Part shown: positions 1 to 64,000 of the stretch, piece after piece
Layout: each line of letters starts with the position of its first letter
Position numbering within the stretch: the stretch's first letter is position 1
Assembly (NCBI GenBank): GCA_038256975.1
Contig: JBBSJU010000002.1
Location: forward strand, 65,064 to 129,063
Source of the DNA: Minisyncoccia bacterium
GTDB taxonomy: Bacteria; Patescibacteriota; Minisyncoccia; Phycocordibacterales; UBA5272
DNA: 64,000 nucleotides
Direction: 5' to 3'
Notes under the pieces: generated by a model
The model's database searches: none
What the model was told of the DNA's origin: nothing
Seen by the model: the letters and a program-made list of their open reading frames with translations, nothing else
Made by a program: the position numbers and the translations under genes

Positions 1-896
1 CAAAAGTTGCCACGAGCGAATCGCTTGCAGCTAAAATTGCTGAATCAAAAGATGAGCAAAAAGTTGAACGGCAAACAAAAGTAAAAATTGATGAGGAGGG
101 AGTTGATTTTCAATCTGTAATTGATGGTTCGTGGCACCGTTTTACTCCTGAGCGAAGTATGCAAATCCAGCATGCACTCGGCGCAGACATATTTTTTGCA
201 TTTGATGAATGCACATCACCCCTTGCGCCTCATGAATATCAAAAGAAAGCAATTGATCGTACCCATAGATGGGCCAAAAGAAGTCTCGATGAGCATCAAA
301 AACTAGGTGCGTCGCATTCAACAGGATTACAGCAAGCACTTTTTGGGGTCGTGCAAGGTGGTTCGTATGAAGATCTTCGTCGTGAATCTGCACGTACACT
401 TGGAGCTATGGATTTCGACGGTTTTGGAATAGGAGGATCATTTACGAAAGACGATATTGGTACTGCAGTGCGCTGGGTGTGCGAGGAACTCCCAGAAGGG
501 AAGCCACGACACTTACTTGGCATTGGTGAACCAATAGATTTTTTTTACGGTATAGAAAATGGTATTGATACTTTTGACTGCGTGTCTCCAACTCGTGTTG
601 CTCGTAATGGTGCGGCATATACATTTGATGGGCGTATAAATCTAAAAAACAAAGAGTACGTAGAGGACATATCTTCAATTGAACCTGAGCTTACAAACTA
701 CACTTCAACATTTACTCGAAGTTATATCGCGCACCTATTGCGTTCAAACGAAATACTTGCCGCGACACTTATTTCAATACACAATCTGCATTTTGTAGTT
801 ACTCTGGTGGCAAAGATTCGGCAGAGTATTTTAGATGGTACTTACACAGAATTCAAAGAGCAATTCCTCAAGCGGTACTATAAGAAAGTTGATTAA
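1..896 (+). CDS. tgt: queuine tRNA-ribosyltransferase (tRNA-guanine transglycosylase), 5'-truncated by the window edge
   Basis: The translation aligns with the Tgt C-terminal half: LLGIGEPID...GIDTFDCVSPTR catalytic region and RSYIAHLLRSNEILAATLISIHNLHF tail. The frame is open from the window start. The usual CxCxxC zinc motif appears replaced (ELTNYTSTFT). Confidence 0.8.
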   Translation, partial: KVATSESLAAKIAESKDEQKVERQTKVKIDEEGVDFQSVIDGSWHRFTPERSMQIQHALGADIFFAFDECTSPLAPHEYQKKAIDRTHRWAKRSLDEHQKLGASHSTGLQQALFGVVQGGSYEDLRRESARTLGAMDFDGFGIGGSFTKDDIGTAVRWVCEELPEGKPRHLLGIGEPIDFFYGIENGIDTFDCVSPTRVARNGAAYTFDGRINLKNKEYVEDISSIEPELTNYTSTFTRSYIAHLLRSNEILAATLISIHNLHFVVTLVAKIRQSILDGTYTEFKEQFLKRYYKKVD

Positions 897-933
897 GCTT
901 GAATTTTGTGTTATTGTAATAATCTCATAACAG

Positions 934-1212
934 TTGCTGGAGAAGGGTATGATTGGGTGGTATGTTCTTTTTGTTGTCATCGGAGGGATTTCTTTTTGGA
1001 CCCTGTGGTATTTTTGGAGGAAGCCCAAGAAGGCTAGATACAAGAAACCCTTACCTCCTGTGTTTGAGCCGGTGATGGGGCAACCCATCGAAATGGGTGT
1101 GGATCCTTTTCTTCCAAAAAAGAAGACCAATCCTTTTGGGGATTCTCAAATTTTGGACGAGCTCCAGCGAAATCCTCCAGACAGACTGGGTCTTGAACCC
1201 ATCGATGATTGA
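934..1212 (+). CDS. hypothetical small membrane protein
   Basis: 92-aa ORF with one N-terminal hydrophobic helix (WYVLFVVIGGISFWTLWYFW). No recognisable family. Confidence 0.35.
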   Translation: MLEKGMIGWYVLFVVIGGISFWTLWYFWRKPKKARYKKPLPPVFEPVMGQPIEMGVDPFLPKKKTNPFGDSQILDELQRNPPDRLGLEPIDD

Positions 1213-1271
1213 TTTCCACGACGCGCTCGGGCAACTTCGCTCGGCGCGTTCTTTATTATTTAAAAATCACA

Positions 1272-1299
1272 TTGACAAAAGCCTATTTTTTGCTATACT
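1272..1299 (+). promoter_or_regulatory. sigma70-like promoter (TTGACA-16-TATACT) upstream of a roughly 210-nt structured leader of murB
   Basis: TTGACA at 1272-1277, a 16-nt spacer, TATACT at 1294-1299. Downstream, a 9-bp stem (GGCTAGCGG 1463-1471 / CCGCTAGCC 1510-1518) ends 4 nt before the murB ATG. Confidence 0.35.
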
Positions 1300-1522
1300 T
1301 CTCAGTGTGAGTGGTGAAAGCTACTCACCAAAAACAAATGAATGTCCGCGTGAGCTCCGCCGCAAGGCGGATTTCGCGTATCCGGGCATTGCTTGACGGT
1401 GTCTTGTAAAAAACTGATTTCTTGTTAGAGTTACAGAAGAGGTTTTGTTTGTTTCTATCCGTGGCTAGCGGCTGCACTCACATTAGGACATTTGTTTTTG
1501 GAGTAGACCCCGCTAGCCTCGA

Positions 1523-2551
1523 ATGGAAATACAGCACGAAGTGTCTCTAAAAGGTCATACGACTTTTAAAACAGGCGGGTTTGCTCGCCTGTTTTGTTGT
1601 GTTACTACGAGAAATGAATTGGAAGGGGCTATAGAGTATGCAGAGATACAAAAGATTCCTTTTTATGTTTTAGGAAGCGGTTCAAATGTTTTAGTAAGTG
1701 AAAAAGGATTTGAGGGACTAGCAATTAAAATTGCGATACAAGGAATTTCTTTTATGGATCATGGCGCTGATACAGTACGTATGTCTGTAGAAGCCGGAAT
1801 GTCTTGGGATGAGTGTGTCCAAGTTGTTGTTGAGCGTGGATTGTACGGACTTGAAAATCTTTCACTTATTCCTGGAACTGTTGGAGCAGCACCAATTCAA
1901 AACATCGGTGCCTACGGAGTCGAGGTGAAAGATTCTATAGAATCAGTTGAGGTTTTTAATATTGAAACAAAATCTTTTGAAACCTTTACAAAAGAAATGT
2001 GCCAATTTGGATATCGAGATAGTCTTTTTAAGAAAAGAGAAGGGAAAAAATATATTGTAGTTGGGGTACGATTTCTTCTCTCTAGAAAAGGAGTACTTAA
2101 AACAGAATACAAAGATGTGCAGAATTATTTTAAAGAAAATGGTGGAGAGGTAACACTTCAATCCGTACGTGATGCAATTATACATATTCGTACTCACAAA
2201 CTGCCAAATCTTGAACTTCTCGGAACTGCTGGTTCGTTTTTCAAAAATCCTGTAGTCAAAAGAGAGGTGATTGAGAATTTGCAAAAAGATTTCCCCCTCA
2301 TTCCTAGCTATCCCACAGAAAAAATTGATTATGTAAAAACCTCCGCCGCTTTTTTGATTGATAAGATTGCTGGTTTAAAAGGTGCACGGGATGGTGATGT
2401 GGGCACGTATCAAAACCAAGCTCTTGTTTTGGTGAATTATGGAAATACTACTGGAGAAGCTGTCCTTGCCTTTGCGCACAAAATTCAAAAAGAGGTTTTA
2501 GAAAAAACAAGAATTGTGATTGAGCCAGAAGTGCAAACACTTGGTTTTTAG
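1523..2551 (+). CDS. murB: UDP-N-acetylenolpyruvoylglucosamine reductase
   Basis: 342 aa. FAD-binding domain signature (FYVLGSGSNVLVSEKGFEGLAIKI) and MurB C-terminal domain. Confidence 0.85.
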   Translation: MEIQHEVSLKGHTTFKTGGFARLFCCVTTRNELEGAIEYAEIQKIPFYVLGSGSNVLVSEKGFEGLAIKIAIQGISFMDHGADTVRMSVEAGMSWDECVQVVVERGLYGLENLSLIPGTVGAAPIQNIGAYGVEVKDSIESVEVFNIETKSFETFTKEMCQFGYRDSLFKKREGKKYIVVGVRFLLSRKGVLKTEYKDVQNYFKENGGEVTLQSVRDAIIHIRTHKLPNLELLGTAGSFFKNPVVKREVIENLQKDFPLIPSYPTEKIDYVKTSAAFLIDKIAGLKGARDGDVGTYQNQALVLVNYGNTTGEAVLAFAHKIQKEVLEKTRIVIEPEVQTLGF

Positions 2552-2661
2552 TAGATTTCTTTTCTATTATCGCACCATTTTTACTCACAGTATTTTTTCT
2601 TTGCCATACCTCGCCCAGCCCAAAGAAAAAACATTGTTCGTTCCTGGTGCAACTAAGGTTT

Positions 2662-3840
2662 TTAATTTATTTGAGTCTCTAAAGAAAGTCTGCCATTTGC
2701 ACGTATTGTCTCTGGCATTGAGGCTTGCATAGCATTTTTAATTTTTAGAAGTGCTGTGATTCCAATCATGAGTGCGTTGTCGGTTGATAAGTGTCGTTCT
2801 GGAATGTAGGCATGTACGCCAAGTTCTGCACACAGTGTTTGAATGTGTTCTCGAATGTATGTATTCGCAGACACGCCGCCGCCAATGATAAGTGTTTGTG
2901 CATTTGTATTTTGTAACGCTTTTCTACATTTTGAAATCAGTACTTCAGTAACAGCGTCTTCAAACTCGCGTGCGATTGCTTTTTTATCATCGTCGCTTAG
3001 AATTTTAAGTTTTTGAGTAAGGTAGAGTACCGCTGTCTTTATTCCAGAGAAAGAAAAATGAAGGTCACCCGAATGAATCATGGGACGAGGAAGTACTGGC
3101 ACTCGGTCGTTTACTAGATTTTCAGTACGTGCTTCTGCTGCGAGTTTAGAGATCTTTGGTCCGCCAGGATATTCAAGTCCAAGTAAGCGAGCTACTTTAT
3201 CAAATGCTTCACCAATTGCATCGTCGCGTGTCTCGCCAATTTTTGCATATGTTCCAAATTTTTCTATGTGGATGAGTTCAGTGTGTCCGCCTGAAATAAG
3301 AAGCGCAAGAGCGGGAAATGAGAGGCTCGGCACCGTGTATCCTTCACTATGTTTTTCAAGTACAGAAGAATAAATATGTCCCTCCATGTGGTTTATTGGA
3401 TAGAGTGGAAGGTTCCAGAGAGTGGAAAGCGCTTTGGCAAAATTAATGCCCACCCAAAGCGCAGGTTCAAGCCCAGGTCCGCTGGTTACAGCTATTGCAT
3501 CTACTGCTGGTTTTTGCCATGTTAAAACTTCAGGGAGTGCTTCAAGGAGTTCTGGTTCTTGGGGAAATAGGGAAATGAAAGATTCGGGCATTGCAATAGG
3601 TGTTCGGAGATTTAAAAGCTTGGCTTCGGTTAATGTTGTTTTGAGAAGTGGTACAAGTGCTTTAGCATGTTCTCGTTTAGCAACGGCGGGAAATACACCA
3701 CCATACTCTTTATGCATATCTATTTGTGAAAGCACTTGATTTACAAGTACGGTAAAAGAAAGAGGGGTAGTATTTCCGCTTGATTCGATAATGCTGAGTG
3801 CTGTTTCGTCGCAGCTTGTTTCAATAGCCAAAATTCGCAT
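2662..3840 (-). CDS. tsaD: tRNA N6-adenosine threonylcarbamoyltransferase (Kae1/TsaD family)
   Basis: MRILAIETSCDETALSI N-terminus, HMEGHIYS metal-binding motif, GGVSAN motif. 392 aa. Confidence 0.85.
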   Translation of the reverse strand: MRILAIETSCDETALSIIESSGNTTPLSFTVLVNQVLSQIDMHKEYGGVFPAVAKREHAKALVPLLKTTLTEAKLLNLRTPIAMPESFISLFPQEPELLEALPEVLTWQKPAVDAIAVTSGPGLEPALWVGINFAKALSTLWNLPLYPINHMEGHIYSSVLEKHSEGYTVPSLSFPALALLISGGHTELIHIEKFGTYAKIGETRDDAIGEAFDKVARLLGLEYPGGPKISKLAAEARTENLVNDRVPVLPRPMIHSGDLHFSFSGIKTAVLYLTQKLKILSDDDKKAIAREFEDAVTEVLISKCRKALQNTNAQTLIIGGGVSANTYIREHIQTLCAELGVHAYIPERHLSTDNALMIGITALLKIKNAMQASMPETIRANGRLSLETQIN

Positions 3841-3973
3841 ATGGGTATACTAGCATAGACTTGTTTTAAAATTTATCTAAAAATACAAATAAAAAAACCT
3901 CATAACGCTGCGTTACGGGTTGCTTTTTGCTCGAACTTTTCGAGCGGTATGTTGGATTCTTTAATCAGTAGGT

Positions 3974-4007
3974 GATCGGCGGCCGGATGATCATCCGGCC
4001 GCCGATC
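3974..4007. terminator. perfect 34-bp GC-rich palindrome (GATCGGCGGCCGGATGATCATCCGGCCGCCGATC) at the 3' side of the GC-rich islet gene
   Basis: Read directly in the sequence. It lies 45 nt downstream of the minus-strand stop at 4052, at the compositional boundary. Confidence 0.5.
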
Positions 4008-4051
4008 AATTGCGAGCTACTTACCATTACTGGTTTTCACCCGCAGTTGCT

Positions 4052-4624
4052 TCAGGACATGCCCTTGGTGGGGATCGGCACGATGCCGACGATGGAGCGG
4101 TTGACCTGCTTGAGCTCGCCGGAGGCCAGGCGCTGGTCGAGGTCGTTGTTCACGGCCAGGAGGAGCTTGGTCTCGTAGGCGAGGCCGCTCGTCTTGTAGT
4201 CGTCGAACGTGACCAGACCGGTCTTCAGAGCGTACGCGTCGATGTCGCCGATGCCGAGCATTGCAGCCTTGTCGGTCACACTGACCACCTCGGTCTCGGC
4301 CAGGCGTTCCGGCGTCGTGACCTTGTGCTTCAGCGCGACTGCCTTCAGCGTGTTGTACTCGGCCTGGTAGCGGACGAGGACCGTCTTGGCGGACGGACCG
4401 AAGAACGTCGCCAGATCGGTGATCGCCTTGATTTCGTCGTTCACCGCGATGGCGACGTTGCTGTCGAGCTTGCCGAAGAGGTTGATGTCCGTGTTCTGGT
4501 TGAAGGTCGTCGCAATCTGCTCGCCACTCACCGTATCGACGGCGACAGCGGCGTTGGCAGCGGTGCCTGCGACAGCCAGCGAGATGGCCATGGCAAGAAC
4601 GATCGTACGGGTGTTCGTCTTCAT
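4052..4624 (-). CDS. secreted protein of unknown function (signal peptide) encoded in the GC-rich islet
   Basis: 190 aa. N-terminus MKTNTRTIVLAMAISLAVAGTAANAAV fits a Sec signal peptide. Codon usage is high-GC, unlike the neighbouring genes. Confidence 0.55.
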   Translation of the reverse strand: MKTNTRTIVLAMAISLAVAGTAANAAVAVDTVSGEQIATTFNQNTDINLFGKLDSNVAIAVNDEIKAITDLATFFGPSAKTVLVRYQAEYNTLKAVALKHKVTTPERLAETEVVSVTDKAAMLGIGDIDAYALKTGLVTFDDYKTSGLAYETKLLLAVNNDLDQRLASGELKQVNRSIVGIVPIPTKGMS

Positions 4625-4887
4625 CGGGTATTTCTCCGTTTTGGGTTGGTTGGTGGCGCCAGCATCGCAATCGACTGTGTCGGTTTAGCGAGTAGCAGGG
4701 TAGGTACCTTAAAAAGATACGCACTCTGCTACTCGCTACTGCCTAATTGATTAAGTGAAAGAGCTAAAAATAAAAACGAGCTCACTTGAGCTGTTGAACA
4801 ATATAGCAGGGTACTAAGTTTTTGTCAAACATTTTATGGACAATCCAAAAATCCGTTGTATTTCAAGGATTAATTAGTAAGAATACC

Positions 4888-4936
4888 GTTTTTATTTGAA
4901 AAGAGGGTGTTTCAACTATCTCGTTGAAACACCCTC
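4888..4936 (-). terminator. intrinsic terminator of the 4942..5142 gene
   Basis: 14-bp stem GAGGGTGTTTCAAC/GTTGAAACACCCTC (4903-4936), followed on the minus strand by UUUUCAAAUAAAAA. Confidence 0.6.
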
Positions 4937-4941
4937 GCTTT

Positions 4942-5142
4942 CTATATGATTTCTTGTACATTGACGACTCCGTTGTTTGTAAAAACCTCCACTTGTTGAA
5001 CTAGATCTTCTTCTGTACCAGTAAAGACCAGAAAGAGCCGTTCTGAATCAAGTCTTTGTCCACCGAGCCCAAGTGTTTGAGTGTCTTCGTAAGCACTTAC
5101 ACAATCCGCCCGTGTCTCAAAATAGGCAATAAAAATCTTCAC
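4942..5142 (-). CDS. hypothetical small protein
   Basis: 66-aa ORF with its own terminator. No recognised family. Confidence 0.35.
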   Translation of the reverse strand: MKIFIAYFETRADCVSAYEDTQTLGLGGQRLDSERLFLVFTGTEEDLVQQVEVFTNNGVVNVQEII

Positions 5143-5221
5143 GACACATCCTCCTTTGGGTTAGCTTAGAAGACCATTCTTATAAGCTAAGAATATAATA
5201 TCACTTATTCAGTTAGAGTAT

Positions 5222-5743
5222 TTACAATTGTGAATCTGTATAAGCATAAGACAGTTTGTTGTATTCATCTGTATGATAAGAGCAAATACCTTTATTATTC
5301 CAAAGTAAGAATTCAGAAATACCTACATCAAGTGCGAATCTGCTACACACGGTGCAATACGGCTCTCCTGACTTTTTTATATTTCCGTCCTTATCAACTC
5401 GAGTGAAATATAATTGAGAACCCTTTAAGTCTTCAGGATTTTTCTTTATTGCATCGAGAATAGCTCTCCATTCTGCGTGCATGCAACAGGTATGATCGTA
5501 TTTTGGTTTTCCTGGAAACTCATAAGTATCCAAGCATGTGCGATTATTCTCGTTATCAAGCGGAGGAGCATTATATCCTTCACCTATAATTTCTCCGTCT
5601 TTTACGATTACCGTTCCACACTTTGCTTTGAGACAAAGAGCTTTCTCGGCGACCTTAGCCGCCTCATTCATCCACTCGATCGCCTGTTCTTCTTCTGTGT
5701 TTTGCAAATATTTCATGGCAGTTTGAATCCCTTTATGGCTCAC
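5222..5743 (-). CDS. CMP/dCMP-type zinc deaminase (dCMP deaminase-like)
   Basis: HAEWRAI (H-x-E zinc/catalytic motif) and PCTVCS (PC-x-x-C) motifs. 173 aa. Confidence 0.7.
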   Translation of the reverse strand: MSHKGIQTAMKYLQNTEEEQAIEWMNEAAKVAEKALCLKAKCGTVIVKDGEIIGEGYNAPPLDNENNRTCLDTYEFPGKPKYDHTCCMHAEWRAILDAIKKNPEDLKGSQLYFTRVDKDGNIKKSGEPYCTVCSRFALDVGISEFLLWNNKGICSYHTDEYNKLSYAYTDSQL

Positions 5744-5768
5744 TCATTTTATCACTTTCTAAAGCTGC

Positions 5769-5858
5769 TGGCGGAGACGGAGAGATTTGAACTCTCGAAC
5801 AAGTTGCCTCGTTGCTTGTTTTCGAAACAAGTGCCTTCAACCACTCAGCCACGTCTCC
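5769..5858 (-). tRNA. tRNA-Ser (anticodon CGA), type II, with encoded CCA
   Basis: Minus-strand sequence GGAGACGTGGCTGAGTGGTTGAAGGCACTTGTTTCGAAAACAAG...GAGAGTTCAAATCTCTCCGTCTCCGCCA. 7-bp acceptor, Ser-type D-loop, anticodon loop UUCGAAA, long variable arm, T-arm GAGAG/UUCAAAU/CUCUC. Confidence 0.8.
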
Positions 5859-5925
5859 AAATTCCATATACGTTATAACAGTTTTATTGTCTTTTTTCAA
5901 AAATGTAGTATATTTGGATGTATTC

Positions 5926-5997
5926 GGCCCTATCGTCTAATGGTTAGGACAGCGGGTTTTCAATCCGTCAATCGGAGTTCGACTCTCCGTAGGGTCA
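5926..5997 (+). tRNA. tRNA-Glu (anticodon TTC)
   Basis: GGCCCTATCGTCTAATGGTTAGGACAGCGGGTTTTCAATCCGTCAATCGGAGTTCGACTCTCCGTAGGGTCA. Glu-like D-arm, anticodon loop UUUUCAA, T-arm CGGAG/UUCGACU/CUCCG. 72 nt, no encoded CCA. Confidence 0.8.
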
Positions 5998-6174
5998 CAT
6001 TAGTATCAATCTTCGAACATATGGTGACGGTCAAGAACGCCTTGCAAAAGCAAGGTGTTCTTGATGTGTGCCTGCCATCACGGTTACCGTGATGGTCGGT
6101 ATCCACAGACACTTGAAGAAAACTCGAATTTCTTTGCTAGGAATGTGTAAGGGTGGTAACCACACCCGCAATCA

Positions 6175-6370
6175 TATGGAGCAACAACAACCAACACCAC
6201 GGAAGGTACATCTTGAAGCAGAACGCGAACGCGCACGTAGAGCAATCCGTGAAGTCATCGACGGATTCGACTCTGTAGAAAAGACAACGTTCCCACCAAG
6301 ACGTCCTCTCGGAAGAGTCAAGAAGTCAGTACCGGCAGCTCCTCTATGGGATGCTTTGATGAAGCTCTAG
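6175..6370 (+). CDS. hypothetical small protein (start uncertain; the listed ORF begins at 6068 but its 5' part overlaps two strong hairpins)
   Basis: ORF 6068..6370. Internal ATG at 6175 (MEQQQPTPRK...). Arg/Lys-rich. No family recognised. Confidence 0.25.
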
Positions 6371-6391
6371 GTGAATTCATTCAGTGATTGA

Positions 6392-6437
6392 CCCCGAAGA
6401 AACCCGCGACGTGTGCACGGGTTTCTTCGGGGTCTTT
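6392..6437. terminator. bidirectional intrinsic terminator between convergent genes
   Basis: CCCCGAAGAAACCCG (11-nt loop) CGGGTTTCTTCGGGG, followed by TCTTT. Confidence 0.6.
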
Positions 6438-6454
6438 AATAAACACAGAAAACT

Positions 6455-7033
6455 TTAACCAACCTGTCTGACCCAATCTCTGGTAATGCTTTCAATTCGC
6501 TCTTGCTCTAATTCAGGTAAGACGTTCGTATGCATGATGATGTTTCTTGAGAGCTCAAGATCATTAAATCTAGAGTTGACCCACGCTTGATCTGGGAAAA
6601 GATCAGAGAAATCTTCCCAGTTTCCAATTATTATCTGAGCCAGATTTCCGAACATAGTATAATAAATTAAAGATGAAGATGAAGACCTTTGCGTGTGGTA
6701 TTTATTTTTTGCTTCCTTTTCTTTTAAACCACTAGCTGCCTTTTTAACTCTTTCAGGAACACATAAATCCCACCAACCTAAACCTTGCCGCTCTGCTAGC
6801 CGAGTAGATATCAGTTCTCTGGCAGAGTTTTCCAAGCAGAAAAAGGCCACATATACTGACGCCATCTTTTCAGCATCATGGACCAGAACTGGATTAAAGT
6901 CATTTTCTTCAATTCTGGCTAACGGGCTAACATCAACATGTAAACCGATTCCCGTGTTTTCCAGCTTTTTCAACTCGTCTTGTGCTAGAAAACCATCGAA
7001 GACTAACCTTTTAAGGTGGCTTATTTTTTTCAT
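6455..7033 (-). CDS. HEPN-motif protein (R-x4-H near C-terminus); putative RNase toxin/abortive-infection effector
   Basis: 192 aa. The C-terminal helix carries LSRNIIMHTNV (R-x4-H), the HEPN catalytic signature. The start codon shares a nucleotide with the stop of the upstream partner at 7033. Confidence 0.5.
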   Translation of the reverse strand: MKKISHLKRLVFDGFLAQDELKKLENTGIGLHVDVSPLARIEENDFNPVLVHDAEKMASVYVAFFCLENSARELISTRLAERQGLGWWDLCVPERVKKAASGLKEKEAKNKYHTQRSSSSSLIYYTMFGNLAQIIIGNWEDFSDLFPDQAWVNSRFNDLELSRNIIMHTNVLPELEQERIESITRDWVRQVG

Positions 7034-7644
7034 TATTCCAATAAGTTATCTCTAATGCTTTTGAAGATAGAATTATAAACACTCACGTCCGTGGTAGCGG
7101 GTAAGTGAATCTGAATGTTGTAATGAAACTCTGCAGGAAGTCCAGAAACAACGAGTGGTTTTTCTTTTCGAATCCCTTCCTCGCTTTCTTTAAAGTCAGT
7201 TTTAATTTCTTTTGGTTGAGGAGAGTCACCAAATTTAGATAATCCAACAAGTGCTTTGAATGTATTGTAATACCGTCCAACAGTCGCCTCATCCTTACCT
7301 GTAATTCGAGAAAATGCCCCCTTTATCTCAACCTCTGATGCCTTATGGATTTCTTGGTCTGTTGCAAATAAATCTTTATATAAATCAATGACTCTTTCGC
7401 CCATTACGTATTGATGTTGAGAGGCATCTTTTAGCCGATCATACGAATCAGTGGGAGTTGCAGCTTCTGTTAGAAAACCTAGTTTCTTTAAAAGAGGAAT
7501 TATGGCTCTATCATTGGAACTACCAAACCCCATTTGCTTAAGAAACTCATTTGTATACTTTATTGGCCTAGCGGCAGCTTTTGCTTTCTGAAAAAAAGCA
7601 GGAAGTCTGTTATTGGAAATAACGTATGGATATGTGTCAGTCAT
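7033..7644 (-). CDS. partner of the HEPN-motif protein (hypothetical; possible antitoxin/sensor)
   Basis: 203-aa ORF that overlaps the downstream HEPN gene by one nucleotide. No known domain recognised. Confidence 0.45.
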   Translation of the reverse strand: MTDTYPYVISNNRLPAFFQKAKAAARPIKYTNEFLKQMGFGSSNDRAIIPLLKKLGFLTEAATPTDSYDRLKDASQHQYVMGERVIDLYKDLFATDQEIHKASEVEIKGAFSRITGKDEATVGRYYNTFKALVGLSKFGDSPQPKEIKTDFKESEEGIRKEKPLVVSGLPAEFHYNIQIHLPATTDVSVYNSIFKSIRDNLLE

Positions 7645-7892
7645 GTTTTATATTTAGACTTATTATTCTATATAATAATCTTATACCTCATAGCAATATA
7701 AATCAATGAGTCAGATATTATGTCAACTATGGGGTGCTGTCCGGTATTGGATTAGTATTTTCACTATTGGAATCAAGTACTTCACGCACTGCAGTTCGAC
7801 ATCTGTCTCGATTAGGTTCACAAATACAAAAAAGAGCTACGACCACAAAGTGCAAAATGGCGATATAATCAGTATATAGCCTTAATTACGTC

Positions 7893-8618
7893 ATGAAATA
7901 CTTTAATGTAACCCAAGAAGAAATCGACTTGAGAATGTTCAATATTTTTGTTGGAATAAGTCTTGGTAACAAATTGCTAACTCCTGAACTTTGTAAACAT
8001 TATGTAGAGTGGGCACACAGAAATACAAAAGATAATTGCGTTATATTAATAGCTGATAAAATAGATGCCGTTAACTGGCAAATTTTTAGAGGGCTTTCTA
8101 GAGAAGAGTCTTTGGAGAAAGTAAAAGATAAAGGGTATGGAATTTTAGGCATGTTTGAAAAAGCAAAGAGAACTCTCGCCAAAGAAAAAGAAGATGCGAG
8201 CTACATTTCCAGGGTACATATTATATTTTGGGAAGATATAGTTAATGAAGGCTATACGGAACTCAGAAAAATATTAAATGATGAATACGAAAATAATTTA
8301 GAATTCAAAGAAAGAGTATTGTATTTTGTGAATAAATACTGCGAACTGAGAGATGTTAGTATTCTGTCAGCCGAAGATAAAGATAAGTTGGCTGGCTATA
8401 TTATTGATGAGTTACCGACGCTAATTGGTGGAATATATTGGGATGAAAAGTTGTATAACATGATATTGTATCCAACATACGTAGACAGCGGGATGAGTGA
8501 ATTTGTTTTAGATATTCGTGGTGGGAAATATTTTCATGCAGATAAATTAAAATTAAGACAAATCTGTGTTCTTGTTGAAGACTATCTAGAAAAACCTAAA
8601 ACTATTGAAAAAGAATAG
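7893..8618 (+). CDS. tRNA-dependent cyclodipeptide synthase (CDPS) homologue
   Basis: 241 aa. FNIFVGISLGNKL matches the CDPS Rossmann pocket motif (AlbC IGISAGN, YvmC VGISPFN; catalytic Ser in G-I-S). GYIIDELPTLIGG matches the catalytic Y-x-x-x-E-x-P block (AlbC NYVLAEAP, YvmC EYVIAELPFFIG). W-A...D-x-I...ID spacing resembles AlbC QWAGQRFERTDVVYVDTHID. Confidence 0.65.
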   Translation: MKYFNVTQEEIDLRMFNIFVGISLGNKLLTPELCKHYVEWAHRNTKDNCVILIADKIDAVNWQIFRGLSREESLEKVKDKGYGILGMFEKAKRTLAKEKEDASYISRVHIIFWEDIVNEGYTELRKILNDEYENNLEFKERVLYFVNKYCELRDVSILSAEDKDKLAGYIIDELPTLIGGIYWDEKLYNMILYPTYVDSGMSEFVLDIRGGKYFHADKLKLRQICVLVEDYLEKPKTIEKE

Positions 8619-8659
8619 ACGCACAATAAAGATTAGAGTGATGTAGTAAAATCAAAACG

Positions 8660-9277
8660 TTAATCTCCGTAGGTACTTCTCACGGCTTCTTTTCCTAATT
8701 GAGTATGTAAATTAATAAGAATTTTATGGTTTGATCCGTAGGACTTTTTTATTTTTGTATTCTGGTCTTCAAAATATTTTTCAGCTTCTTGTTTGGTTTT
8801 AAAAGTTGGTTTTAAAGCAGTCCCACCATTTAGAACGTGTGTTATTTTCGGCATACACTTATCGAGTGTTTTGATAAATTTTGCTTCTTCTGTATCGAGT
8901 GACTCATATTCTTGTATTGTGTTGTGAATCCAAGGGAATACTTCTTCAAATTCTGATGTAATTCTTAGGAGGGCTTCGTGTTCCACCTTGTCTTTCTTTT
9001 TCATTCCTTCATCTGAGATAGTAAGTGTTGGTGTATCACCAGCATATGCTTCGACTAGATCATGAATTAATGCGAACTGAGCAACTTTACCAAGGTCAAG
9101 ATGTGGGGCGTACGAACTTGCAATTGCGCAAGCACAGAGCCCTAACATAATGGTGTGGTCTGTGTCTGATTCAGGAGTTATTCCATCTTCGTGGAAAGTG
9201 ATCCGATTTGTTCTGGCAAAGAAGAGTGAAAGTTGTCCGAGTTCTACAACTTTCCCGGTCATTTTTTCTATATCCAT
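8660..9277 (-). CDS. HD-domain phosphohydrolase, YfbR-like 5'-deoxynucleotidase
   Basis: ESDTDHT (H..HD metal site) and IHDLVEAYAGDTPT. The overall YfbR pattern fits at 205 aa. Confidence 0.7.
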   Translation of the reverse strand: MDIEKMTGKVVELGQLSLFFARTNRITFHEDGITPESDTDHTIMLGLCACAIASSYAPHLDLGKVAQFALIHDLVEAYAGDTPTLTISDEGMKKKDKVEHEALLRITSEFEEVFPWIHNTIQEYESLDTEEAKFIKTLDKCMPKITHVLNGGTALKPTFKTKQEAEKYFEDQNTKIKKSYGSNHKILINLHTQLGKEAVRSTYGD

Positions 9278-9344
9278 CTATTTATACTACGGCATCTCTA
9301 AAAACTCGCAAGTTTCGTTTGCTATACTCTGTTATAATCTATAC

Positions 9345-9737
9345 ATGCCTTCACTTTGGTACGAAATGCTTGTAAAACCTTCCTGGACTCCATCTGGAGA
9401 AACAATTGGGCTTATCTGGACCATTCTTTATCCGATTATTATTTTCTGTTTTCTATGGGTTTGCATAAGGGCATTCAAAGGGCAAATACCAATGATGATA
9501 TTTTGGGTTTTTCTTGTAAATGCGATTGCAAACATTATCTTTACTCCAATTCAGTTTGGACTTCAAAACCTTCCTCTTGCAGCAGTCGATATTCTTGTAG
9601 TCTTAGGTACTATTATTGCCAGCATGGTTCTCATCTTTCCATATTCAAAATTAATTTTTGCACTGCAGATTCCATACTTGGTTTGGGTGTCTATTGCTAC
9701 TTTTTTACAACTCTCGATTACGTGGATGAATAGGTGA
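9345..9737 (+). CDS. tspO: TspO/MBR family tryptophan-rich sensory protein
   Basis: MPSLWYEMLVKPSWTPSGETIGLIWTILYP matches the TspO N-terminal consensus. Five predicted TM helices. The ATG at 9345 was chosen because the upstream part of ORF 9150.. overlaps the HD gene on the opposite strand. Confidence 0.7.
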   Translation: MPSLWYEMLVKPSWTPSGETIGLIWTILYPIIIFCFLWVCIRAFKGQIPMMIFWVFLVNAIANIIFTPIQFGLQNLPLAAVDILVVLGTIIASMVLIFPYSKLIFALQIPYLVWVSIATFLQLSITWMNR

Positions 9738-9738
9738 T

Positions 9739-10107
9739 ATGAAAGACAAGGGTTTTGCAGAGTATGTTGTAGGGGATTTGTTCGGCTATCTCGATGATGT
9801 TTCTGCTCGAGCAATGTTTGGTGGTTATGGAATATACAGAGGCGGGGTAATGTTTGGACTCATTGCTGAAGGAGAGTTGTATTTTAAAGTAAGGGAGGGG
9901 GAAACTAAAAAATATGAGCCTTTTGGCAGTAAACCATTTCACTATAGTCGTAAAGATAAAGGAGCAATTACAATGTCATATTGGTGCATACCTGAAGAAG
10001 TTCAAGAAGATCCTCATTTGTTTCGTGAATTGGCTGAAGAATCCTATGAGTTTGCGCTTGAAAAAGCCGTCAAAAAGAGCTCAAAAAAGAAAGTGGTGCG
10101 GAAGTAG
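9739..10107 (+). CDS. TfoX N-terminal domain protein
   Basis: FGGYGIYRGGVMFGLIAEGELYFKV resembles the TfoX_N domain. 122 aa. Confidence 0.45.
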   Translation: MKDKGFAEYVVGDLFGYLDDVSARAMFGGYGIYRGGVMFGLIAEGELYFKVREGETKKYEPFGSKPFHYSRKDKGAITMSYWCIPEEVQEDPHLFRELAEESYEFALEKAVKKSSKKKVVRK

Positions 10108-10142
10108 AAATAATCGGGAAAATGCGTATAATAGGGAAGTCT

Positions 10143-10229
10143 GGAGGATTGGATGAGTGGTTTAAATCAGCGGTTTACTAAACCGCCGACGGGTAAAACT
10201 GTCCGTGAGTTCGAATCTCACATCCTCCG
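10143..10229 (+). tRNA. type-II (Ser-like) tRNA; a canonical 7-nt anticodon loop UUACUAA gives anticodon ACU
   Basis: GGAGGATTGGATGAGTGGTTTAAATC A GCGGT TTACTAA ACCGC, a 19-nt variable arm, GTGAG TTCGAAT CTCAC, ATCCTCC G. 7-bp acceptor, Ser-type D-loop (GAGUGGUU.AA), perfect T-arm. Confidence 0.7.
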
Positions 10230-10388
10230 CTCGTGTAAAAAAGCCCTAACAAGGGCATTTTTTATTGAGCGGAGGATAGAAAGTGCTTAATGCACTTTCG
10301 TGTGAGATTCGAAAAGCTTTCCGTTATTTGTGAGGAGCTTTACTCCGAACAAATCGGAAAGGTGTACTGCTCCTGTAAGGAGAGAAAT

Positions 10389-10403
10389 TCTCACATCCTC
10401 CGC
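10389..10403 (+). repeat. direct repeat of the tRNA 3' end (TCTCACATCCTCCGC), att-like, copy 2
   Basis: 15/15 identical to tRNA positions 10216-10230. Followed by CTAAGA, as in copy 3. Confidence 0.6.
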
Positions 10404-10468
10404 ACTAAGAACTTAGTATCGGCATGACCCTAGTACCTAAATTCGTAGATTTAAGTTAAAATTAAGCA

Positions 10469-10858
10469 ATGGAAAACCGAAGTTCACAAATTTGGATAGT
10501 ACTCATCGTTATCGCAATTATTGCAGGTGGTGCTTATTGGCTTGGAAATTCTCAAAATACCAACGACCAAACTATTGATGTAAAAACAGACATCTCTATT
10601 AAATCTACGACTGCACAGGTCGGTACTTTTTATGATGGCAAAGATGGTTACTCGCTTTCTATTCCAAGCGGAAATTCTTCAACATGTGTCTGGACGTATA
10701 CTGGAGGAAACGCAGCTATTCCATATTCAGAAACAACATATGCAAGAAGTGCGACTGAAAAACACACTATCTACTCTTATGATTACTACGATTGGAAAGT
10801 TTCTTGTGTAGACGATTTTGGAAATCAGTACACAGGTATATTCCCAAAGATCGAATAA
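10469..10858 (+). CDS. hypothetical secreted/membrane-anchored protein (within att-bounded islet)
   Basis: 129 aa with an N-terminal TM/signal helix (IWIVLIVIAIIAGGAYWLG). Thr/Tyr-rich. Confidence 0.4.
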   Translation: MENRSSQIWIVLIVIAIIAGGAYWLGNSQNTNDQTIDVKTDISIKSTTAQVGTFYDGKDGYSLSIPSGNSSTCVWTYTGGNAAIPYSETTYARSATEKHTIYSYDYYDWKVSCVDDFGNQYTGIFPKIE

Positions 10859-10866
10859 ATTATTTT

Positions 10867-11484
10867 ATGGAAAATAATACAGATGAAATAATCAATTTAA
10901 GCATTGAACAGTTTCAAGAATTTCACGAGAAATTAGGCTCAGAGAATTTCCAGCTCCAGTCTCGAATATTTGAAGATTACGGAAAAAAGAAATTGGATAT
11001 CTATTTTAAATCTATTGGGTTTACCACTGTCGTTATTGGTACAGCAGGACTTATTGCAGGATTCGGATTTACAGCAATCAGTCAAATTCAAAGCGAACTT
11101 CTCTTTTTTGTAGGAGAGGCCCTACTACTGAGTTCTATTTTCTATGGTCTATTCTGGATTCAAAACATATACCAAGGTGAATTTAGATCAATTGAGGAAG
11201 AAATAAAAAGACTCAGGGAGTTTTATGACAAAAGAAATGAAAAGTATATGGTTCTTTACAACGAGTGGATGTCGAAGAAAAGCATCACTAAAAACAATCT
11301 TAAGCAGCTTCAAGAGTTTGAAAACAAATCAATTGATTTGTTTAAGACTCCAACACAGGTTTCTGTTCCAGTCATTTACTCTCCCGTCATGTACGGTCTG
11401 ATGACGTTCGGTGCCGCGGCTCTCTTAGGTTCGTTCTTTATCTACAGTCTGTTATTCAACATTTGTCATCTCTTCTTTCTTTAA
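10867..11484 (+). CDS. hypothetical membrane protein (within att-bounded islet)
   Basis: ORF 10792..11484. ATG 10867 was chosen to avoid overlap. Two to three TM segments, with a coiled stretch between them. Confidence 0.4.
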   Translation: MENNTDEIINLSIEQFQEFHEKLGSENFQLQSRIFEDYGKKKLDIYFKSIGFTTVVIGTAGLIAGFGFTAISQIQSELLFFVGEALLLSSIFYGLFWIQNIYQGEFRSIEEEIKRLREFYDKRNEKYMVLYNEWMSKKSITKNNLKQLQEFENKSIDLFKTPTQVSVPVIYSPVMYGLMTFGAAALLGSFFIYSLLFNICHLFFL

Positions 11485-11746
11485 AGAAAGATATCCCGAC
11501 TCACATGCCTCAGCAAGACACTCCAAAAAGCGCTAGAATATCTTTATAAGGCTTGAGAGCGTGGGTACTGAACTCACATGGCCCGCCAAACCAAAATTCC
11601 ACACTTTCTTTAGGTGTGGAATTTTGTGTTTCAAGCGGTATGACGGCGAGATTCGAAAGCCGGACTGAAGCCACTATATGAGTAAAGCGAATTGTGGCGA
11701 AGGAGGCGGGGTCGCGCAAAATTTGTGAAGCAAATTTATGTGTGAC

Positions 11747-11767
11747 CGAATCTCACATCCTCCGCTC
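11747..11767 (+). repeat. direct repeat of the tRNA 3' end (CGAATCTCACATCCTCCGCTC), att-like, copy 3
   Basis: 21/21 identical to tRNA 10212-10232. It closes a roughly 1.35-kb segment that begins at copy 2. Confidence 0.6.
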
Positions 11768-11794
11768 TAAGATAAGCAAAAAGCAGGTATCTGT

Positions 11795-12382
11795 TTAAGA
11801 AAGGGGTGCAAACAACTGCTTTAATTCTGTATATTTTGCAGGATCTAGTAGTGCCTCATAGAGATTTGGAATAATTTCTTTTTCCATAAACCTTCCATCT
11901 CTACCAATTTGAAGCATCTCGTCAAAACTAACGGGTTTTAGTTCAATCTTTTCTCCGCCATCGAGTGCTTGATCTGCAACTTTTCTGCAACCTTTTGCGA
12001 TAAAGAAGTAAACAACCCAATCAATCTTTGATGTAGGATGAGCTGCCTTCCAAAGTATGTATTCTTTTGCTTCGTATCCAGTTTCTTCGAGAAACTCACG
12101 TTTTGCAGCTTCCAAGATGTCTTCATTTTCTTCTACACGACCTCCACAAGCCCCAATGAAAGGTTTCTTTCCTGGTTGCTCTTGCTCAGTTAATAATATT
12201 TTTCCGTCATCAAGTACTGGAAACACGACTACCGTATCTGGTCGCTTGAGTTTTTCAAATATTTTTGTTGTTCCATCGTACATTAACTGTTGCCATTGGT
12301 AGACATCAAAGATTTTTCCTTTGTAGATACATTCTGCATGACCTGGAATCGGTTGGTTTGAGATTGGGCGTTGGATAGTCAT
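11795..12382 (-). CDS. NUDIX hydrolase (ADP-ribose pyrophosphatase-like)
   Basis: Nudix box GGRVEENEDILEAAKREFLEETG. Confidence 0.8.
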   Translation of the reverse strand: MTIQRPISNQPIPGHAECIYKGKIFDVYQWQQLMYDGTTKIFEKLKRPDTVVVFPVLDDGKILLTEQEQPGKKPFIGACGGRVEENEDILEAAKREFLEETGYEAKEYILWKAAHPTSKIDWVVYFFIAKGCRKVADQALDGGEKIELKPVSFDEMLQIGRDGRFMEKEIIPNLYEALLDPAKYTELKQLFAPLS

Positions 12383-12424
12383 ACTACTTAATTTAATTAT
12401 CTTAGTTATGTTTGTGCTAGCTAA

Positions 12425-13123
12425 TTAAGAACTTTTCTCTATCTCCTCAATTGACTTATTCCTGTGAATTATTTCATCGTTGCGAACTGAAAGGAAAAAT
12501 TCATACTGATTTTTTGGTTCACGTCCGTACCACTTCAAAAAGTCACTATGGATAGATTTGTTTTTAAGTTCATCGCCTCGTTTTTCTAAAAAGCGACTGT
12601 ATTGCTCAAAAGCATGACTTTCGAATAAGAAGTTAAGTTCATACGAGTACCGAGGGTTAATAACGTATAAAAAATATGACGCCCAAAAGTAAAAGAAGGC
12701 AAAAAGCATTGGGATAAGGGTGTGACGGATTATTCCTGCACATTCTTCTTTCTCTGCAAGCTTGGAAATGACGACCACGTGCATCGTCTCGTTATCCTGG
12801 GCTATTTGAGCAAATTGAGCCACATCTGATAGCTGGAGCGCCTTTTTCTCATGAGAGTAAAAAAGGGTTAAAAGAGTGTAAACAGACGAAGCCCAAGAAT
12901 GATAGGGCACACGAGCAATTACTTCAACCGAGCGAAACTTTAAATATGATGGTTCTTTTCCGTACACAAAATTTCCACACCACACAAGAAATTTTCCGAG
13001 TAAGAGCGGTAGCAGACTTGGTTGGTAAGAGTCGTAACTTGTTTTGTATTCTTTGAGGAAAGAATCATCATTAAGTTTTTGGTTGAGCACTTCAAGCTCT
13101 TCGTTGTTTCGCTGTAATTCCAT
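12425..13123 (-). CDS. alternative oxidase / plastoquinol terminal oxidase-like di-iron carboxylate protein
   Basis: Four-helix di-iron ligand pattern: EVIARVP (E), NETMH (E-x-x-H), FESHAFEQYSRFL (cf. AOX LEEEAIHSYTEFL), RNDEIIHRN (cf. AOX RADEAHHRDVNH). Confidence 0.5.
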   Translation of the reverse strand: MELQRNNEELEVLNQKLNDDSFLKEYKTSYDSYQPSLLPLLLGKFLVWCGNFVYGKEPSYLKFRSVEVIARVPYHSWASSVYTLLTLFYSHEKKALQLSDVAQFAQIAQDNETMHVVVISKLAEKEECAGIIRHTLIPMLFAFFYFWASYFLYVINPRYSYELNFLFESHAFEQYSRFLEKRGDELKNKSIHSDFLKWYGREPKNQYEFFLSVRNDEIIHRNKSIEEIEKSS

Positions 13124-13134
13124 ACAAGAATATT

Positions 13135-13635
13135 TTATTGTAAAACGCCTTCATGCTTGAGGAGCCACTCCTTTTTATCAAGACCACCAGAGTAGCCAGC
13201 AAGAGATCCGTCACTTGCAAATACTCGATGACAGGGAACAATGAGGCATACTGGATTTGTGCCGATAGCAGTACCAACGCTTCGCACAGCCTTTTCATTT
13301 CCTGTACGCTTTGCAATGTCTTTATATCGCGCCACCTGACCTACTTTTATTTTTCCCACAGCATTCCACACTGCAATTTGACCTTTTGTGCCCGTGACAG
13401 CAACGGGAATATTTTGAAGTGAATGTTTAGCATCTTTGAAATACTTTTTGAAATCAGTGTCGTACGAACCTTTGGTAACCTGCTTTACTCGATACGTATC
13501 GAGGTGTTTTTCAAGATATTTTTCTACAAGTGTTGCCTGGGTGTCAAAAAATACACCAATTACCTTTTTGTCCTCTCCGTAGAGATAGGTGAGTGGCCCA
13601 ATGGGAGTTGAGATCGTTGATGAAAAAAGTGTCAT
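13135..13635 (-). CDS. ogt: methylated-DNA-protein-cysteine methyltransferase
   Basis: Active-site IVPCHRV motif and C-terminal DNA-binding domain. Confidence 0.8.
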   Translation of the reverse strand: MTLFSSTISTPIGPLTYLYGEDKKVIGVFFDTQATLVEKYLEKHLDTYRVKQVTKGSYDTDFKKYFKDAKHSLQNIPVAVTGTKGQIAVWNAVGKIKVGQVARYKDIAKRTGNEKAVRSVGTAIGTNPVCLIVPCHRVFASDGSLAGYSGGLDKKEWLLKHEGVLQ

Positions 13636-13657
13636 ATTTGTATTGTAGCAAGAGTCT

Positions 13658-15406
13658 TTACATTGTCACCACTTGGCGAGAAATGAGTCGTTTGTACGGC
13701 TCGCATTCTTTTGCAAGTTCTTCGTGTGTACCAATACCTGCAATTTGCCCATGGTCCATAACGATTATTTGGTCTGCATCTCGTACTGTAGAAAGGCGGT
13801 GGGCGATAATGATACCGGTGCGACCCTTGAGGGCATCTTTCATTGCGTCATGGATTAGAGCTTCATTTTCAGCATCGAGGCTACTTGTCGCTTCGTCGAA
13901 GATAAGGATTGAAGGGTTTTTAATTAAGGCACGTGCAATACCAACACGTTGGCGTTCGCCACCAGAGAGCTTCACACCTTTTTCACCGATGATAGTGTCG
14001 TAACCGTGTTCAAGACGATCAAAGAATTGGTCAATGCGAGAAAGTTTCGCGACACGGTCTAAATCTTTTTCCGCTTCAGCCTTCTTTTCCTCTGCGACAC
14101 CGAAAAGAATATTATATTTAAGAGTTTTGTCGAAGAGTTCCACATGTTGTTCTACATAACCAATACTTCTTCGATACTCTTCGAGATTGATGTCTCGTAA
14201 GTCTGTGTCATCAATGGTAATAGAGCCGGACGTTGGGTCAAACGCTCGCAAGAGAAGCTGAATGATGGTTGTTTTTCCAGCGCCAGAGTGCCCAACAAGG
14301 GCATAGGTTTTGCCTGATTCGAATGACAGACCTAAATTCTCTAAAGCTTTTTGTTTTTCAACTCCAGGATAGATAAAGTTAATTTTATTTAGATGAATGT
14401 TCTTAAAGTTAGGATTATAGGGAATAACTCCTGATTTTTCTTCAAAGAGAGGTTTCTCATTGAGTAATCCAAACAACGCAGCAATCTGTGATGTCTGAAG
14501 TAGTATTCGTCTAAAGTATCCATTTACTTCACCGAGGCGGTTGAATACCATGTTGCCCCAGAAAATGATAGGAATGAGTGAGCCCGGAGTCAGAGCTTTT
14601 TGATATACCAAATACAACGCAAGACAAAGGATCCCAACTTTCGCTATGGCTCCAAATAAATCACGTCCGTGCATGACTTGTACATTTTTTATCCATATTC
14701 GCTCACTTTCACGCGCTAGTATTTCCCAGGTGGTCAGCAGATCATTTGAGGTCTGCTTCTCAGTACCGCTCATTTTAATGAGTGTGGCGTAGCGTAAAAA
14801 CTCAGAGTGGTTTTTATTTATTACATCCCACTCGTCATTGTTTTTAGAAACTTTTTTATAAAAACGCGGTGTCCATAAACCAATGAGAGTAAAGGGGACA
14901 CAAATCGTAATGGTGATAAACCATCCCAACAAAGGGTCTATAAAGAAAAACATTCCAATCGCAATAAAGATGAAAAGAAGCGTCGGAATGAGCTCAGAAA
15001 AAAGCATATAAATAGTGTTTTCAAGTGCTGACTCTCCTTTTTGAATAACTGTTTGCTTTAGTCCAGAATGTTTAAGAAGCGTTTGTCCAGCGGGCATATT
15101 ACTCAAGAGCTCGTAGGTTTTTTCTCGAACAGTATGAGGGACTATGTATTCAATTTTCTTAACCTCATATGTTGTTTTGGCATAGGAAAGTAGAATACGC
15201 CCTATTTCTACAGTAAGGAGGAGCCAGACAAGATTGAAAAGTGTGTCGGTGGTTGTTTGGGTAATTAATCCGTCTACCAACTTACCACTTATATATGGAA
15301 AAGCGATACTTGAAAGCTGTATAAGTAAGGTAAGTAAAAAAAGAAAAGAGAGCTCTTTTTTAAATAGTTTTATATAGATTGAGGTTGTTGAGAGAAAATT
15401 TTTCAT
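13658..15406 (-). CDS. ABC transporter, fused permease/ATP-binding (MsbA-like exporter)
   Basis: Six N-terminal TM helices. Walker A GHSGAGKTT, signature LSGGERQRVGIARAL, Walker B ILIFDEATSSLD. Confidence 0.85.
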   Translation of the reverse strand: MKNFLSTTSIYIKLFKKELSFLFLLTLLIQLSSIAFPYISGKLVDGLITQTTTDTLFNLVWLLLTVEIGRILLSYAKTTYEVKKIEYIVPHTVREKTYELLSNMPAGQTLLKHSGLKQTVIQKGESALENTIYMLFSELIPTLLFIFIAIGMFFFIDPLLGWFITITICVPFTLIGLWTPRFYKKVSKNNDEWDVINKNHSEFLRYATLIKMSGTEKQTSNDLLTTWEILARESERIWIKNVQVMHGRDLFGAIAKVGILCLALYLVYQKALTPGSLIPIIFWGNMVFNRLGEVNGYFRRILLQTSQIAALFGLLNEKPLFEEKSGVIPYNPNFKNIHLNKINFIYPGVEKQKALENLGLSFESGKTYALVGHSGAGKTTIIQLLLRAFDPTSGSITIDDTDLRDINLEEYRRSIGYVEQHVELFDKTLKYNILFGVAEEKKAEAEKDLDRVAKLSRIDQFFDRLEHGYDTIIGEKGVKLSGGERQRVGIARALIKNPSILIFDEATSSLDAENEALIHDAMKDALKGRTGIIIAHRLSTVRDADQIIVMDHGQIAGIGTHEELAKECEPYKRLISRQVVTM

Positions 15407-15469
15407 AGTAAATAATAATAAAGAGACACCGCCCCTTATGTGTTAATCCCATAATTGTAACAAAAAGGT

Positions 15470-16393
15470 CTAGCTTGCGTGGAGGGCGAGATAAATGTCT
15501 TCAAGGGCGCGTACTCCATCGCCGGCGGCGATATTGTTTTGGTGATAAAGAACGTCGGTGCAGTCACCAGCGGCCCAGATGCCTAGTACAGAAGTTTTCT
15601 GTGTTCGGGGATCAATTTTAATTTGTCCACCATCTGTCATGTCCACGAGTCCTTTCACAAGGTCTGTTGCGGGAATCTGTCCAATCTCCACGAAAACACC
15701 TCCACAGTCAATGCGATGCACTTCATTCGTAACTGCATCTTTGTATGAAATACCAGTTACAAATTTCTCACCATGAACCTCTGTTGGAATTGCATTTTTA
15801 ATAATCTTAAGATTAGGGTGTGCTGAAAGTTTTTTTACTGTAATTTCATCAGCTCGAAATGTCTCACTTCGGTTGAGTAGGGTAACGCTTTTGCAGTACG
15901 CAAGAAGTTGAGCGGCAGATTCAAAGCCTGCATTTCCACCACCTACTACAACTACGTCCATTCCTGAGAAAAGGGGACCATCACACGAAGCACAATACAC
16001 AACACCTTTGTGTTCGAACGTGTCACTTCCTGGAATACCAAGCTTGCGACGCGCACTTCCTGTAGAAATGAGAATTGTTTTTGACTCCAGCACCTCACCT
16101 GATTCAAGGCTTACTGAAAATCCAGTATCATTTTTTTCTACTTTCGAAACATAAAAGCCTTCTTTAAAAGTCAGGAATTCTCCCTTGTATTCATAAGCAT
16201 GTTTCTTGAAGCTCTCAGCAAGTTCATTACCTCCTATGTGTGGGGTACCAATCCAATTTTGAATGTCAGAGGAAACAGTAGACTGTCCACCCCATTCTTT
16301 GATAACCATACATGTTCTAAGTTGTTTGCGAGCGGCATATACTGCTGCTGCAGTTCCTGCTGGGCCTCCACCAATGATAATAAGATCAAACAT
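15470..16393 (-). CDS. trxB: thioredoxin-disulfide reductase
   Basis: FAD motif IIIGGGPAGTAAAVYAAR, redox CASCDG, NADPH motif VVVVGGGNAGFE. Confidence 0.85.
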   Translation of the reverse strand: MFDLIIIGGGPAGTAAAVYAARKQLRTCMVIKEWGGQSTVSSDIQNWIGTPHIGGNELAESFKKHAYEYKGEFLTFKEGFYVSKVEKNDTGFSVSLESGEVLESKTILISTGSARRKLGIPGSDTFEHKGVVYCASCDGPLFSGMDVVVVGGGNAGFESAAQLLAYCKSVTLLNRSETFRADEITVKKLSAHPNLKIIKNAIPTEVHGEKFVTGISYKDAVTNEVHRIDCGGVFVEIGQIPATDLVKGLVDMTDGGQIKIDPRTQKTSVLGIWAAGDCTDVLYHQNNIAAGDGVRALEDIYLALHAS

Positions 16394-16444
16394 AATGGTT
16401 TGTGATTAGATCTGTTGTTAATAGGGTAATAATACCAAAAGAAA

Positions 16445-17674
16445 CTACTTTCGTCGTCGCAGGAATGCGGGAACTGCACCCCAGTCATCAGTATCGTCTT
16501 CAATAACATTAACCACATCTCCTTGCTTTTGTGTTGAATTAGAGTTTGCTGTGCTTGTTGCTTCTTTTTTTGTCTCTATTTCTTGAACAGGAAGAACATT
16601 ATGAATCTCTTTTCGTTCTAGCTCAGGATTCCTATTAATCGGCTGCTGCATTGATGACTGAATTTGAGAGGCATTCATGTTGCCACCAAAAAGTGGGGTT
16701 GTTCGCTTGTTGCCACTTATCGTAGGGAAGCCAGTTGCGATAACGGTAACCTTAACTTCATCTTTTTTAAGCGTATCGTCTTTGAATGCACCAAAGATAA
16801 TCTTTGCATCTTTGTCGACTGATTCAGTAATAATCTTGGCTGCCTCTTGAACTTCAAAGAGTGAAAGATCATCACTTCCTGAAATAGCAAAGAGTACTCC
16901 GCGAGCTCCATGAATAGAAACATCGAGTAATGGGGAATTGATGGCCGCATGAGCCGCCTCGACTGCTCTGTTTTCTCCCGCTCCTCGCCCTACACCCATG
17001 AGCGCTGTTCCTGAATCTTGCATTACTGCCCGTACGTCTGCGAAGTCAACGTTCATGATTCCAGAGTTTGAGATAAGCTCAGAAATTCCTTCCACTGCCT
17101 GCTTTAATACCTCATCACACATTGCAAAAGCATCTTTAAGGGATGTGTTTTTATCTACTGCTGCAAGAAGCTTGTCGTTCGGAATAACAATAAGAGCATC
17201 AACATTTTGCTCAAGCTCAGCTAATCCCTGCTCCGCGATCTTCATTCGTTGCGCACCTTCGAAGAAGAATGGTTTTGTTGTGACTGCAACCGTGAGCACA
17301 CCTTCGTCTTTAGAGATTTTTGCAATTGTTGGCGCCGCGCCTGTTCCTGTTCCACCACCCATACCACAAGTGATGAATACCATGTCTGCACCCTTCACTG
17401 CATTTTGGATTTCTTCTTTTGTTTCTTCTGCGGAACGTTTTCCTACATCAGGATTCATTCCTGCACCGAGACCCTTGGTGAAGTTTTTACCAATATGAAT
17501 TTTTCGTTCAGCAAGACAATTGTGGAGGTCTTGGACGTCAGTATTTACCGCGATAAATTCTACGTTTTTAACACGCGATTCAATCATGTGATTAATTGCT
17601 CCCTTTCCTGAACCCCCGACACCAATAACTTTAATTCTGGCAAAATTTTCGATTTCTGGATTGATTTTTGGCAT
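16445..17674 (-). CDS. ftsZ: cell division protein FtsZ
   Basis: GVGGSGKGAINHM, tubulin signature GGGTGTGAAP, C-terminal tail. Confidence 0.9.
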   Translation of the reverse strand: MPKINPEIENFARIKVIGVGGSGKGAINHMIESRVKNVEFIAVNTDVQDLHNCLAERKIHIGKNFTKGLGAGMNPDVGKRSAEETKEEIQNAVKGADMVFITCGMGGGTGTGAAPTIAKISKDEGVLTVAVTTKPFFFEGAQRMKIAEQGLAELEQNVDALIVIPNDKLLAAVDKNTSLKDAFAMCDEVLKQAVEGISELISNSGIMNVDFADVRAVMQDSGTALMGVGRGAGENRAVEAAHAAINSPLLDVSIHGARGVLFAISGSDDLSLFEVQEAAKIITESVDKDAKIIFGAFKDDTLKKDEVKVTVIATGFPTISGNKRTTPLFGGNMNASQIQSSMQQPINRNPELERKEIHNVLPVQEIETKKEATSTANSNSTQKQGDVVNVIEDDTDDWGAVPAFLRRRK

Positions 17675-17789
17675 AAAATATTACAATAAACGCACGTGTT
17701 TTTGAATAGCTATATAGTATCAGAAAGGTGTGTCAAGCACAAAAGGATCGGAAGGAAAGAGAAAGATGACATTTTCAATATCTGTGTTA

Positions 17790-18965
17790 TTACGGTAGGA
17801 ACTGTTTGAAGAATTGAATAATTGCTCGGAAAGTCTGAGAGAGTGTTTCCGTAGCGCTTCCAACACGTCCCACCGAAGCGTCACTTTGGAGGAGTGCAAG
17901 CCCACAAGCAACTCCAAGATTTGGATCTTTAATCTTGCCTTTTGTTATGGTTGTAAGCTCTTGAGAGTCTGTGGTTACAGGAATGCGTAAGATATCTTTA
18001 GCAATTTCAAGAATGAGTTTCTGATTAGAGCCACCACCGAGGAGAATGGCACCTGCAGGAAGTAATCCACTACGGTGGATTTTTCGTAACTGCGTATCAA
18101 GGAGTTCAAAAATATCAGTGGTGCGCGCACGGACAATCTCATCTATCTTTCGTTTTGAAACAATGCCTTCGTAGGAACCACGTTTCATTTTTTCTGCGTC
18201 TTCAATAGAAACTTTAAGTCCAAGAGCAATATCGTTGGTGATATCGTTACTTCCTATTTGAACGGTGTGTACGAGAAGGGGAACAGAGTGTTCGTATACT
18301 ACCATGGTCGTTGTCTCTGCGCCGATATCAATAACTGCTGAGCCAGTGGTGCGTTCCTTTTTTGAAAGTACACATAAGCTTGTTGCAATAGGACTTGCAA
18401 TTGTATCGTCCACATCAACACCGAGTGATTCAAAGATTGCGTGGAGCTCCTCTATTTGCTGCTCAGGATAGATAACGAAGAGTGTTTTTACTTCAAGTTT
18501 TCCACCGATGAGACCGAGTACTTTTGCAAGTACGTCTTTATTATCGAGCTTCCATTTTTGTGGAATTACGTGAAGAATCTTTTGATTTTTTTGCTCACCC
18601 AGCGTGTCTTCTGAATTTTGTATAGCACGGTTTGTATCAAGGGTAGTAACTTGGCTATCAGCACGTGTAATTACTGCGTGTCCTGTGCCTTGAATTGAAG
18701 TAAGTCCAAGGCCGTGAACACCAACCACAACTCGAGTAATGGGGTATCCTGACTGTTTGCTTGCAAGAGAAAGCGCGCGCTCTATTGAACGGGTAACATC
18801 AGGAGTTGAATCTATATATCCGCGACGCATCCCATTGTTTTCAACTGTTATGACCGCACGAATGCTTGGATATGTGTCATGTTCGGCACGCTCACCAACG
18901 ACCACTTTTATGTAAGAGGTGCCGATATCAATTCCGGTCACTATAGTCGTATGGGTTCGTGGCAT
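17790..18965 (-). CDS. ftsA: cell division protein FtsA
   Basis: Actin-like ATPase fold (VTGIDIGTSYIKVVVGE..., ILLGGGSNQ). The ATG at 18965 is preferred over the TTG at 18974. Confidence 0.85.
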   Translation of the reverse strand: MPRTHTTIVTGIDIGTSYIKVVVGERAEHDTYPSIRAVITVENNGMRRGYIDSTPDVTRSIERALSLASKQSGYPITRVVVGVHGLGLTSIQGTGHAVITRADSQVTTLDTNRAIQNSEDTLGEQKNQKILHVIPQKWKLDNKDVLAKVLGLIGGKLEVKTLFVIYPEQQIEELHAIFESLGVDVDDTIASPIATSLCVLSKKERTTGSAVIDIGAETTTMVVYEHSVPLLVHTVQIGSNDITNDIALGLKVSIEDAEKMKRGSYEGIVSKRKIDEIVRARTTDIFELLDTQLRKIHRSGLLPAGAILLGGGSNQKLILEIAKDILRIPVTTDSQELTTITKGKIKDPNLGVACGLALLQSDASVGRVGSATETLSQTFRAIIQFFKQFLP

Positions 18966-19032
18966 GTGGAGCAAATTGTTTTAAGTACTTTTGTTCTTGT
19001 TTCTCCATTGTACTCCCTTGTTAGTATCCTTT

Positions 19033-19359
19033 CTAATGAAGACAACTGTGGATGAAGAGAAAAAGAATAAAATCACGATATGAAAGAGAATACTCTTTTG
19101 CTTGTAAACGCATTACTTTAAGTGACATGTAGATCTCACCTGTATTTTGTGAAAGAGGGAATGCTAAGGTGTTCGGGGTGTATAGTTTTTTCCGATGTGT
19201 TTTATTGAGATGCTGGATATTTTTTTCAGTGCTGAATATCAAATGTAACGTGTATTTTTTGCCGAGTATTTTTTGCGTAACATCAAAAAACGGTAAGGAC
19301 GGAATTGTCCCTACCGTTTCTCGAATGATTGTAATTTGTTCTTTCTCTAACGTTGTCAT
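19033..19359 (-). pseudogene. ybeY: ybeY-like endoribonuclease gene, truncated: the zinc motif is interrupted by in-frame stops
   Basis: The N-terminal region matches YbeY (KYTLHLIFSTEKNIQHLNKTHRKKLYTPNTLAFPL). The ORF ends ...IHSCLH-TAG. The same frame continues as K-G-Y-TAA, a degenerate version of HGxLHLxGYDH. It is only 108 aa. Confidence 0.45.
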
Positions 19360-19362
19360 TTT

Positions 19363-19614
19363 TTATCGTCGGCCTTTCTTTTTCGGAGGAGTGAGTTTGC
19401 CGAGCTTCTTTAAGCGGTTGTACGTTTTTGTTCGTCCGATCTTGAGGAGTTTTGCCTTCTTTACTTTGAGAGGAGAAAGTGCGCGTGTAGCATATCGCTG
19501 GCTTCGTTTCTTCGGGATGATTCCTGACTCCTGAACTCTTTTTGTGAATCGTCGAAGTGTACCTGCTGCTGGTTCATTCTGTCCTTGTTTTATTTCTACG
19601 TAAGCGGTTGGCAT
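19363..19614 (-). CDS. rpsU: 30S ribosomal protein S21
   Basis: MPTAYVEIKQGQNEPAAGTLRRFTKRV matches the bS21 N-terminus. Basic C-terminus. The start is taken at the second Met (19614). Confidence 0.7.
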   Translation of the reverse strand: MPTAYVEIKQGQNEPAAGTLRRFTKRVQESGIIPKKRSQRYATRALSPLKVKKAKLLKIGRTKTYNRLKKLGKLTPPKKKGRR

Positions 19615-19722
19615 AAGTAACCATATTTTTACCACATTCACGTTTGTTTTGCAATGATAAAGGGCGTTTAAGTAATGTTATTTGACATTAAGATGGTTTC
19701 TTGAGATGAATGAGGATACCCA

Positions 19723-20181
19723 ATGTTGGGTGTTCTTTTGGAGTTTGTCATGATAATCCGTAGAGGTGATATGGGAAACGGCGCTACCCTCTCCCTTGAG
19801 GCGTGTGGGCAAGGAAACTACTTGATCATGGCTGGTAGTGGATCAAGGAATGAGCTTGGTGAATATCGTTTTGTCGAATTCACCAGAAGTGGCTCCAAAT
19901 CACCGGAGACATGCGGGGTATTGGCTGTACTGCGACAACAGTTGATGTTTTGTGGGCAGGAGGATCGTCGAGGCATTATTTCTTACGAGACAGAAGGAGG
20001 GTGTCTTCAGGTTATGCAGGATAAGGATGGGGATGAGTATGTGCGCACTGTTGGTCTGGGTGTTGATACCGAAGTACGTCCTCTTCGTCTCACACCACAA
20101 AATACCTCGGAGTTAGTTCGGGAAACCATCATTAACCTCCTTCATGCAATGAGGGTAGATGAAGGTAAATACCCACAATGA
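19723..20181 (+). CDS. hypothetical protein (moderately GC-enriched)
   Basis: 152-aa ORF with its own downstream terminator. No family recognised. Confidence 0.4.
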   Translation: MLGVLLEFVMIIRRGDMGNGATLSLEACGQGNYLIMAGSGSRNELGEYRFVEFTRSGSKSPETCGVLAVLRQQLMFCGQEDRRGIISYETEGGCLQVMQDKDGDEYVRTVGLGVDTEVRPLRLTPQNTSELVRETIINLLHAMRVDEGKYPQ

Positions 20182-20203
20182 ATGAAATGTCTGCAGAAAC
20201 AGA

Positions 20204-20240
20204 AGAGCCCACGATGGTCGTGGGCTCTGTTTATTTTGTC
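20204..20240. terminator. bidirectional terminator between the 19723 gene and hisS
   Basis: AGAGCCCACGA tgg TCGTGGGCTCT, then GTTTATTTTG. Confidence 0.6.
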
Positions 20241-21538
20241 TGATGGTCTTTGAGGTGTTTAATGTAATCGCTTAGTTCATCAATCTTTACTGTTTCTTGA
20301 GATCTGTTTTCCATATCGCGCACAATTACTGAGTGTTCCAGCGCTTCCTTTTGTCCAAAAATAAGTACGTAAGGAATACCAAGTTTCTCTGCAATGCCAA
20401 GCTGACTACCCAGACTGTCTTTTGAAATCGATTGCTCAACAGGGATGCGTGCTTTCCGCAAGATTTCCAGTACCGCAAGACTCTTTAACTTTGCTTCAAA
20501 ACCAAGCTGAACAAAAAATACTTTCGGCTTCTTCATGATTCGTGGGGCGAGGTTTTTGAACCACGGACGTTCAACGATTCTATCCATGCCGAGTGAGCCA
20601 CCAACGGCAGGGATGTCTTTTTTAGAACCAATCATTTTACCAAGGTAATCGTAGCGTCCACCAGCTGCAATAGTTACCAGACTTCCATCTTCAGTCTTTT
20701 CCATTATTTCAAACACGGTGTGAGTGTAGTAGGAGAGACCACGTACCAAAAGTTTGTCGATTTCGTAGGTGATGCCCATATCATCGAGGTATTGGAGCAC
20801 TTCTTTGAAATGTTTTTTACCAGAGCTTGAAAGGAAACTTACTGCATCTGGCGCACCTTGGTTTATTTCTTTCGTAACGGGGTGTTTTGAGTCGAGGATA
20901 CGAAGTGGGTTTGTTTTGAGCCGCTCTTGGTCTACTGCTGGTAAGTCTTTGAGATGTTTTTTGTAGTAGTTAGTAAGTGCACGAATATATGCAGGACGAG
21001 ATTCTTTATCACCAATTGAGTTTATATTAACAATTAAATCTTTTGCGCCCGCTTCAGTAAGTACGGTATAAATAGTCTTGATAATGAGAGCATCTAAAAT
21101 ACTGCAATCACTTCCGAGTGCATCGACGTCAAATTGATAGAATTGGCGATAGCGTCCTTTTTGCGGATTGTCATGACGGAATACGGGGCCGGAGTGATAA
21201 AGAAGCACGGGCTGGGGAAGTGATTGCATGCCGTGCTCAATGTATGCACGCATAAGCCCTGCGGTTTGTTCTGGTCGCATAGCGAGGTGGTCACCACCTT
21301 TTGTTTTTAAGGTGTACATCTCTTTGTCGATAATATCTGTGCCAACACCAACAGCTGACGTAAATGTATTTTCGTGTTCAAGGATGGGGGTCTCTATTGG
21401 TTTAAAACCATAGTACACGGAAACTTCTTGTGCTTTTTCAAAAAGTCCTTGAAATTTGTAGTAGGCATCTCCAATAATGTCGCGTGTTCCTTTTGGAGAT
21501 TGAAGTGAATTTACATTCTGTGTGTTTTCTTTTGACAT
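20231..21538 (-). CDS. hisS: histidine--tRNA ligase
   Basis: Class II aaRS motifs and anticodon-binding domain. The N-terminus resembles HisRS (GTRDIIGDAYYKFQ...). Confidence 0.85.
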   Translation of the reverse strand: MSKENTQNVNSLQSPKGTRDIIGDAYYKFQGLFEKAQEVSVYYGFKPIETPILEHENTFTSAVGVGTDIIDKEMYTLKTKGGDHLAMRPEQTAGLMRAYIEHGMQSLPQPVLLYHSGPVFRHDNPQKGRYRQFYQFDVDALGSDCSILDALIIKTIYTVLTEAGAKDLIVNINSIGDKESRPAYIRALTNYYKKHLKDLPAVDQERLKTNPLRILDSKHPVTKEINQGAPDAVSFLSSSGKKHFKEVLQYLDDMGITYEIDKLLVRGLSYYTHTVFEIMEKTEDGSLVTIAAGGRYDYLGKMIGSKKDIPAVGGSLGMDRIVERPWFKNLAPRIMKKPKVFFVQLGFEAKLKSLAVLEILRKARIPVEQSISKDSLGSQLGIAEKLGIPYVLIFGQKEALEHSVIVRDMENRSQETVKIDELSDYIKHLKDHQTK

Positions 21539-21579
21539 AGTGTATACCAACTCTTCTACATATCGATTACTGTTTCAGT

Positions 21580-22272
21580 TTACGGGGTTTTAGTTAAAAC
21601 GTCCACTGAGCCAGGAAAAAGTGATATCTGGGTGAATGGATAGAGGCGTACGAGCGTTCTTCCAATGATTTGCGTTCGTTTAATGGGGCCGATTTGCCGT
21701 GAATCAAGGCTCAGTGGTCGATTGTCTCCCATCATGAAGTATTCATCTGCGCCGAGCGTCAAAACCTTTTTTGTTCGCCCGTCTGTATTTTTAATGTACG
21801 TCTCATTGAGTATAAGCCCTTCAGGATGAGTATTGTTTGTAACGATGGTGGTTGTGCCATCAATAGTGATCTGTTCTCCTGGAAGCCCAATGATCCGTTT
21901 AATGAGGTATCGGTTGCCATTTTCTGGACCAGATTTGAATACTACTACGTCACCACGTTTAGGTTCTTCCAAAAAAGTGTATGAGAATCGATCGACAATA
22001 ATGTAATCGTATGGTTCAAACGTCGGTACCATCGAAGTTTGCTGTACGAGAAATGGTTGAATAAGGAAGGTTTTAATAATCGTAAAGAAAAATCCAACTG
22101 TCGCAATAAAACGGAGCACTTCTTGAACCTTTGCGTACCATGCCGCACGTCGTGCCACAGCGCGTTCCTCCTTTGTTTTCCTCAGGTTGTATAAAATAAA
22201 AAAGAACTCAAGAATCTGATCTGCTATCCAGTCCAGGGGGTTTCGCATAAAATATTTTCTATAGTGTATCAT
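21580..22272 (-). CDS. lepB: signal peptidase I
   Basis: N-terminal TM anchor, SMVPT (catalytic Ser box), LIKRIIGLPGEQI, GDNRPLSLDSR. Confidence 0.8.
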   Translation of the reverse strand: MIHYRKYFMRNPLDWIADQILEFFFILYNLRKTKEERAVARRAAWYAKVQEVLRFIATVGFFFTIIKTFLIQPFLVQQTSMVPTFEPYDYIIVDRFSYTFLEEPKRGDVVVFKSGPENGNRYLIKRIIGLPGEQITIDGTTTIVTNNTHPEGLILNETYIKNTDGRTKKVLTLGADEYFMMGDNRPLSLDSRQIGPIKRTQIIGRTLVRLYPFTQISLFPGSVDVLTKTP

Positions 22273-22280
22273 AGAAGAAT

Positions 22281-22871
22281 ATGATAATCGTTGGGCTTGG
22301 AAATCCTGGGAAAGAATATGAATCTACACGACATAATGTTGGGCGAATTGTTGCGAGCTATGTTGCCAAACTAACCAAAGCTGATGTTTTCGAAACTGAC
22401 GGCATGCTTCGAGCGCAGAAAACAAAAACAATGATTGCCGATAAAAAAGCAATAATTGTGCTCCCAGATACTTTCATGAATCTTTCCGGGAAAGCAGTTG
22501 GTCCTTTGATTAAGTCGCCTAAAGATTTAACAAAATTAGTTGTTATGTATGATGATCTTGATCTTGCTCGGGGGACCTTCAAGATTTCTTTTAATCGCAG
22601 TTCTGGTGGGCATAACGGAGTTCAGTCGATTATTAAAGCAGTGAAATCCGAGGCCTTTATTCGGGTTCGGGTTGGGATTTCGCCAACAACAACGGGAGGT
22701 AAATTGAAAAAACCACTTGGTGAGGAAAAAGTAGGCAAGTGGATTCTTGGTGTTATGAAAGACGAAGAAAAAGATGGACTGAAAAAACTTTCAAAAACGG
22801 TCCTCCAGGCTCTCGAAATGATTGTTGAAGAAGGTTTACCGAAAGCAATGTCAATATACAATGGGAAGTAA
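22281..22871 (+). CDS. pth: peptidyl-tRNA hydrolase
   Basis: MIIVGLGNPGKEYESTRHNVG N-terminus and the overall Pth fold signature. Confidence 0.85.
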   Translation: MIIVGLGNPGKEYESTRHNVGRIVASYVAKLTKADVFETDGMLRAQKTKTMIADKKAIIVLPDTFMNLSGKAVGPLIKSPKDLTKLVVMYDDLDLARGTFKISFNRSSGGHNGVQSIIKAVKSEAFIRVRVGISPTTTGGKLKKPLGEEKVGKWILGVMKDEEKDGLKKLSKTVLQALEMIVEEGLPKAMSIYNGK

Positions 22872-22891
22872 AAAAGGGGCTATTTCAAAAA

Positions 22892-22977
22892 GAAGGTTTT
22901 AAGAAACACGCATAAAATTCTGGTGAATTTTTGCTACGCTCGCTCCGTCGAGTCTGCGCAAGTTTCTTAAAACCTTC
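22892..22977 (+). repeat. structured repeat element copy 1: 16-bp closing stem around a conserved roughly 54-nt core, 20 nt downstream of the pth stop
   Basis: Stem arms GAAGGTTTTAAGAAAC (22892-22907) and GTTTCTTAAAACCTTC (22962-22977). The core contains the palindrome AAATTCTGGTGAATTT. The core is about 85% identical to the reverse complement of 27572-27626. Confidence 0.6.
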
Positions 22978-22996
22978 TTTTTTCAACTCAAATAAT

Positions 22997-23030
22997 AAAA
23001 CCACCGATTTGGTGGTTTTATTATTTATTT
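22997..23030. terminator. bidirectional terminator between pth and rpsA
   Basis: AAAACCACC gattt GGTGGTTTT, then ATTATTTATTT. Confidence 0.65.
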
Positions 23031-23040
23031 CAGAAAAAGA

Positions 23041-24177
23041 TTATTCTTTTGAAATGTAGGTGAGCGTCATTCGCTGCTCTTTCGGTTCAAAGAATGTGAT
23101 TGCAAAGTCGTATACTTTTCCAAGCCCGAGTGATGATTTCATTTTTTCTTCACTTGCAAACTCTGAAATGTGTACAAGGCCGGCCACTCCTTCATTGATA
23201 GAAGCAAGCGCGCCATGTTTATTGAATTTAATCACAACACCTTTTACAATATCTCCTTTCTTGAATTTCTTTTCTGCTTCAAGCCACGGGTTTACAGTAA
23301 GGGCTTTTACAGAGAGTGATACTTTTCCATCCTTTACTTCGATAATACGGGCCTTTACTTTGTCACCGACTTTGAAAAGCGTCTTAGGGTCATCAATAAG
23401 TGACCATGACATTTCAGAAATATGGATGAGTCCTTCAAGTCCGTCTTCGAGTTCTACAAAAGCGCCAAATTCCACAACACCAGTTACCTTACCTTCAACT
23501 TCGTCACCAACGGCATATTTGTCCATAACCTCTGTCTTCTCTTTTCCGTCAACATCTTTTTCAGAGAAAATGAGCTTACCTTCTTTTGGCATTGCACCAA
23601 TGACGCACACAGAAATACGTTTTCCAATAAGTTTCTTAAGTTCTCGCAAGATTTTTTCTTTGTCGCCATCCATAACGCGAGGGTAGTTCTCGCTCTTAAG
23701 TTGTGATGCGGGAAGGAATCCAGCCACACCTTGCCAGTCAAGAATAAGTCCACCTTTATTTGCCTCTTTGATAACAAGATCAAATACGGTTTTTGCTTTA
23801 ATAGCTTCTTCGGCGTCACTCCACATCGCGGCCTGCTTTGCCTCTTTGAGTGAGAGTTCTACATGACCATTTTCATTTTCAGTTTCAATGATCTTCGCTT
23901 TAATAGCGTCACCAACGTTTATCTTTTTAATAACATCGCGAGCTTGGATGAACTCTGTTCCATAAATGATACCAACCCCATGAATACCAAGGTCAACATA
24001 GATTGCTGACTTCTTGATAGATACTACAGTGCCGTCTACAACGTCGTCTGCTTTGAGGCGATGAGGAGCTGTGTGAACTGCATTTTTAAGTTGTGTGTTA
24101 TTTGCGTCACCGTAAATGTTTGCGTTTTGTAATTCTGGTTTCATAAATATTAATTTGTGTTCTTCATTATTAAACAA
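23041..24177 (-). CDS. rpsA: 30S ribosomal protein S1 (four S1 domains)
   Basis: Repeated S1 OB-fold motifs (GTVVSIKKSAIYVDLG..., GKVTGVVEFGAFVEL..., GVVIKFNKHGALASI...). Confidence 0.8.
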   Translation of the reverse strand: MFNNEEHKLIFMKPELQNANIYGDANNTQLKNAVHTAPHRLKADDVVDGTVVSIKKSAIYVDLGIHGVGIIYGTEFIQARDVIKKINVGDAIKAKIIETENENGHVELSLKEAKQAAMWSDAEEAIKAKTVFDLVIKEANKGGLILDWQGVAGFLPASQLKSENYPRVMDGDKEKILRELKKLIGKRISVCVIGAMPKEGKLIFSEKDVDGKEKTEVMDKYAVGDEVEGKVTGVVEFGAFVELEDGLEGLIHISEMSWSLIDDPKTLFKVGDKVKARIIEVKDGKVSLSVKALTVNPWLEAEKKFKKGDIVKGVVIKFNKHGALASINEGVAGLVHISEFASEEKMKSSLGLGKVYDFAITFFEPKEQRMTLTYISKE

Positions 24178-24370
24178 AAAAATTCCTCAGGAAAAAGGAA
24201 TTGAGCTTTTTTCCTGCACGAGATGGATTTGCCTTGTCAGAAAGGGAAGAAGGGCAAATGGTTACAAGCTCGTGTTTGTTGTTAATTTGAAATGAACTCG
24301 GTAATTAAAGCACAGCTTCTAATAAAAGGCAACAAAAAAACCGCACATAGTGCAGTGTTTATTCTGAATT

Positions 24371-24401
24371 CCTCAGCGCGGTCCCCATGACCGCACTGAG
24401 G
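24371..24401 (-). terminator. hairpin (CCTCAGCGCGGTC..GACCGCACTGAGG) downstream of the GC-rich islet gene pair
   Basis: Near-perfect 13-bp inverted repeat just past the stop at 24409. A T-rich run follows on the minus strand. Confidence 0.45.
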
Positions 24402-24408
24402 AAGATTC

Positions 24409-24642
24409 TCAGGCAAGAATCAGACTCATTCGCTGATCCTGACGTTGCCCTGCGTTGCGTTGACGGGCTTCTTGGGTCAGGTTTTTCAGTGCCGCTTGGC
24501 ATCGCTGTCGATCATCAGCAGGGATCTTTCCTTGCAGGGCAGCATTCAGCCTTGCTGAACTCTCCGTGATCGTAGACATAGGGGTCTGTCCATTTACCGT
24601 GCGACCCTCGCGGATCGCTTGATTGAGAAGTTCGCGACTCAT
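24409..24642 (-). CDS. hypothetical small protein (GC-rich islet), translationally coupled to the upstream gene by an ATGA overlap
   Basis: The internal Met of ORF 24409..24750 sits exactly at the stop of the upstream ORF. The minus-strand sequence reads ATGA at 24639-24642. Confidence 0.4.
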   Translation of the reverse strand: MSRELLNQAIREGRTVNGQTPMSTITESSARLNAALQGKIPADDRQRCQAALKNLTQEARQRNAGQRQDQRMSLILA

Positions 24643-24908
24643 GCTTGTACTCCTTGCTGTTGGAACGAAAGTGCCCGTGCCGGGCGTTCCGAGGATGTAA
24701 GTCCCCGTCGTTGCATTTCCAATTTCAATACCAGACGATGAGCTTTCCACTCACGTAGAGTTTCGCTGGTGAAGCCCTGGGCGCCAGCATTTGCTTCGTC
24801 AATCTTGTCGTCGAGCGCACGATGCGCTGCGACAATACGGCTATCCGGCATCGCACCGGAAATATTTTGTGCGACACTCACAGCGCTTTCGATGGAGATG
24901 TTCGACAT
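24639..24908 (-). CDS. DUF465 (YdcH)-like small protein (GC-rich islet)
   Basis: 89 aa. AAHRALDDKIDEA...ETLREWKAHRLVLKLEMQRRG resembles the coiled DUF465 pattern. High-GC codon usage. Confidence 0.4.
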   Translation of the reverse strand: MSNISIESAVSVAQNISGAMPDSRIVAAHRALDDKIDEANAGAQGFTSETLREWKAHRLVLKLEMQRRGLTSSERPARALSFQQQGVQA

Positions 24909-25058
24909 GATTACCTCGTGAGCCCCTTTTGAGTAAACTACAATGTATTCGGGCTTTTAAATACAGAGTAGTCTTTATAAAGAACAACCTTTCCTTTATA
25001 CTACTAAACTCATTTTTGTAAAGGCTACTGTCCCCAGGTTCCTTGATACAATTAACGC

Positions 25059-26036
25059 ATGAAAAAGATTGTGACAATCGGTGGTGGTACCGGAAGCTTC
25101 ACTATTCTCTCAGGGCTCAAGGATATTCCTGACGTGCAAATTACTGCTGTTGTTTCTATGTCCGATGATGGGGGTTCTACAGGTGTTCTTCGAGACGAAC
25201 TCGGGGTGCTCCCTCCTGGAGATGTGCGACAGTGTTTAATCGCACTTTCTGAACATTCGGATATCGTTCGAAAATTAGTGGGATATCGTTTTGAAGAAGG
25301 AGGTCTCTCGGGTCACAGCTTTGGAAATATTTTTCTTGCGGCACTTGAGAAGGTGACAGGAAGTTTTATAAAGGGGATTGAAGTGGCAAGCGACATCTTA
25401 AAGGTTCGTGGGTCCGTTATTCCCGTAACGGATGATAAGGCTCATCTTTATATCACACTCGAAGACGGAACTCTTTTAAAAGGTGAGAATGCAATTAATC
25501 ACGCCGACATGCAGGCGGGCGGGGTTGCAAATATATATTATGAAACTAATGTTGTACTTAATGCCCGTGCGCATGATGCTATAGAGGACGCAGACGTTAT
25601 TATTCTCGGCCCAGGAAACTATTACTGCTCAGTACTTCCTAATATTGCGGTTTCTGGTATGGTTGAGGCTTTACAGAAAACAAAAGCTAAAATTATTTTT
25701 CCTATAAATCTTACAAACAAAAAAGGCCATACATTGTATTGGACTGCAAAAGGCTACGTTGAAGATATTGAACGGTATCTCAAAAGACCGCTTGATATTG
25801 TTTTGGTGAATAGCCTTCCACCATCGAAAGAACAGTTGGAGAAATATGAGCTTCAAGAGGGAGATGGGGTGCTTGTTGTCGACGATCTTCCTACGAACAA
25901 GAAGACCGTTCGATTACCGCTTTTATCTCAAGGGGCAGTTTCTTTTCAGAAGGCAGACGTTATTGCTGAGAGCCGGAGTTTTATTCGTCACGACAGCACT
26001 CTTCTTGCTCAAGCGATACAAGATTTGTTGAAGTAA
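25059..26036 (+). CDS. yvcK: gluconeogenesis factor YvcK/CofD-like (UPF0052)
   Basis: MKKIVTIGGGTGSFTILSGLK...TAVVSMSDDGGSTGVLR matches the YvcK N-terminus. Confidence 0.8.
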   Translation: MKKIVTIGGGTGSFTILSGLKDIPDVQITAVVSMSDDGGSTGVLRDELGVLPPGDVRQCLIALSEHSDIVRKLVGYRFEEGGLSGHSFGNIFLAALEKVTGSFIKGIEVASDILKVRGSVIPVTDDKAHLYITLEDGTLLKGENAINHADMQAGGVANIYYETNVVLNARAHDAIEDADVIILGPGNYYCSVLPNIAVSGMVEALQKTKAKIIFPINLTNKKGHTLYWTAKGYVEDIERYLKRPLDIVLVNSLPPSKEQLEKYELQEGDGVLVVDDLPTNKKTVRLPLLSQGAVSFQKADVIAESRSFIRHDSTLLAQAIQDLLK

Positions 26037-26084
26037 TAGTGCAGATGTACTTTTTCACGATTTTGACTTAGAATCCAAGGACAT

Positions 26085-26104
26085 GCCGGGGTGGCGAAAT
26101 TGGT
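26085..26104 (+). repeat. 20-nt duplicate of the tRNA-Leu 5' end (decayed tandem tRNA copy)
   Basis: GCCGGGGTGGCGAAATTGGT is identical to 26179-26198. The following 70 nt retain CACTTGCC..CAAG of an anticodon arm but cannot fold into a tRNA. Confidence 0.5.
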
Positions 26105-26178
26105 CAAAACGAACAATTGTCACTTGCCGGCAAGTCGGATGTTTTAACTCAAAACATCTGTAGATAAAAATAAATAAC

Positions 26179-26260
26179 GCCGGGGTGGCGAAATTGGTAG
26201 ACGCACTTGCCTTAGGAGCAAGCGAGGTGACTCATGGAGGTTCAAGTCCTCTCCCCGGCA
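26179..26260 (+). tRNA. tRNA-Leu (anticodon TAG), type II
   Basis: GCCGGGGTGGCGAAATTGGTAGACGCACTTGC CTTAGGA GCAAG, long variable arm, GGAGG TTCAAGT CCTCT, CCCCGGC A. Confidence 0.85.
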
Positions 26261-26279
26261 CAAAAAATAAAAAACAAAA

Positions 26280-26305
26280 AAAGAGTGCGCGCACTCTTTT
26301 TTTGT
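26280..26305 (+). terminator. intrinsic terminator after tRNA-Leu
   Basis: AAGAGTGCGCGCACTCTT followed by TTTTTTG. Confidence 0.6.
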
Positions 26306-26336
26306 TTGTGATAAAATCTGTTCAACCCGTACCAAT

Positions 26337-27506
26337 ATGCCACCAACACACGCAAAAAATCCATACGAGAATGCAATCTTTTGGGTTGATGTTGAGAAGA
26401 TTGTTCCAAATCCGTATCAACCTCGGCGTGAGTTTGATGAGCAAGCACTCAAAGAACTATCTGATTCAATTAAACAATATGGGATTTTACAACCACTTGT
26501 TGTTTCGCGTATTGAAAACTGGAATGAAGATGGAAGTTTGAATGTAAGCTACGAGCTTATTGCAGGTGAACGTCGATTGCGAGCATCAAAATTAGCTGGA
26601 CTCACACAGGTTCCTGTACTTATTCGTGTTGGTGATGACTCTCGTGCAAAACTCGAACTTGCTATTCTTGAAAACTTACAACGTGAAGACTTGAATCCTG
26701 TTGATCGCGCCAAGGCATTCGCACAACTTTCATCTGAGTTTAATTTAAAGCACGGTGAGATTGGGCAAAAGATGGGAAAAAGTCGGGAATATGTTTCAAA
26801 TACATTACGACTTCTTACTCTACCGGAAGATGTGTTGAGTGCACTTGCCACAGGAAAGATTTCAGAAGGGCATACTCGGCCGCTCATGATGCTTATCGAT
26901 CGTCCTGAAGAGCAACTCACCTTGTTTAAGGAAATGCTTTTACGAAAGATGACGGTGCGTGAAGCTGAAGGCATTGCACGACGGATTGCGTATGACAAAG
27001 TGCGCAAAAAGGATCGCTTCTTTGATCCAGATATCGCTGAAATTGAAGGCTCACTTGCTGAAACGCTGGGTACTCGAGTACATATTGAAAAGAGGGAAGT
27101 TGGTGGAAAAATCTCAATCGACTTCTTCTCATATGAAGAGTTGCAATCTATTTTAGATCACATCAAAACAGGAGCTCCTGTTTCAAAATCAGGCATGCGC
27201 GAAATGATTGATAGGGTGAATCCAAAAGGTATGATGGCAGCCAGCTCTGTGATTCCTGCGGTTGCTCAAGATGTTGCCCCAGAGCAAACAATTGTTGAAG
27301 CACCTCTCGAACATCCGATGGTTGCCACAAATACAGTTGTAGAAACAACACCTCTTGAAAACGCTTTGCCTGTCGAGCATCCAGTGTATACAGAAAGTCT
27401 TGAGCAAGAAGAGAATCTCATTGATGATAGATCAAAAGAAGAAGTTAAAAAAGAAGAGAACACAGATGATCCTGACCTATATAACATTAATAACTTTGTT
27501 GTTTAG
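26337..27506 (+). CDS. parB: ParB/Spo0J-family partition protein with extended C-terminus
   Basis: ParB box ELIAGERRLRASKLAGL and an HTH region. 389 aa. Confidence 0.75.
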   Translation: MPPTHAKNPYENAIFWVDVEKIVPNPYQPRREFDEQALKELSDSIKQYGILQPLVVSRIENWNEDGSLNVSYELIAGERRLRASKLAGLTQVPVLIRVGDDSRAKLELAILENLQREDLNPVDRAKAFAQLSSEFNLKHGEIGQKMGKSREYVSNTLRLLTLPEDVLSALATGKISEGHTRPLMMLIDRPEEQLTLFKEMLLRKMTVREAEGIARRIAYDKVRKKDRFFDPDIAEIEGSLAETLGTRVHIEKREVGGKISIDFFSYEELQSILDHIKTGAPVSKSGMREMIDRVNPKGMMAASSVIPAVAQDVAPEQTIVEAPLEHPMVATNTVVETTPLENALPVEHPVYTESLEQEENLIDDRSKEEVKKEENTDDPDLYNINNFVV

Positions 27507-27513
27507 ATAAATA

Positions 27514-27546
27514 AAAATACCGCCTCAAGTGCGGTATTTTTATTTA
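27514..27546. terminator. bidirectional terminator between parB and gatB
   Basis: AAAATACCGC ctcaagt GCGGTATTTT, then TATTTAT. Confidence 0.65.
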
Positions 27547-27552
27547 TCCCAT

Positions 27553-27645
27553 ACACACTAGTTTAGAAATGCCTTGCGCAGGCGGGCAGTCGAGCGGAGC
27601 AAAAATTCACCAGAATTTTATGCGTGCATTTCTAAACTAGTGTGT
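27553..27645 (-). repeat. structured repeat element copy 2 (inverted): 19-bp closing stem around the conserved core, 20 nt downstream of the gatB stop
   Basis: Arms ACACACTAGTTTAGAAATG (27553-27571) and CATTTCTAAACTAGTGTGT (27627-27645). The reverse complement of core 27572-27626 matches 22908-22961. Confidence 0.6.
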
Positions 27646-27665
27646 ATTTTGGATGAGAGAGCGTG

Positions 27666-29081
27666 TTATTTACTCAACTCTTCTTTCAACAATTCTTGGA
27701 ATAGCCCCGGATTACCGGATCCCTTAGATGCTTTCATACATTGCCCCACAAAGAACATCAAGATGCTTTCTTTTCCTGACTTAAATTCAGCAACTTGATT
27801 TGGGTTTGACGCAATTGCTTCACGCACAAGAAGCCGGAGAGCCTCAGGGTCATTTTTCTGAATGAGGCCATGCTTTTCTGCGAGTTCTTTTGGAGACATT
27901 TTTTCACCTTGTACAAGCATTGCAAGAATATCTTTCGTACCTCGACTTGAAAGTTCGCCCTTGTCTGTCATAAGGAATAATTCTGTGAGTGCTTCAGCAG
28001 ATGGAAGTCTTGAGCCTTCTTTTTGTAAGAGGCCAGGAATATCCACGGTGAGATAGTTTGCAGCTGTTACGAGCATCTCTTTTTTGTTTGAGATACCGGT
28101 GATTGTGTCAAAAAGAACCCCATATACTTCATCAGAAACCAACTGTTCAGCTGTTTCTGATTTTAATCCCAAAGCTTGCAAGCGTACTCGTTTCTGCTGT
28201 GGAAGTTCTGGAAGTTCTGAGCGGATTTTTGCTACATTAAATTCTGGTACTTGTGAGAGATAGAGTTTAGGTAGATCTGGGTCAGGGAAGTAGCGGTATT
28301 CTTCAGCAGTTTCTTTTTTACGCTGACTGAACGTTGTGTTTGTGCTGTCATCCCAGCCGCGCGTCTCTTTTACAAACGGAACACCATTTTCAATCATTTC
28401 AATTTGTCGTGCTGTTTCGTATTCGATGGCTTTTTCTACTGATCGAAATGAAGCAATATTTTTTACCTCAACATATTTTGAAGCGGGTTTATTTGGATCT
28501 TCCGAAACAGAAATATTTACTTCGATGCGCATCTGGCCTTTTTCAATATTTGCATCTGAGACACCAAGTGTCCGTAAAAGAAGCTGTAGTTCACGTGCGA
28601 AATTTCCGGCCATTTTGGCGTTTTTAATTACTGGCTCTGTTACGAGTTCCATGAGGGGAACACCGGCACGATTGAAATCAACAAGTGAAGAGCCTGTTCC
28701 GTGAGAAGATTTTGCGGTGTCTTCTTCAAGGTGAATACGAGTGAGTTTTACTCCCGCTAGTTCGCCACCAGAGACCAGAGGATATTTATACTGACTAATC
28801 TGGTACCCTTTTGGAATATCTGGGTAAAAATAATTTTTACGATCAAATTCAGTAAAGTCAGGAATGATGCCATTAACAGCAACGCCCACTGTAATAACTT
28901 TCTTAATTGCTTCTTTGTTGGCGACAGGGAGGCTTCCAGGCTGGGCAGTACACACAGGACAAACATTTGTGTTCGGTAGCTCATTATCTGGCTCATTTTT
29001 ACATCCACACCACATTTTTGAGGCGGTTTTGAGTTCGGTATGGACCTCGAGTCCAATGGTTGTGTAATACTCCTTTGACAT
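27666..29081 (-). CDS. gatB: Asp/Glu-tRNA(Asn/Gln) amidotransferase subunit B
   Basis: MSKEYYTTIGLEVHTELKT... GatB N-terminus and the C-terminal YqeY-like domain. Confidence 0.85.
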   Translation of the reverse strand: MSKEYYTTIGLEVHTELKTASKMWCGCKNEPDNELPNTNVCPVCTAQPGSLPVANKEAIKKVITVGVAVNGIIPDFTEFDRKNYFYPDIPKGYQISQYKYPLVSGGELAGVKLTRIHLEEDTAKSSHGTGSSLVDFNRAGVPLMELVTEPVIKNAKMAGNFARELQLLLRTLGVSDANIEKGQMRIEVNISVSEDPNKPASKYVEVKNIASFRSVEKAIEYETARQIEMIENGVPFVKETRGWDDSTNTTFSQRKKETAEEYRYFPDPDLPKLYLSQVPEFNVAKIRSELPELPQQKRVRLQALGLKSETAEQLVSDEVYGVLFDTITGISNKKEMLVTAANYLTVDIPGLLQKEGSRLPSAEALTELFLMTDKGELSSRGTKDILAMLVQGEKMSPKELAEKHGLIQKNDPEALRLLVREAIASNPNQVAEFKSGKESILMFFVGQCMKASKGSGNPGLFQELLKEELSK

Positions 29082-29203
29082 GAAGGTAGTATAGCAAAAA
29101 GGTGCTTATTTAATAATAAAGATTAGGTGTTTGACTAGTGTCTATTTTAATGTTAATGAATTAAGGTAATCACGGATGGTCCGTGAAGGGAAAAGGAAAA
29201 AGA

Positions 29204-29782
29204 ATGAAGCTGATCTTTATTGTGCTGCTCTCTGTACTTTCCAGTTCTGTATTTGCTGGCGGTGGCAACGTGCAGTTTCTGTATGCCACTGATCCAGGAG
29301 CTACGGTTACTCCGGAGTATCTCTGGAAAGGTGAAAATTGCGGAGGTCTCAGTTTTGTGGACCTCTACGAAGATTCCAGGTTTTTTACGAACAATGTTAT
29401 CGACTGCGCAGTCTCCGACAATTTCTTCGTTGGTACTGAGCTTTCCGCAAACAATCGTGGAGAGACCGCCAAGCTCGGTATCGGAAGATCTTTTTCCGTT
29501 CCGGGTATGAAGGTCTTCCGGGTCACTGCGTATCCTGGTGTTTGGAGTGAGTTTGGCGACCAGCCGCAAGTGAAATTTGTTTGGTTGACCAATGATTGGC
29601 AGCTGACCGACACCTTAGCGATGTATTCCACTGGCTTTTTTCGCGCCAGAAAAGATGCTCCAGATCTCTATCAGCCGCAGGTGTGGCTGAAGAAGGAGGG
29701 GATAAATTTTCAGCTTGGATGTGAGGTGCTGGGAGTTGGTAATCACTCTGATTTCCAGATCGCCATCAAATATGTGTTTTGA
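29204..29782 (+). CDS. secreted beta-rich protein with an OMP-like C-terminal beta-signal (…FQIAIKYVF)
   Basis: Signal peptide MKLIFIVLLSVLSSSVFA. The last nine residues alternate hydrophobic residues and end in Phe. Confidence 0.45.
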   Translation: MKLIFIVLLSVLSSSVFAGGGNVQFLYATDPGATVTPEYLWKGENCGGLSFVDLYEDSRFFTNNVIDCAVSDNFFVGTELSANNRGETAKLGIGRSFSVPGMKVFRVTAYPGVWSEFGDQPQVKFVWLTNDWQLTDTLAMYSTGFFRARKDAPDLYQPQVWLKKEGINFQLGCEVLGVGNHSDFQIAIKYVF

Positions 29783-29803
29783 TGCGCCAAAAGATGAATG
29801 GTA

Positions 29804-29830
29804 AAGGCCCGATGAGTCGGGCCTTTTATA
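29804..29830 (+). terminator. intrinsic terminator
   Basis: AAGGCCCGA tgag TCGGGCCTT, then TTATAAT. Confidence 0.6.
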
Positions 29831-29868
29831 ATGTCGAACATTTTTAATAATCTAGGTATAATGTATCA

Positions 29869-30897
29869 ATGAAAAAAATTCGAGTAGGAATCAATGGATT
29901 TGGTCGCATCGGCCGAGCCTTTTTACGGGTTGCACACAAAAATCCTGAGATAGAAGTTGTTGCAGTAAATGATCTTGGTGATGTCCATAACCTTGCGTAT
30001 CTTTTGCAATACGACACCGTATATCGAAATCCTGGTTTTTCTGTTGCTGTATCTGCAGATGCAAAATCAATTCTTGTTGATGGTGCACCCCTTACATTTC
30101 TTCAAGAAAAAGATCCAACTCTTTTACCGTGGAAAGCTCTTGATATAGATGTTGTTGTTGAGTCTACCGGACTTTTTGCAACATACGAAAAATCTCAAGC
30201 TCATATTCAAGCGGGTGCAAAGAAAGTCGTTATCTCAGCTCCCGCAAAGGGTGATACTGGTAGTGCGCAAGGTGAAACTATTTTGATGTCGATTAATGAA
30301 GAAAAGTTTGGCACGTGCGATATCACTTCAAACGCATCATGCACCACAAATGCCGCTTCACCACTCATCTCTATTTTAGATGAAGCGCTTGGTGTAGAAA
30401 AAGCAATTCTAAATACTGTTCATGGCTACACAGCAAGCCAAGGAATTGTGGATGGTCCAAACAAAAAAGATTTTCGAGAGGGCAGAGCTGCGGCGATGAA
30501 TATTGTTCCATCATCAACTGGTGCTGCTATTGCGGTTACTAAAGCATTTCCAAAATTAGAAGGACTTTTTGATGGTATTTCTATTCGAGTTCCTGTTGTT
30601 GCTGGCTCTATTGTTGATATTACTTTTATTGCAAAGCGAGATACAACCAAAGAAGAAGTAAATGCTATTTTAGAAAAAGCAGCTAAGAGTGAAAAGTGGA
30701 ATAAAGTTTTCTCAGTGACGCACGATCCAATTGTCTCAACAGATATTCTTGGAGAAAGCCACGCTTCAATTGCGGATTTGGAAATGACGCGAGTTGTTGG
30801 AGGAAACTTAGTAAAAGTTTTAGGATGGTATGACAATGAAATGGGGTATACATACACACTTGTGGATCATGTACTGAAGACAGGGAAGACTATTTAA
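29869..30897 (+). CDS. gap: glyceraldehyde-3-phosphate dehydrogenase
   Basis: INGFGRIGR NAD motif, catalytic ASCTTN region, 342 aa. Confidence 0.9.
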   Translation: MKKIRVGINGFGRIGRAFLRVAHKNPEIEVVAVNDLGDVHNLAYLLQYDTVYRNPGFSVAVSADAKSILVDGAPLTFLQEKDPTLLPWKALDIDVVVESTGLFATYEKSQAHIQAGAKKVVISAPAKGDTGSAQGETILMSINEEKFGTCDITSNASCTTNAASPLISILDEALGVEKAILNTVHGYTASQGIVDGPNKKDFREGRAAAMNIVPSSTGAAIAVTKAFPKLEGLFDGISIRVPVVAGSIVDITFIAKRDTTKEEVNAILEKAAKSEKWNKVFSVTHDPIVSTDILGESHASIADLEMTRVVGGNLVKVLGWYDNEMGYTYTLVDHVLKTGKTI

Positions 30898-30960
30898 TTT
30901 TTGACAAAAGATAGTTCGAAGTGTCTAATACAGGAAGTTGCTCTTTGAGTTTGTTCAAAT

Positions 30961-31012
30961 GTGGTCATAGCGAAAAGTTGCTTACAAATAGGCTATTCTT
31001 CGCTATGACCAC
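30961..31012. promoter_or_regulatory. 14-bp inverted repeat (GTGGTCATAGCGAA ... TTCGCTATGACCAC) with a 24-nt spacer, in the gap--31049 intergenic region
   Basis: Read directly in the sequence. It could be a terminator for gap or an operator-like site. Confidence 0.3.
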
Positions 31013-31048
31013 ACTAGGTCTTGGTTCTTCCTCGGATGAGAGGGAAAA

Positions 31049-31747
31049 ATGGGCAAATTAGCCCAAGGGGACACGGTTATGAATGAATTCGCAATCGCAG
31101 ATGTATTGCCTGGCAAACTGAACGCATTGGTGAAAAATATCATGCTTCAGACCGGTGAGACTGACCCGAATAAGGCAGTCAAACTTATCAACTCGGGCAA
31201 GTGGGTTGCTGCAGAGTGGGACCGTTCGTGGCACCGAGAAAACGGCCTCATTCGATTCTCGGTTGGACCTACGGATGGAGCTACGAGTGATCAATTGGTG
31301 TCTCGTCTGGAGGCGAGGAATGTCTTGAGTTTCGCTGATCAAGGATTTTACTCAGGGTGTGAGTCAAGCAAAGGAATTGTGACCGAAATCGCGGTCCTTC
31401 CAGGCACTCTTTTTCCCCACAAGAAGCCGAGAACAAATAACTTTTTGACTGAGGTAAAAAATCGTGGGCTCTTGAAGCCGAGCCGAAAAATAGCTTTTTT
31501 GATCGCTGAAAAGTTCACACATAATGAGATCAAAGCTATGGGATTAGGCTACATTATTGTAATGCCTGGGTCGATCGAGTGTCTCCCAGATTTCGGTCGC
31601 CATCCAGAAACGTTTTCTGTGGCGCGTGTTCCGGAGTCTGGATCTTTGGCTCTTACGGATCTTACCAACACTCTGGTAGCAGACTCTTTAGGGTGGGATC
31701 GTGAAGATTGTGCGTTTGCATTCACGGTTTCAGAGCGCCAGCTCTAG
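31049..31747 (+). CDS. hypothetical protein (moderately GC-enriched)
   Basis: 232-aa ORF. No family recognised. Its own terminator follows. Confidence 0.45.
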   Translation: MGKLAQGDTVMNEFAIADVLPGKLNALVKNIMLQTGETDPNKAVKLINSGKWVAAEWDRSWHRENGLIRFSVGPTDGATSDQLVSRLEARNVLSFADQGFYSGCESSKGIVTEIAVLPGTLFPHKKPRTNNFLTEVKNRGLLKPSRKIAFLIAEKFTHNEIKAMGLGYIIVMPGSIECLPDFGRHPETFSVARVPESGSLALTDLTNTLVADSLGWDREDCAFAFTVSERQL

Positions 31748-31770
31748 CTCTGGGGTTGCAAATAGTCGAT

Positions 31771-31803
31771 ACCCCGCTGTGTCTTGCAGCGGGGTTTTGT
31801 TTT
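31771..31803 (+). terminator. intrinsic terminator
   Basis: CCCCGCTG tgtcttg CAGCGGGG, then TTTTGTTTTG. Confidence 0.65.
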
Positions 31804-31839
31804 GTCGAATATTTTTTATGAACCAGGTATAATGGAAAA

Positions 31840-32295
31840 ATGAAAATCTTTCTCTCGTCAGATCATGCTGGATTTGAACTTAAAGAGCGGGTGGAGAAAT
31901 ATCTCCTCTCACTTAATCACGATGTGCAAGATTGTGGGGCAGAAACATATATTGAAACCGATGATTATCCAGATACTATTTCACCTGCAATAGAAGCACT
32001 TATTCAATTTGGAGTTGAAAATGCACGAGCCATTATTTTTGGTGGTTCAGGGCAAGGCGAGGCAATTATCGCAAACCGATACCACGGGATTCGTGCAGGG
32101 CTCTACTACGGGGGCAACTTAGACATCGTGCGACTTATGCGTGAACATAACAACGCAAACGTACTTTCGCTTGGCGCACGCATGATGCGGTTTGATGAAG
32201 TTCAGGCTGCGGTTGATATTTTTTTGGATACTCATTTTTCAACAGAGGAACGTCATGGGCGTCGCATTGCAAAAATTGATGCTATTACAAAATGA
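31840..32295 (+). CDS. rpiB: ribose-5-phosphate isomerase B
   Basis: MKIFLSSDHAGFELKE N-terminus (RpiB/LacAB family). Confidence 0.85.
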   Translation: MKIFLSSDHAGFELKERVEKYLLSLNHDVQDCGAETYIETDDYPDTISPAIEALIQFGVENARAIIFGGSGQGEAIIANRYHGIRAGLYYGGNLDIVRLMREHNNANVLSLGARMMRFDEVQAAVDIFLDTHFSTEERHGRRIAKIDAITK

Positions 32296-32984
32296 GTATG
32301 CACATTATTCCCGCAATTCTGCCCGAAAATTTTGAAGAAATAGAAAATAAAGTTGCACGTGTGGCTAAGTTTGTACCTTGGGTCCAAGTAGATCTCTGTG
32401 ATGGTAAATTTGTGCCATCTCAAACATGGCCATACAATGATGGTGGTTTCGAAAATATTCCACAAGATACTGAGCTTCCTTTTTGGCAGGATATAAACTA
32501 TGAATTTGATTTGATGGTTGCTGACCCAGTGTTCGCTGTTGAAAAAGTAATGGAGCTTGGTGGCATGCGTGCTGTGCTTCATGTGGGCTCGGCAAAAGAA
32601 GATGAAATGCTGAAAGCGCTTCGTGCGCTTGAGCACTACGATATGGAAGCTGTACTTGCGATAGATAACAATAGACCTCTCGAAGAGCTCTTTGCACTCC
32701 TTGATAAAGATCATCAGGTACACGCTGTGCAATGTATGGGTATAGAGCGACCCGGATTTCAGAGGCAGTTATTCGATGAGCGAGTTCTCGGAAGAATTAA
32801 ACTGATTAAAGAAAAATATCCCGAGATGACTGTTTCTGTTGATGGTGCTGTAAACGAAGAAACAGCACATCTTCTTGTTGAAGCAGGAGCAGATAGACTT
32901 ATTTCTGGTAGTGCAATCTTTGAGTCAGGTGATTCCCTTGGTACAATAAAGAAGTTAGAACGATTGTTCAATACTACCCAATAA
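32292..32984 (+). CDS. rpe: ribulose-phosphate 3-epimerase
   Basis: IIPAILPENF..VDLCDGKFVP N-terminus and C-terminal SVDGAVN...GADRLISGSAIF. Confidence 0.75.
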   Translation: MSMHIIPAILPENFEEIENKVARVAKFVPWVQVDLCDGKFVPSQTWPYNDGGFENIPQDTELPFWQDINYEFDLMVADPVFAVEKVMELGGMRAVLHVGSAKEDEMLKALRALEHYDMEAVLAIDNNRPLEELFALLDKDHQVHAVQCMGIERPGFQRQLFDERVLGRIKLIKEKYPEMTVSVDGAVNEETAHLLVEAGADRLISGSAIFESGDSLGTIKKLERLFNTTQ

Positions 32985-33835
32985 TGATGCAAACCCTTAC
33001 TGATGAAAAAATAGAAATGCTTACACAGAAAGCGAATGATATTCGTCAGTCGATAATCAAAATGCTTGTGGAAGCGGGAAGCGGACACACTGCCGGACCT
33101 TTAGGTATGGCTGATATTTTTACCGCGCTCTATTTTTATATTATGCATCATGATCCACAGAATCTTACGTGGAAAAATCGTGATCGACTTATTCTCTCAA
33201 ATGGACATATTTGCCCAGTACTCTACGCAACTATGGCACATGCCGGATACCTTCCAGTTGAAGAGCTTCAAACGTTGCGTAAGTTTGGGTCAAAACTTCA
33301 GGGGCATCCACATCGAGAATATTTTTCTGCACTTGAAACTTCATCAGGTCCGCTCGGATCTGGACTTTCGCAGGCAGTAGGTATGGCGCTCGCTGATCGG
33401 TTAGATAATGGCATAAAGTCATCAGTATTTTTTTATACAATGCTCGGCGATGGGGAATTAAATGAAGGACAAGTGTGGGAGGCGGTACTCCATGCAGGGA
33501 AAGAAAAGTTGCGGAACATTATCGCAATTGTTGACCGTAATAACATCCAGATTGACGGGTATACCGAAGATATAATGCCTCTCGAGCCCCTTGCGGATAA
33601 ATGGCGAGCGTTTAATTGGCATGTACAAGAAATAGACGGACACAATTTTCAAGATATTATTTCTGCTGTTGGCGAAGCGCAAGCGGTATTTGATCGACCG
33701 TCTGTCATTATTGCCCATACTATTCCTGGCAAAGGAGTAAAGATGTTTGAGAATGATTACAAATGGCACGGTATGCCTCCAAACAAGGAACAGGGTGCGC
33801 TCGCAATTGAGGAATTAAAAAAGATGAATAATTAA
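32984..33835 (+). CDS. transketolase, N-terminal (TPP-binding) subunit
   Basis: GSGHTAGPLGMADIF, GDGELNEGQVWEA. Confidence 0.85.
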   Translation: MMQTLTDEKIEMLTQKANDIRQSIIKMLVEAGSGHTAGPLGMADIFTALYFYIMHHDPQNLTWKNRDRLILSNGHICPVLYATMAHAGYLPVEELQTLRKFGSKLQGHPHREYFSALETSSGPLGSGLSQAVGMALADRLDNGIKSSVFFYTMLGDGELNEGQVWEAVLHAGKEKLRNIIAIVDRNNIQIDGYTEDIMPLEPLADKWRAFNWHVQEIDGHNFQDIISAVGEAQAVFDRPSVIIAHTIPGKGVKMFENDYKWHGMPPNKEQGALAIEELKKMNN

Positions 33836-33838
33836 TTT

Positions 33839-34042
33839 ATGAAAACAATAAAAACAATCATTGGCGGGATTTTTCTTTTTGGTGGAATCGTCGTGTTTCT
33901 TTGGGGATTGTACGCATTCATTCCGTCTATCTTGGGAATGAACGCTGAGATATCTTTTGCGGGAGCAATTGCAGGAATTGGCTTTGTAGCAATCCTTGTG
34001 GGTGCGGTTTCATTCTGGATTGGAAAGACGCTTCTCAAATAG
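33839..34042 (+). CDS. hypothetical small membrane protein (2 TM)
   Basis: 67 aa, two hydrophobic helices. It sits between the transketolase halves. Confidence 0.35.
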   Translation: MKTIKTIIGGIFLFGGIVVFLWGLYAFIPSILGMNAEISFAGAIAGIGFVAILVGAVSFWIGKTLLK

Positions 34043-34090
34043 CTTTTCTTGTGTGTTTCTAGTGTTTTGGTGGTATAATTTGAGGCACAT

Positions 34091-34423
34091 ATGCAATTAT
34101 TTTTAGACATCGTATTTCAATTAAGTGTTTTCGCGGTAAATATTCTTTTACCACTCTCACTTGCGCTTATAATCGTTGGTTCCGCACTTCTACACAGAAG
34201 TATTTTGAAATCAGCATTCTTCTCAGGAGTTGCTGTTGCGGTTTTTTATCTTATTATTTTAGGTGTTCAAATGAAACAAATTGCTGATTCTGGAACAGCA
34301 CTTGCTGATGTTTTTGCAAACGTACAGGGTGTTATTGGCCTTGTGCTCACTATTGTACTTCCGATCATTATCGGTATCATTGTAGCGATTGTAAGTAGTC
34401 GTCGTTTCAAGAAGATTGTTTAA
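34091..34423 (+). CDS. hypothetical membrane protein (3 TM)
   Basis: 110 aa, hydrophobic. Confidence 0.35.
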   Translation: MQLFLDIVFQLSVFAVNILLPLSLALIIVGSALLHRSILKSAFFSGVAVAVFYLIILGVQMKQIADSGTALADVFANVQGVIGLVLTIVLPIIIGIIVAIVSSRRFKKIV

Positions 34424-34448
34424 TAAGAGTTTAATTAAAAACAAAACG

Positions 34449-34478
34449 ACTCATTTGAGTCGTTTTGTTTTTTGTGAT
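34449..34478 (+). terminator. intrinsic terminator upstream of the transketolase C-half
   Basis: AAAACGACTCA tt TGAGTCGTTTT, then GTTTTTT. An extended -10 (TGATATACT, 34480-34488) follows. Confidence 0.6.
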
Positions 34479-34506
34479 GATATACTAAGAATAATACAAA
34501 GCCTGT

Positions 34507-35469
34507 ATGAAAATAAACTCGTCGGATGTTCAATACGCTCCTATTCGTCAAGGGTTTGGCGAAGGGTTGCTTGAGGCAGGAGAAAAAGATTCTCGCATTG
34601 TTGCTTTATGTGCAGATTTAACCGATTCGACTAAAATTTCTTTATTTAAAGAAAAATTTCCAGAACGTTTTTTTGAAGTAGGAATCACAGAACAAAATAT
34701 GTCAGGAGTTGCTTCAGGGATGGCGGCTATGGGTAAGGTTCCATTTATGGCGTCCTACGCAATGTTTTCTCCTGGGCGGAATTGGGAACAAATTCGCACC
34801 ACTATTAGTTATAATGATGTAAATGTAAAAATTGTCGGCGCCCATGCGGGAGTTTCTGTCGGTCCAGATGGGGGTACACATCAAGCTATTGAAGACATTG
34901 CTCTCATGCGGGTTCTTCCACGAATGACTGTTGTGGTTCCATGTGATGCTGTTGAAGCAAAAAAGGCCACACTCGCTATTGCTGAAACAGTGGGTGCTTC
35001 GTATATTCGTCTTGGTCGTGAAAAGACTCCAATTGTTACTGACGATGCAACTCCGTTTGTACTAGGAAAGGCGTATACGATTTTTGAGTCAGAGGTGCGG
35101 AATGACGCAAAGAAGGTCGGAATCATTGCGTGCGGTACGCTTGTGTATCACGCAATCGGTGCAGCCCAAAAGTTGGAAGAAGAAGGATGTGAGGTTGCGG
35201 TTTTAAATCTTCACACAATTAAGCCTCTTGATGCCGAAGCGGTTCTTTCTTTTGCAAAACGCTTCGAAAAAATTGTCACCGCAGAGGAACATCAGGTTGC
35301 GGGTGGTATGGGAAGTGTGATCGCAGAATTCTTGGCTCAAAATTATCCTGTGCCAATGCGATTCATTGGTATACAAGACAAATACGGACAATCTGGTACC
35401 CAAGACGAACTTTTCAAACACTATAAACTTACCGCAGATGATGTTGTCAGAGCGGCAAAGGAACTTTAG
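34507..35469 (+). CDS. transketolase, C-terminal (pyrimidine-binding) subunit
   Basis: GITEQNMSGVASGMAAMGKVPF, the transketolase central/C-terminal domains. Confidence 0.85.
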   Translation: MKINSSDVQYAPIRQGFGEGLLEAGEKDSRIVALCADLTDSTKISLFKEKFPERFFEVGITEQNMSGVASGMAAMGKVPFMASYAMFSPGRNWEQIRTTISYNDVNVKIVGAHAGVSVGPDGGTHQAIEDIALMRVLPRMTVVVPCDAVEAKKATLAIAETVGASYIRLGREKTPIVTDDATPFVLGKAYTIFESEVRNDAKKVGIIACGTLVYHAIGAAQKLEEEGCEVAVLNLHTIKPLDAEAVLSFAKRFEKIVTAEEHQVAGGMGSVIAEFLAQNYPVPMRFIGIQDKYGQSGTQDELFKHYKLTADDVVRAAKEL

Positions 35470-36295
35470 TTTTTAACTGAAGCAGTGTGGCGTATACAGG
35501 CTCAAGGCTTCCGTCATCCTCAATAACAAGGTCAAACTTTTCTGCAAATCTTGGAAGTAAATCTATCTTTTCCTCTGGATCTTTTTCATTGAGAAGCCCT
35601 ATCCGAACTATGTGATGGTGATTCTGATCCAGTACCATCCTTGCATCGCTAAGTGAATCGCCAAAAAGGAGCACATCTTTTCTTTCAAGAAGTTTTTTGT
35701 GTGTTTCGGGAAAAGATTTCAATATATTTTCATCTTTATTAAGTGCGTGAATGAGTGGGGGAATGTATGAGCTAACAAGATCATCTTTATATTCAAATCG
35801 ATTAGAAATGATAGTTACATTTTCAAATAAAATACTGTGACGCTCAAGAAAAGATCGGATTGAATCAAACCCTGTGCCAGATGCTGAAAAAATAATTATC
35901 GGAATCTGGTTTTCTTTTGCAAAACAAAACAAATTAACAACTCCTTCTCTAACAAGAAGACTCTTGTGGTACGATACTTCGTGGATGTTTTTTTGAGAAA
36001 GTTTATGTTTGATGAGTAATTGAATGTGTTTTTGCCACCACTCTTCCATTTTCTGCGTCTTTATTTCCAAAGGAATACTGGGATCAAGTTCAATAGGTTG
36101 GTATGTAGACATTAAAGCATGTGCTTGTTTTGAGTACTCTTCGTTTAGAATATTTTCATTTCTAAAAATGGAAATAATGGAAGGGGTTTTTACTATCCCG
36201 TTATATTTTTTGTTTATTGTTCCATCAAAGTCAAAAATGAACGCTACTTTCTCCGAGTGTATTTTTTTAATTTTTTCTTGGAAAGGAGTGTTCAT
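35447..36295 (-). CDS. HAD-superfamily pyrimidine 5'-nucleotidase (UMPH-1-like)
   Basis: DFDGT (HAD motif I) and FGDSLSD (motif IV). 282 aa. Confidence 0.55.
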   Translation of the reverse strand: MNTPFQEKIKKIHSEKVAFIFDFDGTINKKYNGIVKTPSIISIFRNENILNEEYSKQAHALMSTYQPIELDPSIPLEIKTQKMEEWWQKHIQLLIKHKLSQKNIHEVSYHKSLLVREGVVNLFCFAKENQIPIIIFSASGTGFDSIRSFLERHSILFENVTIISNRFEYKDDLVSSYIPPLIHALNKDENILKSFPETHKKLLERKDVLLFGDSLSDARMVLDQNHHHIVRIGLLNEKDPEEKIDLLPRFAEKFDLVIEDDGSLEPVYATLLQLKTKVPLPL

Positions 36296-37290
36296 TATTG
36301 TATTTCTTGAGGTTTATAGTTTTCAGGTGTTGAACGAAGGAATTGTTCAAGTTCTTCTCTGGTGAGTAATCCCTTTTGTGCACCAACATACTGTACAACT
36401 GAAGCGGAGTTTACTGGCGCCCACATAATAGCCCCAAGTGGAGTAAGTCCAAGCGCCAGTGCCGAAACAAACGTTGAGGCAAAGGAATCTCCTGCACCAG
36501 TGCGTTCAAGGGGTGGTTTTGCGTCAGGGTAGGGTGGCATAAAGTAACTCTTACCTTCAGCCAACATATATGCACCACGCTTACCATCAGTGATGACAAC
36601 TATTTTTGGTCCGCGTACATGGATTGACTTCAAGAGATCCGGAACAGGTGACGTAGTGTCTCCAAGTAGTCCCTGGGCTTCTTCAACATTACAAACAAAT
36701 ACCTCTGTGCGTGCGTATAAGCTCTTGAGTCGGTCCAAACCAAGTTTTAGTTGGTAAGTACCAGGTTGGAAAGCAAGCTTCACACTCGGGTGTTTTTGAA
36801 GGTAGTCAGTAATGGTGTCGTGAAAATTTTCTGCTTCTTCGGCAAAAGAACTTAAGTACATCCATTTTGGGGCTGCGAAGTGAGCGGGAAGGTTGTATGT
36901 GTAGGCTTCGTGTTTGATAAGAATCGTTCGTTCATCCTGAAACCAAAGTACGTAATGATAATTTGTTTTCTTGCCTTCATGCCGAACAATGTATTCAATA
37001 GAAACATTGTCGTCTTTTAGGTGGGTTATACATTTATCAGCATACATATCATCTCCAATATTTGTAATCAAGGCAGAAGAAAGTCCGAGGCGTGCGGCTG
37101 CAACGCTTGCATTTGCTGAATTACCTACAGCGGGGAGTTCGTATACTGCTTCATATGGAATTTTGGTTCCAAAATCTAGACAAAGTTTGGCATTTTTTTG
37201 ATTTGCATCATAGTGCACCTCTGCTTCCTGTAGGTGAATAAAGGCATCAATTACTGTGTCGCCAATAGCTACAAAATCGTATTCTTTCAT
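36295..37290 (-). CDS. PfkB-family carbohydrate/nucleoside kinase
   Basis: N-terminal GDTVIDAF and C-terminal GAGDSFASTF (PfkB signature 2). Confidence 0.75.
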   Translation of the reverse strand: MKEYDFVAIGDTVIDAFIHLQEAEVHYDANQKNAKLCLDFGTKIPYEAVYELPAVGNSANASVAAARLGLSSALITNIGDDMYADKCITHLKDDNVSIEYIVRHEGKKTNYHYVLWFQDERTILIKHEAYTYNLPAHFAAPKWMYLSSFAEEAENFHDTITDYLQKHPSVKLAFQPGTYQLKLGLDRLKSLYARTEVFVCNVEEAQGLLGDTTSPVPDLLKSIHVRGPKIVVITDGKRGAYMLAEGKSYFMPPYPDAKPPLERTGAGDSFASTFVSALALGLTPLGAIMWAPVNSASVVQYVGAQKGLLTREELEQFLRSTPENYKPQEIQ

Positions 37291-37294
37291 GGTT

Positions 37295-37927
37295 CTATTG
37301 TACCGTACGTTTGTGTATTTTTACTATCTTACGCGACCCTCTGAAAACCACGGAAATCATATTGCCAAGTGTTTGTAGGTGTTGCAAATAAAGAGCTTCC
37401 GTTTCGACACCAATCCGGAGTCTTTTTAAGAGTTCCTCTCGAGTTTCTTCCCCCTGGATGTCTTTCAGGATTGCCTTTTTAATAGCCTCCGGGCTTTTAA
37501 TTGCGTACAATACCTGACCACCATTTTTAGTTATACGCATAAGTTCTGACAAAGCTCTTTCGGTTGATGCAGCAGGGCTACTTAAAAAAATTCCATGGAG
37601 TACATTCCGAGAGAGGGTGATGTCAAAAAGATTATCGCCGTACGGAAGAGCTTGGATGTCTCCATGTGTGAGGTATGGATGATTTGGGGATGGTGTTGAG
37701 ATATTAAAATCTACTCCATAGGCGTGGTCATTTCCTAATGTTTTTTTGAGGTACTGTACAAATTCACCTGCCCCTGCACCGACATCAAGAAGGACAGCTT
37801 CTCCGAGTTCTTTTTCAGAAATAGAAAAATCATCCTGGTATTGTTCGAAGGTAATTTTTAACGCAAGAGAGGTTTTCGATTCTTGCGCGAGATGATGTTG
37901 TTCTATGAGATGCTCAACGCTTCGCAT
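37295..37927 (-). CDS. class I SAM-dependent methyltransferase
   Basis: VLLDVGAGAGEF (motif I). Confidence 0.6.
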   Translation of the reverse strand: MRSVEHLIEQHHLAQESKTSLALKITFEQYQDDFSISEKELGEAVLLDVGAGAGEFVQYLKKTLGNDHAYGVDFNISTPSPNHPYLTHGDIQALPYGDNLFDITLSRNVLHGIFLSSPAASTERALSELMRITKNGGQVLYAIKSPEAIKKAILKDIQGEETREELLKRLRIGVETEALYLQHLQTLGNMISVVFRGSRKIVKIHKRTVQ

Positions 37928-37939
37928 TCAAATAGTATA

Positions 37940-39385
37940 CTATTTTCCGTCAAGAAAGTTTTGAATATGTCTTCGGGCATCATTTGTTTTTACATACTCG
38001 AGCCATTTGCGAGTTGGTTTTGCGCTTTCTTTTGTTTCTATCTCAACAATATCAGAGCTTGTAAGTGGGGTAGAGAGCGTTGCCATTTTTCCATTTACCT
38101 TCACCCCCGCTAAATGACTTCCTAAATCAGAGTGAATGGCGTATGCAAAATCAATAGGGGTTGCACCACGAGGAAGGTCAACCACTTCACCTTTCGGCGT
38201 GAGAACAAACACTCGTTTATCAAACACCTCAGCTTTGAGTATATTCATGAGCTCGTGAGATCCAACATCTTCTTGCCAGTGGAGTAATTGCTGTACCCAC
38301 GTGGTATTTTTGGCAATTTCTTTAGAGATATTATCTTTACCAACTTCTTTGTACATCAAGTGGGAAGCGATACCAAGTTCGGCTTCGTCATGCATTTTCT
38401 GAGTACGGATTTGTATTTCCACCGTGCTTCCGTCTCCCGTAAAAATAGTTGTATGGAGACTTTGGTAGCCGTTTGGTTTTGGAACCGCGATGTAGTCTTT
38501 AATGCGGCCAGGAATTGGTCGCCAGTTTTTATGGATAACACCAAGAGCTCGATAACATTCTTCAGGCGAGTCTACGATGATACGAATTGCGATGAGATCG
38601 TAGATTTTATTAATATCCATGTCGTATCGCTCCAACTTTCGCCACAATGAATAGAGGTGCTTTGCGCGGTAACTAATCGAAGTCTTGATGTTTTGTTCTG
38701 CAAGCTTCCGTTTTAGTTTCCGGAACATTTTCTGGACATGTTCATCATCATCTTGTTTACGTGTCTGCAAAAGTTTAACAACTTTTTTATAATCATTCGG
38801 ATATACGTAAGGAAAGGCGTAATCTTCGAGCTCTCCTTTCATTTTTGCAATTCCAAGTCGGTCAGCAAGACGTGCGTGGATTTCAAGGGTCTCAACCGCA
38901 ATACGCATCTGTTTTTCTTTTTTAACGAACTCAAGAGTTTGAATATTGTGAAGACGGTCAGCAAGTTTGATAATCACAACACGGATATCTTTCGCCATTG
39001 CAATAAAAAACTTTCGGAGCGATTCCACGTGTCGTTCAACTCCTTGGTATTTTAATTTTCCAAGTTTGGTGACACCTTGTACAAGGAAGGTGATGTCTTC
39101 TCCAAATTCTTTTTTGAATTCTTCTTCAGTAACTTGCGGACAGTCTTCAAGCACATCGTGGAGCATGGCGGCACAAATGGTGTGACTGTCTATGTTGAGT
39201 TCAGCTACGTTTTTTGCAGTTGCAAACACGTGGTTAAAGTATGGTTCACCATTTTTTCGTTCTTGACCCTCGTGAGCCTTTTTTGCAAAATGGTATGCCT
39301 TTTCAATGAGTGCAATCTCAGAGAGCTTCTTATCCTTAAGAAGGGGTTTTAATTCGGAAAAAGGTTTCGTTGGTATGGTTGCCAT
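37940..39385 (-). CDS. rel: RelA/SpoT-family (p)ppGpp synthetase/hydrolase (short form: HD + synthetase + TGS)
   Basis: HD motif AAMLHDVLED, synthetase domain (YQSLHTTIF..), TGS domain (VFVLTPKGEVVDLPRGATPIDFAYAIHSDLG). Confidence 0.85.
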   Translation of the reverse strand: MATIPTKPFSELKPLLKDKKLSEIALIEKAYHFAKKAHEGQERKNGEPYFNHVFATAKNVAELNIDSHTICAAMLHDVLEDCPQVTEEEFKKEFGEDITFLVQGVTKLGKLKYQGVERHVESLRKFFIAMAKDIRVVIIKLADRLHNIQTLEFVKKEKQMRIAVETLEIHARLADRLGIAKMKGELEDYAFPYVYPNDYKKVVKLLQTRKQDDDEHVQKMFRKLKRKLAEQNIKTSISYRAKHLYSLWRKLERYDMDINKIYDLIAIRIIVDSPEECYRALGVIHKNWRPIPGRIKDYIAVPKPNGYQSLHTTIFTGDGSTVEIQIRTQKMHDEAELGIASHLMYKEVGKDNISKEIAKNTTWVQQLLHWQEDVGSHELMNILKAEVFDKRVFVLTPKGEVVDLPRGATPIDFAYAIHSDLGSHLAGVKVNGKMATLSTPLTSSDIVEIETKESAKPTRKWLEYVKTNDARRHIQNFLDGK

Positions 39386-39432
39386 TTCTTATATACAACC
39401 ATCTTATAGCGAAGAAGACAAGTATTTCTTAA

Positions 39433-41850
39433 TTATCTTTTTCTGCGTGTACTTGCAGAATTAATAATGTCGATAACTTCATCAAGACTTATTGTCTCAA
39501 CATTCATGCTGTCAGGAATATAAATACGCTGCAAACCCTGCTTTACAAAGAATCCTGACTTTGAGTTCAAGATTTGAATTTCACGTTTTGTTTTTGGATG
39601 AATCCCAACAGTACGCACAAGTGTTGCACCTTTTGGCAATGCTTTAGGTGTGTTTAAAAGTACCACTGCTTGCTCAAGGGTTATGGTGTATGCATCGAGT
39701 GGTTTTTTGATAGATCTAAATTCTCGGTTACGTCCAACGTATGGCCCAAAGCGTCCGTTGTTTGCAATGATAGGTTCTCCTGTTTTTGGATCTGTGCCCA
39801 AATCGCGTGGAAGCTCAAGAAGTTTAATCGCCATTTCAGCAGTAAGATCTTCTGGCTTGAAACGCGGAGGAAGACTTGCTCGTTTTGGCGTAGGCACTAT
39901 TGGCGCTGCGACTTCATCTGCAACTTTCTTTTTCTTTCCTTTTACTTTTGGTTCTTTATTAGGACTTTTGCCAAGTTGCACGTATGGTCCAAAACGTCCC
40001 GTGAGAAGATAAATAGCTTCGCCTGTTTTTGAATCGAAAGCAAAAGGTTTTTCTTCACCAACTTCCTGACCATCAAGCGTCAGTGCGCCTGTACATTCTG
40101 GGTATCGAGAACAAGATAAAAATTTCCCACTTTTACCGAGCTTGATAACCATGTCACTTCCACAAATAGGGCATCGAATAGAAGCGTCTGCTTTTCCTAA
40201 ATCAGTTGCTTTGCCCGCACTCTTATCTTTCTCTTTTACATCTTTAAGAAATGGTTTGTAAAACTCTTCGAGAGTTTTTCTGTATGTGCGTGTGCCGTTT
40301 GCAATTTCGTCGAGCTCGTCTTCCATTTCTGCGGTAAATGAGTCGCTGATATATTTTCCAAAGTGTTCTTCAAGGAAACTACTCACTACATCGCCGGTGT
40401 CAGTGGGGAAGAGTGTTTTACCTTGTTTCTCCACATATCCACGTTCTTCGATGGTAGAGATGATAGATGCGTATGTAGAAGGTCGTCCAATACCACGCTT
40501 TTCAAGTTCTTTAACCAGTCCTGCTTCGGTATAACGGCTCGGTGGTTCTGTTTGTTTTTGTAACGATCGAAGTTCAAGAACTTTCAAAGCATCTTGTGCT
40601 TTGAGTGCGGGTAATTCAACATCTTCACCCTTACCATCTGGATCAGCAAGCAACCATCCTGGGAAAAGAGTAATCGAGCCGTTTACAGAAAAGTTTGGAA
40701 TAGTTTCTTTGCTTCCAACGACATTGGCTGAAATTTTTGTACGTAACACTTTTGCGTCACTCATTTGTGAAGCAAGTGTTCGTCCCCAAATGAGTCCGTA
40801 GAGTTCTTTTTCATCATCAGTTGCACCAGCATGCCCTACACTTGCATGTGTTGGCCGAATTGCCTCGTGGGCTTCCTGAGCATTTTTTGATTTTGTTTTG
40901 TATTGTCGAACTTCAAGATAGTCTTTGCCAAATTGTTTTGTAACAACGCTCGCTATTTCTGCAACTGCTTGGGCTGACATGTTGGTACTGTCGGTACGCA
41001 TGTAAGTAATGAAACCTTTTTCGTACAACTTTTGTGCTACGCCCATGGTACGTGATGGTGAGAATCCTAAACGTGAACTCGCTGCTTGTTGCAAAGTAGA
41101 TGTAGTAAATGGAGCCTTCGGACTTCGCTTTGCTTCGCTCTGGGACACGTCCACTACATTCCAATCGTGTGCGTTTCCAATATTAAGGATGCGGGCAACC
41201 TCATCTTTCGTTTTTGGTTCTTCGTCGCACGTAAGTGTGAGCTTTATTTTTTTTGCTGCAGTTGTTTCAAAGTCGCCATCGAGTACAAAGAAAATTTCAG
41301 GAATGAACGCGCGAATTTCTCGTTCTCGTTCCATGATGATACGCAGTGCAGGGGACTGCACTCGCCCAGCCGAAAGTCCATAACGTACTTTTTTCCAGAT
41401 AAGTCCAGAAAGGTCATAGCCCACCAATCTATCAAGAACACGACGCGCCTCCTGAGCTTCTTTCAAGTTCATGTCAATTGCGCGAGGATGCTTGATGGCT
41501 TCAAGCACTGCTTCTTTCGTGATCTCATTAAATGTCACACGTTCTGCGTCTTTCAGGTCGCAGGCTTCTTGTATGTGCCATGCAATCGCTTCGCCTTCTC
41601 GGTCGGGGTCGGTTGCTAAAAGCACTTGGGATGCCTTTTTTGCAAGCTTTTTTATTTCAGCAACTACCGCGTCTTTTCGAGGAGAAATCTCATATGTCGG
41701 AACAAAGCCAGCCTCAATATCAATAGCTTGCTTATTAGATTTAGGAAGATCCCGAACATGCCCAATGCTGGCACGTACGGTATATTCGCCATCGAGATAT
41801 TTTTCGATAGTCTTGGCTTTAGAGGGAGATTCTACAATTAAGAGCTTCAT
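39433..41850 (-). CDS. topA: DNA topoisomerase I
   Basis: Toprim N-terminus MKLLIVESPSKAKTIEKYL..., catalytic Tyr region, C-terminal zinc ribbons. Confidence 0.9.
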   Translation of the reverse strand: MKLLIVESPSKAKTIEKYLDGEYTVRASIGHVRDLPKSNKQAIDIEAGFVPTYEISPRKDAVVAEIKKLAKKASQVLLATDPDREGEAIAWHIQEACDLKDAERVTFNEITKEAVLEAIKHPRAIDMNLKEAQEARRVLDRLVGYDLSGLIWKKVRYGLSAGRVQSPALRIIMEREREIRAFIPEIFFVLDGDFETTAAKKIKLTLTCDEEPKTKDEVARILNIGNAHDWNVVDVSQSEAKRSPKAPFTTSTLQQAASSRLGFSPSRTMGVAQKLYEKGFITYMRTDSTNMSAQAVAEIASVVTKQFGKDYLEVRQYKTKSKNAQEAHEAIRPTHASVGHAGATDDEKELYGLIWGRTLASQMSDAKVLRTKISANVVGSKETIPNFSVNGSITLFPGWLLADPDGKGEDVELPALKAQDALKVLELRSLQKQTEPPSRYTEAGLVKELEKRGIGRPSTYASIISTIEERGYVEKQGKTLFPTDTGDVVSSFLEEHFGKYISDSFTAEMEDELDEIANGTRTYRKTLEEFYKPFLKDVKEKDKSAGKATDLGKADASIRCPICGSDMVIKLGKSGKFLSCSRYPECTGALTLDGQEVGEEKPFAFDSKTGEAIYLLTGRFGPYVQLGKSPNKEPKVKGKKKKVADEVAAPIVPTPKRASLPPRFKPEDLTAEMAIKLLELPRDLGTDPKTGEPIIANNGRFGPYVGRNREFRSIKKPLDAYTITLEQAVVLLNTPKALPKGATLVRTVGIHPKTKREIQILNSKSGFFVKQGLQRIYIPDSMNVETISLDEVIDIINSASTRRKR

Positions 41851-41958
41851 AACTTACTATTCTATAGTATACATGCTGTTTTATTGCAAGTTTCTTGTTT
41901 TTGAAAACACCTCGTTTGCATACAAAGTGGAAGAAAAATAATGATATAATTAAAAATA

Positions 41959-42399
41959 ATGAATACAAATAGTGTGACCACTGAAATGGAAGATATAAAA
42001 ATAAATGTAAAGTTAAAGATTTCAGCACTATGGATAGCTATGCTATTTGTCTTTGCATATGTGGATATTTTTGCATTTTATAAACCAGGAATTATTGAGG
42101 GGATACTGGCGGGGAAAGTAGCTATTTTCGAGGTTAATCAAATGTTCTTGTTCTTCACTACGCTGTACATTTTGATTCCAAGCATGATGGTTTTCCTTTC
42201 TTTAGTATTAAAACCTAAAGCAAATCGTATCACTAATATCATAGTAGGTACGTTGTATGCTGTAAGTATTTTAGGTAGTTGTATAGGAGAAACATGGGCT
42301 TTCTATATATTCGGCAGTATTGTAGAAATTTTATTACTATTATCGATTGTTCGTTACGCATGGAAGTGGCCCAAACAGGAAAGTTCCAGTAGTTATTAG
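41959..42399 (+). CDS. hypothetical membrane protein (4 TM)
   Basis: 146 aa, hydrophobic. Confidence 0.4.
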   Translation: MNTNSVTTEMEDIKINVKLKISALWIAMLFVFAYVDIFAFYKPGIIEGILAGKVAIFEVNQMFLFFTTLYILIPSMMVFLSLVLKPKANRITNIIVGTLYAVSILGSCIGETWAFYIFGSIVEILLLLSIVRYAWKWPKQESSSSY

Positions 42400-42577
42400 T
42401 CGATGGGTTAAGTTAAATAGAGAGTAAGAGAGATCACTGTTAACGCGGTGGTTTTTCTTTTATCCTTCAACCCCCGATTCAAAGGATATATATGTCGCTA
42501 AAGATATACTGCACGCGAAATTTGTGTCAAGGGCTGTTCTCTCACCTAAAATACGCAAAGATTTTATGGAAATGTTA

Positions 42578-42606
42578 TTGACAATGTACACTTGTCATGT
42601 TATATC
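42578..42606 (+). promoter_or_regulatory. promoter P1 (TTGACA-17-TATATC) overlapped by an operator-like inverted repeat TGACAA-N7-TTGTCA
   Basis: TTGACA at 42578-42583. The IR TGACAA (42579-42584) / TTGTCA (42592-42597) lies inside the spacer. Confidence 0.5.
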
Positions 42607-42657
42607 AGGTATGGTAGGGTGTAGGGGATAAGACCTTGTACAGAGAAGAAACCGGCA

Positions 42658-42666
42658 TGGTATAAT
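42658..42666 (+). promoter_or_regulatory. extended -10 element (TGgTATAAT), promoter P2 of the phd/doc operon
   Basis: TGGTATAAT read at 42658-42666. The ATG of the small ORF lies at 42681. Confidence 0.45.
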
Positions 42667-42680
42667 CTATATTAAAGAGT

Positions 42681-42848
42681 ATGACAACACTTGCCTTAAA
42701 CAACACTGAGAAGAAGCGCCTCAAAGTTCTTGTCAAAAAAGGCTACACGAATCTTCCTAAAAAAGAAAAAAAGGAAGCTATCACTTTTATTGCAAAAGAT
42801 TTTTCTACACGCTTTGAAGGTGTGATGAAGAAATTGGCGAATGCATAA
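42681..42848 (+). CDS. putative Phd-like antitoxin (55 aa; below the ORF-track cutoff)
   Basis: Manual translation MTTLALNNTEKKRLKVLVKKGYTNLPKKEKKEAITFIAKDFSTRFEGVMKKLANA. The stop TAA (42846-42848) overlaps the doc start (ATGCATAA). Confidence 0.5.
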   Translation: MTTLALNNTEKKRLKVLVKKGYTNLPKKEKKEAITFIAKDFSTRFEGVMKKLANA

Positions 42849-43266
42849 AGTAATCTACGTAGATTTAGATGCTGTACTGTTGATGATAGAAGTCATCGGA
42901 GACTATCCGCATCAAATGCTCGGCAAGTACATACCTAACATTGACCAGTACTGGATTGAAAACGTCGGTTCATCTATCGAGCGAGCATACTTCGTTTGCA
43001 GTTCACAAGGATTGGATAAGTATGAAGTTGCTTCTAGAATATTCTATAACATCGCTAAAGGGCATTTTACGGGAGACGGCAATAAAAGGTCTGCGTTAAT
43101 ATGTACGTATGTTTTCTTAATGTTTAATAATTTGTTTATAGCAGATCCAAATATGGTATACGCATTTGCACGTAGAGTGGCACGATCGAAAGGGTCAAGA
43201 AAAAGCGCTTTCTGGTTAAGAGAGTGTGCTAAGTTCTTTAAGAAGAACTCTTCAGAGATTCAATAG
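42841..43266 (+). CDS. doc: Doc (death-on-curing) Fic-family toxin
   Basis: Fic/Doc motif HFTGDGNKRSAL (H-x-F-x-D-G-N-K-R). 141 aa. Confidence 0.8.
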   Translation: MHKVIYVDLDAVLLMIEVIGDYPHQMLGKYIPNIDQYWIENVGSSIERAYFVCSSQGLDKYEVASRIFYNIAKGHFTGDGNKRSALICTYVFLMFNNLFIADPNMVYAFARRVARSKGSRKSAFWLRECAKFFKKNSSEIQ

Positions 43267-43448
43267 TTTACTTACGGTAGTGGCATAATTAAGCGTCGCA
43301 CATCCCCCATTCGACGAATGTTAGCGTCGCAAAAGATATATTGTGCGACACTATATTAAATTAACAAAGCCCCGCTTTATCTTACTTTGAGCTATCACTT
43401 TGATTGGCCAGTAAAATATTTGACGGGGCTATTTTGTTCGCACTTCCC

Positions 43449-43796
43449 TCATGCCGTGGAGGCGATAGGTGTGCCAGTTTTGTGGATGTAAGATGTCAAC
43501 CGTTCGAACATCGCAGTGTAGAAGTCTTCGTTGCACCTCCAGGAGCAAACTTGACTTGACACCTCCGTCAGCCTGTCAACAACAAAGCCGTACGGAAGGG
43601 TTACTTTTTTGCAACAAGCGCAAGGGTTCATTGGTACTACAAACTCCCCTGCGCCGCTCCCCTGCTTCTGTTTGAAGGGAACTACATTTCCCTCTTTTTG
43701 GTCAGGCTGTTTTCCTCGGGACTCCTGCCGAGGATTATCGAGTCGTCCATATCCTGCGTTTGAGGCCTTGTTCTTTCTTTGAGGCTTCATACCCAA
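43449..43796 (-). CDS. hypothetical protein: basic disordered N-terminus and a Cys cluster (CACC..C.W.C)
   Basis: 115-aa ORF, moderately GC-enriched. Its 5' end overlaps the alternative upstream start of the helicase ORF. Confidence 0.35.
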   Translation of the reverse strand: MGMKPQRKNKASNAGYGRLDNPRQESRGKQPDQKEGNVVPFKQKQGSGAGEFVVPMNPCACCKKVTLPYGFVVDRLTEVSSQVCSWRCNEDFYTAMFERLTSYIHKTGTPIASTA

Positions 43797-43867
43797 TCTC
43801 CTCTCTGTTGATGGGTACTTATAGTTCTATCACGGAAAGTCTAAGTTGCAAATTGAGTTATACTCTT

Positions 43868-45547
43868 ATGTACATGACCCAGGAAGACGCTTTATCTATT
43901 TTAAAACTTGGACATTCTGTATTTCTGACAGGTGGCGCTGGCTCTGGTAAAACTTATGTACTAAACGAATATATTACATGGCTTAAGTCGCACGCTATTG
44001 CAACTGCTATTACTGCTTCCACTGGAATCGCCGCAACACATATCGGAGGTACTACCCTTCACTCTTGGTCTGGAATCGGAATCAAAGATCGACTCACCGA
44101 ATATGATCTTGATGAATTAGAGCAAAAGAAAAATCTATATACACGATACAAAGGCACCCAAGTGCTTGTTATTGATGAAATCTCGATGCTTCATGCTCAT
44201 CGGCTCGATATGGTTGATTTGGTTGCGCGAACTATTCGCAAAGACAGTCGTCCATTTGGTGGTATGCAGGTGGTGTTTTGTGGAGACTTCTTTCAGCTTC
44301 CTCCGGTGAGTAGAAATAAGGAAGTGAGTATAAATGATTTTGCATTTAATGCGAAAGTTTGGAAAAAACTAAATCCTGTTGTTTGTTATCTGACTACTGA
44401 GTATCGTCATACCGGAGACAATCTTTCTTTGGTTTTACGAGACATGCGTTCAGGCACTCTTGAAGATAATTTAAAACGCACACTTGTGGGTTCAACAAAA
44501 AAGAGTGTTGCTCACATTACTCATACAAAACTCTACACACACAATGAAGATGTTGACCGTATTAATAATACTGAGTACGCGCAAATATCTGACGAGGAAA
44601 AAGTTTTTGAGATGAAGACAAAAGGTAAAGCAAATCTTGTTGATAGTCTGATACAGAGTTGTCTTGCACCAGAGACTTTAAAACTTAAAATTGGCACAAG
44701 AGTTATGTTTGTAAAAAACGATCAAGGAAAGCGATATAACAACGGTACGCTCGGGGTTGTTATAAAGTTTACCAATCTTGGCTTCCCTATTGTAAAAACA
44801 GTCTCGGGGCCTGAATTGACGGTCACAGAAGATGCTTGGAGGATAGAAGAAGATGGAAAAGTGAAGGCGGAAATAAAGCAAATTCCATTGCGATATGCCT
44901 GGGCTATTACCGTGCACAAATCGCAAGGAATGACGCTTGATGCTGCCCAGATTGACCTCTCAAAGACATTCACGTTCGGAATGGGCTATGTTGCCCTTTC
45001 ACGTGTGCGAACCATAGAAGGCGTTGAGCTTTTAGGTTTCCATGATGATGCGCTCCTTATGCACCCAGAAATTTTAACTCTTGATAAAGAGCTCCATGCG
45101 AAATCTGTTCGGGCACAAAGTGCATTAGAAAAATATTCTACAGCTGAGCGTATAAAACTTCACGAGGCTTTCATTACTCGTGCTTACGGCAGTATCGAGG
45201 AGCAAGAAGAATCTCAAAGTGAACACGAAGAAAAAGTTCCTACTCGAATGATTACAAAAAAATATCTTGAAGAAAAGCTATCTCTCCAGGAGATCGCAGA
45301 AAAAAGAGACCTAACTCCAGGAACAATTATTTCCCATATTGAAGATCTGGTAAAAGAAGGAGTCAACCTTAATATAAAATATTTACTCACCCCTATTCCC
45401 CACCATAAAATAATCTCCGGAATCATTACAAAAAATCCTGAAGCAAAACTCACAGAAATTATACAACTGTGTAAATCTAAAAAAGTTGAAACTTCTTTTG
45501 AGGATATTCGATTGGTTCGTGCTTATTTAATTAGTACAAGAATCTAG
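43868..45547 (+). CDS. Pif1/RecD-like ATP-dependent DNA helicase with C-terminal HTH domain
   Basis: Walker A FLTGGAGSGKTYV, Walker B VLVIDEISML, Pif1-type motifs (WAITVHKSQG). C-terminal LSLQEIAEKRDLTPGTIISHIEDLV helix-turn-helix. The start is taken at the internal ATG 43868. Confidence 0.7.
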   Translation: MYMTQEDALSILKLGHSVFLTGGAGSGKTYVLNEYITWLKSHAIATAITASTGIAATHIGGTTLHSWSGIGIKDRLTEYDLDELEQKKNLYTRYKGTQVLVIDEISMLHAHRLDMVDLVARTIRKDSRPFGGMQVVFCGDFFQLPPVSRNKEVSINDFAFNAKVWKKLNPVVCYLTTEYRHTGDNLSLVLRDMRSGTLEDNLKRTLVGSTKKSVAHITHTKLYTHNEDVDRINNTEYAQISDEEKVFEMKTKGKANLVDSLIQSCLAPETLKLKIGTRVMFVKNDQGKRYNNGTLGVVIKFTNLGFPIVKTVSGPELTVTEDAWRIEEDGKVKAEIKQIPLRYAWAITVHKSQGMTLDAAQIDLSKTFTFGMGYVALSRVRTIEGVELLGFHDDALLMHPEILTLDKELHAKSVRAQSALEKYSTAERIKLHEAFITRAYGSIEEQEESQSEHEEKVPTRMITKKYLEEKLSLQEIAEKRDLTPGTIISHIEDLVKEGVNLNIKYLLTPIPHHKIISGIITKNPEAKLTEIIQLCKSKKVETSFEDIRLVRAYLISTRI

Positions 45548-46122
45548 TCTTCAGAGAATTGAATATTGAACTTTTTATCTTTAAGGCGCGCAGAAAGTTT
45601 TGTGATGGTTGAGAGTAAAATTGCTGCGGAGTCACCCTTGTTTTCCTTTGTGATATGAATTGAAGCAACGGGCTCTTCCCCGACTAAATATATTAGTTCC
45701 CCACATCTTCTTTTGTCGACTATTGATTTAAGTATAGACTTTTCTCTGTCTGATAATGGCGCAGATTCGAGATAACTGTAAAAAATTGGCACAGCATTTT
45801 CTTTGTTTTGTCTGCCATGTATAAACTCAACAAATCCTGTCAGTGGAAAATGTGCCTCCGTCATTTGCTTCATTTTTTTGAAAAGAGTTCTCACTGTCTC
45901 ATCTGCTGATGTTGTGTCAGCCACTCCAACAATTTCATAGTATGCTTGTTTAATTTGTTCAGATGTAGCTGAGGTGGTCTGAACAAGCCACGCTAACTCT
46001 TCAAACATTTTTTGGTCAGGAGTAAGTGGTTTTTTATCCTGTATATTTTGGATTAAACTTTCGAGCATATTTTTCTGGGACTCTCTCATTATAACGTCCA
46101 AACTAACTTTCTCAAAAGACAA
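45544..46122 (-). CDS. hypothetical protein, third gene of the EVE-DUF45 operon
   Basis: 192 aa. No recognisable domain. It begins 11 nt after the stop of the DUF45 gene. Confidence 0.45.
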   Translation of the reverse strand: MSFEKVSLDVIMRESQKNMLESLIQNIQDKKPLTPDQKMFEELAWLVQTTSATSEQIKQAYYEIVGVADTTSADETVRTLFKKMKQMTEAHFPLTGFVEFIHGRQNKENAVPIFYSYLESAPLSDREKSILKSIVDKRRCGELIYLVGEEPVASIHITKENKGDSAAILLSTITKLSARLKDKKFNIQFSED

Positions 46123-46133
46123 GAGACGGTTTG

Positions 46134-46670
46134 TTATTTAAATTTAGATATGACGTGATCTCGTGTTTCAAATCTCCGTTCTTTGTAGTCTGGAATGGTA
46201 CGAGAAACTAAATTCCAAAAACTTTTTGAGTGATTGAATTCCCCGAGATGACACAGTTCGTGCACAACAATATAATCTGCTAGGTGTTCTGGAAGCAGTG
46301 CTATTTTGTAGTTGAAATTTAAATTCCCTTTTCTTGAACAGCTCCCCCATCTTGTTTTCTGTTGTCGAATAGTTATGGCATTCCATTTGTATCCGTACTT
46401 TACATTGAAGTGCGTAAGACGTTCTTCTATAAATGTAAGTGCTTTTATTTTTAATGCAGCAATTTCTTTTCTAGAGAGTACAACCTTTGTGATTTTTGGA
46501 TATTGTTCCATCAGCTTCACTTTCTTTTGTATCCAGTTATTCTTGTCTTGAAGAAATTTTTCTACGACAGACGAATTTACGTTTTTAGGTACAGTTACTA
46601 CCACTTCCCCGCCTGGTTGGATGCGAATGCGAAGATATCGCGATGTAGGATGTATTTTTATTGTATACAT
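46134..46670 (-). CDS. DUF45 / YgjP-like zinc metallopeptidase (M48-like; UTP pyrophosphatase family)
   Basis: TRWGSCSRKGNLNFNYKIALLPEHLADYIVVHELCHLGEFNHSKSFWNLV is the diagnostic WGSCS...HELCHL...H block. Confidence 0.75.
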   Translation of the reverse strand: MYTIKIHPTSRYLRIRIQPGGEVVVTVPKNVNSSVVEKFLQDKNNWIQKKVKLMEQYPKITKVVLSRKEIAALKIKALTFIEERLTHFNVKYGYKWNAITIRQQKTRWGSCSRKGNLNFNYKIALLPEHLADYIVVHELCHLGEFNHSKSFWNLVSRTIPDYKERRFETRDHVISKFK

Positions 46671-46671
46671 C

Positions 46672-47148
46672 TTATGTATTTCCTAAATCAATGATTCGAT
46701 TAAAATGAGCAGAGCTTACTGATTGAATTGAAAGTCGAGACCCTTTCCGCGCCAACATGATTCCTGCTAACTTGTGGTCCCTCTTTATTTCTTCCAATGA
46801 TACTGCTCGTGCAAGTTTTTTGACGAATGCAAAATCTACACATTCCCAGATAGGTTTTTCTTTTGTTGATTTTGAATCAAAGTGTTCATCCTTGGGATTA
46901 AGAGCACTTGCATCTGGGTGTGACTTGCTTACCACTTTTGCTATGCCGTAGACTCCTGTAAGTTTGGTGCTTGAGTGATAAAAGAGGGCTAAATCCCCCA
47001 CTTTCATTTGATCTCGCATATAGTTGCGGGCTTGGTAGTTTCGCACGCCGTTCCAAGGGGTTTTCTTGTCTTTCTTAAGATCGTCTATGGAATAGCAATC
47101 AGGTTCGCTTTTGATAAGCCAGTGGTTCATAGAGTATTTGACAATCAT
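46672..47148 (-). CDS. EVE (PUA-like) domain protein
   Basis: MNHWLIKSEPDCYSIDDL... is the EVE N-terminal consensus. The true start may be the Met at 47130. The stop abuts the DUF45 start. Confidence 0.7.
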   Translation of the reverse strand: MIVKYSMNHWLIKSEPDCYSIDDLKKDKKTPWNGVRNYQARNYMRDQMKVGDLALFYHSSTKLTGVYGIAKVVSKSHPDASALNPKDEHFDSKSTKEKPIWECVDFAFVKKLARAVSLEEIKRDHKLAGIMLARKGSRLSIQSVSSAHFNRIIDLGNT

Positions 47149-47187
47149 ATCATTGAGGGTTGCCTATTGACGCACTATGATTATGAT

Positions 47188-47215
47188 TTGACAGAGCAAT
47201 TAATTAATGTAATAT
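47188..47215 (+). promoter_or_regulatory. promoter TTGACA-16-TAATAT driving candidate ncRNA 1
   Basis: TTGACA 47188-47193, 16-nt spacer, TAATAT 47210-47215. Confidence 0.55.
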
Positions 47216-47221
47216 GATATC

Positions 47222-47545
47222 CAGCTAGTTGATGGGTAAACATTCTTGGTGCAGATGCTTGGTCAGAAGATCGAGAGTAGCTGCGAGTTCAGGGGAAGTC
47301 ACAATGGACTCCTCACAACTCAGCCAGTCGTAGAGGTTTACTATCGAAGTTGGCGGAATCCGCTTCGGAGTGGGATGAAGTAGGTGTTTAAGGTTTGCCC
47401 CATGCAGCCTAAGACGCCGAAATAACATTTGGAGGAAACATGCACCGGGCTTGCGCACTTTGTCGCTTGGCGGGAATTGTTAACATTCGCCCTGATACTA
47501 GCTGCTCCACGCCGCCGTGCTCACACTCGGCGGATTTTCATTTTC
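47222..47545 (+). ncRNA. candidate structured sRNA 1 (about 320 nt, GC-richer than surroundings), class unknown
   Basis: Bounded by the promoter above and an intrinsic terminator. The ends pair (CAGCTAGT at 47226 with ACTAGCTG at about 47497). Internal hairpins include CGAAG..CTTCG. No convincing ORF with an RBS. Confidence 0.4.
47512..47545 (+). terminator. intrinsic terminator of candidate ncRNA 1
   Basis: CCGCCG tgctcacact CGGCGG, then ATTTTCATTTT. Confidence 0.6.
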
Positions 47546-47553
47546 CGAGAATG

Positions 47554-47582
47554 TTGACAGTTTGTTATGCATGATGTACTCT
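47554..47582 (+). promoter_or_regulatory. promoter TTGACA-17-TACTCT driving candidate ncRNA 2
   Basis: TTGACA 47554-47559. The -10 hexamer is weak. Confidence 0.4.
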
Positions 47583-47587
47583 AATCT

Positions 47588-47855
47588 TTGGTTGATTCAG
47601 GTAGAGCATTCGCACTATTGCCCGGGGGCAATACGTTTAGTTAAGTCGTGTTCATACCGATTCGAATGGGATGTATACACCATGGTCGATAGAGCGGTTG
47701 AGATCCCTCTGGGCTTTCCTGCAAATATCCCATGAGACCAGCGTGCGCGCGAAGTTGCGCTGCAAAGGTTTGTGTCCATTCACCTGAATCAACCTTCTTT
47801 TCTTTGGTAGTGGGAACTGCCTTGCCTCGCTGCTGACCACAGCGAGGCTTTTTTA
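47588..47855 (+). ncRNA. candidate structured sRNA 2 (about 270 nt) with a 13-bp terminal closing stem, class unknown
   Basis: GGTTGATTCAGGT (47590-47602) pairs with ACCTGAATCAACC (47782-47794). Internal hairpins include TATTGCCCGGGGGCAATA. It shares the 5' motif ATTCAGGYAGAGCAT with candidate 3. It ends with the terminator at 47824-47855. Confidence 0.45.
47824..47855 (+). terminator. intrinsic terminator of candidate ncRNA 2
   Basis: CCTCGCTG ctgaccac AGCGAGG, then CTTTTTT. Confidence 0.65.
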
Positions 47856-47884
47856 TTGACGTAAAAGAAAAAAGTCGATAGTAT
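47856..47884 (+). promoter_or_regulatory. promoter TTGACG-17-TAGTAT driving candidate ncRNA 3
   Basis: TTGACG 47856-47861, 17-nt spacer, TAGTAT 47879-47884. Confidence 0.5.
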
Positions 47885-47890
47885 ATGACT

Positions 47891-48054
47891 ATTCAGGCAG
47901 AGCATGTGGTTGAAGTAGCGCGCGTACCTCCCCCGGTTCGCCACGTATTCCCCACATGGAACCCTTGTGAAGATTATCAGGGGTTCGCCTGAACCTCATC
48001 TTGCATACTATTGATGGCCTTATCTTCCTCGGGTCATCCCCGCCCGAATCAGGG
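47891..48054 (+). ncRNA. candidate structured sRNA 3 (about 165 nt), class unknown
   Basis: Starts ATTCAGGCAGAGCAT. Internal pairings (CATGTGG/CCACATG; TTCAGGC/GCCTGAA). Ends with the terminator CCGCCC gaatca GGGCGG TTTTTT (48030-48053). Confidence 0.45.
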
Positions 48055-48081
48055 CGGTTTTTTATTGTATTGTGAAATCTT

Positions 48082-48483
48082 TTAGAGTGTAAACAGTAAT
48101 TCAAAGTTAGTTTTAATTCCCGCTTCTTCGGCAGTGCCTTCGTCCACACTTCTTTTCTTGAGAATCATTTTTCCATTTTCTTTAAATACACCAATTTCAG
48201 TTCCGCCTCCTGCCCACCAGCAAAGAATTCCAGATAATTCTCCAGCTTCAAGTTCTGTGGGTTGTACAGAAGCACAGGTTCCATCATGCGTACCCGCATC
48301 AGAGTCTTTTCCATTGACACTAACGGTTACTTTTGTTTGCGGAGGATTCACTCCTTCGGCTTCTTTTGTTTCAAATGACCAGGTAATTGCAATAGGTGCG
48401 GGGTTTTGTTTTTGTTGATAATTGAAGCATAAATAAATACTTGCGATGACAACTAGGAGAATGACGGTTGCTTGTTTGTACAT
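48082..48483 (-). CDS. hypothetical secreted/membrane-anchored protein
   Basis: 133 aa with an N-terminal hydrophobic helix (ATVILLVVIASIYLCF). Confidence 0.4.
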   Translation of the reverse strand: MYKQATVILLVVIASIYLCFNYQQKQNPAPIAITWSFETKEAEGVNPPQTKVTVSVNGKDSDAGTHDGTCASVQPTELEAGELSGILCWWAGGGTEIGVFKENGKMILKKRSVDEGTAEEAGIKTNFELLFTL

Positions 48484-48584
48484 ATACTAAACTATAGCGT
48501 AGTTGGGTCGATAAGGTAAAGAAATAAATATAAAAACTCGCGGCCACTGTGGACCGCGAGCACACTCACCCCGAAAAGGAGGCC

Positions 48585-48989
48585 TTATTCGAGTTTTTTG
48601 TAATCTTGGCACTGTACATACAACTCATCGCAACGTGCCAAAATTCGAAGAAACGTCGGGTCTTCTCGAAGTCCCGACAGAATGCGGATAACTGGGACCA
48701 TCAAGGGTGGTCCATGAGAAATTTCCAGCTCCGCAAAATCGTCCGTTGACATCTGTTTTTTTCGATGGATGCCGACTGAAGTAGTCAGGCCATCCTTCAT
48801 CCAGCGAATACTCCCTGTTTCGCTAAATGACCCCATGAATAGGGCGTTAGGCACTTTCAGGGACAGCCTTCCAACCAACTCTAGAAACAACGCATTAGGT
48901 ATCTCGTGGGCGTTCACTATTAGCTCCTTCTCACCCCAAGCCAATCTTGGGTACAGGAGTAACATACCACATATATATGCACAGGTCAA
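48585..48989 (-). CDS. hypothetical protein
   Basis: 134-aa ORF. No family recognised. Confidence 0.3.
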   Translation of the reverse strand: MTCAYICGMLLLYPRLAWGEKELIVNAHEIPNALFLELVGRLSLKVPNALFMGSFSETGSIRWMKDGLTTSVGIHRKKQMSTDDFAELEISHGPPLMVPVIRILSGLREDPTFLRILARCDELYVQCQDYKKLE

Positions 48990-49012
48990 TAGTCACTTGA
49001 TTTTGGTCTGGT

Positions 49013-49927
49013 TTAGATAATTTTAGTCACTCGTCCACTCACCTTTGGAAATTCACCTTGAGTATTGTTGCATTCTTTGCAGTACACCATGCCATCATAT
49101 TTTGAAATACAATCATCACAACAAATAAATTGAAGATGACATTCATCGTCGGCACAGTTCTCTACTCGTTCAGTAGTGTTTAAACAGATTGAGCACTTCC
49201 CTATTACGTCGCGTTCACCAGGCTTACAAAAATCCATTTTCTTTCGTTTATCAAATACATATAGAGTTCCTTCAAAATCTTTTCCAGGATACTTTTCCAT
49301 GTAGCTTACAATTCCACCATCTAGTTGGTAGACATCTTTAAAACCCTGCGTCTTTAAATATTGAGATGCTTTTTCACATCGTACACCGCCAGTACATACC
49401 GTAAGCACGGTTTCATTTTTATGGACTTTTAATTTTTCAAGTGATGCAGGTAAATCACGAAAGTTCATCGTTTCTGGATCAACAGAATCTTTGAATGTTC
49501 CAACGCCAATCTCGTATGAATTACGCATGTCTATAACCTTGAAACTTTTTCCTTCACGATACCAAGTATGTAATTCTTCTGGTTTGAGATGTGTCGCGGT
49601 TTCTTTTTGAGGGTTAAGTTCTACGTCGGTAATTTTAGTGGTTACTATTTCTGGGCGTACTTTTATAGAAAGGCGCGGAAAGGTGTCTTCTGGACCGGAG
49701 CTCTTTTTCCAATGAATATCGGTAAAATGTGGAATCTTTTTCATCTCCTCGATGTACTGCTCCGTTGCTTCTTTGGTCCCGCCTACGGTACCATTTATGC
49801 CTTCGTGCGCGACAATGATACGTCCTTTCAGGTTAAGGCGTTCACAAAGCTCTCTCTGGGCATTTTTAAGAGCCTCAGGATCAGTGATGGTTGCGTATTT
49901 GTAATACAGTAAAATTTGGAAATCCAT
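49013..49927 (-). CDS. trhO: rhodanese-domain tRNA uridine(34) hydroxylase (YceA/TrhO, UPF0176)
   Basis: YYKYATITDPE N-terminus, rhodanese active-site CTGGVRCEKAS, C-terminal Cys-rich tail. Confidence 0.8.
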   Translation of the reverse strand: MDFQILLYYKYATITDPEALKNAQRELCERLNLKGRIIVAHEGINGTVGGTKEATEQYIEEMKKIPHFTDIHWKKSSGPEDTFPRLSIKVRPEIVTTKITDVELNPQKETATHLKPEELHTWYREGKSFKVIDMRNSYEIGVGTFKDSVDPETMNFRDLPASLEKLKVHKNETVLTVCTGGVRCEKASQYLKTQGFKDVYQLDGGIVSYMEKYPGKDFEGTLYVFDKRKKMDFCKPGERDVIGKCSICLNTTERVENCADDECHLQFICCDDCISKYDGMVYCKECNNTQGEFPKVSGRVTKII

Positions 49928-49966
49928 ATCAACAGCTTATCCAGAAATATAGCAAAAAAGTAAAAA

Positions 49967-51370
49967 TTGCCCAAAAATGGGTGTGCTAGTATTGGATACA
50001 TGCGAGGCACTACTCCGTTTGTTGATAGAATTCCACCACAAGATTTGGAGGCTGAAAAAGCGTTACTTGGTTCTATTATGCTTCGACCGGATGTGGTGTT
50101 TGATGTGCTCGATAGTGTTGAAGCGGAATCTTTTTATTCTGAACGTCACCGTGTTATTTTCAAAGCGATGTTTGAGCTTGCATCTAAGCGTGAACCAATT
50201 GATCTCCTTACAGTGACTACAAAACTTCGCGAGCAAAAAGAACTTGAAGGCATTGGCGGTACTCCATACGTAAGCGAACTTTTAAATACCGTTCCTTCAG
50301 CTACAAATGTGGATTATTATGCTGAGATTGTTCGCAAGAAGGCAGTTTTGAGAAACCTTATCAATGCTTCTCATCATATTGGCGAACTCGCCTACAGTGA
50401 AGAAAAACAACTTGAGCATGTACTTGAAGAAGCCGAGAAGCGAATGTACAACATTACAAATATTTCCAAGGGTCAGAAGTTGGAAAAAATTGAAGATCTT
50501 CTTGATGACGCATGGGATCGCTTTGAGAAACTTCAACAATCAGGACAACAAACACGTGGCGTACCAACAGGGTTTGCTGAAATTGATAATAAGCTTTCTG
50601 GTTTTCAAAAAGCAGACTTAATTATTCTTGCCGCTCGCCCTTCCGTTGGTAAAACCTCTCTTGCGCTCGACTTTGCCCGACATGCTGCGGTAAAAGAAAA
50701 TATCCCCGTGGCCATCTTTTCGTTAGAAATGAGCAAACAGCAACTTGTTGATCGTATGGTCTCTGCGGAGTCGCACGTAGACTCATGGAAGTTGCGCACA
50801 GGCCGTCTTTCTTTGGATGAAGACTTTACACGGCTCCAAGAAGCGATTGCTCGTCTTGCGAAGGCTCCTATCACTATTGATGATCAGGCTGGTAACTCTA
50901 TTATGCGCATGCGAAGCGTGATGCGGAGATATAATTCTCAACACCCCGATGCCCCTATTGGACTTGTTGTTGTGGACTACTTACAGCTTATGACGACTGC
51001 TAAAAATTACGATAACTTAGTAAATCAGGTTACGGAAATTTCTCGATCATTGAAAGGCTTAGCGAAAGAGTTTGATGTGCCTGTGATTGCCCTCTCACAG
51101 CTTTCTCGTGCTGTAGAAGCTCGTGGTGGTAAACCTCGACTCTCTGACCTTCGTGATTCTGGTTCCATTGAACAAGATGCTGACGTTGTTGCCTTTATTC
51201 ACCGTGAAGACAAGTATCAAGATAACCCAGAAAAGCCAAACATCGTGGAAATTTTAATTGAAAAACATCGAAATGGTCCAACAGGAAAAGTTGAATTATA
51301 CTTCGATGATAAGAAGACAAGTTTCTTGAGTATAGAAAAAAGCGACTTCACTGCGGGTGCTTCATTTTAA
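49967..51370 (+). CDS. dnaB: replicative DNA helicase
   Basis: N-terminal IPPQDLEAEKALLGSIML, Walker A ARPSVGKTSLAL, RecA-like C-domain. The start may be the Met at 50000. Confidence 0.85.
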   Translation: MPKNGCASIGYMRGTTPFVDRIPPQDLEAEKALLGSIMLRPDVVFDVLDSVEAESFYSERHRVIFKAMFELASKREPIDLLTVTTKLREQKELEGIGGTPYVSELLNTVPSATNVDYYAEIVRKKAVLRNLINASHHIGELAYSEEKQLEHVLEEAEKRMYNITNISKGQKLEKIEDLLDDAWDRFEKLQQSGQQTRGVPTGFAEIDNKLSGFQKADLIILAARPSVGKTSLALDFARHAAVKENIPVAIFSLEMSKQQLVDRMVSAESHVDSWKLRTGRLSLDEDFTRLQEAIARLAKAPITIDDQAGNSIMRMRSVMRRYNSQHPDAPIGLVVVDYLQLMTTAKNYDNLVNQVTEISRSLKGLAKEFDVPVIALSQLSRAVEARGGKPRLSDLRDSGSIEQDADVVAFIHREDKYQDNPEKPNIVEILIEKHRNGPTGKVELYFDDKKTSFLSIEKSDFTAGASF

Positions 51371-51373
51371 TCT

Positions 51374-51982
51374 ATGGATCCTATTGAAAAATTATCAGAA
51401 GAGTTCACAAAGTTTCCTGGTATTGGGCCACGTCAAGCGCGACGTTTTGCCTACTATATTCTGTCACAATCAAAAGAGTCTCATGAATCTATTGTCAGCG
51501 CTATGAGTGTATTACGAAGAGATGTTGCGCAATGCCCATCGTGCTTCGTGTATTTTACTCGGCGTAATAATGAGGCCGAGTGTTCTGAATGTCGAGATCC
51601 TCGGAGGAATAAAACTACGCTACTTGTTGTTGAAAAGGACATTGATTTACAGACCATTGAAAAAAGTCGAGTTTATGACGGCCTTTATTTTGTACTCGGT
51701 GGGAGTGTCCCATTACACGAACAAACTCCATCATCAAAGGTTCGTATTCAAGAGTTAGTTCGTCGGGTTAAAAAACTTGCTGAAACTGGTTTGCAAGAAG
51801 TTGTTGTTGCTCTCGCTGCAACACAAGAAGGTGACCACACATACAAGTATATTCAAACCATTCTTGGGCAATTAGTCCCAGCTATCAAAGTGAGCATTCT
51901 TGGACGAGGACTTTCTACTGGTACGGAGATAGAGTATGCCGATCCGAGTACCCTTTCACAAGCTCTCTCAAATAGAAAATAA
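51374..51982 (+). CDS. recR: recombination protein RecR
   Basis: FPGIGPRQARRFAYYIL HhH, C4 zinc finger CPSCF...CSEC, Toprim domain. Confidence 0.9.
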   Translation: MDPIEKLSEEFTKFPGIGPRQARRFAYYILSQSKESHESIVSAMSVLRRDVAQCPSCFVYFTRRNNEAECSECRDPRRNKTTLLVVEKDIDLQTIEKSRVYDGLYFVLGGSVPLHEQTPSSKVRIQELVRRVKKLAETGLQEVVVALAATQEGDHTYKYIQTILGQLVPAIKVSILGRGLSTGTEIEYADPSTLSQALSNRK

Positions 51983-52012
51983 AAATCCCGCAAGCTGCGG
52001 GATTTTTATTAT
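51982..52012. terminator. bidirectional terminator between recR and rplU
   Basis: AAAATCCCGCA agc TGCGGGATTTT. Confidence 0.65.
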
Positions 52013-52323
52013 TTGATTGAGTCAATTTTTACTTTTACGAAAAGTTGTCGATGACCATTCTTCTTTTGGTATCGGCTTTTAGCTCGATATTTTAAAACGA
52101 TAACTTTGTCAGCTCGCCCAATTTCCTCTACCGTTGCTTCAACCTTTGCTCCCTTCACGTACGGCGCGCCAATAGCTGTAGTAGATCCGTCTACGAGAAG
52201 TACTTTGTCAAAAGTTACTTTATCCCCCACTTTTTGGGTATCTGAAAGCTTCTCAATTTTAATAGAGGTGCCTGGGGCAACCTTGTATTGCTTTCCGCCT
52301 GTTTCGATTACTGCAATTTCCAT
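52009..52323 (-). CDS. rplU: 50S ribosomal protein L21
   Basis: MEIAVIETGGKQYKV...KVLLV...GHRQ. Confidence 0.85.
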   Translation of the reverse strand: MEIAVIETGGKQYKVAPGTSIKIEKLSDTQKVGDKVTFDKVLLVDGSTTAIGAPYVKGAKVEATVEEIGRADKVIVLKYRAKSRYQKKNGHRQLFVKVKIDSIK

Positions 52324-52428
52324 AAGTACCTATAATACCTTATTTTTTGCCTTTTGCAAGAGTTCTTGCCTTTGACAAAAGCCTGTCGATTTGTAGTAAT
52401 TAGAGTATTGCAGACAGAGGGGAATTTC

Positions 52429-52938
52429 ATGGAGACAAAACAAAAGAGTCTTCTCGTTCTGGACTTTCAAAACTTGTGGCGAACTATGGGCAAGAAGCTA
52501 CCGCTTGCTGAGGTAAGGAATAAAATTGAGGCCAAGCAGCATGCGCACGTCTCAATGGCAACAATCTTTCTCGCTCAGTATTTCGTAGCGGAGAGAGGTA
52601 GTGTTTGGGAGAGAAAGCTTTACGAAGATGCTGAACGGTTTGGTTTTGAGGTGAGGGTTGTTCCTCGTCCTTCTGTTTGTCAGGAAATGGATTTTGTTGA
52701 TATTGCAATAATGGATTATTGCAGACAGAAAGCGCCGGAAATCAAGTCTTTGATTATTGGGACGGGTGATGGAGACTTTAAACCAATTTTCATTGACCTG
52801 CGCGCACGCGGGATTGAAGTTTCATTGGCGTATTACGATATGCCCAGCATCAATCTTTTACGAGTTGCAAGCCATCATTTTCAGCTTAAGGCTGGATGCA
52901 TGTGTCAAAATAGGAAGCGTTTTTTGTCTGGACGTTAA
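52429..52938 (+). CDS. NYN-domain (LabA-like) protein
   Basis: VDIAIMDY...LIIGTGDGDFKPIFIDLRARGIEV matches the NYN/LabA core. The start is taken at METKQKSLLVLDF. Confidence 0.55.
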   Translation: METKQKSLLVLDFQNLWRTMGKKLPLAEVRNKIEAKQHAHVSMATIFLAQYFVAERGSVWERKLYEDAERFGFEVRVVPRPSVCQEMDFVDIAIMDYCRQKAPEIKSLIIGTGDGDFKPIFIDLRARGIEVSLAYYDMPSINLLRVASHHFQLKAGCMCQNRKRFLSGR

Positions 52939-52965
52939 CGCGTCGCCCCAACCTAGGGCGACGCG

Positions 52966-53625
52966 TTATTTTTTTGAGCTATTTTTCCACTCTTCTATTT
53001 TTTTATGATCACCTGAAAGAAGAACATCTGGGACTTTGTATTTTTTATTTTTCCAAACAAATGTTTCTGGTCGAGTGTATGTTTCGTGAGCTGATATTCT
53101 ATTTTCTTCAGGTGAAAGATTATTACCAAGAACGCCGTCTATATGGCGTGATACGGCATCAATTACAATCATCGCAGGTAACTCCCCTCCCGTGAGTACA
53201 TATTCACCAATACTCCACTCCTCTGCTTTGAGAATCTTTTTTACTCGAGCATCAACACCTTCATATCTACCGCAAATAAGAATAATGTCAGTTATTTTTT
53301 TTGTGATAAGTTCACGAGCAATAGTATTTGTGAATTGTGTTCCTCCAGGTGAAAAAATAATTGTTTTAACTTTTGTCTTTTTGTAGCGAACAATCTTTTT
53401 TTGTATTTTTTCGACTGCACGCAAAATAGGATCCGGCGTCATCACCATTCCGGGTCCTCCGCCATACGGCCTGTCGTCTACTCGTTTCCACTTGTCCTTA
53501 CTTTCAGCGCGGGGATTATAAAAGAACCACGACACTTTTTTTGCTTCCTTTGCACGCTTTAAAATTGAGTCGGAAAGGTACGACTCAAACATGTTGGGAA
53601 AAAGGGTTATAACGTGAAAACGCAT
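52966..53625 (-). CDS. trmD: tRNA (guanine37-N1)-methyltransferase
   Basis: MRFHVITLFPNMFESYL, DDRPYGGGPGMVM. Confidence 0.85.
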   Translation of the reverse strand: MRFHVITLFPNMFESYLSDSILKRAKEAKKVSWFFYNPRAESKDKWKRVDDRPYGGGPGMVMTPDPILRAVEKIQKKIVRYKKTKVKTIIFSPGGTQFTNTIARELITKKITDIILICGRYEGVDARVKKILKAEEWSIGEYVLTGGELPAMIVIDAVSRHIDGVLGNNLSPEENRISAHETYTRPETFVWKNKKYKVPDVLLSGDHKKIEEWKNSSKK

Positions 53626-53677
53626 ATATTTCCCTACTATACACAAAAACCACCTTTTTGTGGTGGTTTTTGAGGGT

Positions 53678-54001
53678 TTAAAGGCCTTTAATTTCTTGCA
53701 TTACCTGCTCTACCGTGGGTACTTCTGGAGTTGTTTGTTTGGCTACCGTTCTTTCGCTTCCAGCCGGCTCGTTAATCTTAAGGTTTACTCGCGCGTTGTT
53801 TTTCATTCCAACGACTCGGAGAATGGTACGCAACGCTTTCGCTGTTGCCCCTTCTTTTCCAATGACCTTGCCCATATCAGCAGGATTGATATCAAGAGTA
53901 AGGAGTACTCCCATCTCATCAACTTTTCGAGCTACTTGTACATCATCCGGATTGTCTACTAATGCCTTTACTACCGTTTCGAGAAATACTTTGTCTTCCA
54001 T
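53678..54001 (-). CDS. KH-domain RNA-binding protein (YlqC/UPF0109-like)
   Basis: MEDKVFLETVVKALVDNPDDVQV...MGKVIGKEGATAKALRTILRVVG. The start is taken at the internal Met to match family length. Confidence 0.55.
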   Translation of the reverse strand: MEDKVFLETVVKALVDNPDDVQVARKVDEMGVLLTLDINPADMGKVIGKEGATAKALRTILRVVGMKNNARVNLKINEPAGSERTVAKQTTPEVPTVEQVMQEIKGL

Positions 54002-54115
54002 AGGGTTGTGTATGTTATAGAGCGTTTGTAAGCACGCGCTTACGCAGTACATAATATCTTGCTCACGTGCTTTGGTCAAACAAAAACATCTGCGCGAGGC
54101 AGATGTTCTGGAGAT

Positions 54116-54406
54116 TTATTTTTTCTTAACTTCTTTTTTCTTTGAAGGGAGAAGGTTTCGCTTTTTACCTTCGATAACACCCTTGTTTATAAGGAGATTA
54201 AATACAGTATCAGATGGTTTTGCACCAACAGAAAGCCAGTGTTTTACTCGTTCTACATTTGGATTAAACACGCCCATTTTAACATTGTATGTTCCAACGG
54301 TTTCCACCGCCTTTCCTGACTGAGCTGCGTTCTTTGAGTCAGTTGCAACAAGCCGAAAGTGCGGGTCGTTTTTTCGTCCTATTCTTTGAAGTCTTAGTGT
54401 AAGCAT
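54116..54406 (-). CDS. rpsP: 30S ribosomal protein S16
   Basis: MLTLRLQRIGRKNDPHFRLV. Confidence 0.85.
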   Translation of the reverse strand: MLTLRLQRIGRKNDPHFRLVATDSKNAAQSGKAVETVGTYNVKMGVFNPNVERVKHWLSVGAKPSDTVFNLLINKGVIEGKKRNLLPSKKKEVKKK

Positions 54407-54428
54407 GGGTTATAAAATACCTGAAAAT

Positions 54429-56381
54429 TTACTTTGAGTCAATAACACGAGCGTAATCAATAAGGCGCTCCTCGATATTTACCCCCTTGACCTGAATCTT
54501 CATTTCATCACCTAATTTAAAGATTTGTCCACTATTCTCTCCATAAATGAGGTCTTTCTTTTCATCATACATGTAAAAATCAGACCCAAGATCACGGAGC
54601 TTTATCATTCCCTCGCATTTTGTGGCAGAATCCTCAACGTAGATTCCCCATTGTGACACACCAGAGACAACCCCATTGAATGTCTGACCTATACGGACTG
54701 ACATATAGAGTACCTGCATGTATTTTACAGAACCTCGTTCAGCATCAGCAGCCTCTTTTTCTCGGAATGAACAATGTGCACAAAGTTCTTCGTAGAATTT
54801 TTTAGCCGAAGCTTGGGTACGTTCGCCTGCTAAATATACCGCAAGAAGTCGATGCGCCATAGTGTCTGGATAGCGACGAATGGGCGAAGTAAAGTGTGAG
54901 TAAAAATCAAATGCAAGCCCATAGTGACCGACATTATCGGTACTATATATCGCTTTCTGCATTGCTCGAGTTACATATACCTGCAAGAGTCCACCCTCTT
55001 TTGTTCCTTCAAGCGAAGAAAGAATTTTATTTATATCTTTTGATGGCACAAGGCCGTTGGTGAAATTAATAGGATGCCCGGCATTCCGTAAAATATTAGC
55101 AAGCTTGAGCATACGATCTTCGTCTGGCTCTGGATGGACGCGGTATATGAAAGTATGTTCTTGTGGGTTTGGAAGATTTGAAACGTATGTTGCAACACCT
55201 TTGTTTGCAGAGAGCATCCATTCTTCAATCATTTTATGTGTGTCACCGCGAACTTTTTTATAAACAGAAACAGGAAATCCTTTATCATCAAGTTTGAATT
55301 TCACCTCTTCTGTCTCAAGTGAAAGAGCTCCATTTTCAAAACGACGTTTTTGGATTTTTTTCGCTAAAACATTCAGCGTATTGAGTGCTTCATAATGAAG
55401 TCCACCGCCGGCATCTAAAATTTCCTGCGCTTCTTCATAGGAGAATCTTTTTTGAGAATGAATCACTGATCGCCCAAACCAGCTTCCCACCATTTCCGCA
55501 TTTTCATTTACCTCAAAGACTGCGCTAAACGTAAGACGATCTTTTCCTTCTACTAAACTACAAAGATTATTTGAGAGCACTTCAGGAAGCATGGGAATGA
55601 CACGGTCTACAAGATACACCGATGTTGCACGAAGTTTTGCTTCTTTATCGAGTGCAGTACCTTCGCGGACATAGTGGGACACGTCGGCGATATGAACTCC
55701 TACTTCATAATTTCCATTTGGAAGTTTTTGGAATGAAAGTGCATCGTCAAAGTCTTTTGCATCAAATGGGTCTATGGTGCAGGTCAGTACATTTCTAAAA
55801 TCTCTTCGATCCTTGAGGTCTTCTTCAGTGATACCTTTTTCTTCAATTTGTCGTGCTTCTTCCTCTACGTCTATAGGAAAACTAGTGTTAAAACCTCGCT
55901 CAAGCGCGTATGCCGAGACTTCAGCGTCGTTGTTGCCCGGTTTACCTAAGACAGTGTGTATTGCTCCCCACGGGCTTTTTTTAGAGTCAGTCCACTCAGT
56001 GATTTTTGCGAATACTTTTTGCCCCGCCTCCGCACCATTGAGCGCAGATTCTGGAATCATGATTTCCGTGTACATTTTTGCATCCTGGGCTTTTACAAAG
56101 TACACCCCTTTTTCTTTGAAAAGAGTCCCTGCAAAACCATGTTTGCTTCTACGAATAACCTCAAGTACTTCTCCGACAAATTGCCCAAACTTATTCTTAC
56201 CTGTTATTTTTACTCGTACTGCATCACCGTGAAGGGCTGTGTTGAGATCGTGTTGCGGTATTTCAACACTTTGTTCAAGGGTGAGCACTTTTACAAACCC
56301 AAAACCTTTTGTATTGATCCCAATTGTTCCTTCGAGTTCATCGCCGTATTGTGGAGTGATGAATGATTGTGTTTTGGCCAT
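54429..56381 (-). CDS. rnr: ribonuclease R / exoribonuclease II family (RNB + S1)
   Basis: Cold-shock-like N-terminus, RNB catalytic region (HYGLAFDFYSHFTSPIRRYPD), C-terminal S1. Confidence 0.85.
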   Translation of the reverse strand: MAKTQSFITPQYGDELEGTIGINTKGFGFVKVLTLEQSVEIPQHDLNTALHGDAVRVKITGKNKFGQFVGEVLEVIRRSKHGFAGTLFKEKGVYFVKAQDAKMYTEIMIPESALNGAEAGQKVFAKITEWTDSKKSPWGAIHTVLGKPGNNDAEVSAYALERGFNTSFPIDVEEEARQIEEKGITEEDLKDRRDFRNVLTCTIDPFDAKDFDDALSFQKLPNGNYEVGVHIADVSHYVREGTALDKEAKLRATSVYLVDRVIPMLPEVLSNNLCSLVEGKDRLTFSAVFEVNENAEMVGSWFGRSVIHSQKRFSYEEAQEILDAGGGLHYEALNTLNVLAKKIQKRRFENGALSLETEEVKFKLDDKGFPVSVYKKVRGDTHKMIEEWMLSANKGVATYVSNLPNPQEHTFIYRVHPEPDEDRMLKLANILRNAGHPINFTNGLVPSKDINKILSSLEGTKEGGLLQVYVTRAMQKAIYSTDNVGHYGLAFDFYSHFTSPIRRYPDTMAHRLLAVYLAGERTQASAKKFYEELCAHCSFREKEAADAERGSVKYMQVLYMSVRIGQTFNGVVSGVSQWGIYVEDSATKCEGMIKLRDLGSDFYMYDEKKDLIYGENSGQIFKLGDEMKIQVKGVNIEERLIDYARVIDSK

Positions 56382-56403
56382 AATTACCCCTTAGTATACC
56401 TGA

Positions 56404-57459
56404 TTATTGATTTATCAATTCCTCCAGTGTTTCCGACACATTTACTAGACCTCCTTTTTTAATGTTATTCACAACACTGTGAATAATAGCACCGCCAAGT
56501 AAGCAGAGTGTCTTTTCTATTTCAATGGGTGTAAGTTCGTATTTGTTGCCTTTAAAAGTAATTGGAAATCCATTATTTACGAAAGTTATGTTTTTATACA
56601 AAACATCTTTATGAATTTCATCACCAGTACGAAATGGTGACACAGAGAATTCTCTGTCAGAAGAAGAAACGCTTATCAAGTATATATTTTTATTAGAGAT
56701 AAGTTTATAGATTTCCTCTTTTGATAATATATTTGATCCGGTGGCACCAACTATAACATCGGGTTCTTTATCTAAAATAAAAGAAATAAGTTCTTTGTGT
56801 CCTTGTTTTGTATCAAAACCAACAACGTTAAAATTATTTTGTTTGAAAATCTCAAAAATTGCTTCTCCAATAGGCCCAAGACCGACAATTAGTATTGCTG
56901 GCTTATAAACTTTCTCTGATAAGTAATCATTTATCCTTTCAAAACACAATCGAGCAATAAGCGGACTTTCTTGAATTAATTTTATTGATGATCTGGCAAC
57001 ATTTATGACAGGAAATGAAGGTTGACTATTCTCAAGTTTTCTGAAACCAGAAGATGTCTGTTCAACGGCAAAAAGTATATTCTCTCTTTCTTGAAATACT
57101 TTTATAAGTTCTGCACCATCATCAAGTAAAATAACTTCTGCTTTTTCTGGTATTACTTTTAATAAATTTTCACAGTTATTCCTGTGTTCTTCATCAAAAG
57201 AGGATCCTAGAAACTTTGGCTGTATAACAGTTACACCTATTTTTTCGATCTCTTTTACTACATTTTTGTTCGTAGAATATGCCTTACCGAGAAGAATTAT
57301 TTTTGTAGGTTCAAATCCAAAATCAATAAGTAATTCAAACATTTTCAACTGTGGTCCAAGAATGTGCTGACAACAAACAAGATAGACATTAGATATATCC
57401 TTCTGATGATTTTTGAAATGTTTAAAAACTTTATTTAATAATGGATATTGATAACTCAT
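56404..57459 (-). CDS. Rossmann-fold NAD-binding protein with an S-adenosylhomocysteine-hydrolase-like layout; function uncertain
   Basis: ILIVGLGPIGEAIF (GxGxxG) followed by VGATGSNILSKEE...NKNIYLISVSS parallels the AdoHcyase NAD domain (VTTTGC..IVCNIGHFD). 351 aa, which is shorter than canonical AdoHcyase. Confidence 0.3.
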   Translation of the reverse strand: MSYQYPLLNKVFKHFKNHQKDISNVYLVCCQHILGPQLKMFELLIDFGFEPTKIILLGKAYSTNKNVVKEIEKIGVTVIQPKFLGSSFDEEHRNNCENLLKVIPEKAEVILLDDGAELIKVFQERENILFAVEQTSSGFRKLENSQPSFPVINVARSSIKLIQESPLIARLCFERINDYLSEKVYKPAILIVGLGPIGEAIFEIFKQNNFNVVGFDTKQGHKELISFILDKEPDVIVGATGSNILSKEEIYKLISNKNIYLISVSSSDREFSVSPFRTGDEIHKDVLYKNITFVNNGFPITFKGNKYELTPIEIEKTLCLLGGAIIHSVVNNIKKGGLVNVSETLEELINQ

Positions 57460-57472
57460 ATAATCCCATATT

Positions 57473-59755
57473 CTATTTCGCGTATGCGTTTGCTTCGTCG
57501 AGTTTTACTGAAAGAATACGTGAAGATCCGTCAGCATCAAGGGTTACGCCATAGAGTGAGTGCGTGCGGGCCATTGTTTCTCGATTATGAGTGATCACAA
57601 TGAGTTTTGAATGTGCACTGAGCTCATTTAACACTGCGCCGTATTTCTTAGCGTTTGACTCATCAAGTGCGGCATCTGTTTCATCGAGAATCAAAAATGG
57701 TGGCGGATTTACCTGAGAAAGTGCAAAGAGAAGTGCAATTGAGGCGAGCGCCCTTTCTCCACCGGAGAGCATGGCAATATCTTTCACTTTTTTATGAGGA
57801 AGCGACACAGTCACATCAATGCCAGTTTCTGTTTCCTTTTCTGCATCATCTACATCTTCTTCCGTGTCAGATTTTCTTTGACGTTTTTCTTTCTCAATCA
57901 AATCAAGCTTTGCTTCCCCGCCTCCAAACATAGTGTGGAAGAATTTTTGGAAATGATTGTTAATAGTTGCGAGACCTGTTTCAAATTGTGTCGCCAGAGT
58001 TGTGCGGAGTTCCTCCATGACTTGCTCTAGTTTTTCTTTACTTGTTTCAAGGTCTCGGATTTCGTTTGATAAAAATTCATCACGCCCACTTACTGATTCA
58101 TATTCTTTTGTCACCTCGTCAACATTCACGAAGCCAATGTCTTCAATGCGAAGTTTGAGACGTTCGATCTTTTTTCGGTGTTCGTCTTGTGTGTGAGGGT
58201 CAAAAGGGGTAAGGGTGGTGTTTTTGTATTGTAAAACAGATGCTCCAATGAGTACGGACGCTTCGGCAAGCTCAGCTTCAAAGCGTTCTTTTCGTTCGCG
58301 GAGCTGGGTTATTTTGAGCTCTGTAAGAGAAAGTTTTCCTTGGAGTTCTGCTTGTAGACGTTCAAGTTCAAAAACTCGACGTTCGTCTACGAAAGCATTT
58401 TCTTTGTACGAATCTTTTGCTTCCTCTGCTTGTTTCTTTTGTGCGAGTGCTTTTTCAAGCTCATGCGTGATACGTGTTTGGTCTTCAGTGGCCACACGTA
58501 AGTCTTCTTTGAGTTTTTGGACGGAAAGAAGTAGTTCCTTAGTGTCTACTTTTTGAACAGCAGATTGTGTATGTGGAGCATTCTCTAAGAAAGACTCAAA
58601 AGAATGAAGACGTGCTTTGAGTAAGTTGAAAAGCGCAGGAAGCTCTTGAAACTCTTTGTGTTCATAACGCCAAATAACCTTTTCGTGTATTTCTTTAATA
58701 GATGAAGCAAATTCCGCAACTTCTTTTTTTGAAACGTGCCCATCTTCGCTCAGTTGTATTTTCTCCGCTTCCCCACTGTGTGTTTTTTCGATATTTTTTT
58801 CTAAAATACGAAGCTCTGTTTCAAGCGAAATAACAGAACGAATAATGATATTTTTTTCCTGTTCATATTTTCTAATTGCTTCCTCAGCCCGAACTAAGTT
58901 CGTAGTTATTTCTGTTGGAAGCGCTACCTGTTTTTTGTTCGTATGTTCGGTGATTTCTTGAGTGATTTTTCCGAGCTCTTTTTTAAGACCCTCAAATGTG
59001 TGCGGCTCTTTAGACTCTAGATCATGAATATACGCTTCTTCTTGTGCGAGATAGGTGTGATAGAGACCCGAAAGCTCACTCCGAAGCTCTGTCCCCTTTT
59101 GAACTTTATCAATTTGTTTTTTGAGAAATTGTACGTGCGGGGCTATTTCACGGCGACTTATTTGTGCCTCGCGCATGTTTTCAAGAACTGTCGCAAGCTT
59201 TTTTTCGCTTTCTTTGAGACGCCACTCGTAGATACGCAGACCAAGCGCGTCCTGAACCATTTCCTTACGCTCTTTTACCGATGAGTGCAGTACCCTGTCG
59301 GCTTCGCCTTGAGAAATAATGTGGTGATGGGATGTGCCAATGTTGTTATGTGCAAGGAGTTCCTGAATGTCCTTCAAGCGCACTTTCGTACCATTGATTG
59401 AGTAGTCGTTTGTTCCATCAGCAAATATTTCTCGCCCGAGCACTATTTCAGGAAAAGATGCATAGGTAGAATCGTTTGTGTCTTGAGCATTATTTTTGAA
59501 GGTAAGATCGACTCTCGCGCGTGACATCTGCCCTAGACCTTTAGAGCCTTTAAAGATGAGGTCACTGCCTGTTTTTCCACGCATTGATTTAACTGATTGC
59601 TCGCCAAGTACAAACCGAAATGCTTCAGCAACGTTTGATTTACCCGATCCGTTTGGACCCACGATTCCTGTCACCGAACTATCAATACGAAATGTCGTTT
59701 TTTTTGCAAACGATTTAAATCCAGTGAGTTCTATTTTCGTGAGTTCCATGATCAA
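57473..59755 (-). CDS. SMC-family chromosome segregation ATPase, short form (760 aa, no evident hinge)
   Basis: N-terminal Walker A GPNGSGKSN, long coiled-coil middle, C-terminal LSGGERALASIALLFAL, and LILDETDAALD. Confidence 0.7.
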   Translation of the reverse strand: MIMELTKIELTGFKSFAKKTTFRIDSSVTGIVGPNGSGKSNVAEAFRFVLGEQSVKSMRGKTGSDLIFKGSKGLGQMSRARVDLTFKNNAQDTNDSTYASFPEIVLGREIFADGTNDYSINGTKVRLKDIQELLAHNNIGTSHHHIISQGEADRVLHSSVKERKEMVQDALGLRIYEWRLKESEKKLATVLENMREAQISRREIAPHVQFLKKQIDKVQKGTELRSELSGLYHTYLAQEEAYIHDLESKEPHTFEGLKKELGKITQEITEHTNKKQVALPTEITTNLVRAEEAIRKYEQEKNIIIRSVISLETELRILEKNIEKTHSGEAEKIQLSEDGHVSKKEVAEFASSIKEIHEKVIWRYEHKEFQELPALFNLLKARLHSFESFLENAPHTQSAVQKVDTKELLLSVQKLKEDLRVATEDQTRITHELEKALAQKKQAEEAKDSYKENAFVDERRVFELERLQAELQGKLSLTELKITQLRERKERFEAELAEASVLIGASVLQYKNTTLTPFDPHTQDEHRKKIERLKLRIEDIGFVNVDEVTKEYESVSGRDEFLSNEIRDLETSKEKLEQVMEELRTTLATQFETGLATINNHFQKFFHTMFGGGEAKLDLIEKEKRQRKSDTEEDVDDAEKETETGIDVTVSLPHKKVKDIAMLSGGERALASIALLFALSQVNPPPFLILDETDAALDESNAKKYGAVLNELSAHSKLIVITHNRETMARTHSLYGVTLDADGSSRILSVKLDEANAYAK

Positions 59756-59761
59756 TCTTGG

Positions 59762-60343
59762 TTACATTGTATCAAAAGTACCCCTTTTGTTTTTAATAAA
59801 GAGCATAAGGATAATAACAAGCAAAAGTGTTGTGATTGCCATGAATGGAATTGTGATGAATCCATACTCAAGAATTTCTGTTTGGCTACACGAAGGAAGA
59901 ATTGCATTTGCGCTGCAAGGCACAAGTCCGTCTGCTGTACTTTGAGAACCATACATTGCAATCATGTGGATTATCCAGTGGTATATAGAGACAAGGAGTC
60001 CTGCACTTGCAAGTAGGATAATATACGGTTTAATCAGTTTTTCTTTTCGCCACGCAGCAACACCCAGAAGTAAAATCATTGGATATATTGCAATTCTTTG
60101 ATACCAACAAAAATCACATACCGCAAAAAGATAAAGGTTTGAATACGTAAGTGCGCCAAAGGTGGCAAAGAGACTGATAAGAAAAGCAAAAACAAGCGCA
60201 TTCTCATTCAATTGTGCCCGTACCCATTCGGTATACGGTAATACGTAGCTAAAGCGGAAGATAAAAAGGATAACAATAAGTGGAATGGACAAGAGTACTA
60301 AAGTACTCACAATGTCAGTAAATAACGCTTCAGGCATATGCAT
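59762..60343 (-). CDS. disulfide bond formation protein B (DsbB/BdbC family)
   Basis: CDFCWYQRIAIYP matches the BdbC C-x-x-C-W-Y-Q-R motif. Four TM helices and a second Cys pair. The start is taken at the internal Met to avoid overlap with the divergent gene. Confidence 0.6.
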   Translation of the reverse strand: MHMPEALFTDIVSTLVLLSIPLIVILFIFRFSYVLPYTEWVRAQLNENALVFAFLISLFATFGALTYSNLYLFAVCDFCWYQRIAIYPMILLLGVAAWRKEKLIKPYIILLASAGLLVSIYHWIIHMIAMYGSQSTADGLVPCSANAILPSCSQTEILEYGFITIPFMAITTLLLVIILMLFIKNKRGTFDTM

Positions 60344-60403
60344 GAAGTATACCGCTATAATGCAAAAATTTACAGCGGGAACTTTTTCCAGTATAAAGAA
60401 ATT

Positions 60404-61165
60404 ATGAAAATAGGATTTGTTGGAAAAGGTGGCAGTGGAAAGTCGACCCTCTCGACCCTTTTTGTGAAGTACCTTGAGCAATCTGGGAAAAAGGTTCTAG
60501 CTATAGACGCTGACTACAACATGGACCTCACTAATAATCTCAAAGGTCCAAAAGAGATGTGTTTTATTGGTGCAGGAATGCCGGACGTCTTGGCGCACAT
60601 AGAAAAAGGATACAACACTGCTCATGTGCATGGTCCGGAGTGTAAACATGAACACGAATTACTTGTGAGTCCTGAGTTCGCACTTTCTCCTCTTGATGCT
60701 GTATCTGAAAAGTATTCTTTTCCAGTAAGTGAGCATGTGCGTCTTATGAGTGCGGGGCCTATTACCAAGGCTATGCTTCAGTCGCAAAATTGTAATCATG
60801 AGCTTATTGAAGCACTCAAAGTATATCTTCCCTTTTTGAAATTACAAGAAAATGAGTTCGCTGTTATTGACGAGCGTGCCGGTATTGATGGTTTAAGTAC
60901 AGGAGTAACAAGTGGTTTTGATGTTGCAATTGTAGTTGTTGAGGCCACAGAAAACAGTATGCGAGTGGGAAAACAGATTATTGATCTCCTTGAATTTTTT
61001 GGCACCAAGTATTTATTTGTTCTGAATAAAGTTGTTGATGAAGCGAAAGAGGTGGATATGTTTATAGATTTTTACAAAAATGTTCCCGACATTATTGTGC
61101 CGTTTGAACGCGAACCAGGACTTACTTTTGCGGAAAAGATTTTAGAGAAAGTTAGACGAGAATAA
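60404..61165 (+). CDS. P-loop ATPase of the MinD/ParA/Mrp/CooC superfamily
   Basis: Deviant Walker A MKIGFVGKGGSGKST. Walker B region VIDERAGI. Confidence 0.6.
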   Translation: MKIGFVGKGGSGKSTLSTLFVKYLEQSGKKVLAIDADYNMDLTNNLKGPKEMCFIGAGMPDVLAHIEKGYNTAHVHGPECKHEHELLVSPEFALSPLDAVSEKYSFPVSEHVRLMSAGPITKAMLQSQNCNHELIEALKVYLPFLKLQENEFAVIDERAGIDGLSTGVTSGFDVAIVVVEATENSMRVGKQIIDLLEFFGTKYLFVLNKVVDEAKEVDMFIDFYKNVPDIIVPFEREPGLTFAEKILEKVRRE

Positions 61166-61220
61166 AAGGAGTACATAATTGACACAGCGATATATTGTGT
61201 TATAGTGTCTTTTATCCGCA

Positions 61221-61463
61221 ATGACGCGGTGTAAAGAGGTCTTTCCAATGAAAACTTTCAGTAAAATTTTCGTGGTTGCCGGGCTGTTTGCTCTTACTTT
61301 CATCCTGGTTTCCAGTGGTTACGCAATTGTTTCCGACCGTAGTTTTTTCGCCGCTGCTGGCACAGTTGCCCTCTGGCTGTTCACAGCTCTGGCTTTCTTG
61401 ACCCTCTTTTTTTCCACCTGGCTGACAACCACAGACGGTCGCCGCGCCGCTTTGGGGCTGTAG
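61221..61463 (+). CDS. hypothetical small membrane protein
   Basis: 80 aa, two TM helices. Confidence 0.35.
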   Translation: MTRCKEVFPMKTFSKIFVVAGLFALTFILVSSGYAIVSDRSFFAAAGTVALWLFTALAFLTLFFSTWLTTTDGRRAALGL

Positions 61464-61465
61464 CC

Positions 61466-61858
61466 ATGGACGATTACATCGGGCGTCTTATGGAAGCCAA
61501 AAGTTCACACGAGACTCAGAGTGTTCTGGTTTACATCACCACTTCCGGTGATGTAAATGATCCAGACCTCCTGTTCAACGCCCTTCTCTTTGGTTTTCGA
61601 CTTCGTGAAAACCAAAAGCGTGGTGCAAACAAAATGTTGATCATGCCTGAAAAAGTATTGATTAACCTCGGTTGTAAGATAATTGAAAAGACGCAGTCAC
61701 CTTTTCACCTTGTGGATCTTATGGAAAAGGTCCCGATCCTACAGGATCTGGTGGTTGATAAGTTTAAAAAGGTCATACCTTTCACGAGTCAGTTCGTGAA
61801 GGAAATGATTTTGGAAAATCGACACCTTCGGCCAGAGCTAAAAAGGATGTTCAGGTAG
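61466..61858 (+). CDS. hypothetical protein
   Basis: 130-aa ORF, 2 nt after the previous stop. Confidence 0.35.
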   Translation: MDDYIGRLMEAKSSHETQSVLVYITTSGDVNDPDLLFNALLFGFRLRENQKRGANKMLIMPEKVLINLGCKIIEKTQSPFHLVDLMEKVPILQDLVVDKFKKVIPFTSQFVKEMILENRHLRPELKRMFR

Positions 61859-61867
61859 GTGCCTTCC

Positions 61868-61906
61868 GCCCCCAACACAAGGATGTGTGGTTTGGGGGTT
61901 TTTTGT
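61868..61906 (+). terminator. intrinsic terminator
   Basis: CCCCCAACACA...TGTGGTTTGGGGG, then TTTTTTG. Confidence 0.55.
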
Positions 61907-62097
61907 AATTAAAATAATCAGATATAATAAACATGACGATATGAATACAAACCTCAGACTCGCTACCTCCTTAATAGTTGTTACTTCTGCACTTTACGGC
62001 GTGTACATATTTATTCAGTAATTTTTTAGTCGATTTCCTTCCAGGATTTTTTTAAAGGTGTACAATAGTAGTAGGCGGTTTCGCCTTCATAATATAT

Positions 62098-62532
62098 ATG
62101 TCTTATTTAGCGCGTTTTCATAATAAAAGTACAGGACTTCTTCTTATCCGAATAGCTCTTGGACTTGTGTTTGTGTATCATGGATGGGGAAAGGTATCTG
62201 ATATGTCTATGACTATCGGATTTTTCGGATCTCTTGGGCTTGCGCCAATTTGGGCGTACGTAACAGCTTGGGTAGAGCTCCTCGGCGGACTCCTCATGCT
62301 TGCGGGCGTTTGGGTGCGTGAAGTAGCAGTTCTTTTTGTTATTGTAATGCTTGTTGCTATTTTCAAAGTTCACTTGGCAAATGGTTTTAACTTTATGCAG
62401 GGTGGGTATGAATTTCAACTAGTTCTCCTTCTTGCCTCACTTGCGATGGTGTTTACAGGTGCTGGAAAGTACGCCTTTTTGAAAAGCAAATCGTGTCCAA
62501 ACTGCAAAGACGGTGTGTGCATGTGTAAGTAG
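62098..62532 (+). CDS. DoxX-family membrane protein with C-terminal Cys-rich tail
   Basis: LLIRIALGLVFVYHGWGKV (DoxX). Tail CPNCKDGVCMCK. Confidence 0.65.
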   Translation: MSYLARFHNKSTGLLLIRIALGLVFVYHGWGKVSDMSMTIGFFGSLGLAPIWAYVTAWVELLGGLLMLAGVWVREVAVLFVIVMLVAIFKVHLANGFNFMQGGYEFQLVLLLASLAMVFTGAGKYAFLKSKSCPNCKDGVCMCK

Positions 62533-62554
62533 TTTTTCAAGTAGTGTAAAAAAT

Positions 62555-62586
62555 AAAATCCGCAAGCAGCGGATTTTATTTTTTTA
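62555..62586. terminator. bidirectional terminator
   Basis: AAAATCCGC aagca GCGGATTTT, then ATTTTTTT. Confidence 0.65.
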
Positions 62587-62593
62587 ACTTACT

Positions 62594-63388
62594 CTACTTT
62601 GAAAACCAGGGAACGAAAGCGTTTGTTTTTCGTGTATACGTTTGATATTCAGAATTATTTCTATATTTTGCTTCAAGCATTGGTACACCTGAGACAAATC
62701 GTAAAAGAAAGGTAATGAGAATAGGACTTAAAAATACAATTGGCCAATACACAATACCCACTACCATGAGTGCCATTCCCCACCAAATGAGTGACTCCCC
62801 AAAGTAGTTTGGATGACGAGAATATTTCCAAAGTCCGGACTGCAGTATTGTTTCATTATCCTTTCTGTATTTCAAGAAAGTATCAAGCTCTTCATCACTA
62901 CGGGCTTCGAAGTAAAATCCAAGACAGAAAATAAAAAGTCCAAAAAGATTCAGCAATGAGAAAGATTCCGAAGAAAGCGTATTTGCAAAGATAATAGGAA
63001 GTCCTACTATACCGATGATAATTCCCTGGAGAAGATATATCTGCAAAATACTTCGAATATGAAAATAAAGTTTCCCGTATTTTGTCCAGGCATTTCTCCA
63101 CGTTTGATAGCGAAAATCTTCACCCTTATGTCTGTTACGTCGATAGATGCGAATAGAAAGCCGACTTCCCCACACTATCGTACAGAGTGTGATGATACTT
63201 GCGCGTAAATCTTGTGGAATATCTGAGCAAAAGTAGGTATATGTTGCGAGTGCAATAAAGCCTATTCCATAAGCAACATCCATAACAGAATTATCTTTCT
63301 TTGTGAGTGCGTAGAGCCATGTAGCTACGAGTACCACAGCTACGGCTTTCATTGAAAAAAGTACAATTTGAAGAAGTTCTATTTGCAT
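62594..63388 (-). CDS. ICMT/DUF1295-family membrane methyltransferase-like protein
   Basis: SGLWKYSRHPNYFGESLIWWGMAL C-terminal motif. Multiple TM helices. Confidence 0.6.
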   Translation of the reverse strand: MQIELLQIVLFSMKAVAVVLVATWLYALTKKDNSVMDVAYGIGFIALATYTYFCSDIPQDLRASIITLCTIVWGSRLSIRIYRRNRHKGEDFRYQTWRNAWTKYGKLYFHIRSILQIYLLQGIIIGIVGLPIIFANTLSSESFSLLNLFGLFIFCLGFYFEARSDEELDTFLKYRKDNETILQSGLWKYSRHPNYFGESLIWWGMALMVVGIVYWPIVFLSPILITFLLRFVSGVPMLEAKYRNNSEYQTYTRKTNAFVPWFSK

Positions 63389-63488
63389 GAATATATTTTA
63401 TCACGTACGGAAAGAAATTATTGTATTTATGGTGAGAAAACCACAAAAATACATTTAAATGCCAACATAAAATTATGGAATAGGTACA

Positions 63489-63516
63489 TTGACAAATATA
63501 CTAAATATGATATAAT
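63489..63516 (+). promoter_or_regulatory. consensus sigma70 promoter TTGACA-16-TATAAT
   Basis: TTGACA 63489-63494, TATAAT 63511-63516. GGAGG at 63573, just ahead of the ATG at 63580. Confidence 0.55.
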
Positions 63517-63579
63517 GCAAACAAGGCTAAAGAAAGCCTCGATCGTTGAAAACCCACATCAACTCGCGCCCGGAGGCGC

Positions 63580-64000
63580 ATGAAAATGACGACTTACAAG
63601 TATGAAGATGAGCATTGGAAAGCAGGTTGCAGTGTACTCTTTATGCATCTCGCAATCATCATCGTGGGCACCGCTATCCCCGTTTTGTGGTTTAGCTTGG
63701 ACGGCGACCTCTGCTTTCTGATTTCTATTGTGGGAGCACTTATACACTTTGTGATGAGAAGGAAGGAATTTCGTTTCGAAGTTCCTGAAAATTCCTCCTA
63801 TCTTGTGACATGGGACGAGAAGCTTTATGCTGCTGGTCCTGGGGTCTGGTGGAAAAGCATGGGTGCTGATGTCAAGGAAGACAATAAATTTTCGAAGGAA
63901 CGGAAACTGACTACTGGAAATGACACTATTCCTTGTAAGGATGGTGCACGTATTGAAGCAAAATACGGTATTCAGTGGTCTACGGTCGATGCAGCGATTT
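63580..64000 (+). CDS. membrane protein, possibly SPFH/band-7-like (3'-truncated by the window)
   Basis: MKMTTYKYEDEHW..., one TM helix, then TIPCKDGARIEAKYGIQWSTVD, which resembles the SPFH pattern. Open to the window end. Confidence 0.3.
   Translation, partial: MKMTTYKYEDEHWKAGCSVLFMHLAIIIVGTAIPVLWFSLDGDLCFLISIVGALIHFVMRRKEFRFEVPENSSYLVTWDEKLYAAGPGVWWKSMGADVKEDNKFSKERKLTTGNDTIPCKDGARIEAKYGIQWSTVDAAI

Follow-up and report, generated by a model that had tools for sequence, protein, structure and literature searches.

Three adjacent candidate genes for non-coding RNAs outside the described families beside the EVE-YgjP genes of a Paceibacteria-type bacterium

The window analyzed here is a 64-kb stretch of a chromosome that is of the Paceibacteria type (CPR/Patescibacteria), with a tiny genome. 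CPR genomes are compact, and 86% of the window is coding; its longest non-coding stretch is the gap at 47149-48081, which has a GC fraction of 0.476, compared with 0.41 for the window overall and 0.35-0.41 for the flanks. Within this gap, an array of three units (47188-48064, + strand) adjoins the EVE-YgjP genes, from which it is divergent, and each unit is bounded by a sigma70-type promoter at one end and an intrinsic terminator at the other (Table 1). Other GC-rich gaps of the window, 24751-25058 and 61166-61465, hold small unannotated ORFs, not RNAs. RNA-binding proteins of the genome include KhpA/B (53678-54079), S1, and RNase R.

Table 1. Features of the array, with positions counted from the first nucleotide of the window
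Feature	Position	Strand	Details
Unit 1 promoter	47188..47215	+	-35 TTGACA 47188-47193, 16-nt spacer, -10 TAATAT 47210-47215
Unit 1 RNA (candidate)	47222..47540	+	about 290-320 nt
Unit 1 conserved block GGGUAAACAUUC	47234-47245	+	
Unit 1 conserved block UCGGAGUGGGA	47365-47375	+	
Unit 1 SD-like conserved block UUUGGAGGAAAC	47428-47439	+	
44-aa ORF, cysteine-rich	47440-47574	+	perfect GGAGG-N5-ATG; SD plus ATG 47430-47442
Unit 1 conserved hairpin GCGCACUUUGUCGC	47453-47466	+	
Unit 1 terminator stem CCGCCG/CGGCGG	47512-47517 / 47528-47533, then AUUUUCAUUUU	+	not flagged by terminator scan
Unit 2 promoter	47554..47582	+	-35 TTGACA 47554-47559, 17-nt spacer, -10 TACTCT 47577-47582
Unit 2 RNA (candidate)	47589..47856	+	about 265 nt; MFE -100.5 kcal/mol, z -3.8
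Unit 2 terminator	47824-47848, then T6 (U6 in RNA)	+	terminator scan
Unit 3 promoter	47856..47884	+	-35 TTGACG 47856-47861, 17-nt spacer, -10 TAGTAT 47879-47884
Unit 3 RNA (candidate)	47890..48064	+	about 170 nt; MFE -66.4 kcal/mol, z -4.4
Unit 3 terminator	48040-48057, then T6 (U6 in RNA)	+	terminator scan

All three promoters described in the initial annotation are present where it had placed them. Sequences of the form TTGACR-N16-18-TANNNT occur at eight sites in the window, counting both strands, and three of the eight lie on one strand within these 0.9 kb, where about 0.03 would be expected by chance (shuffled sequences gave 4.5 per 128 kb). The transcription start of unit 1 was placed from the position of its -10 element, and the exact -10 and start of unit 3 are uncertain because the corresponding region of a sister lineage (L002) reads TAGTGT/TATAAC. 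The three terminator stems that had been claimed were also found, although the unit 1 terminator is weaker, owing to a 10-nt loop and an interrupted U-tract, and was missed by the terminator scan.

Folding had been proposed as one check of the units, and units 2 and 3 do fold significantly (Table 1). The 13-bp stem thought to close unit 2 was confirmed as 100% complementary (47590-47602 / 47782-47794); in the predicted fold, it leads to an AGAG junction and then to two branched arms, and the pyrimidine-rich single strand CUUCUUUUCUUU, at about 47795-47806, is followed by a small hairpin. Unit 3 is predicted to have a 7-bp closing helix (47892-47898 / 47987-47993), followed by an AGAG junction, an arm P2 closed by 47903-47909 / 47952-47958, an arm P3 closed by 47959-47967 / 47978-47986, and a tail hairpin at 48013-48038 with the invariant loop UUAUCUUCCUC. 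Both units are predicted to expose a pyrimidine-rich stretch between the arms and the terminator. Their shared 5′ start also stood up to scrutiny, as the window has exactly two copies of the 15-mer ATTCAGGYAGAGCAT, one at 47595 and one at 47891, and they have in common the 3′ strand of the closing helix and the three-way-junction layout, with one covarying pair in the closing helix (U-A versus C-G). The paralogy suggested for them holds for the helix and the junction but not in full, as a covariance model built on unit 3 did not recover unit 2. Units 2 and 3 are probably partial paralogues that share the closing helix UUCAGGY/RCCUGAA, the AGAG junction strand, and two arms.

The paired ends reported for unit 1 were found in its predicted fold (CAGCUAGU / ACUAGCUG), in which a terminal helix (47222-47229 / 47497-47504) is followed by a UGAU/UGAU internal loop and by GGGU/GCCC and encloses about six hairpins. 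Taken alone, this fold is no better than those of shuffled sequences (z of only -0.9). A more distant relative, L136 (EVE 80%), has at the same locus one predicted RNA of about 255 nt with a fold z of -8.0, whose gene has the orientation, promoter type, and terminator of unit 1; this independently diverged, very stably folded RNA gene lies at the array position in L134-L140. Aligned on a shared AGCUG, the terminal helix of the L136 RNA matches that of unit 1, with one double compensatory change (A-U to G-C), three one-sided wobble-compatible changes, and no disruptive change. Several sequence blocks are common to the two RNAs, including UCGGAGUGG, which lies equally far from the 5′ end in both (116 versus 119 nt after GGGYAAACAYUC), and the SD-like block, which reads GGGAGGUGA in L136. 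Sequence similarity over the whole RNAs is marginal (z of 2.4 in a global alignment; E > 10 with nhmmer). The proposed helices also include an AAACAYUC:GGAGUG pairing. The UGAU/UGAU loop was considered as a C/D box or k-turn as well, a reading dropped because L136 has Watson-Crick pairs in its place.

In the sister lineage (L002-L004; EVE 92% amino acid identity), the flanking coding sequences are 82-90% identical to those of the window (YgjP 81.6%, EVE 89.7%, orf133 86.8%, and TrhO 88.0%), and their differences fall mostly at third codon positions (36/49 and 38/53). Identity across the array is 99.4% for unit 1, 96.7% for unit 2, and 97.1% for unit 3. None of the 330 nt of the unit 1 body (47195-47524) has changed, both substitutions at its promoter (47186 and 47194) lie just outside the hexamers, and the unit 2 promoter is unchanged. 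Compared with L002, unit 2 has nine substitutions, seven of them unpaired and two paired, and unit 3 has five, three unpaired and two in the stem of the tail hairpin (G.U to A-U and C-G to U.G), whose loop is unchanged. Together, 10 of these 14 substitutions fall in predicted loops, 4 preserve a pair, and none breaks one; 15 of 16 substitutions are transitions. The comparison shows the array to be under purifying selection that, as read from the sequences, appears to act at the nucleotide level and to preserve structure, with covariation statistics that are weak because two to three distinct lineages were compared. The identical tract (47096-47524, bar the two promoter-flank changes) reaches 53 nt into the EVE coding region, so recent recombination could explain part of the unit 1 conservation.

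The initial annotation had raised the possibilities that the units serve the putative EVE-DUF45 defence operon next to them and that they are guide RNAs, neither of which was supported. EVE-YgjP-hypothetical-Pif1 is syntenic with TrmD, L21, RecR, DnaB, and TrhO in at least eight related lineages, and in at least six it occurs without RNA genes, amid housekeeping genes. Some relatives carry a unit 1-type gene between orf133 (a small membrane protein) and EVE, and L142 has a short sRNA-like unit of about 95 nt, but in most relatives the array slot is occupied by ordinary genes (HIT, MazG-like, ABC-transporter, OMP-decarboxylase, or tRNA_edit); in L262, a lineage with 83% orf133, the contig ends at the orf133 gene. 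A search of genome contigs by EVE alignment found homologues in many phyla, with at most 57% identity among the matches listed. These data show that the RNA units are not tied to EVE/YgjP, and a defence-operon guide RNA is unsupported because relatives keep EVE-YgjP-Pif1 with ordinary genes in the slot. Adjacency to EVE/DUF45, genes in conserved housekeeping-type synteny, is no evidence for a defence or guide-RNA system.

A broader version of this idea makes the array the RNA component of a system for defence or mobility that includes EVE-YgjP(DUF45)-Pif1, with guide, antitoxin, or retron-like RNAs, or else the leftover of a lost element in a variable slot. Its divergent position next to EVE-YgjP, the hypervariability of the slot between TrhO/orf133 and EVE, and the quick turnover of RNA content (three units here, one in L136, and the short unit in L142) would agree with this, and the ends of unit 2, paired over 13 bp, are reminiscent of retron a1/a2 repeats. 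However, besides the synteny without RNA genes and the wide spread of EVE described above, none of approximately 65 window ORFs encodes a reverse transcriptase, Cas, TnpB/IscB, Ro, integrase, or toxin partner. A Pfam scan of these ORFs over the 64 kb found no RVT domain, whereas a retron msr-msd reading would call for an adjacent reverse-transcriptase gene, and no Cas, Tas, TnpB, IscB, or IS110 protein is present in the window. Searches for guide arrays (CRISPR, TIGR-Tas, OMEGA/HEARO, and bridge RNA) gave only chance-size two-copy matches and no repeat families, Rfam gave no HEARO match, and short repeats, spacers, and terminal inverted repeats were not found. TIGR-Tas was dropped because there are neither repeats nor a Nop-domain protein. 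Comparison with phages and plasmids by blastn and with IMG/VR revealed no similarity, and the strong purifying selection speaks against a decaying remnant. We consider an origin in a defence or mobile system very unlikely.

A comparison with Rfam had also been suggested, and no family matched: searches at the gathering threshold and with relaxed filters, covering the gap (47000-48250, 1.25 kb, E ≤ 10), the whole window (E ≤ 1), and the L136 RNA, returned only tRNAs and noise. Along with ARAGORN, this upholds the earlier view that the units are not detectable RNase P, SRP, tmRNA, or 6S RNAs. One or more of them could still be an extremely divergent CPR housekeeping RNA, as the cores of about 300, 200, and 110 nt have paired 5′ and 3′ ends and strong promoters, the conservation of unit 1 is rRNA-like, and the window has no recognizable copy of RNase P, tmRNA, SRP, or 6S RNA; such RNAs can lie elsewhere in the genome, as the window covers only 64 kb. 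Each candidate family was considered in turn. For RNase P RNA, no model (bacterial type A/B, archaeal, or type T) matched 47000-48250 at E ≤ 10 or the L136 RNA. The motifs GGGGAAGUCAC and CACCGGGCUUG of unit 1 resemble the P4 strands (GGAAAGUCC ... ACAGAAnnnGGCUUA), but they pair over at most 4-5 bp and neither is found at the equivalent place in L136, so the P4-like signal pointed out earlier is not kept in the orthologous RNA. The start of unit 2, GGUUGAUUCAGG, recalls the tmRNA 5′ end, which is GGGGCUGAUUCUGG; against this, ARAGORN found only four tRNAs and no tmRNA, a six-frame translation had no alanine-rich tag ORF, and there is no T-arm/CCA. No SRP RNA was matched in Rfam, and the domain IV motif (GGAA ... 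AGCA, of the GNRA-AGCA type) was not seen on reading the sequence. 6S RNA is a rod of about 150-210 nt with a closing stem, a large central bubble, and a terminal stem. Rfam gave no 6S match, with a model known to miss divergent members, but the predicted folds are multi-branched, with a three-way junction in units 2 and 3 and about six hairpins in unit 1 and L136. Furthermore, the RNA genes are missing at the locus in most relatives, and evolution between genera is far too fast for a universal RNA, making a housekeeping identity highly improbable.

Other RNA classes gave similar results. Intron-split tRNA genes with group I introns have been described in Patescibacteria (PMC13011429). This possibility was rejected for the array, where Intron_gpI (RF00028) had no match at E ≤ 10 and ARAGORN found no tRNA halves; the 105-nt core of unit 3 is too short for a group I intron. 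There was no Y_RNA match, and no TROVE or RtcB domain among the approximately 65 ORFs of the window. A strict unit 3 pattern had no match in GTDB representatives, the 5′ motif with a purine/pyrimidine-coded flank gave two chance matches inside coding genes in JGI metagenomes, and pattern scans of IMG/VR gave chance matches only, in which the closing strand was absent. Either the RNA family is very young, perhaps, or the patterns were too strict.

The units were annotated as non-coding, and several observations agree with this. Gene callers found no ORF in the gap, including in three related contigs, and none of eight ORF translations from the gap is present in a collection of 15 billion proteins, a look-up that is clean only for ATG-start ORFs, including the 44-aa ORF, because GTG and TTG starts were translated as V and L. 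This cysteine-rich ORF was overlooked in the initial annotation. Unit 1 could in principle be an mRNA, with a long structured leader and a 44-aa peptide gene, whose leader and coding constraints would explain the conservation; the strong SD with its ATG, the 44 open codons, and the presence of the SD-like block in L136 favor this. Yet the frame crosses the unit 1 terminator and enters the unit 2 promoter (-35), the L136 block is followed by neither a start codon nor an ORF, and neither the orthologue nor the protein collection contains the peptide, even though this DNA has been assembled at least four times. The three substitutions in the frame, two non-synonymous and one synonymous, fall at the terminator loop and its flank, and the invariance of the unit 1 body extends to all would-be synonymous sites, which is a non-coding pattern. 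We therefore give the mRNA explanation little credence.

Scarcely credible as well is the proposal that recent recombination or horizontal exchange explains the low divergence and that the signals are fortuitous in junk DNA, as the identical tract entering EVE and the extremely narrow known distribution of the RNAs are outweighed by uneven divergence within the block (0/330 in unit 1 versus 21/533 downstream), substitutions placed exactly at the terminator loop, spacers, and predicted loops, three promoter/terminator pairs on one strand, far beyond chance, significant folding of units 2 and 3, an independently diverged RNA gene at the L134-L140 position, and the compactness of CPR genomes.

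With their own predicted promoter and intrinsic terminator, no translated ORF, and supra-neutral conservation, the units have the features that generally mark sRNA genes, and they are likely to be genuine stand-alone genes for non-coding RNAs outside the described families. They are best read as small RNAs with a regulatory or structural role that are restricted to their lineage and evolve fast, and for which we infer a possible mechanism. Each unit would be an independent gene, transcribed from its own near-consensus sigma70 promoter to its own intrinsic terminator. Units 2 and 3 might be base-pairing regulators acting in trans, with their conserved CU-rich loop or tail (UCUUCCUC, CCUUCUUUUCUUU) blocking purine-rich ribosome-binding regions and their folded 5′ domain providing stability or a protein handle. 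Unit 1 would belong to a fast-evolving RNA family of about 255-300 nt, with a long terminal helix closing about six hairpins, and could be a scaffold or decoy that binds proteins or ribosomes with its conserved single-stranded blocks, which include the SD-like GGAGG kept in the ORF-less orthologue. In RNAduplex, the best energies of the CU-rich tails with 70 start regions of the 64-kb window, defined by crude start codons, were no better than those of shuffled tails. Base-pairing by units 2 and 3 or a scaffold role for unit 1 is a tentative proposal of low certainty that is rather unlikely in its specifics. It is doubtful, though conceivable, that unit 1 and the L136 RNA (about 255-300 nt) found a class of structured mid-size RNAs that is new and confined to a clade of Paceibacteria-type CPR bacteria. 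Such RNAs would have a long terminal helix around a multi-helix core, with conserved single-stranded blocks such as the SD-like GGAGG, and would act as an RNP or ribosome-binding regulator; units 2 and 3, with their conserved three-way-junction core, would be a second new family.

CPR/Patescibacteria have tiny genomes and few recognizable regulators, and the literature searched contained no account of small RNAs in these bacteria. Here, nearly 1 kb of a compact genome is given over to three candidate RNAs that look strongly expressed and are constrained in structure. One of them has rRNA-level conservation between sister species and is nevertheless remodelled between genera. If transcribed, they would offer specific candidates for regulation by RNA or for RNP function and seeds for new Rfam families, and if the new class is real, few dedicated regulatory RNAs of CPR bacteria would have been described before them.

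Tandem and pyrimidine-seed sRNAs, such as LhrC1-5 of Listeria and those with UCCC/CU-rich seeds (RsaE/RoxS type), offer one comparison. Like the array, they are adjacent sRNA genes on one strand with their own promoters and terminators and paralogous copies, and they have exposed pyrimidine-rich loops or tails that could pair with Shine-Dalgarno regions. Unlike them, units 2 and 3 include a large folded domain (110-200 nt) with a three-way junction; in contrast to LhrC1-5, their resemblance to each other is confined to the helix and junction, neither sequence nor Rfam relates the array to these sRNAs, and target prediction was not significant. The raiA motif, OLE, and ROOL/GOLLD, orphan structured RNAs of large or medium size, resemble the array in being stand-alone genes with extensive structure, strong conservation, no known partner, and more GC than an AT-rich genome; unit 1 and its orthologue further have a multi-hairpin core enclosed by a long closing helix. 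However, the array RNAs match no Rfam model, are smaller than OLE, ROOL, and GOLLD, occur as far as found in a few related Paceibacteria-type lineages, and turn over faster between genera. RNase P RNA and unit 1 are alike in size (about 300 nt), in having paired ends, in their high conservation, and in short motifs like the P4 strands, but unit 1 has no covariance-model match, 8-bp P4, or other conserved regions, its motifs are not kept in the orthologue, and the gene is absent at the locus in most relatives. Unlike tmRNA and Y RNA, the array has no T-arm/T-loop consensus, CCA/discriminator context, or tag ORF, ARAGORN and Rfam were negative, and the window ORFs include no Ro/TROVE or RtcB gene as a Y RNA partner. 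Nonetheless, tmRNA, tRNA-like RNAs, and YrlA share with the array a terminal helix of 7-13 bp, a short junction strand, and two arms; Y RNAs (YrlA) are also tandem paralogues, and AGGYAGAGCA in the array recalls the tRNA D-arm, as UGAUUCAGG recalls the tmRNA 5′ end.

The gap between the EVE gene and orf133, a small membrane-protein gene, holds three stand-alone non-coding units that carry promoter and terminator signals, evolve under structure-constrained selection and occur in few lineages only, and it is quite likely that they are bona fide non-coding RNA genes. The GC content of the gap is 0.476, against 0.35-0.41 in its flanks. The three promoters are where the initial annotation had put them, and TTGACR-N16-18-TANNNT occurs eight times in 128 kb (both strands), three of these inside the gap on one strand, where ~0.03 would be expected for a stretch of that size. 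The terminators of units 2 and 3 are strong and placed as claimed, whereas that of unit 1, although it exists, is weaker, as its loop has 10 nt and its U-tract is interrupted.

Features of the array, its neighbors and related loci (L-numbers are contigs from related lineages; L004 is from the sister lineage)
Feature	Coordinates	Strand	Nucleotide identity to L004	Remarks
Array gap	47149-48081			933 nt, largest non-coding stretch in window
EVE gene	46672-47148	-	89.7%	one flank of gap
Unit 1	~47188-47540	+	99.4%	
Unit 2	~47554-47856	+	96.7%	
Unit 3	~47856-48064	+	97.1%	
orf133	48082-48483	-	86.8%	other flank of gap
TrhO			88.0%	
DnaB			88.2%	
YgjP			81.6%	
Single RNA unit	L136:474-760	-		between orf133 homologue and EVE; also L134, L135, L138-L140
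Short sRNA-like unit	L142:935-1124	-		~95 nt, in 190-nt gap upstream of EVE (EVE 76%)

An 18-nt direct repeat (78% identical, 47155-47172 and 47844-47861) ends in TATTGACG, and with its first copy a further -35-like hexamer, TTGACG (47167-47172), precedes the unit 1 promoter; this could be an extra promoter or a piece of the divergent EVE promoter. EVE comprises 158 aa here and in L002, six of them (MIVKYS-) preceding the MNYWLIKSE with which all other close homologues (152 aa) begin. Translation may truly begin at the internal ATG, in which case the intergenic region would gain 18 nt.

Rfam 15 at the gathering threshold found four tRNAs in the window and nothing else, and assigned units 1-3 to no known RNA family; at E<=10 the gap gave noise only, and at E<=1 the window gave no relevant match. 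ARAGORN found no tmRNA, and phage and plasmid records held no similarity to the array. The non-coding claim also held: no gene was called inside the gap in three related assemblies, and none of eight ORF translations from it was present in a 15-billion-protein collection, a look-up that is a clean test for ATG-start ORFs only, as GTG/TTG starts were translated as V/L. A 44-aa ORF overlooked in the initial annotation (47440-47574) lies behind a perfect GGAGG-N5-ATG, passes through the unit 1 terminator and reaches the -35 of unit 2; its three substitutions against the sister lineage are two non-synonymous and one synonymous, and the unit 1 orthologue in L136 keeps the SD-like block without a start codon.

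The sister lineage (L002-L004, EVE 92% identical in amino acids) has the entire array in the same place. Third codon positions account for 36/49 differences in EVE and 38/53 in orf133, as expected of real genes. Positions 47195-47524 show no difference, and the first ones 3′ of this tract fall in the unit 1 terminator loop and just past its stem. Among the 14 substitutions in units 2 and 3, ten are at predicted-unpaired positions, four keep a pair (C-G to U.G, G.U to A-U) and none breaks one; 55-69% of nucleotides are paired, so the substitution pattern differs from the neutral expectation. For unit 2 alone, the binomial probability that at least seven of nine changes lie in the 31% unpaired fraction is ~0.005 (our own calculation). 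Both stem strands of the unit 3 tail hairpin vary, and its loop UUAUCUUCCUC is invariant. As the identical tract extends 53 nt into EVE, recent recombination may have contributed to the perfect identity of unit 1; however, divergence across the block is not uniform (0/330 versus 21/533), and the differences are located exactly at non-critical positions.

Compared with shuffled sequences, units 2 (z -3.8) and 3 (z -4.4) folded more stably, and unit 1 by itself did not (z -0.9). The perfect 13-bp closing helix of unit 2 and the pairing of the unit 1 ends were both upheld, and the 15-mer ATTCAGGYAGAGCAT has exactly two copies, one at the 5′ end of unit 2 and the other at that of unit 3. These two units share a closing helix P1 (UUCAGGY/RCCUGAA, innermost pair U-A in unit 2 and C-G in unit 3), a junction of AGAG without further nucleotides, and two arms, P2 beginning CAU...AUG and P3 beginning GRA...UUC; between the arms and the terminator lies an exposed stretch rich in pyrimidines. 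The suggested paralogy stands for this P1/junction core but not outside it, where the units are unrelated, and a covariance model built on unit 3 did not match unit 2.

A 14-nt inverted repeat (86% complementary, 47236-47249 versus 47545-47558) pairs the conserved 5′ block of unit 1, GUAAACAUUCUUGG, with a segment just 3′ of its terminator; the latter arm overlaps the -35 of unit 2, and the L002 change 47547 G>A turns a G.U into an A-U. The repeat may form an alternative pairing upon read-through of the weak unit 1 terminator.

In L134-L140 (EVE 80%), one unit has the position and orientation of the array. It consists of a TTTGACA-17-TATTAT promoter, a ~255-nt RNA and a terminator of 9 bp with a U7 tail; the RNA (MFE -125 kcal/mol, z = -8.0) folds into an 18-bp terminal helix closing a second helix and six hairpins, and has no Rfam match. 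In sequence it resembles unit 1 only weakly (global alignment z 2.4; no nhmmer match). The terminal helices align on a common AGCUG; of the changes between them, one is double and compensatory (A-U to G-C), three are one-sided and wobble-compatible, and none is disruptive, and the L136 RNA is probably a unit 1 orthologue with a covarying 18-bp terminal helix. Both RNAs have GGGYAAACAYUC immediately 3′ of the helix; UCGGAGUGG, their sole co-linear exact match of at least 9 nt, 116 and 119 nt beyond it; an SD-like UUUGG(G)AGG..AAAC; a hairpin GCGCACNUUGNCGC; and the blocks UUGUKAA and UCGCCC. Pairing of AAACAYUC with GGAGUG is possible in both, the C-to-U difference giving G.U, which suggests a long-range helix. 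The RNase P-like motifs of unit 1, one of which the initial annotation had called P4-3′-like, are missing from L136, and the UGAU/UGAU internal loop is replaced there by Watson-Crick pairs, so that neither the P4 reading nor that of a k-turn stands. The L142 unit (TTGATA-17-TAGTAT, three hairpins) has a 5′ end CCAGCUAGGUGA that is like the unit 1 start CCAGCUAGUUGA, and its CU-rich terminator tail (CUCUUUCUUUUUUCUUUCC) resembles the tail of unit 2. One unit in L136 and a short one in L142 indicate that the RNA genes of this locus are rapidly remodelled between genera.

The functional tie to an EVE-DUF45 operon proposed initially did not survive comparison. L005-L011 and L144 (EVE 72-79% identity) keep the order TrmD-L21-RecR-DnaB-TrhO-[slot]-EVE-YgjP-hypothetical-Pif1, and their slot holds HIT, MazG-like, ABC-transporter, OMP-decarboxylase/PRTase or tRNA_edit genes and in none of them the RNA array; orf133 homologues (50% identity) in L005 and L008 adjoin no RNA gene. 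The array thus occupies a variable slot and is partner to neither EVE/YgjP nor orf133. EVE homologues at ~50% identity come from many phyla among the matches listed. Between orf133 and TrhO the gene differs among sister lineages: orf134 (48585-48989, -) has a 75% identical counterpart of 109 aa in L262 (L262:99-428), and an unrelated 141-aa ORF takes its place at L002:2157-2582, another case that shows rapid turnover within the TrhO-EVE slot.

A strict unit 3 core pattern had no match in 185,579 GTDB representative genomes, so the source genome lies outside these; JGI metagenomes gave two chance matches, both within coding genes, and IMG/VR chance matches only, all being exact-pattern scans that divergent copies could escape.

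Units 2 and 3 might regulate in trans, their conserved CU-rich loop or tail pairing with ribosome-binding regions rich in purines, and unit 1 might be a scaffold or decoy that binds proteins or ribosomes. We regard the base-pairing mechanism as rather unlikely; predicted duplexes of the CU-rich tails with 70 start regions within the window were no better than those of shuffled tails, and no partner protein for units 1-3 was evident. Guide RNAs, also raised initially, find no support, as a TIGR-Tas array (PMC12045711) would have repeats and a Tas gene, both absent, and none of the ~65 window ORFs is Cas, Tas, TnpB or IscB; group I introns as in Patescibacteria tRNA genes (PMC13011429) do not fit either, the intron signal being absent. 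Our literature search found no description of these RNAs, which are new orphans among the structured RNAs of small or medium size, a kind familiar from bacteria; their significance lies in the host group and the extreme conservation of unit 1, and is limited by their narrow distribution.

The window is chromosomal DNA of a CPR/Patescibacteria organism (86% coding, GC 0.41), and among named sequences, MAGs of "Candidatus Paceibacterota" and "Minisyncoccia" have the nearest homologues of its EVE protein. A Pfam scan of the ~65 ORFs found mostly housekeeping genes (TGT, MurB, TsaD, FtsZ/FtsA, YbeY, HisRS, Pth, S1, ParB, GatB, GAPDH, transketolase, RelA/SpoT, TopA, Pif1-like helicase, DnaB, RecR, L21, TrmD, a KhpA/B-type KH protein, RNase R and SMC) and no reverse transcriptase, Ro/TROVE protein or integrase. 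A HEPN_Swt1-like (192 aa) and DUF5343 (203 aa) gene pair (6455-7644, -) beside the tRNA cluster 5769-5998 is a better candidate than EVE-YgjP for a toxin-antitoxin or defence-type module. Between that cluster and the tRNA genes at 10143-10230, a 241-aa ORF (7893-8618, +) has a weak, sub-threshold match to cyclodipeptide synthases (Pfam CDPS, E 2e-5, 24.9 bits, cutoff 27), enzymes whose substrates are aminoacyl-tRNAs. In the gap 11485-11794 (310 nt, GC 0.458, no Rfam match), the gene upstream is succeeded by AAUUCCACAC...GUGUGGAAUU, a hairpin that resembles a terminator and leads into U-rich sequence; a GC-rich segment of this gap includes the T-loop-like GGCGAGAUUCGAAAGCC. Two GC-rich "gaps" that first appeared to be RNA candidates hold short unannotated ORFs (24751-24908, -; 61249-61464, +), the latter a small membrane protein of ~70 aa with a TTGACA promoter at 61179. 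Seeming intergenic gaps at L144:3180-3516 and L008:8641-9553 likewise hold uncalled small membrane-protein ORFs and not RNAs, and under-annotation of small ORFs seems common across these assemblies.
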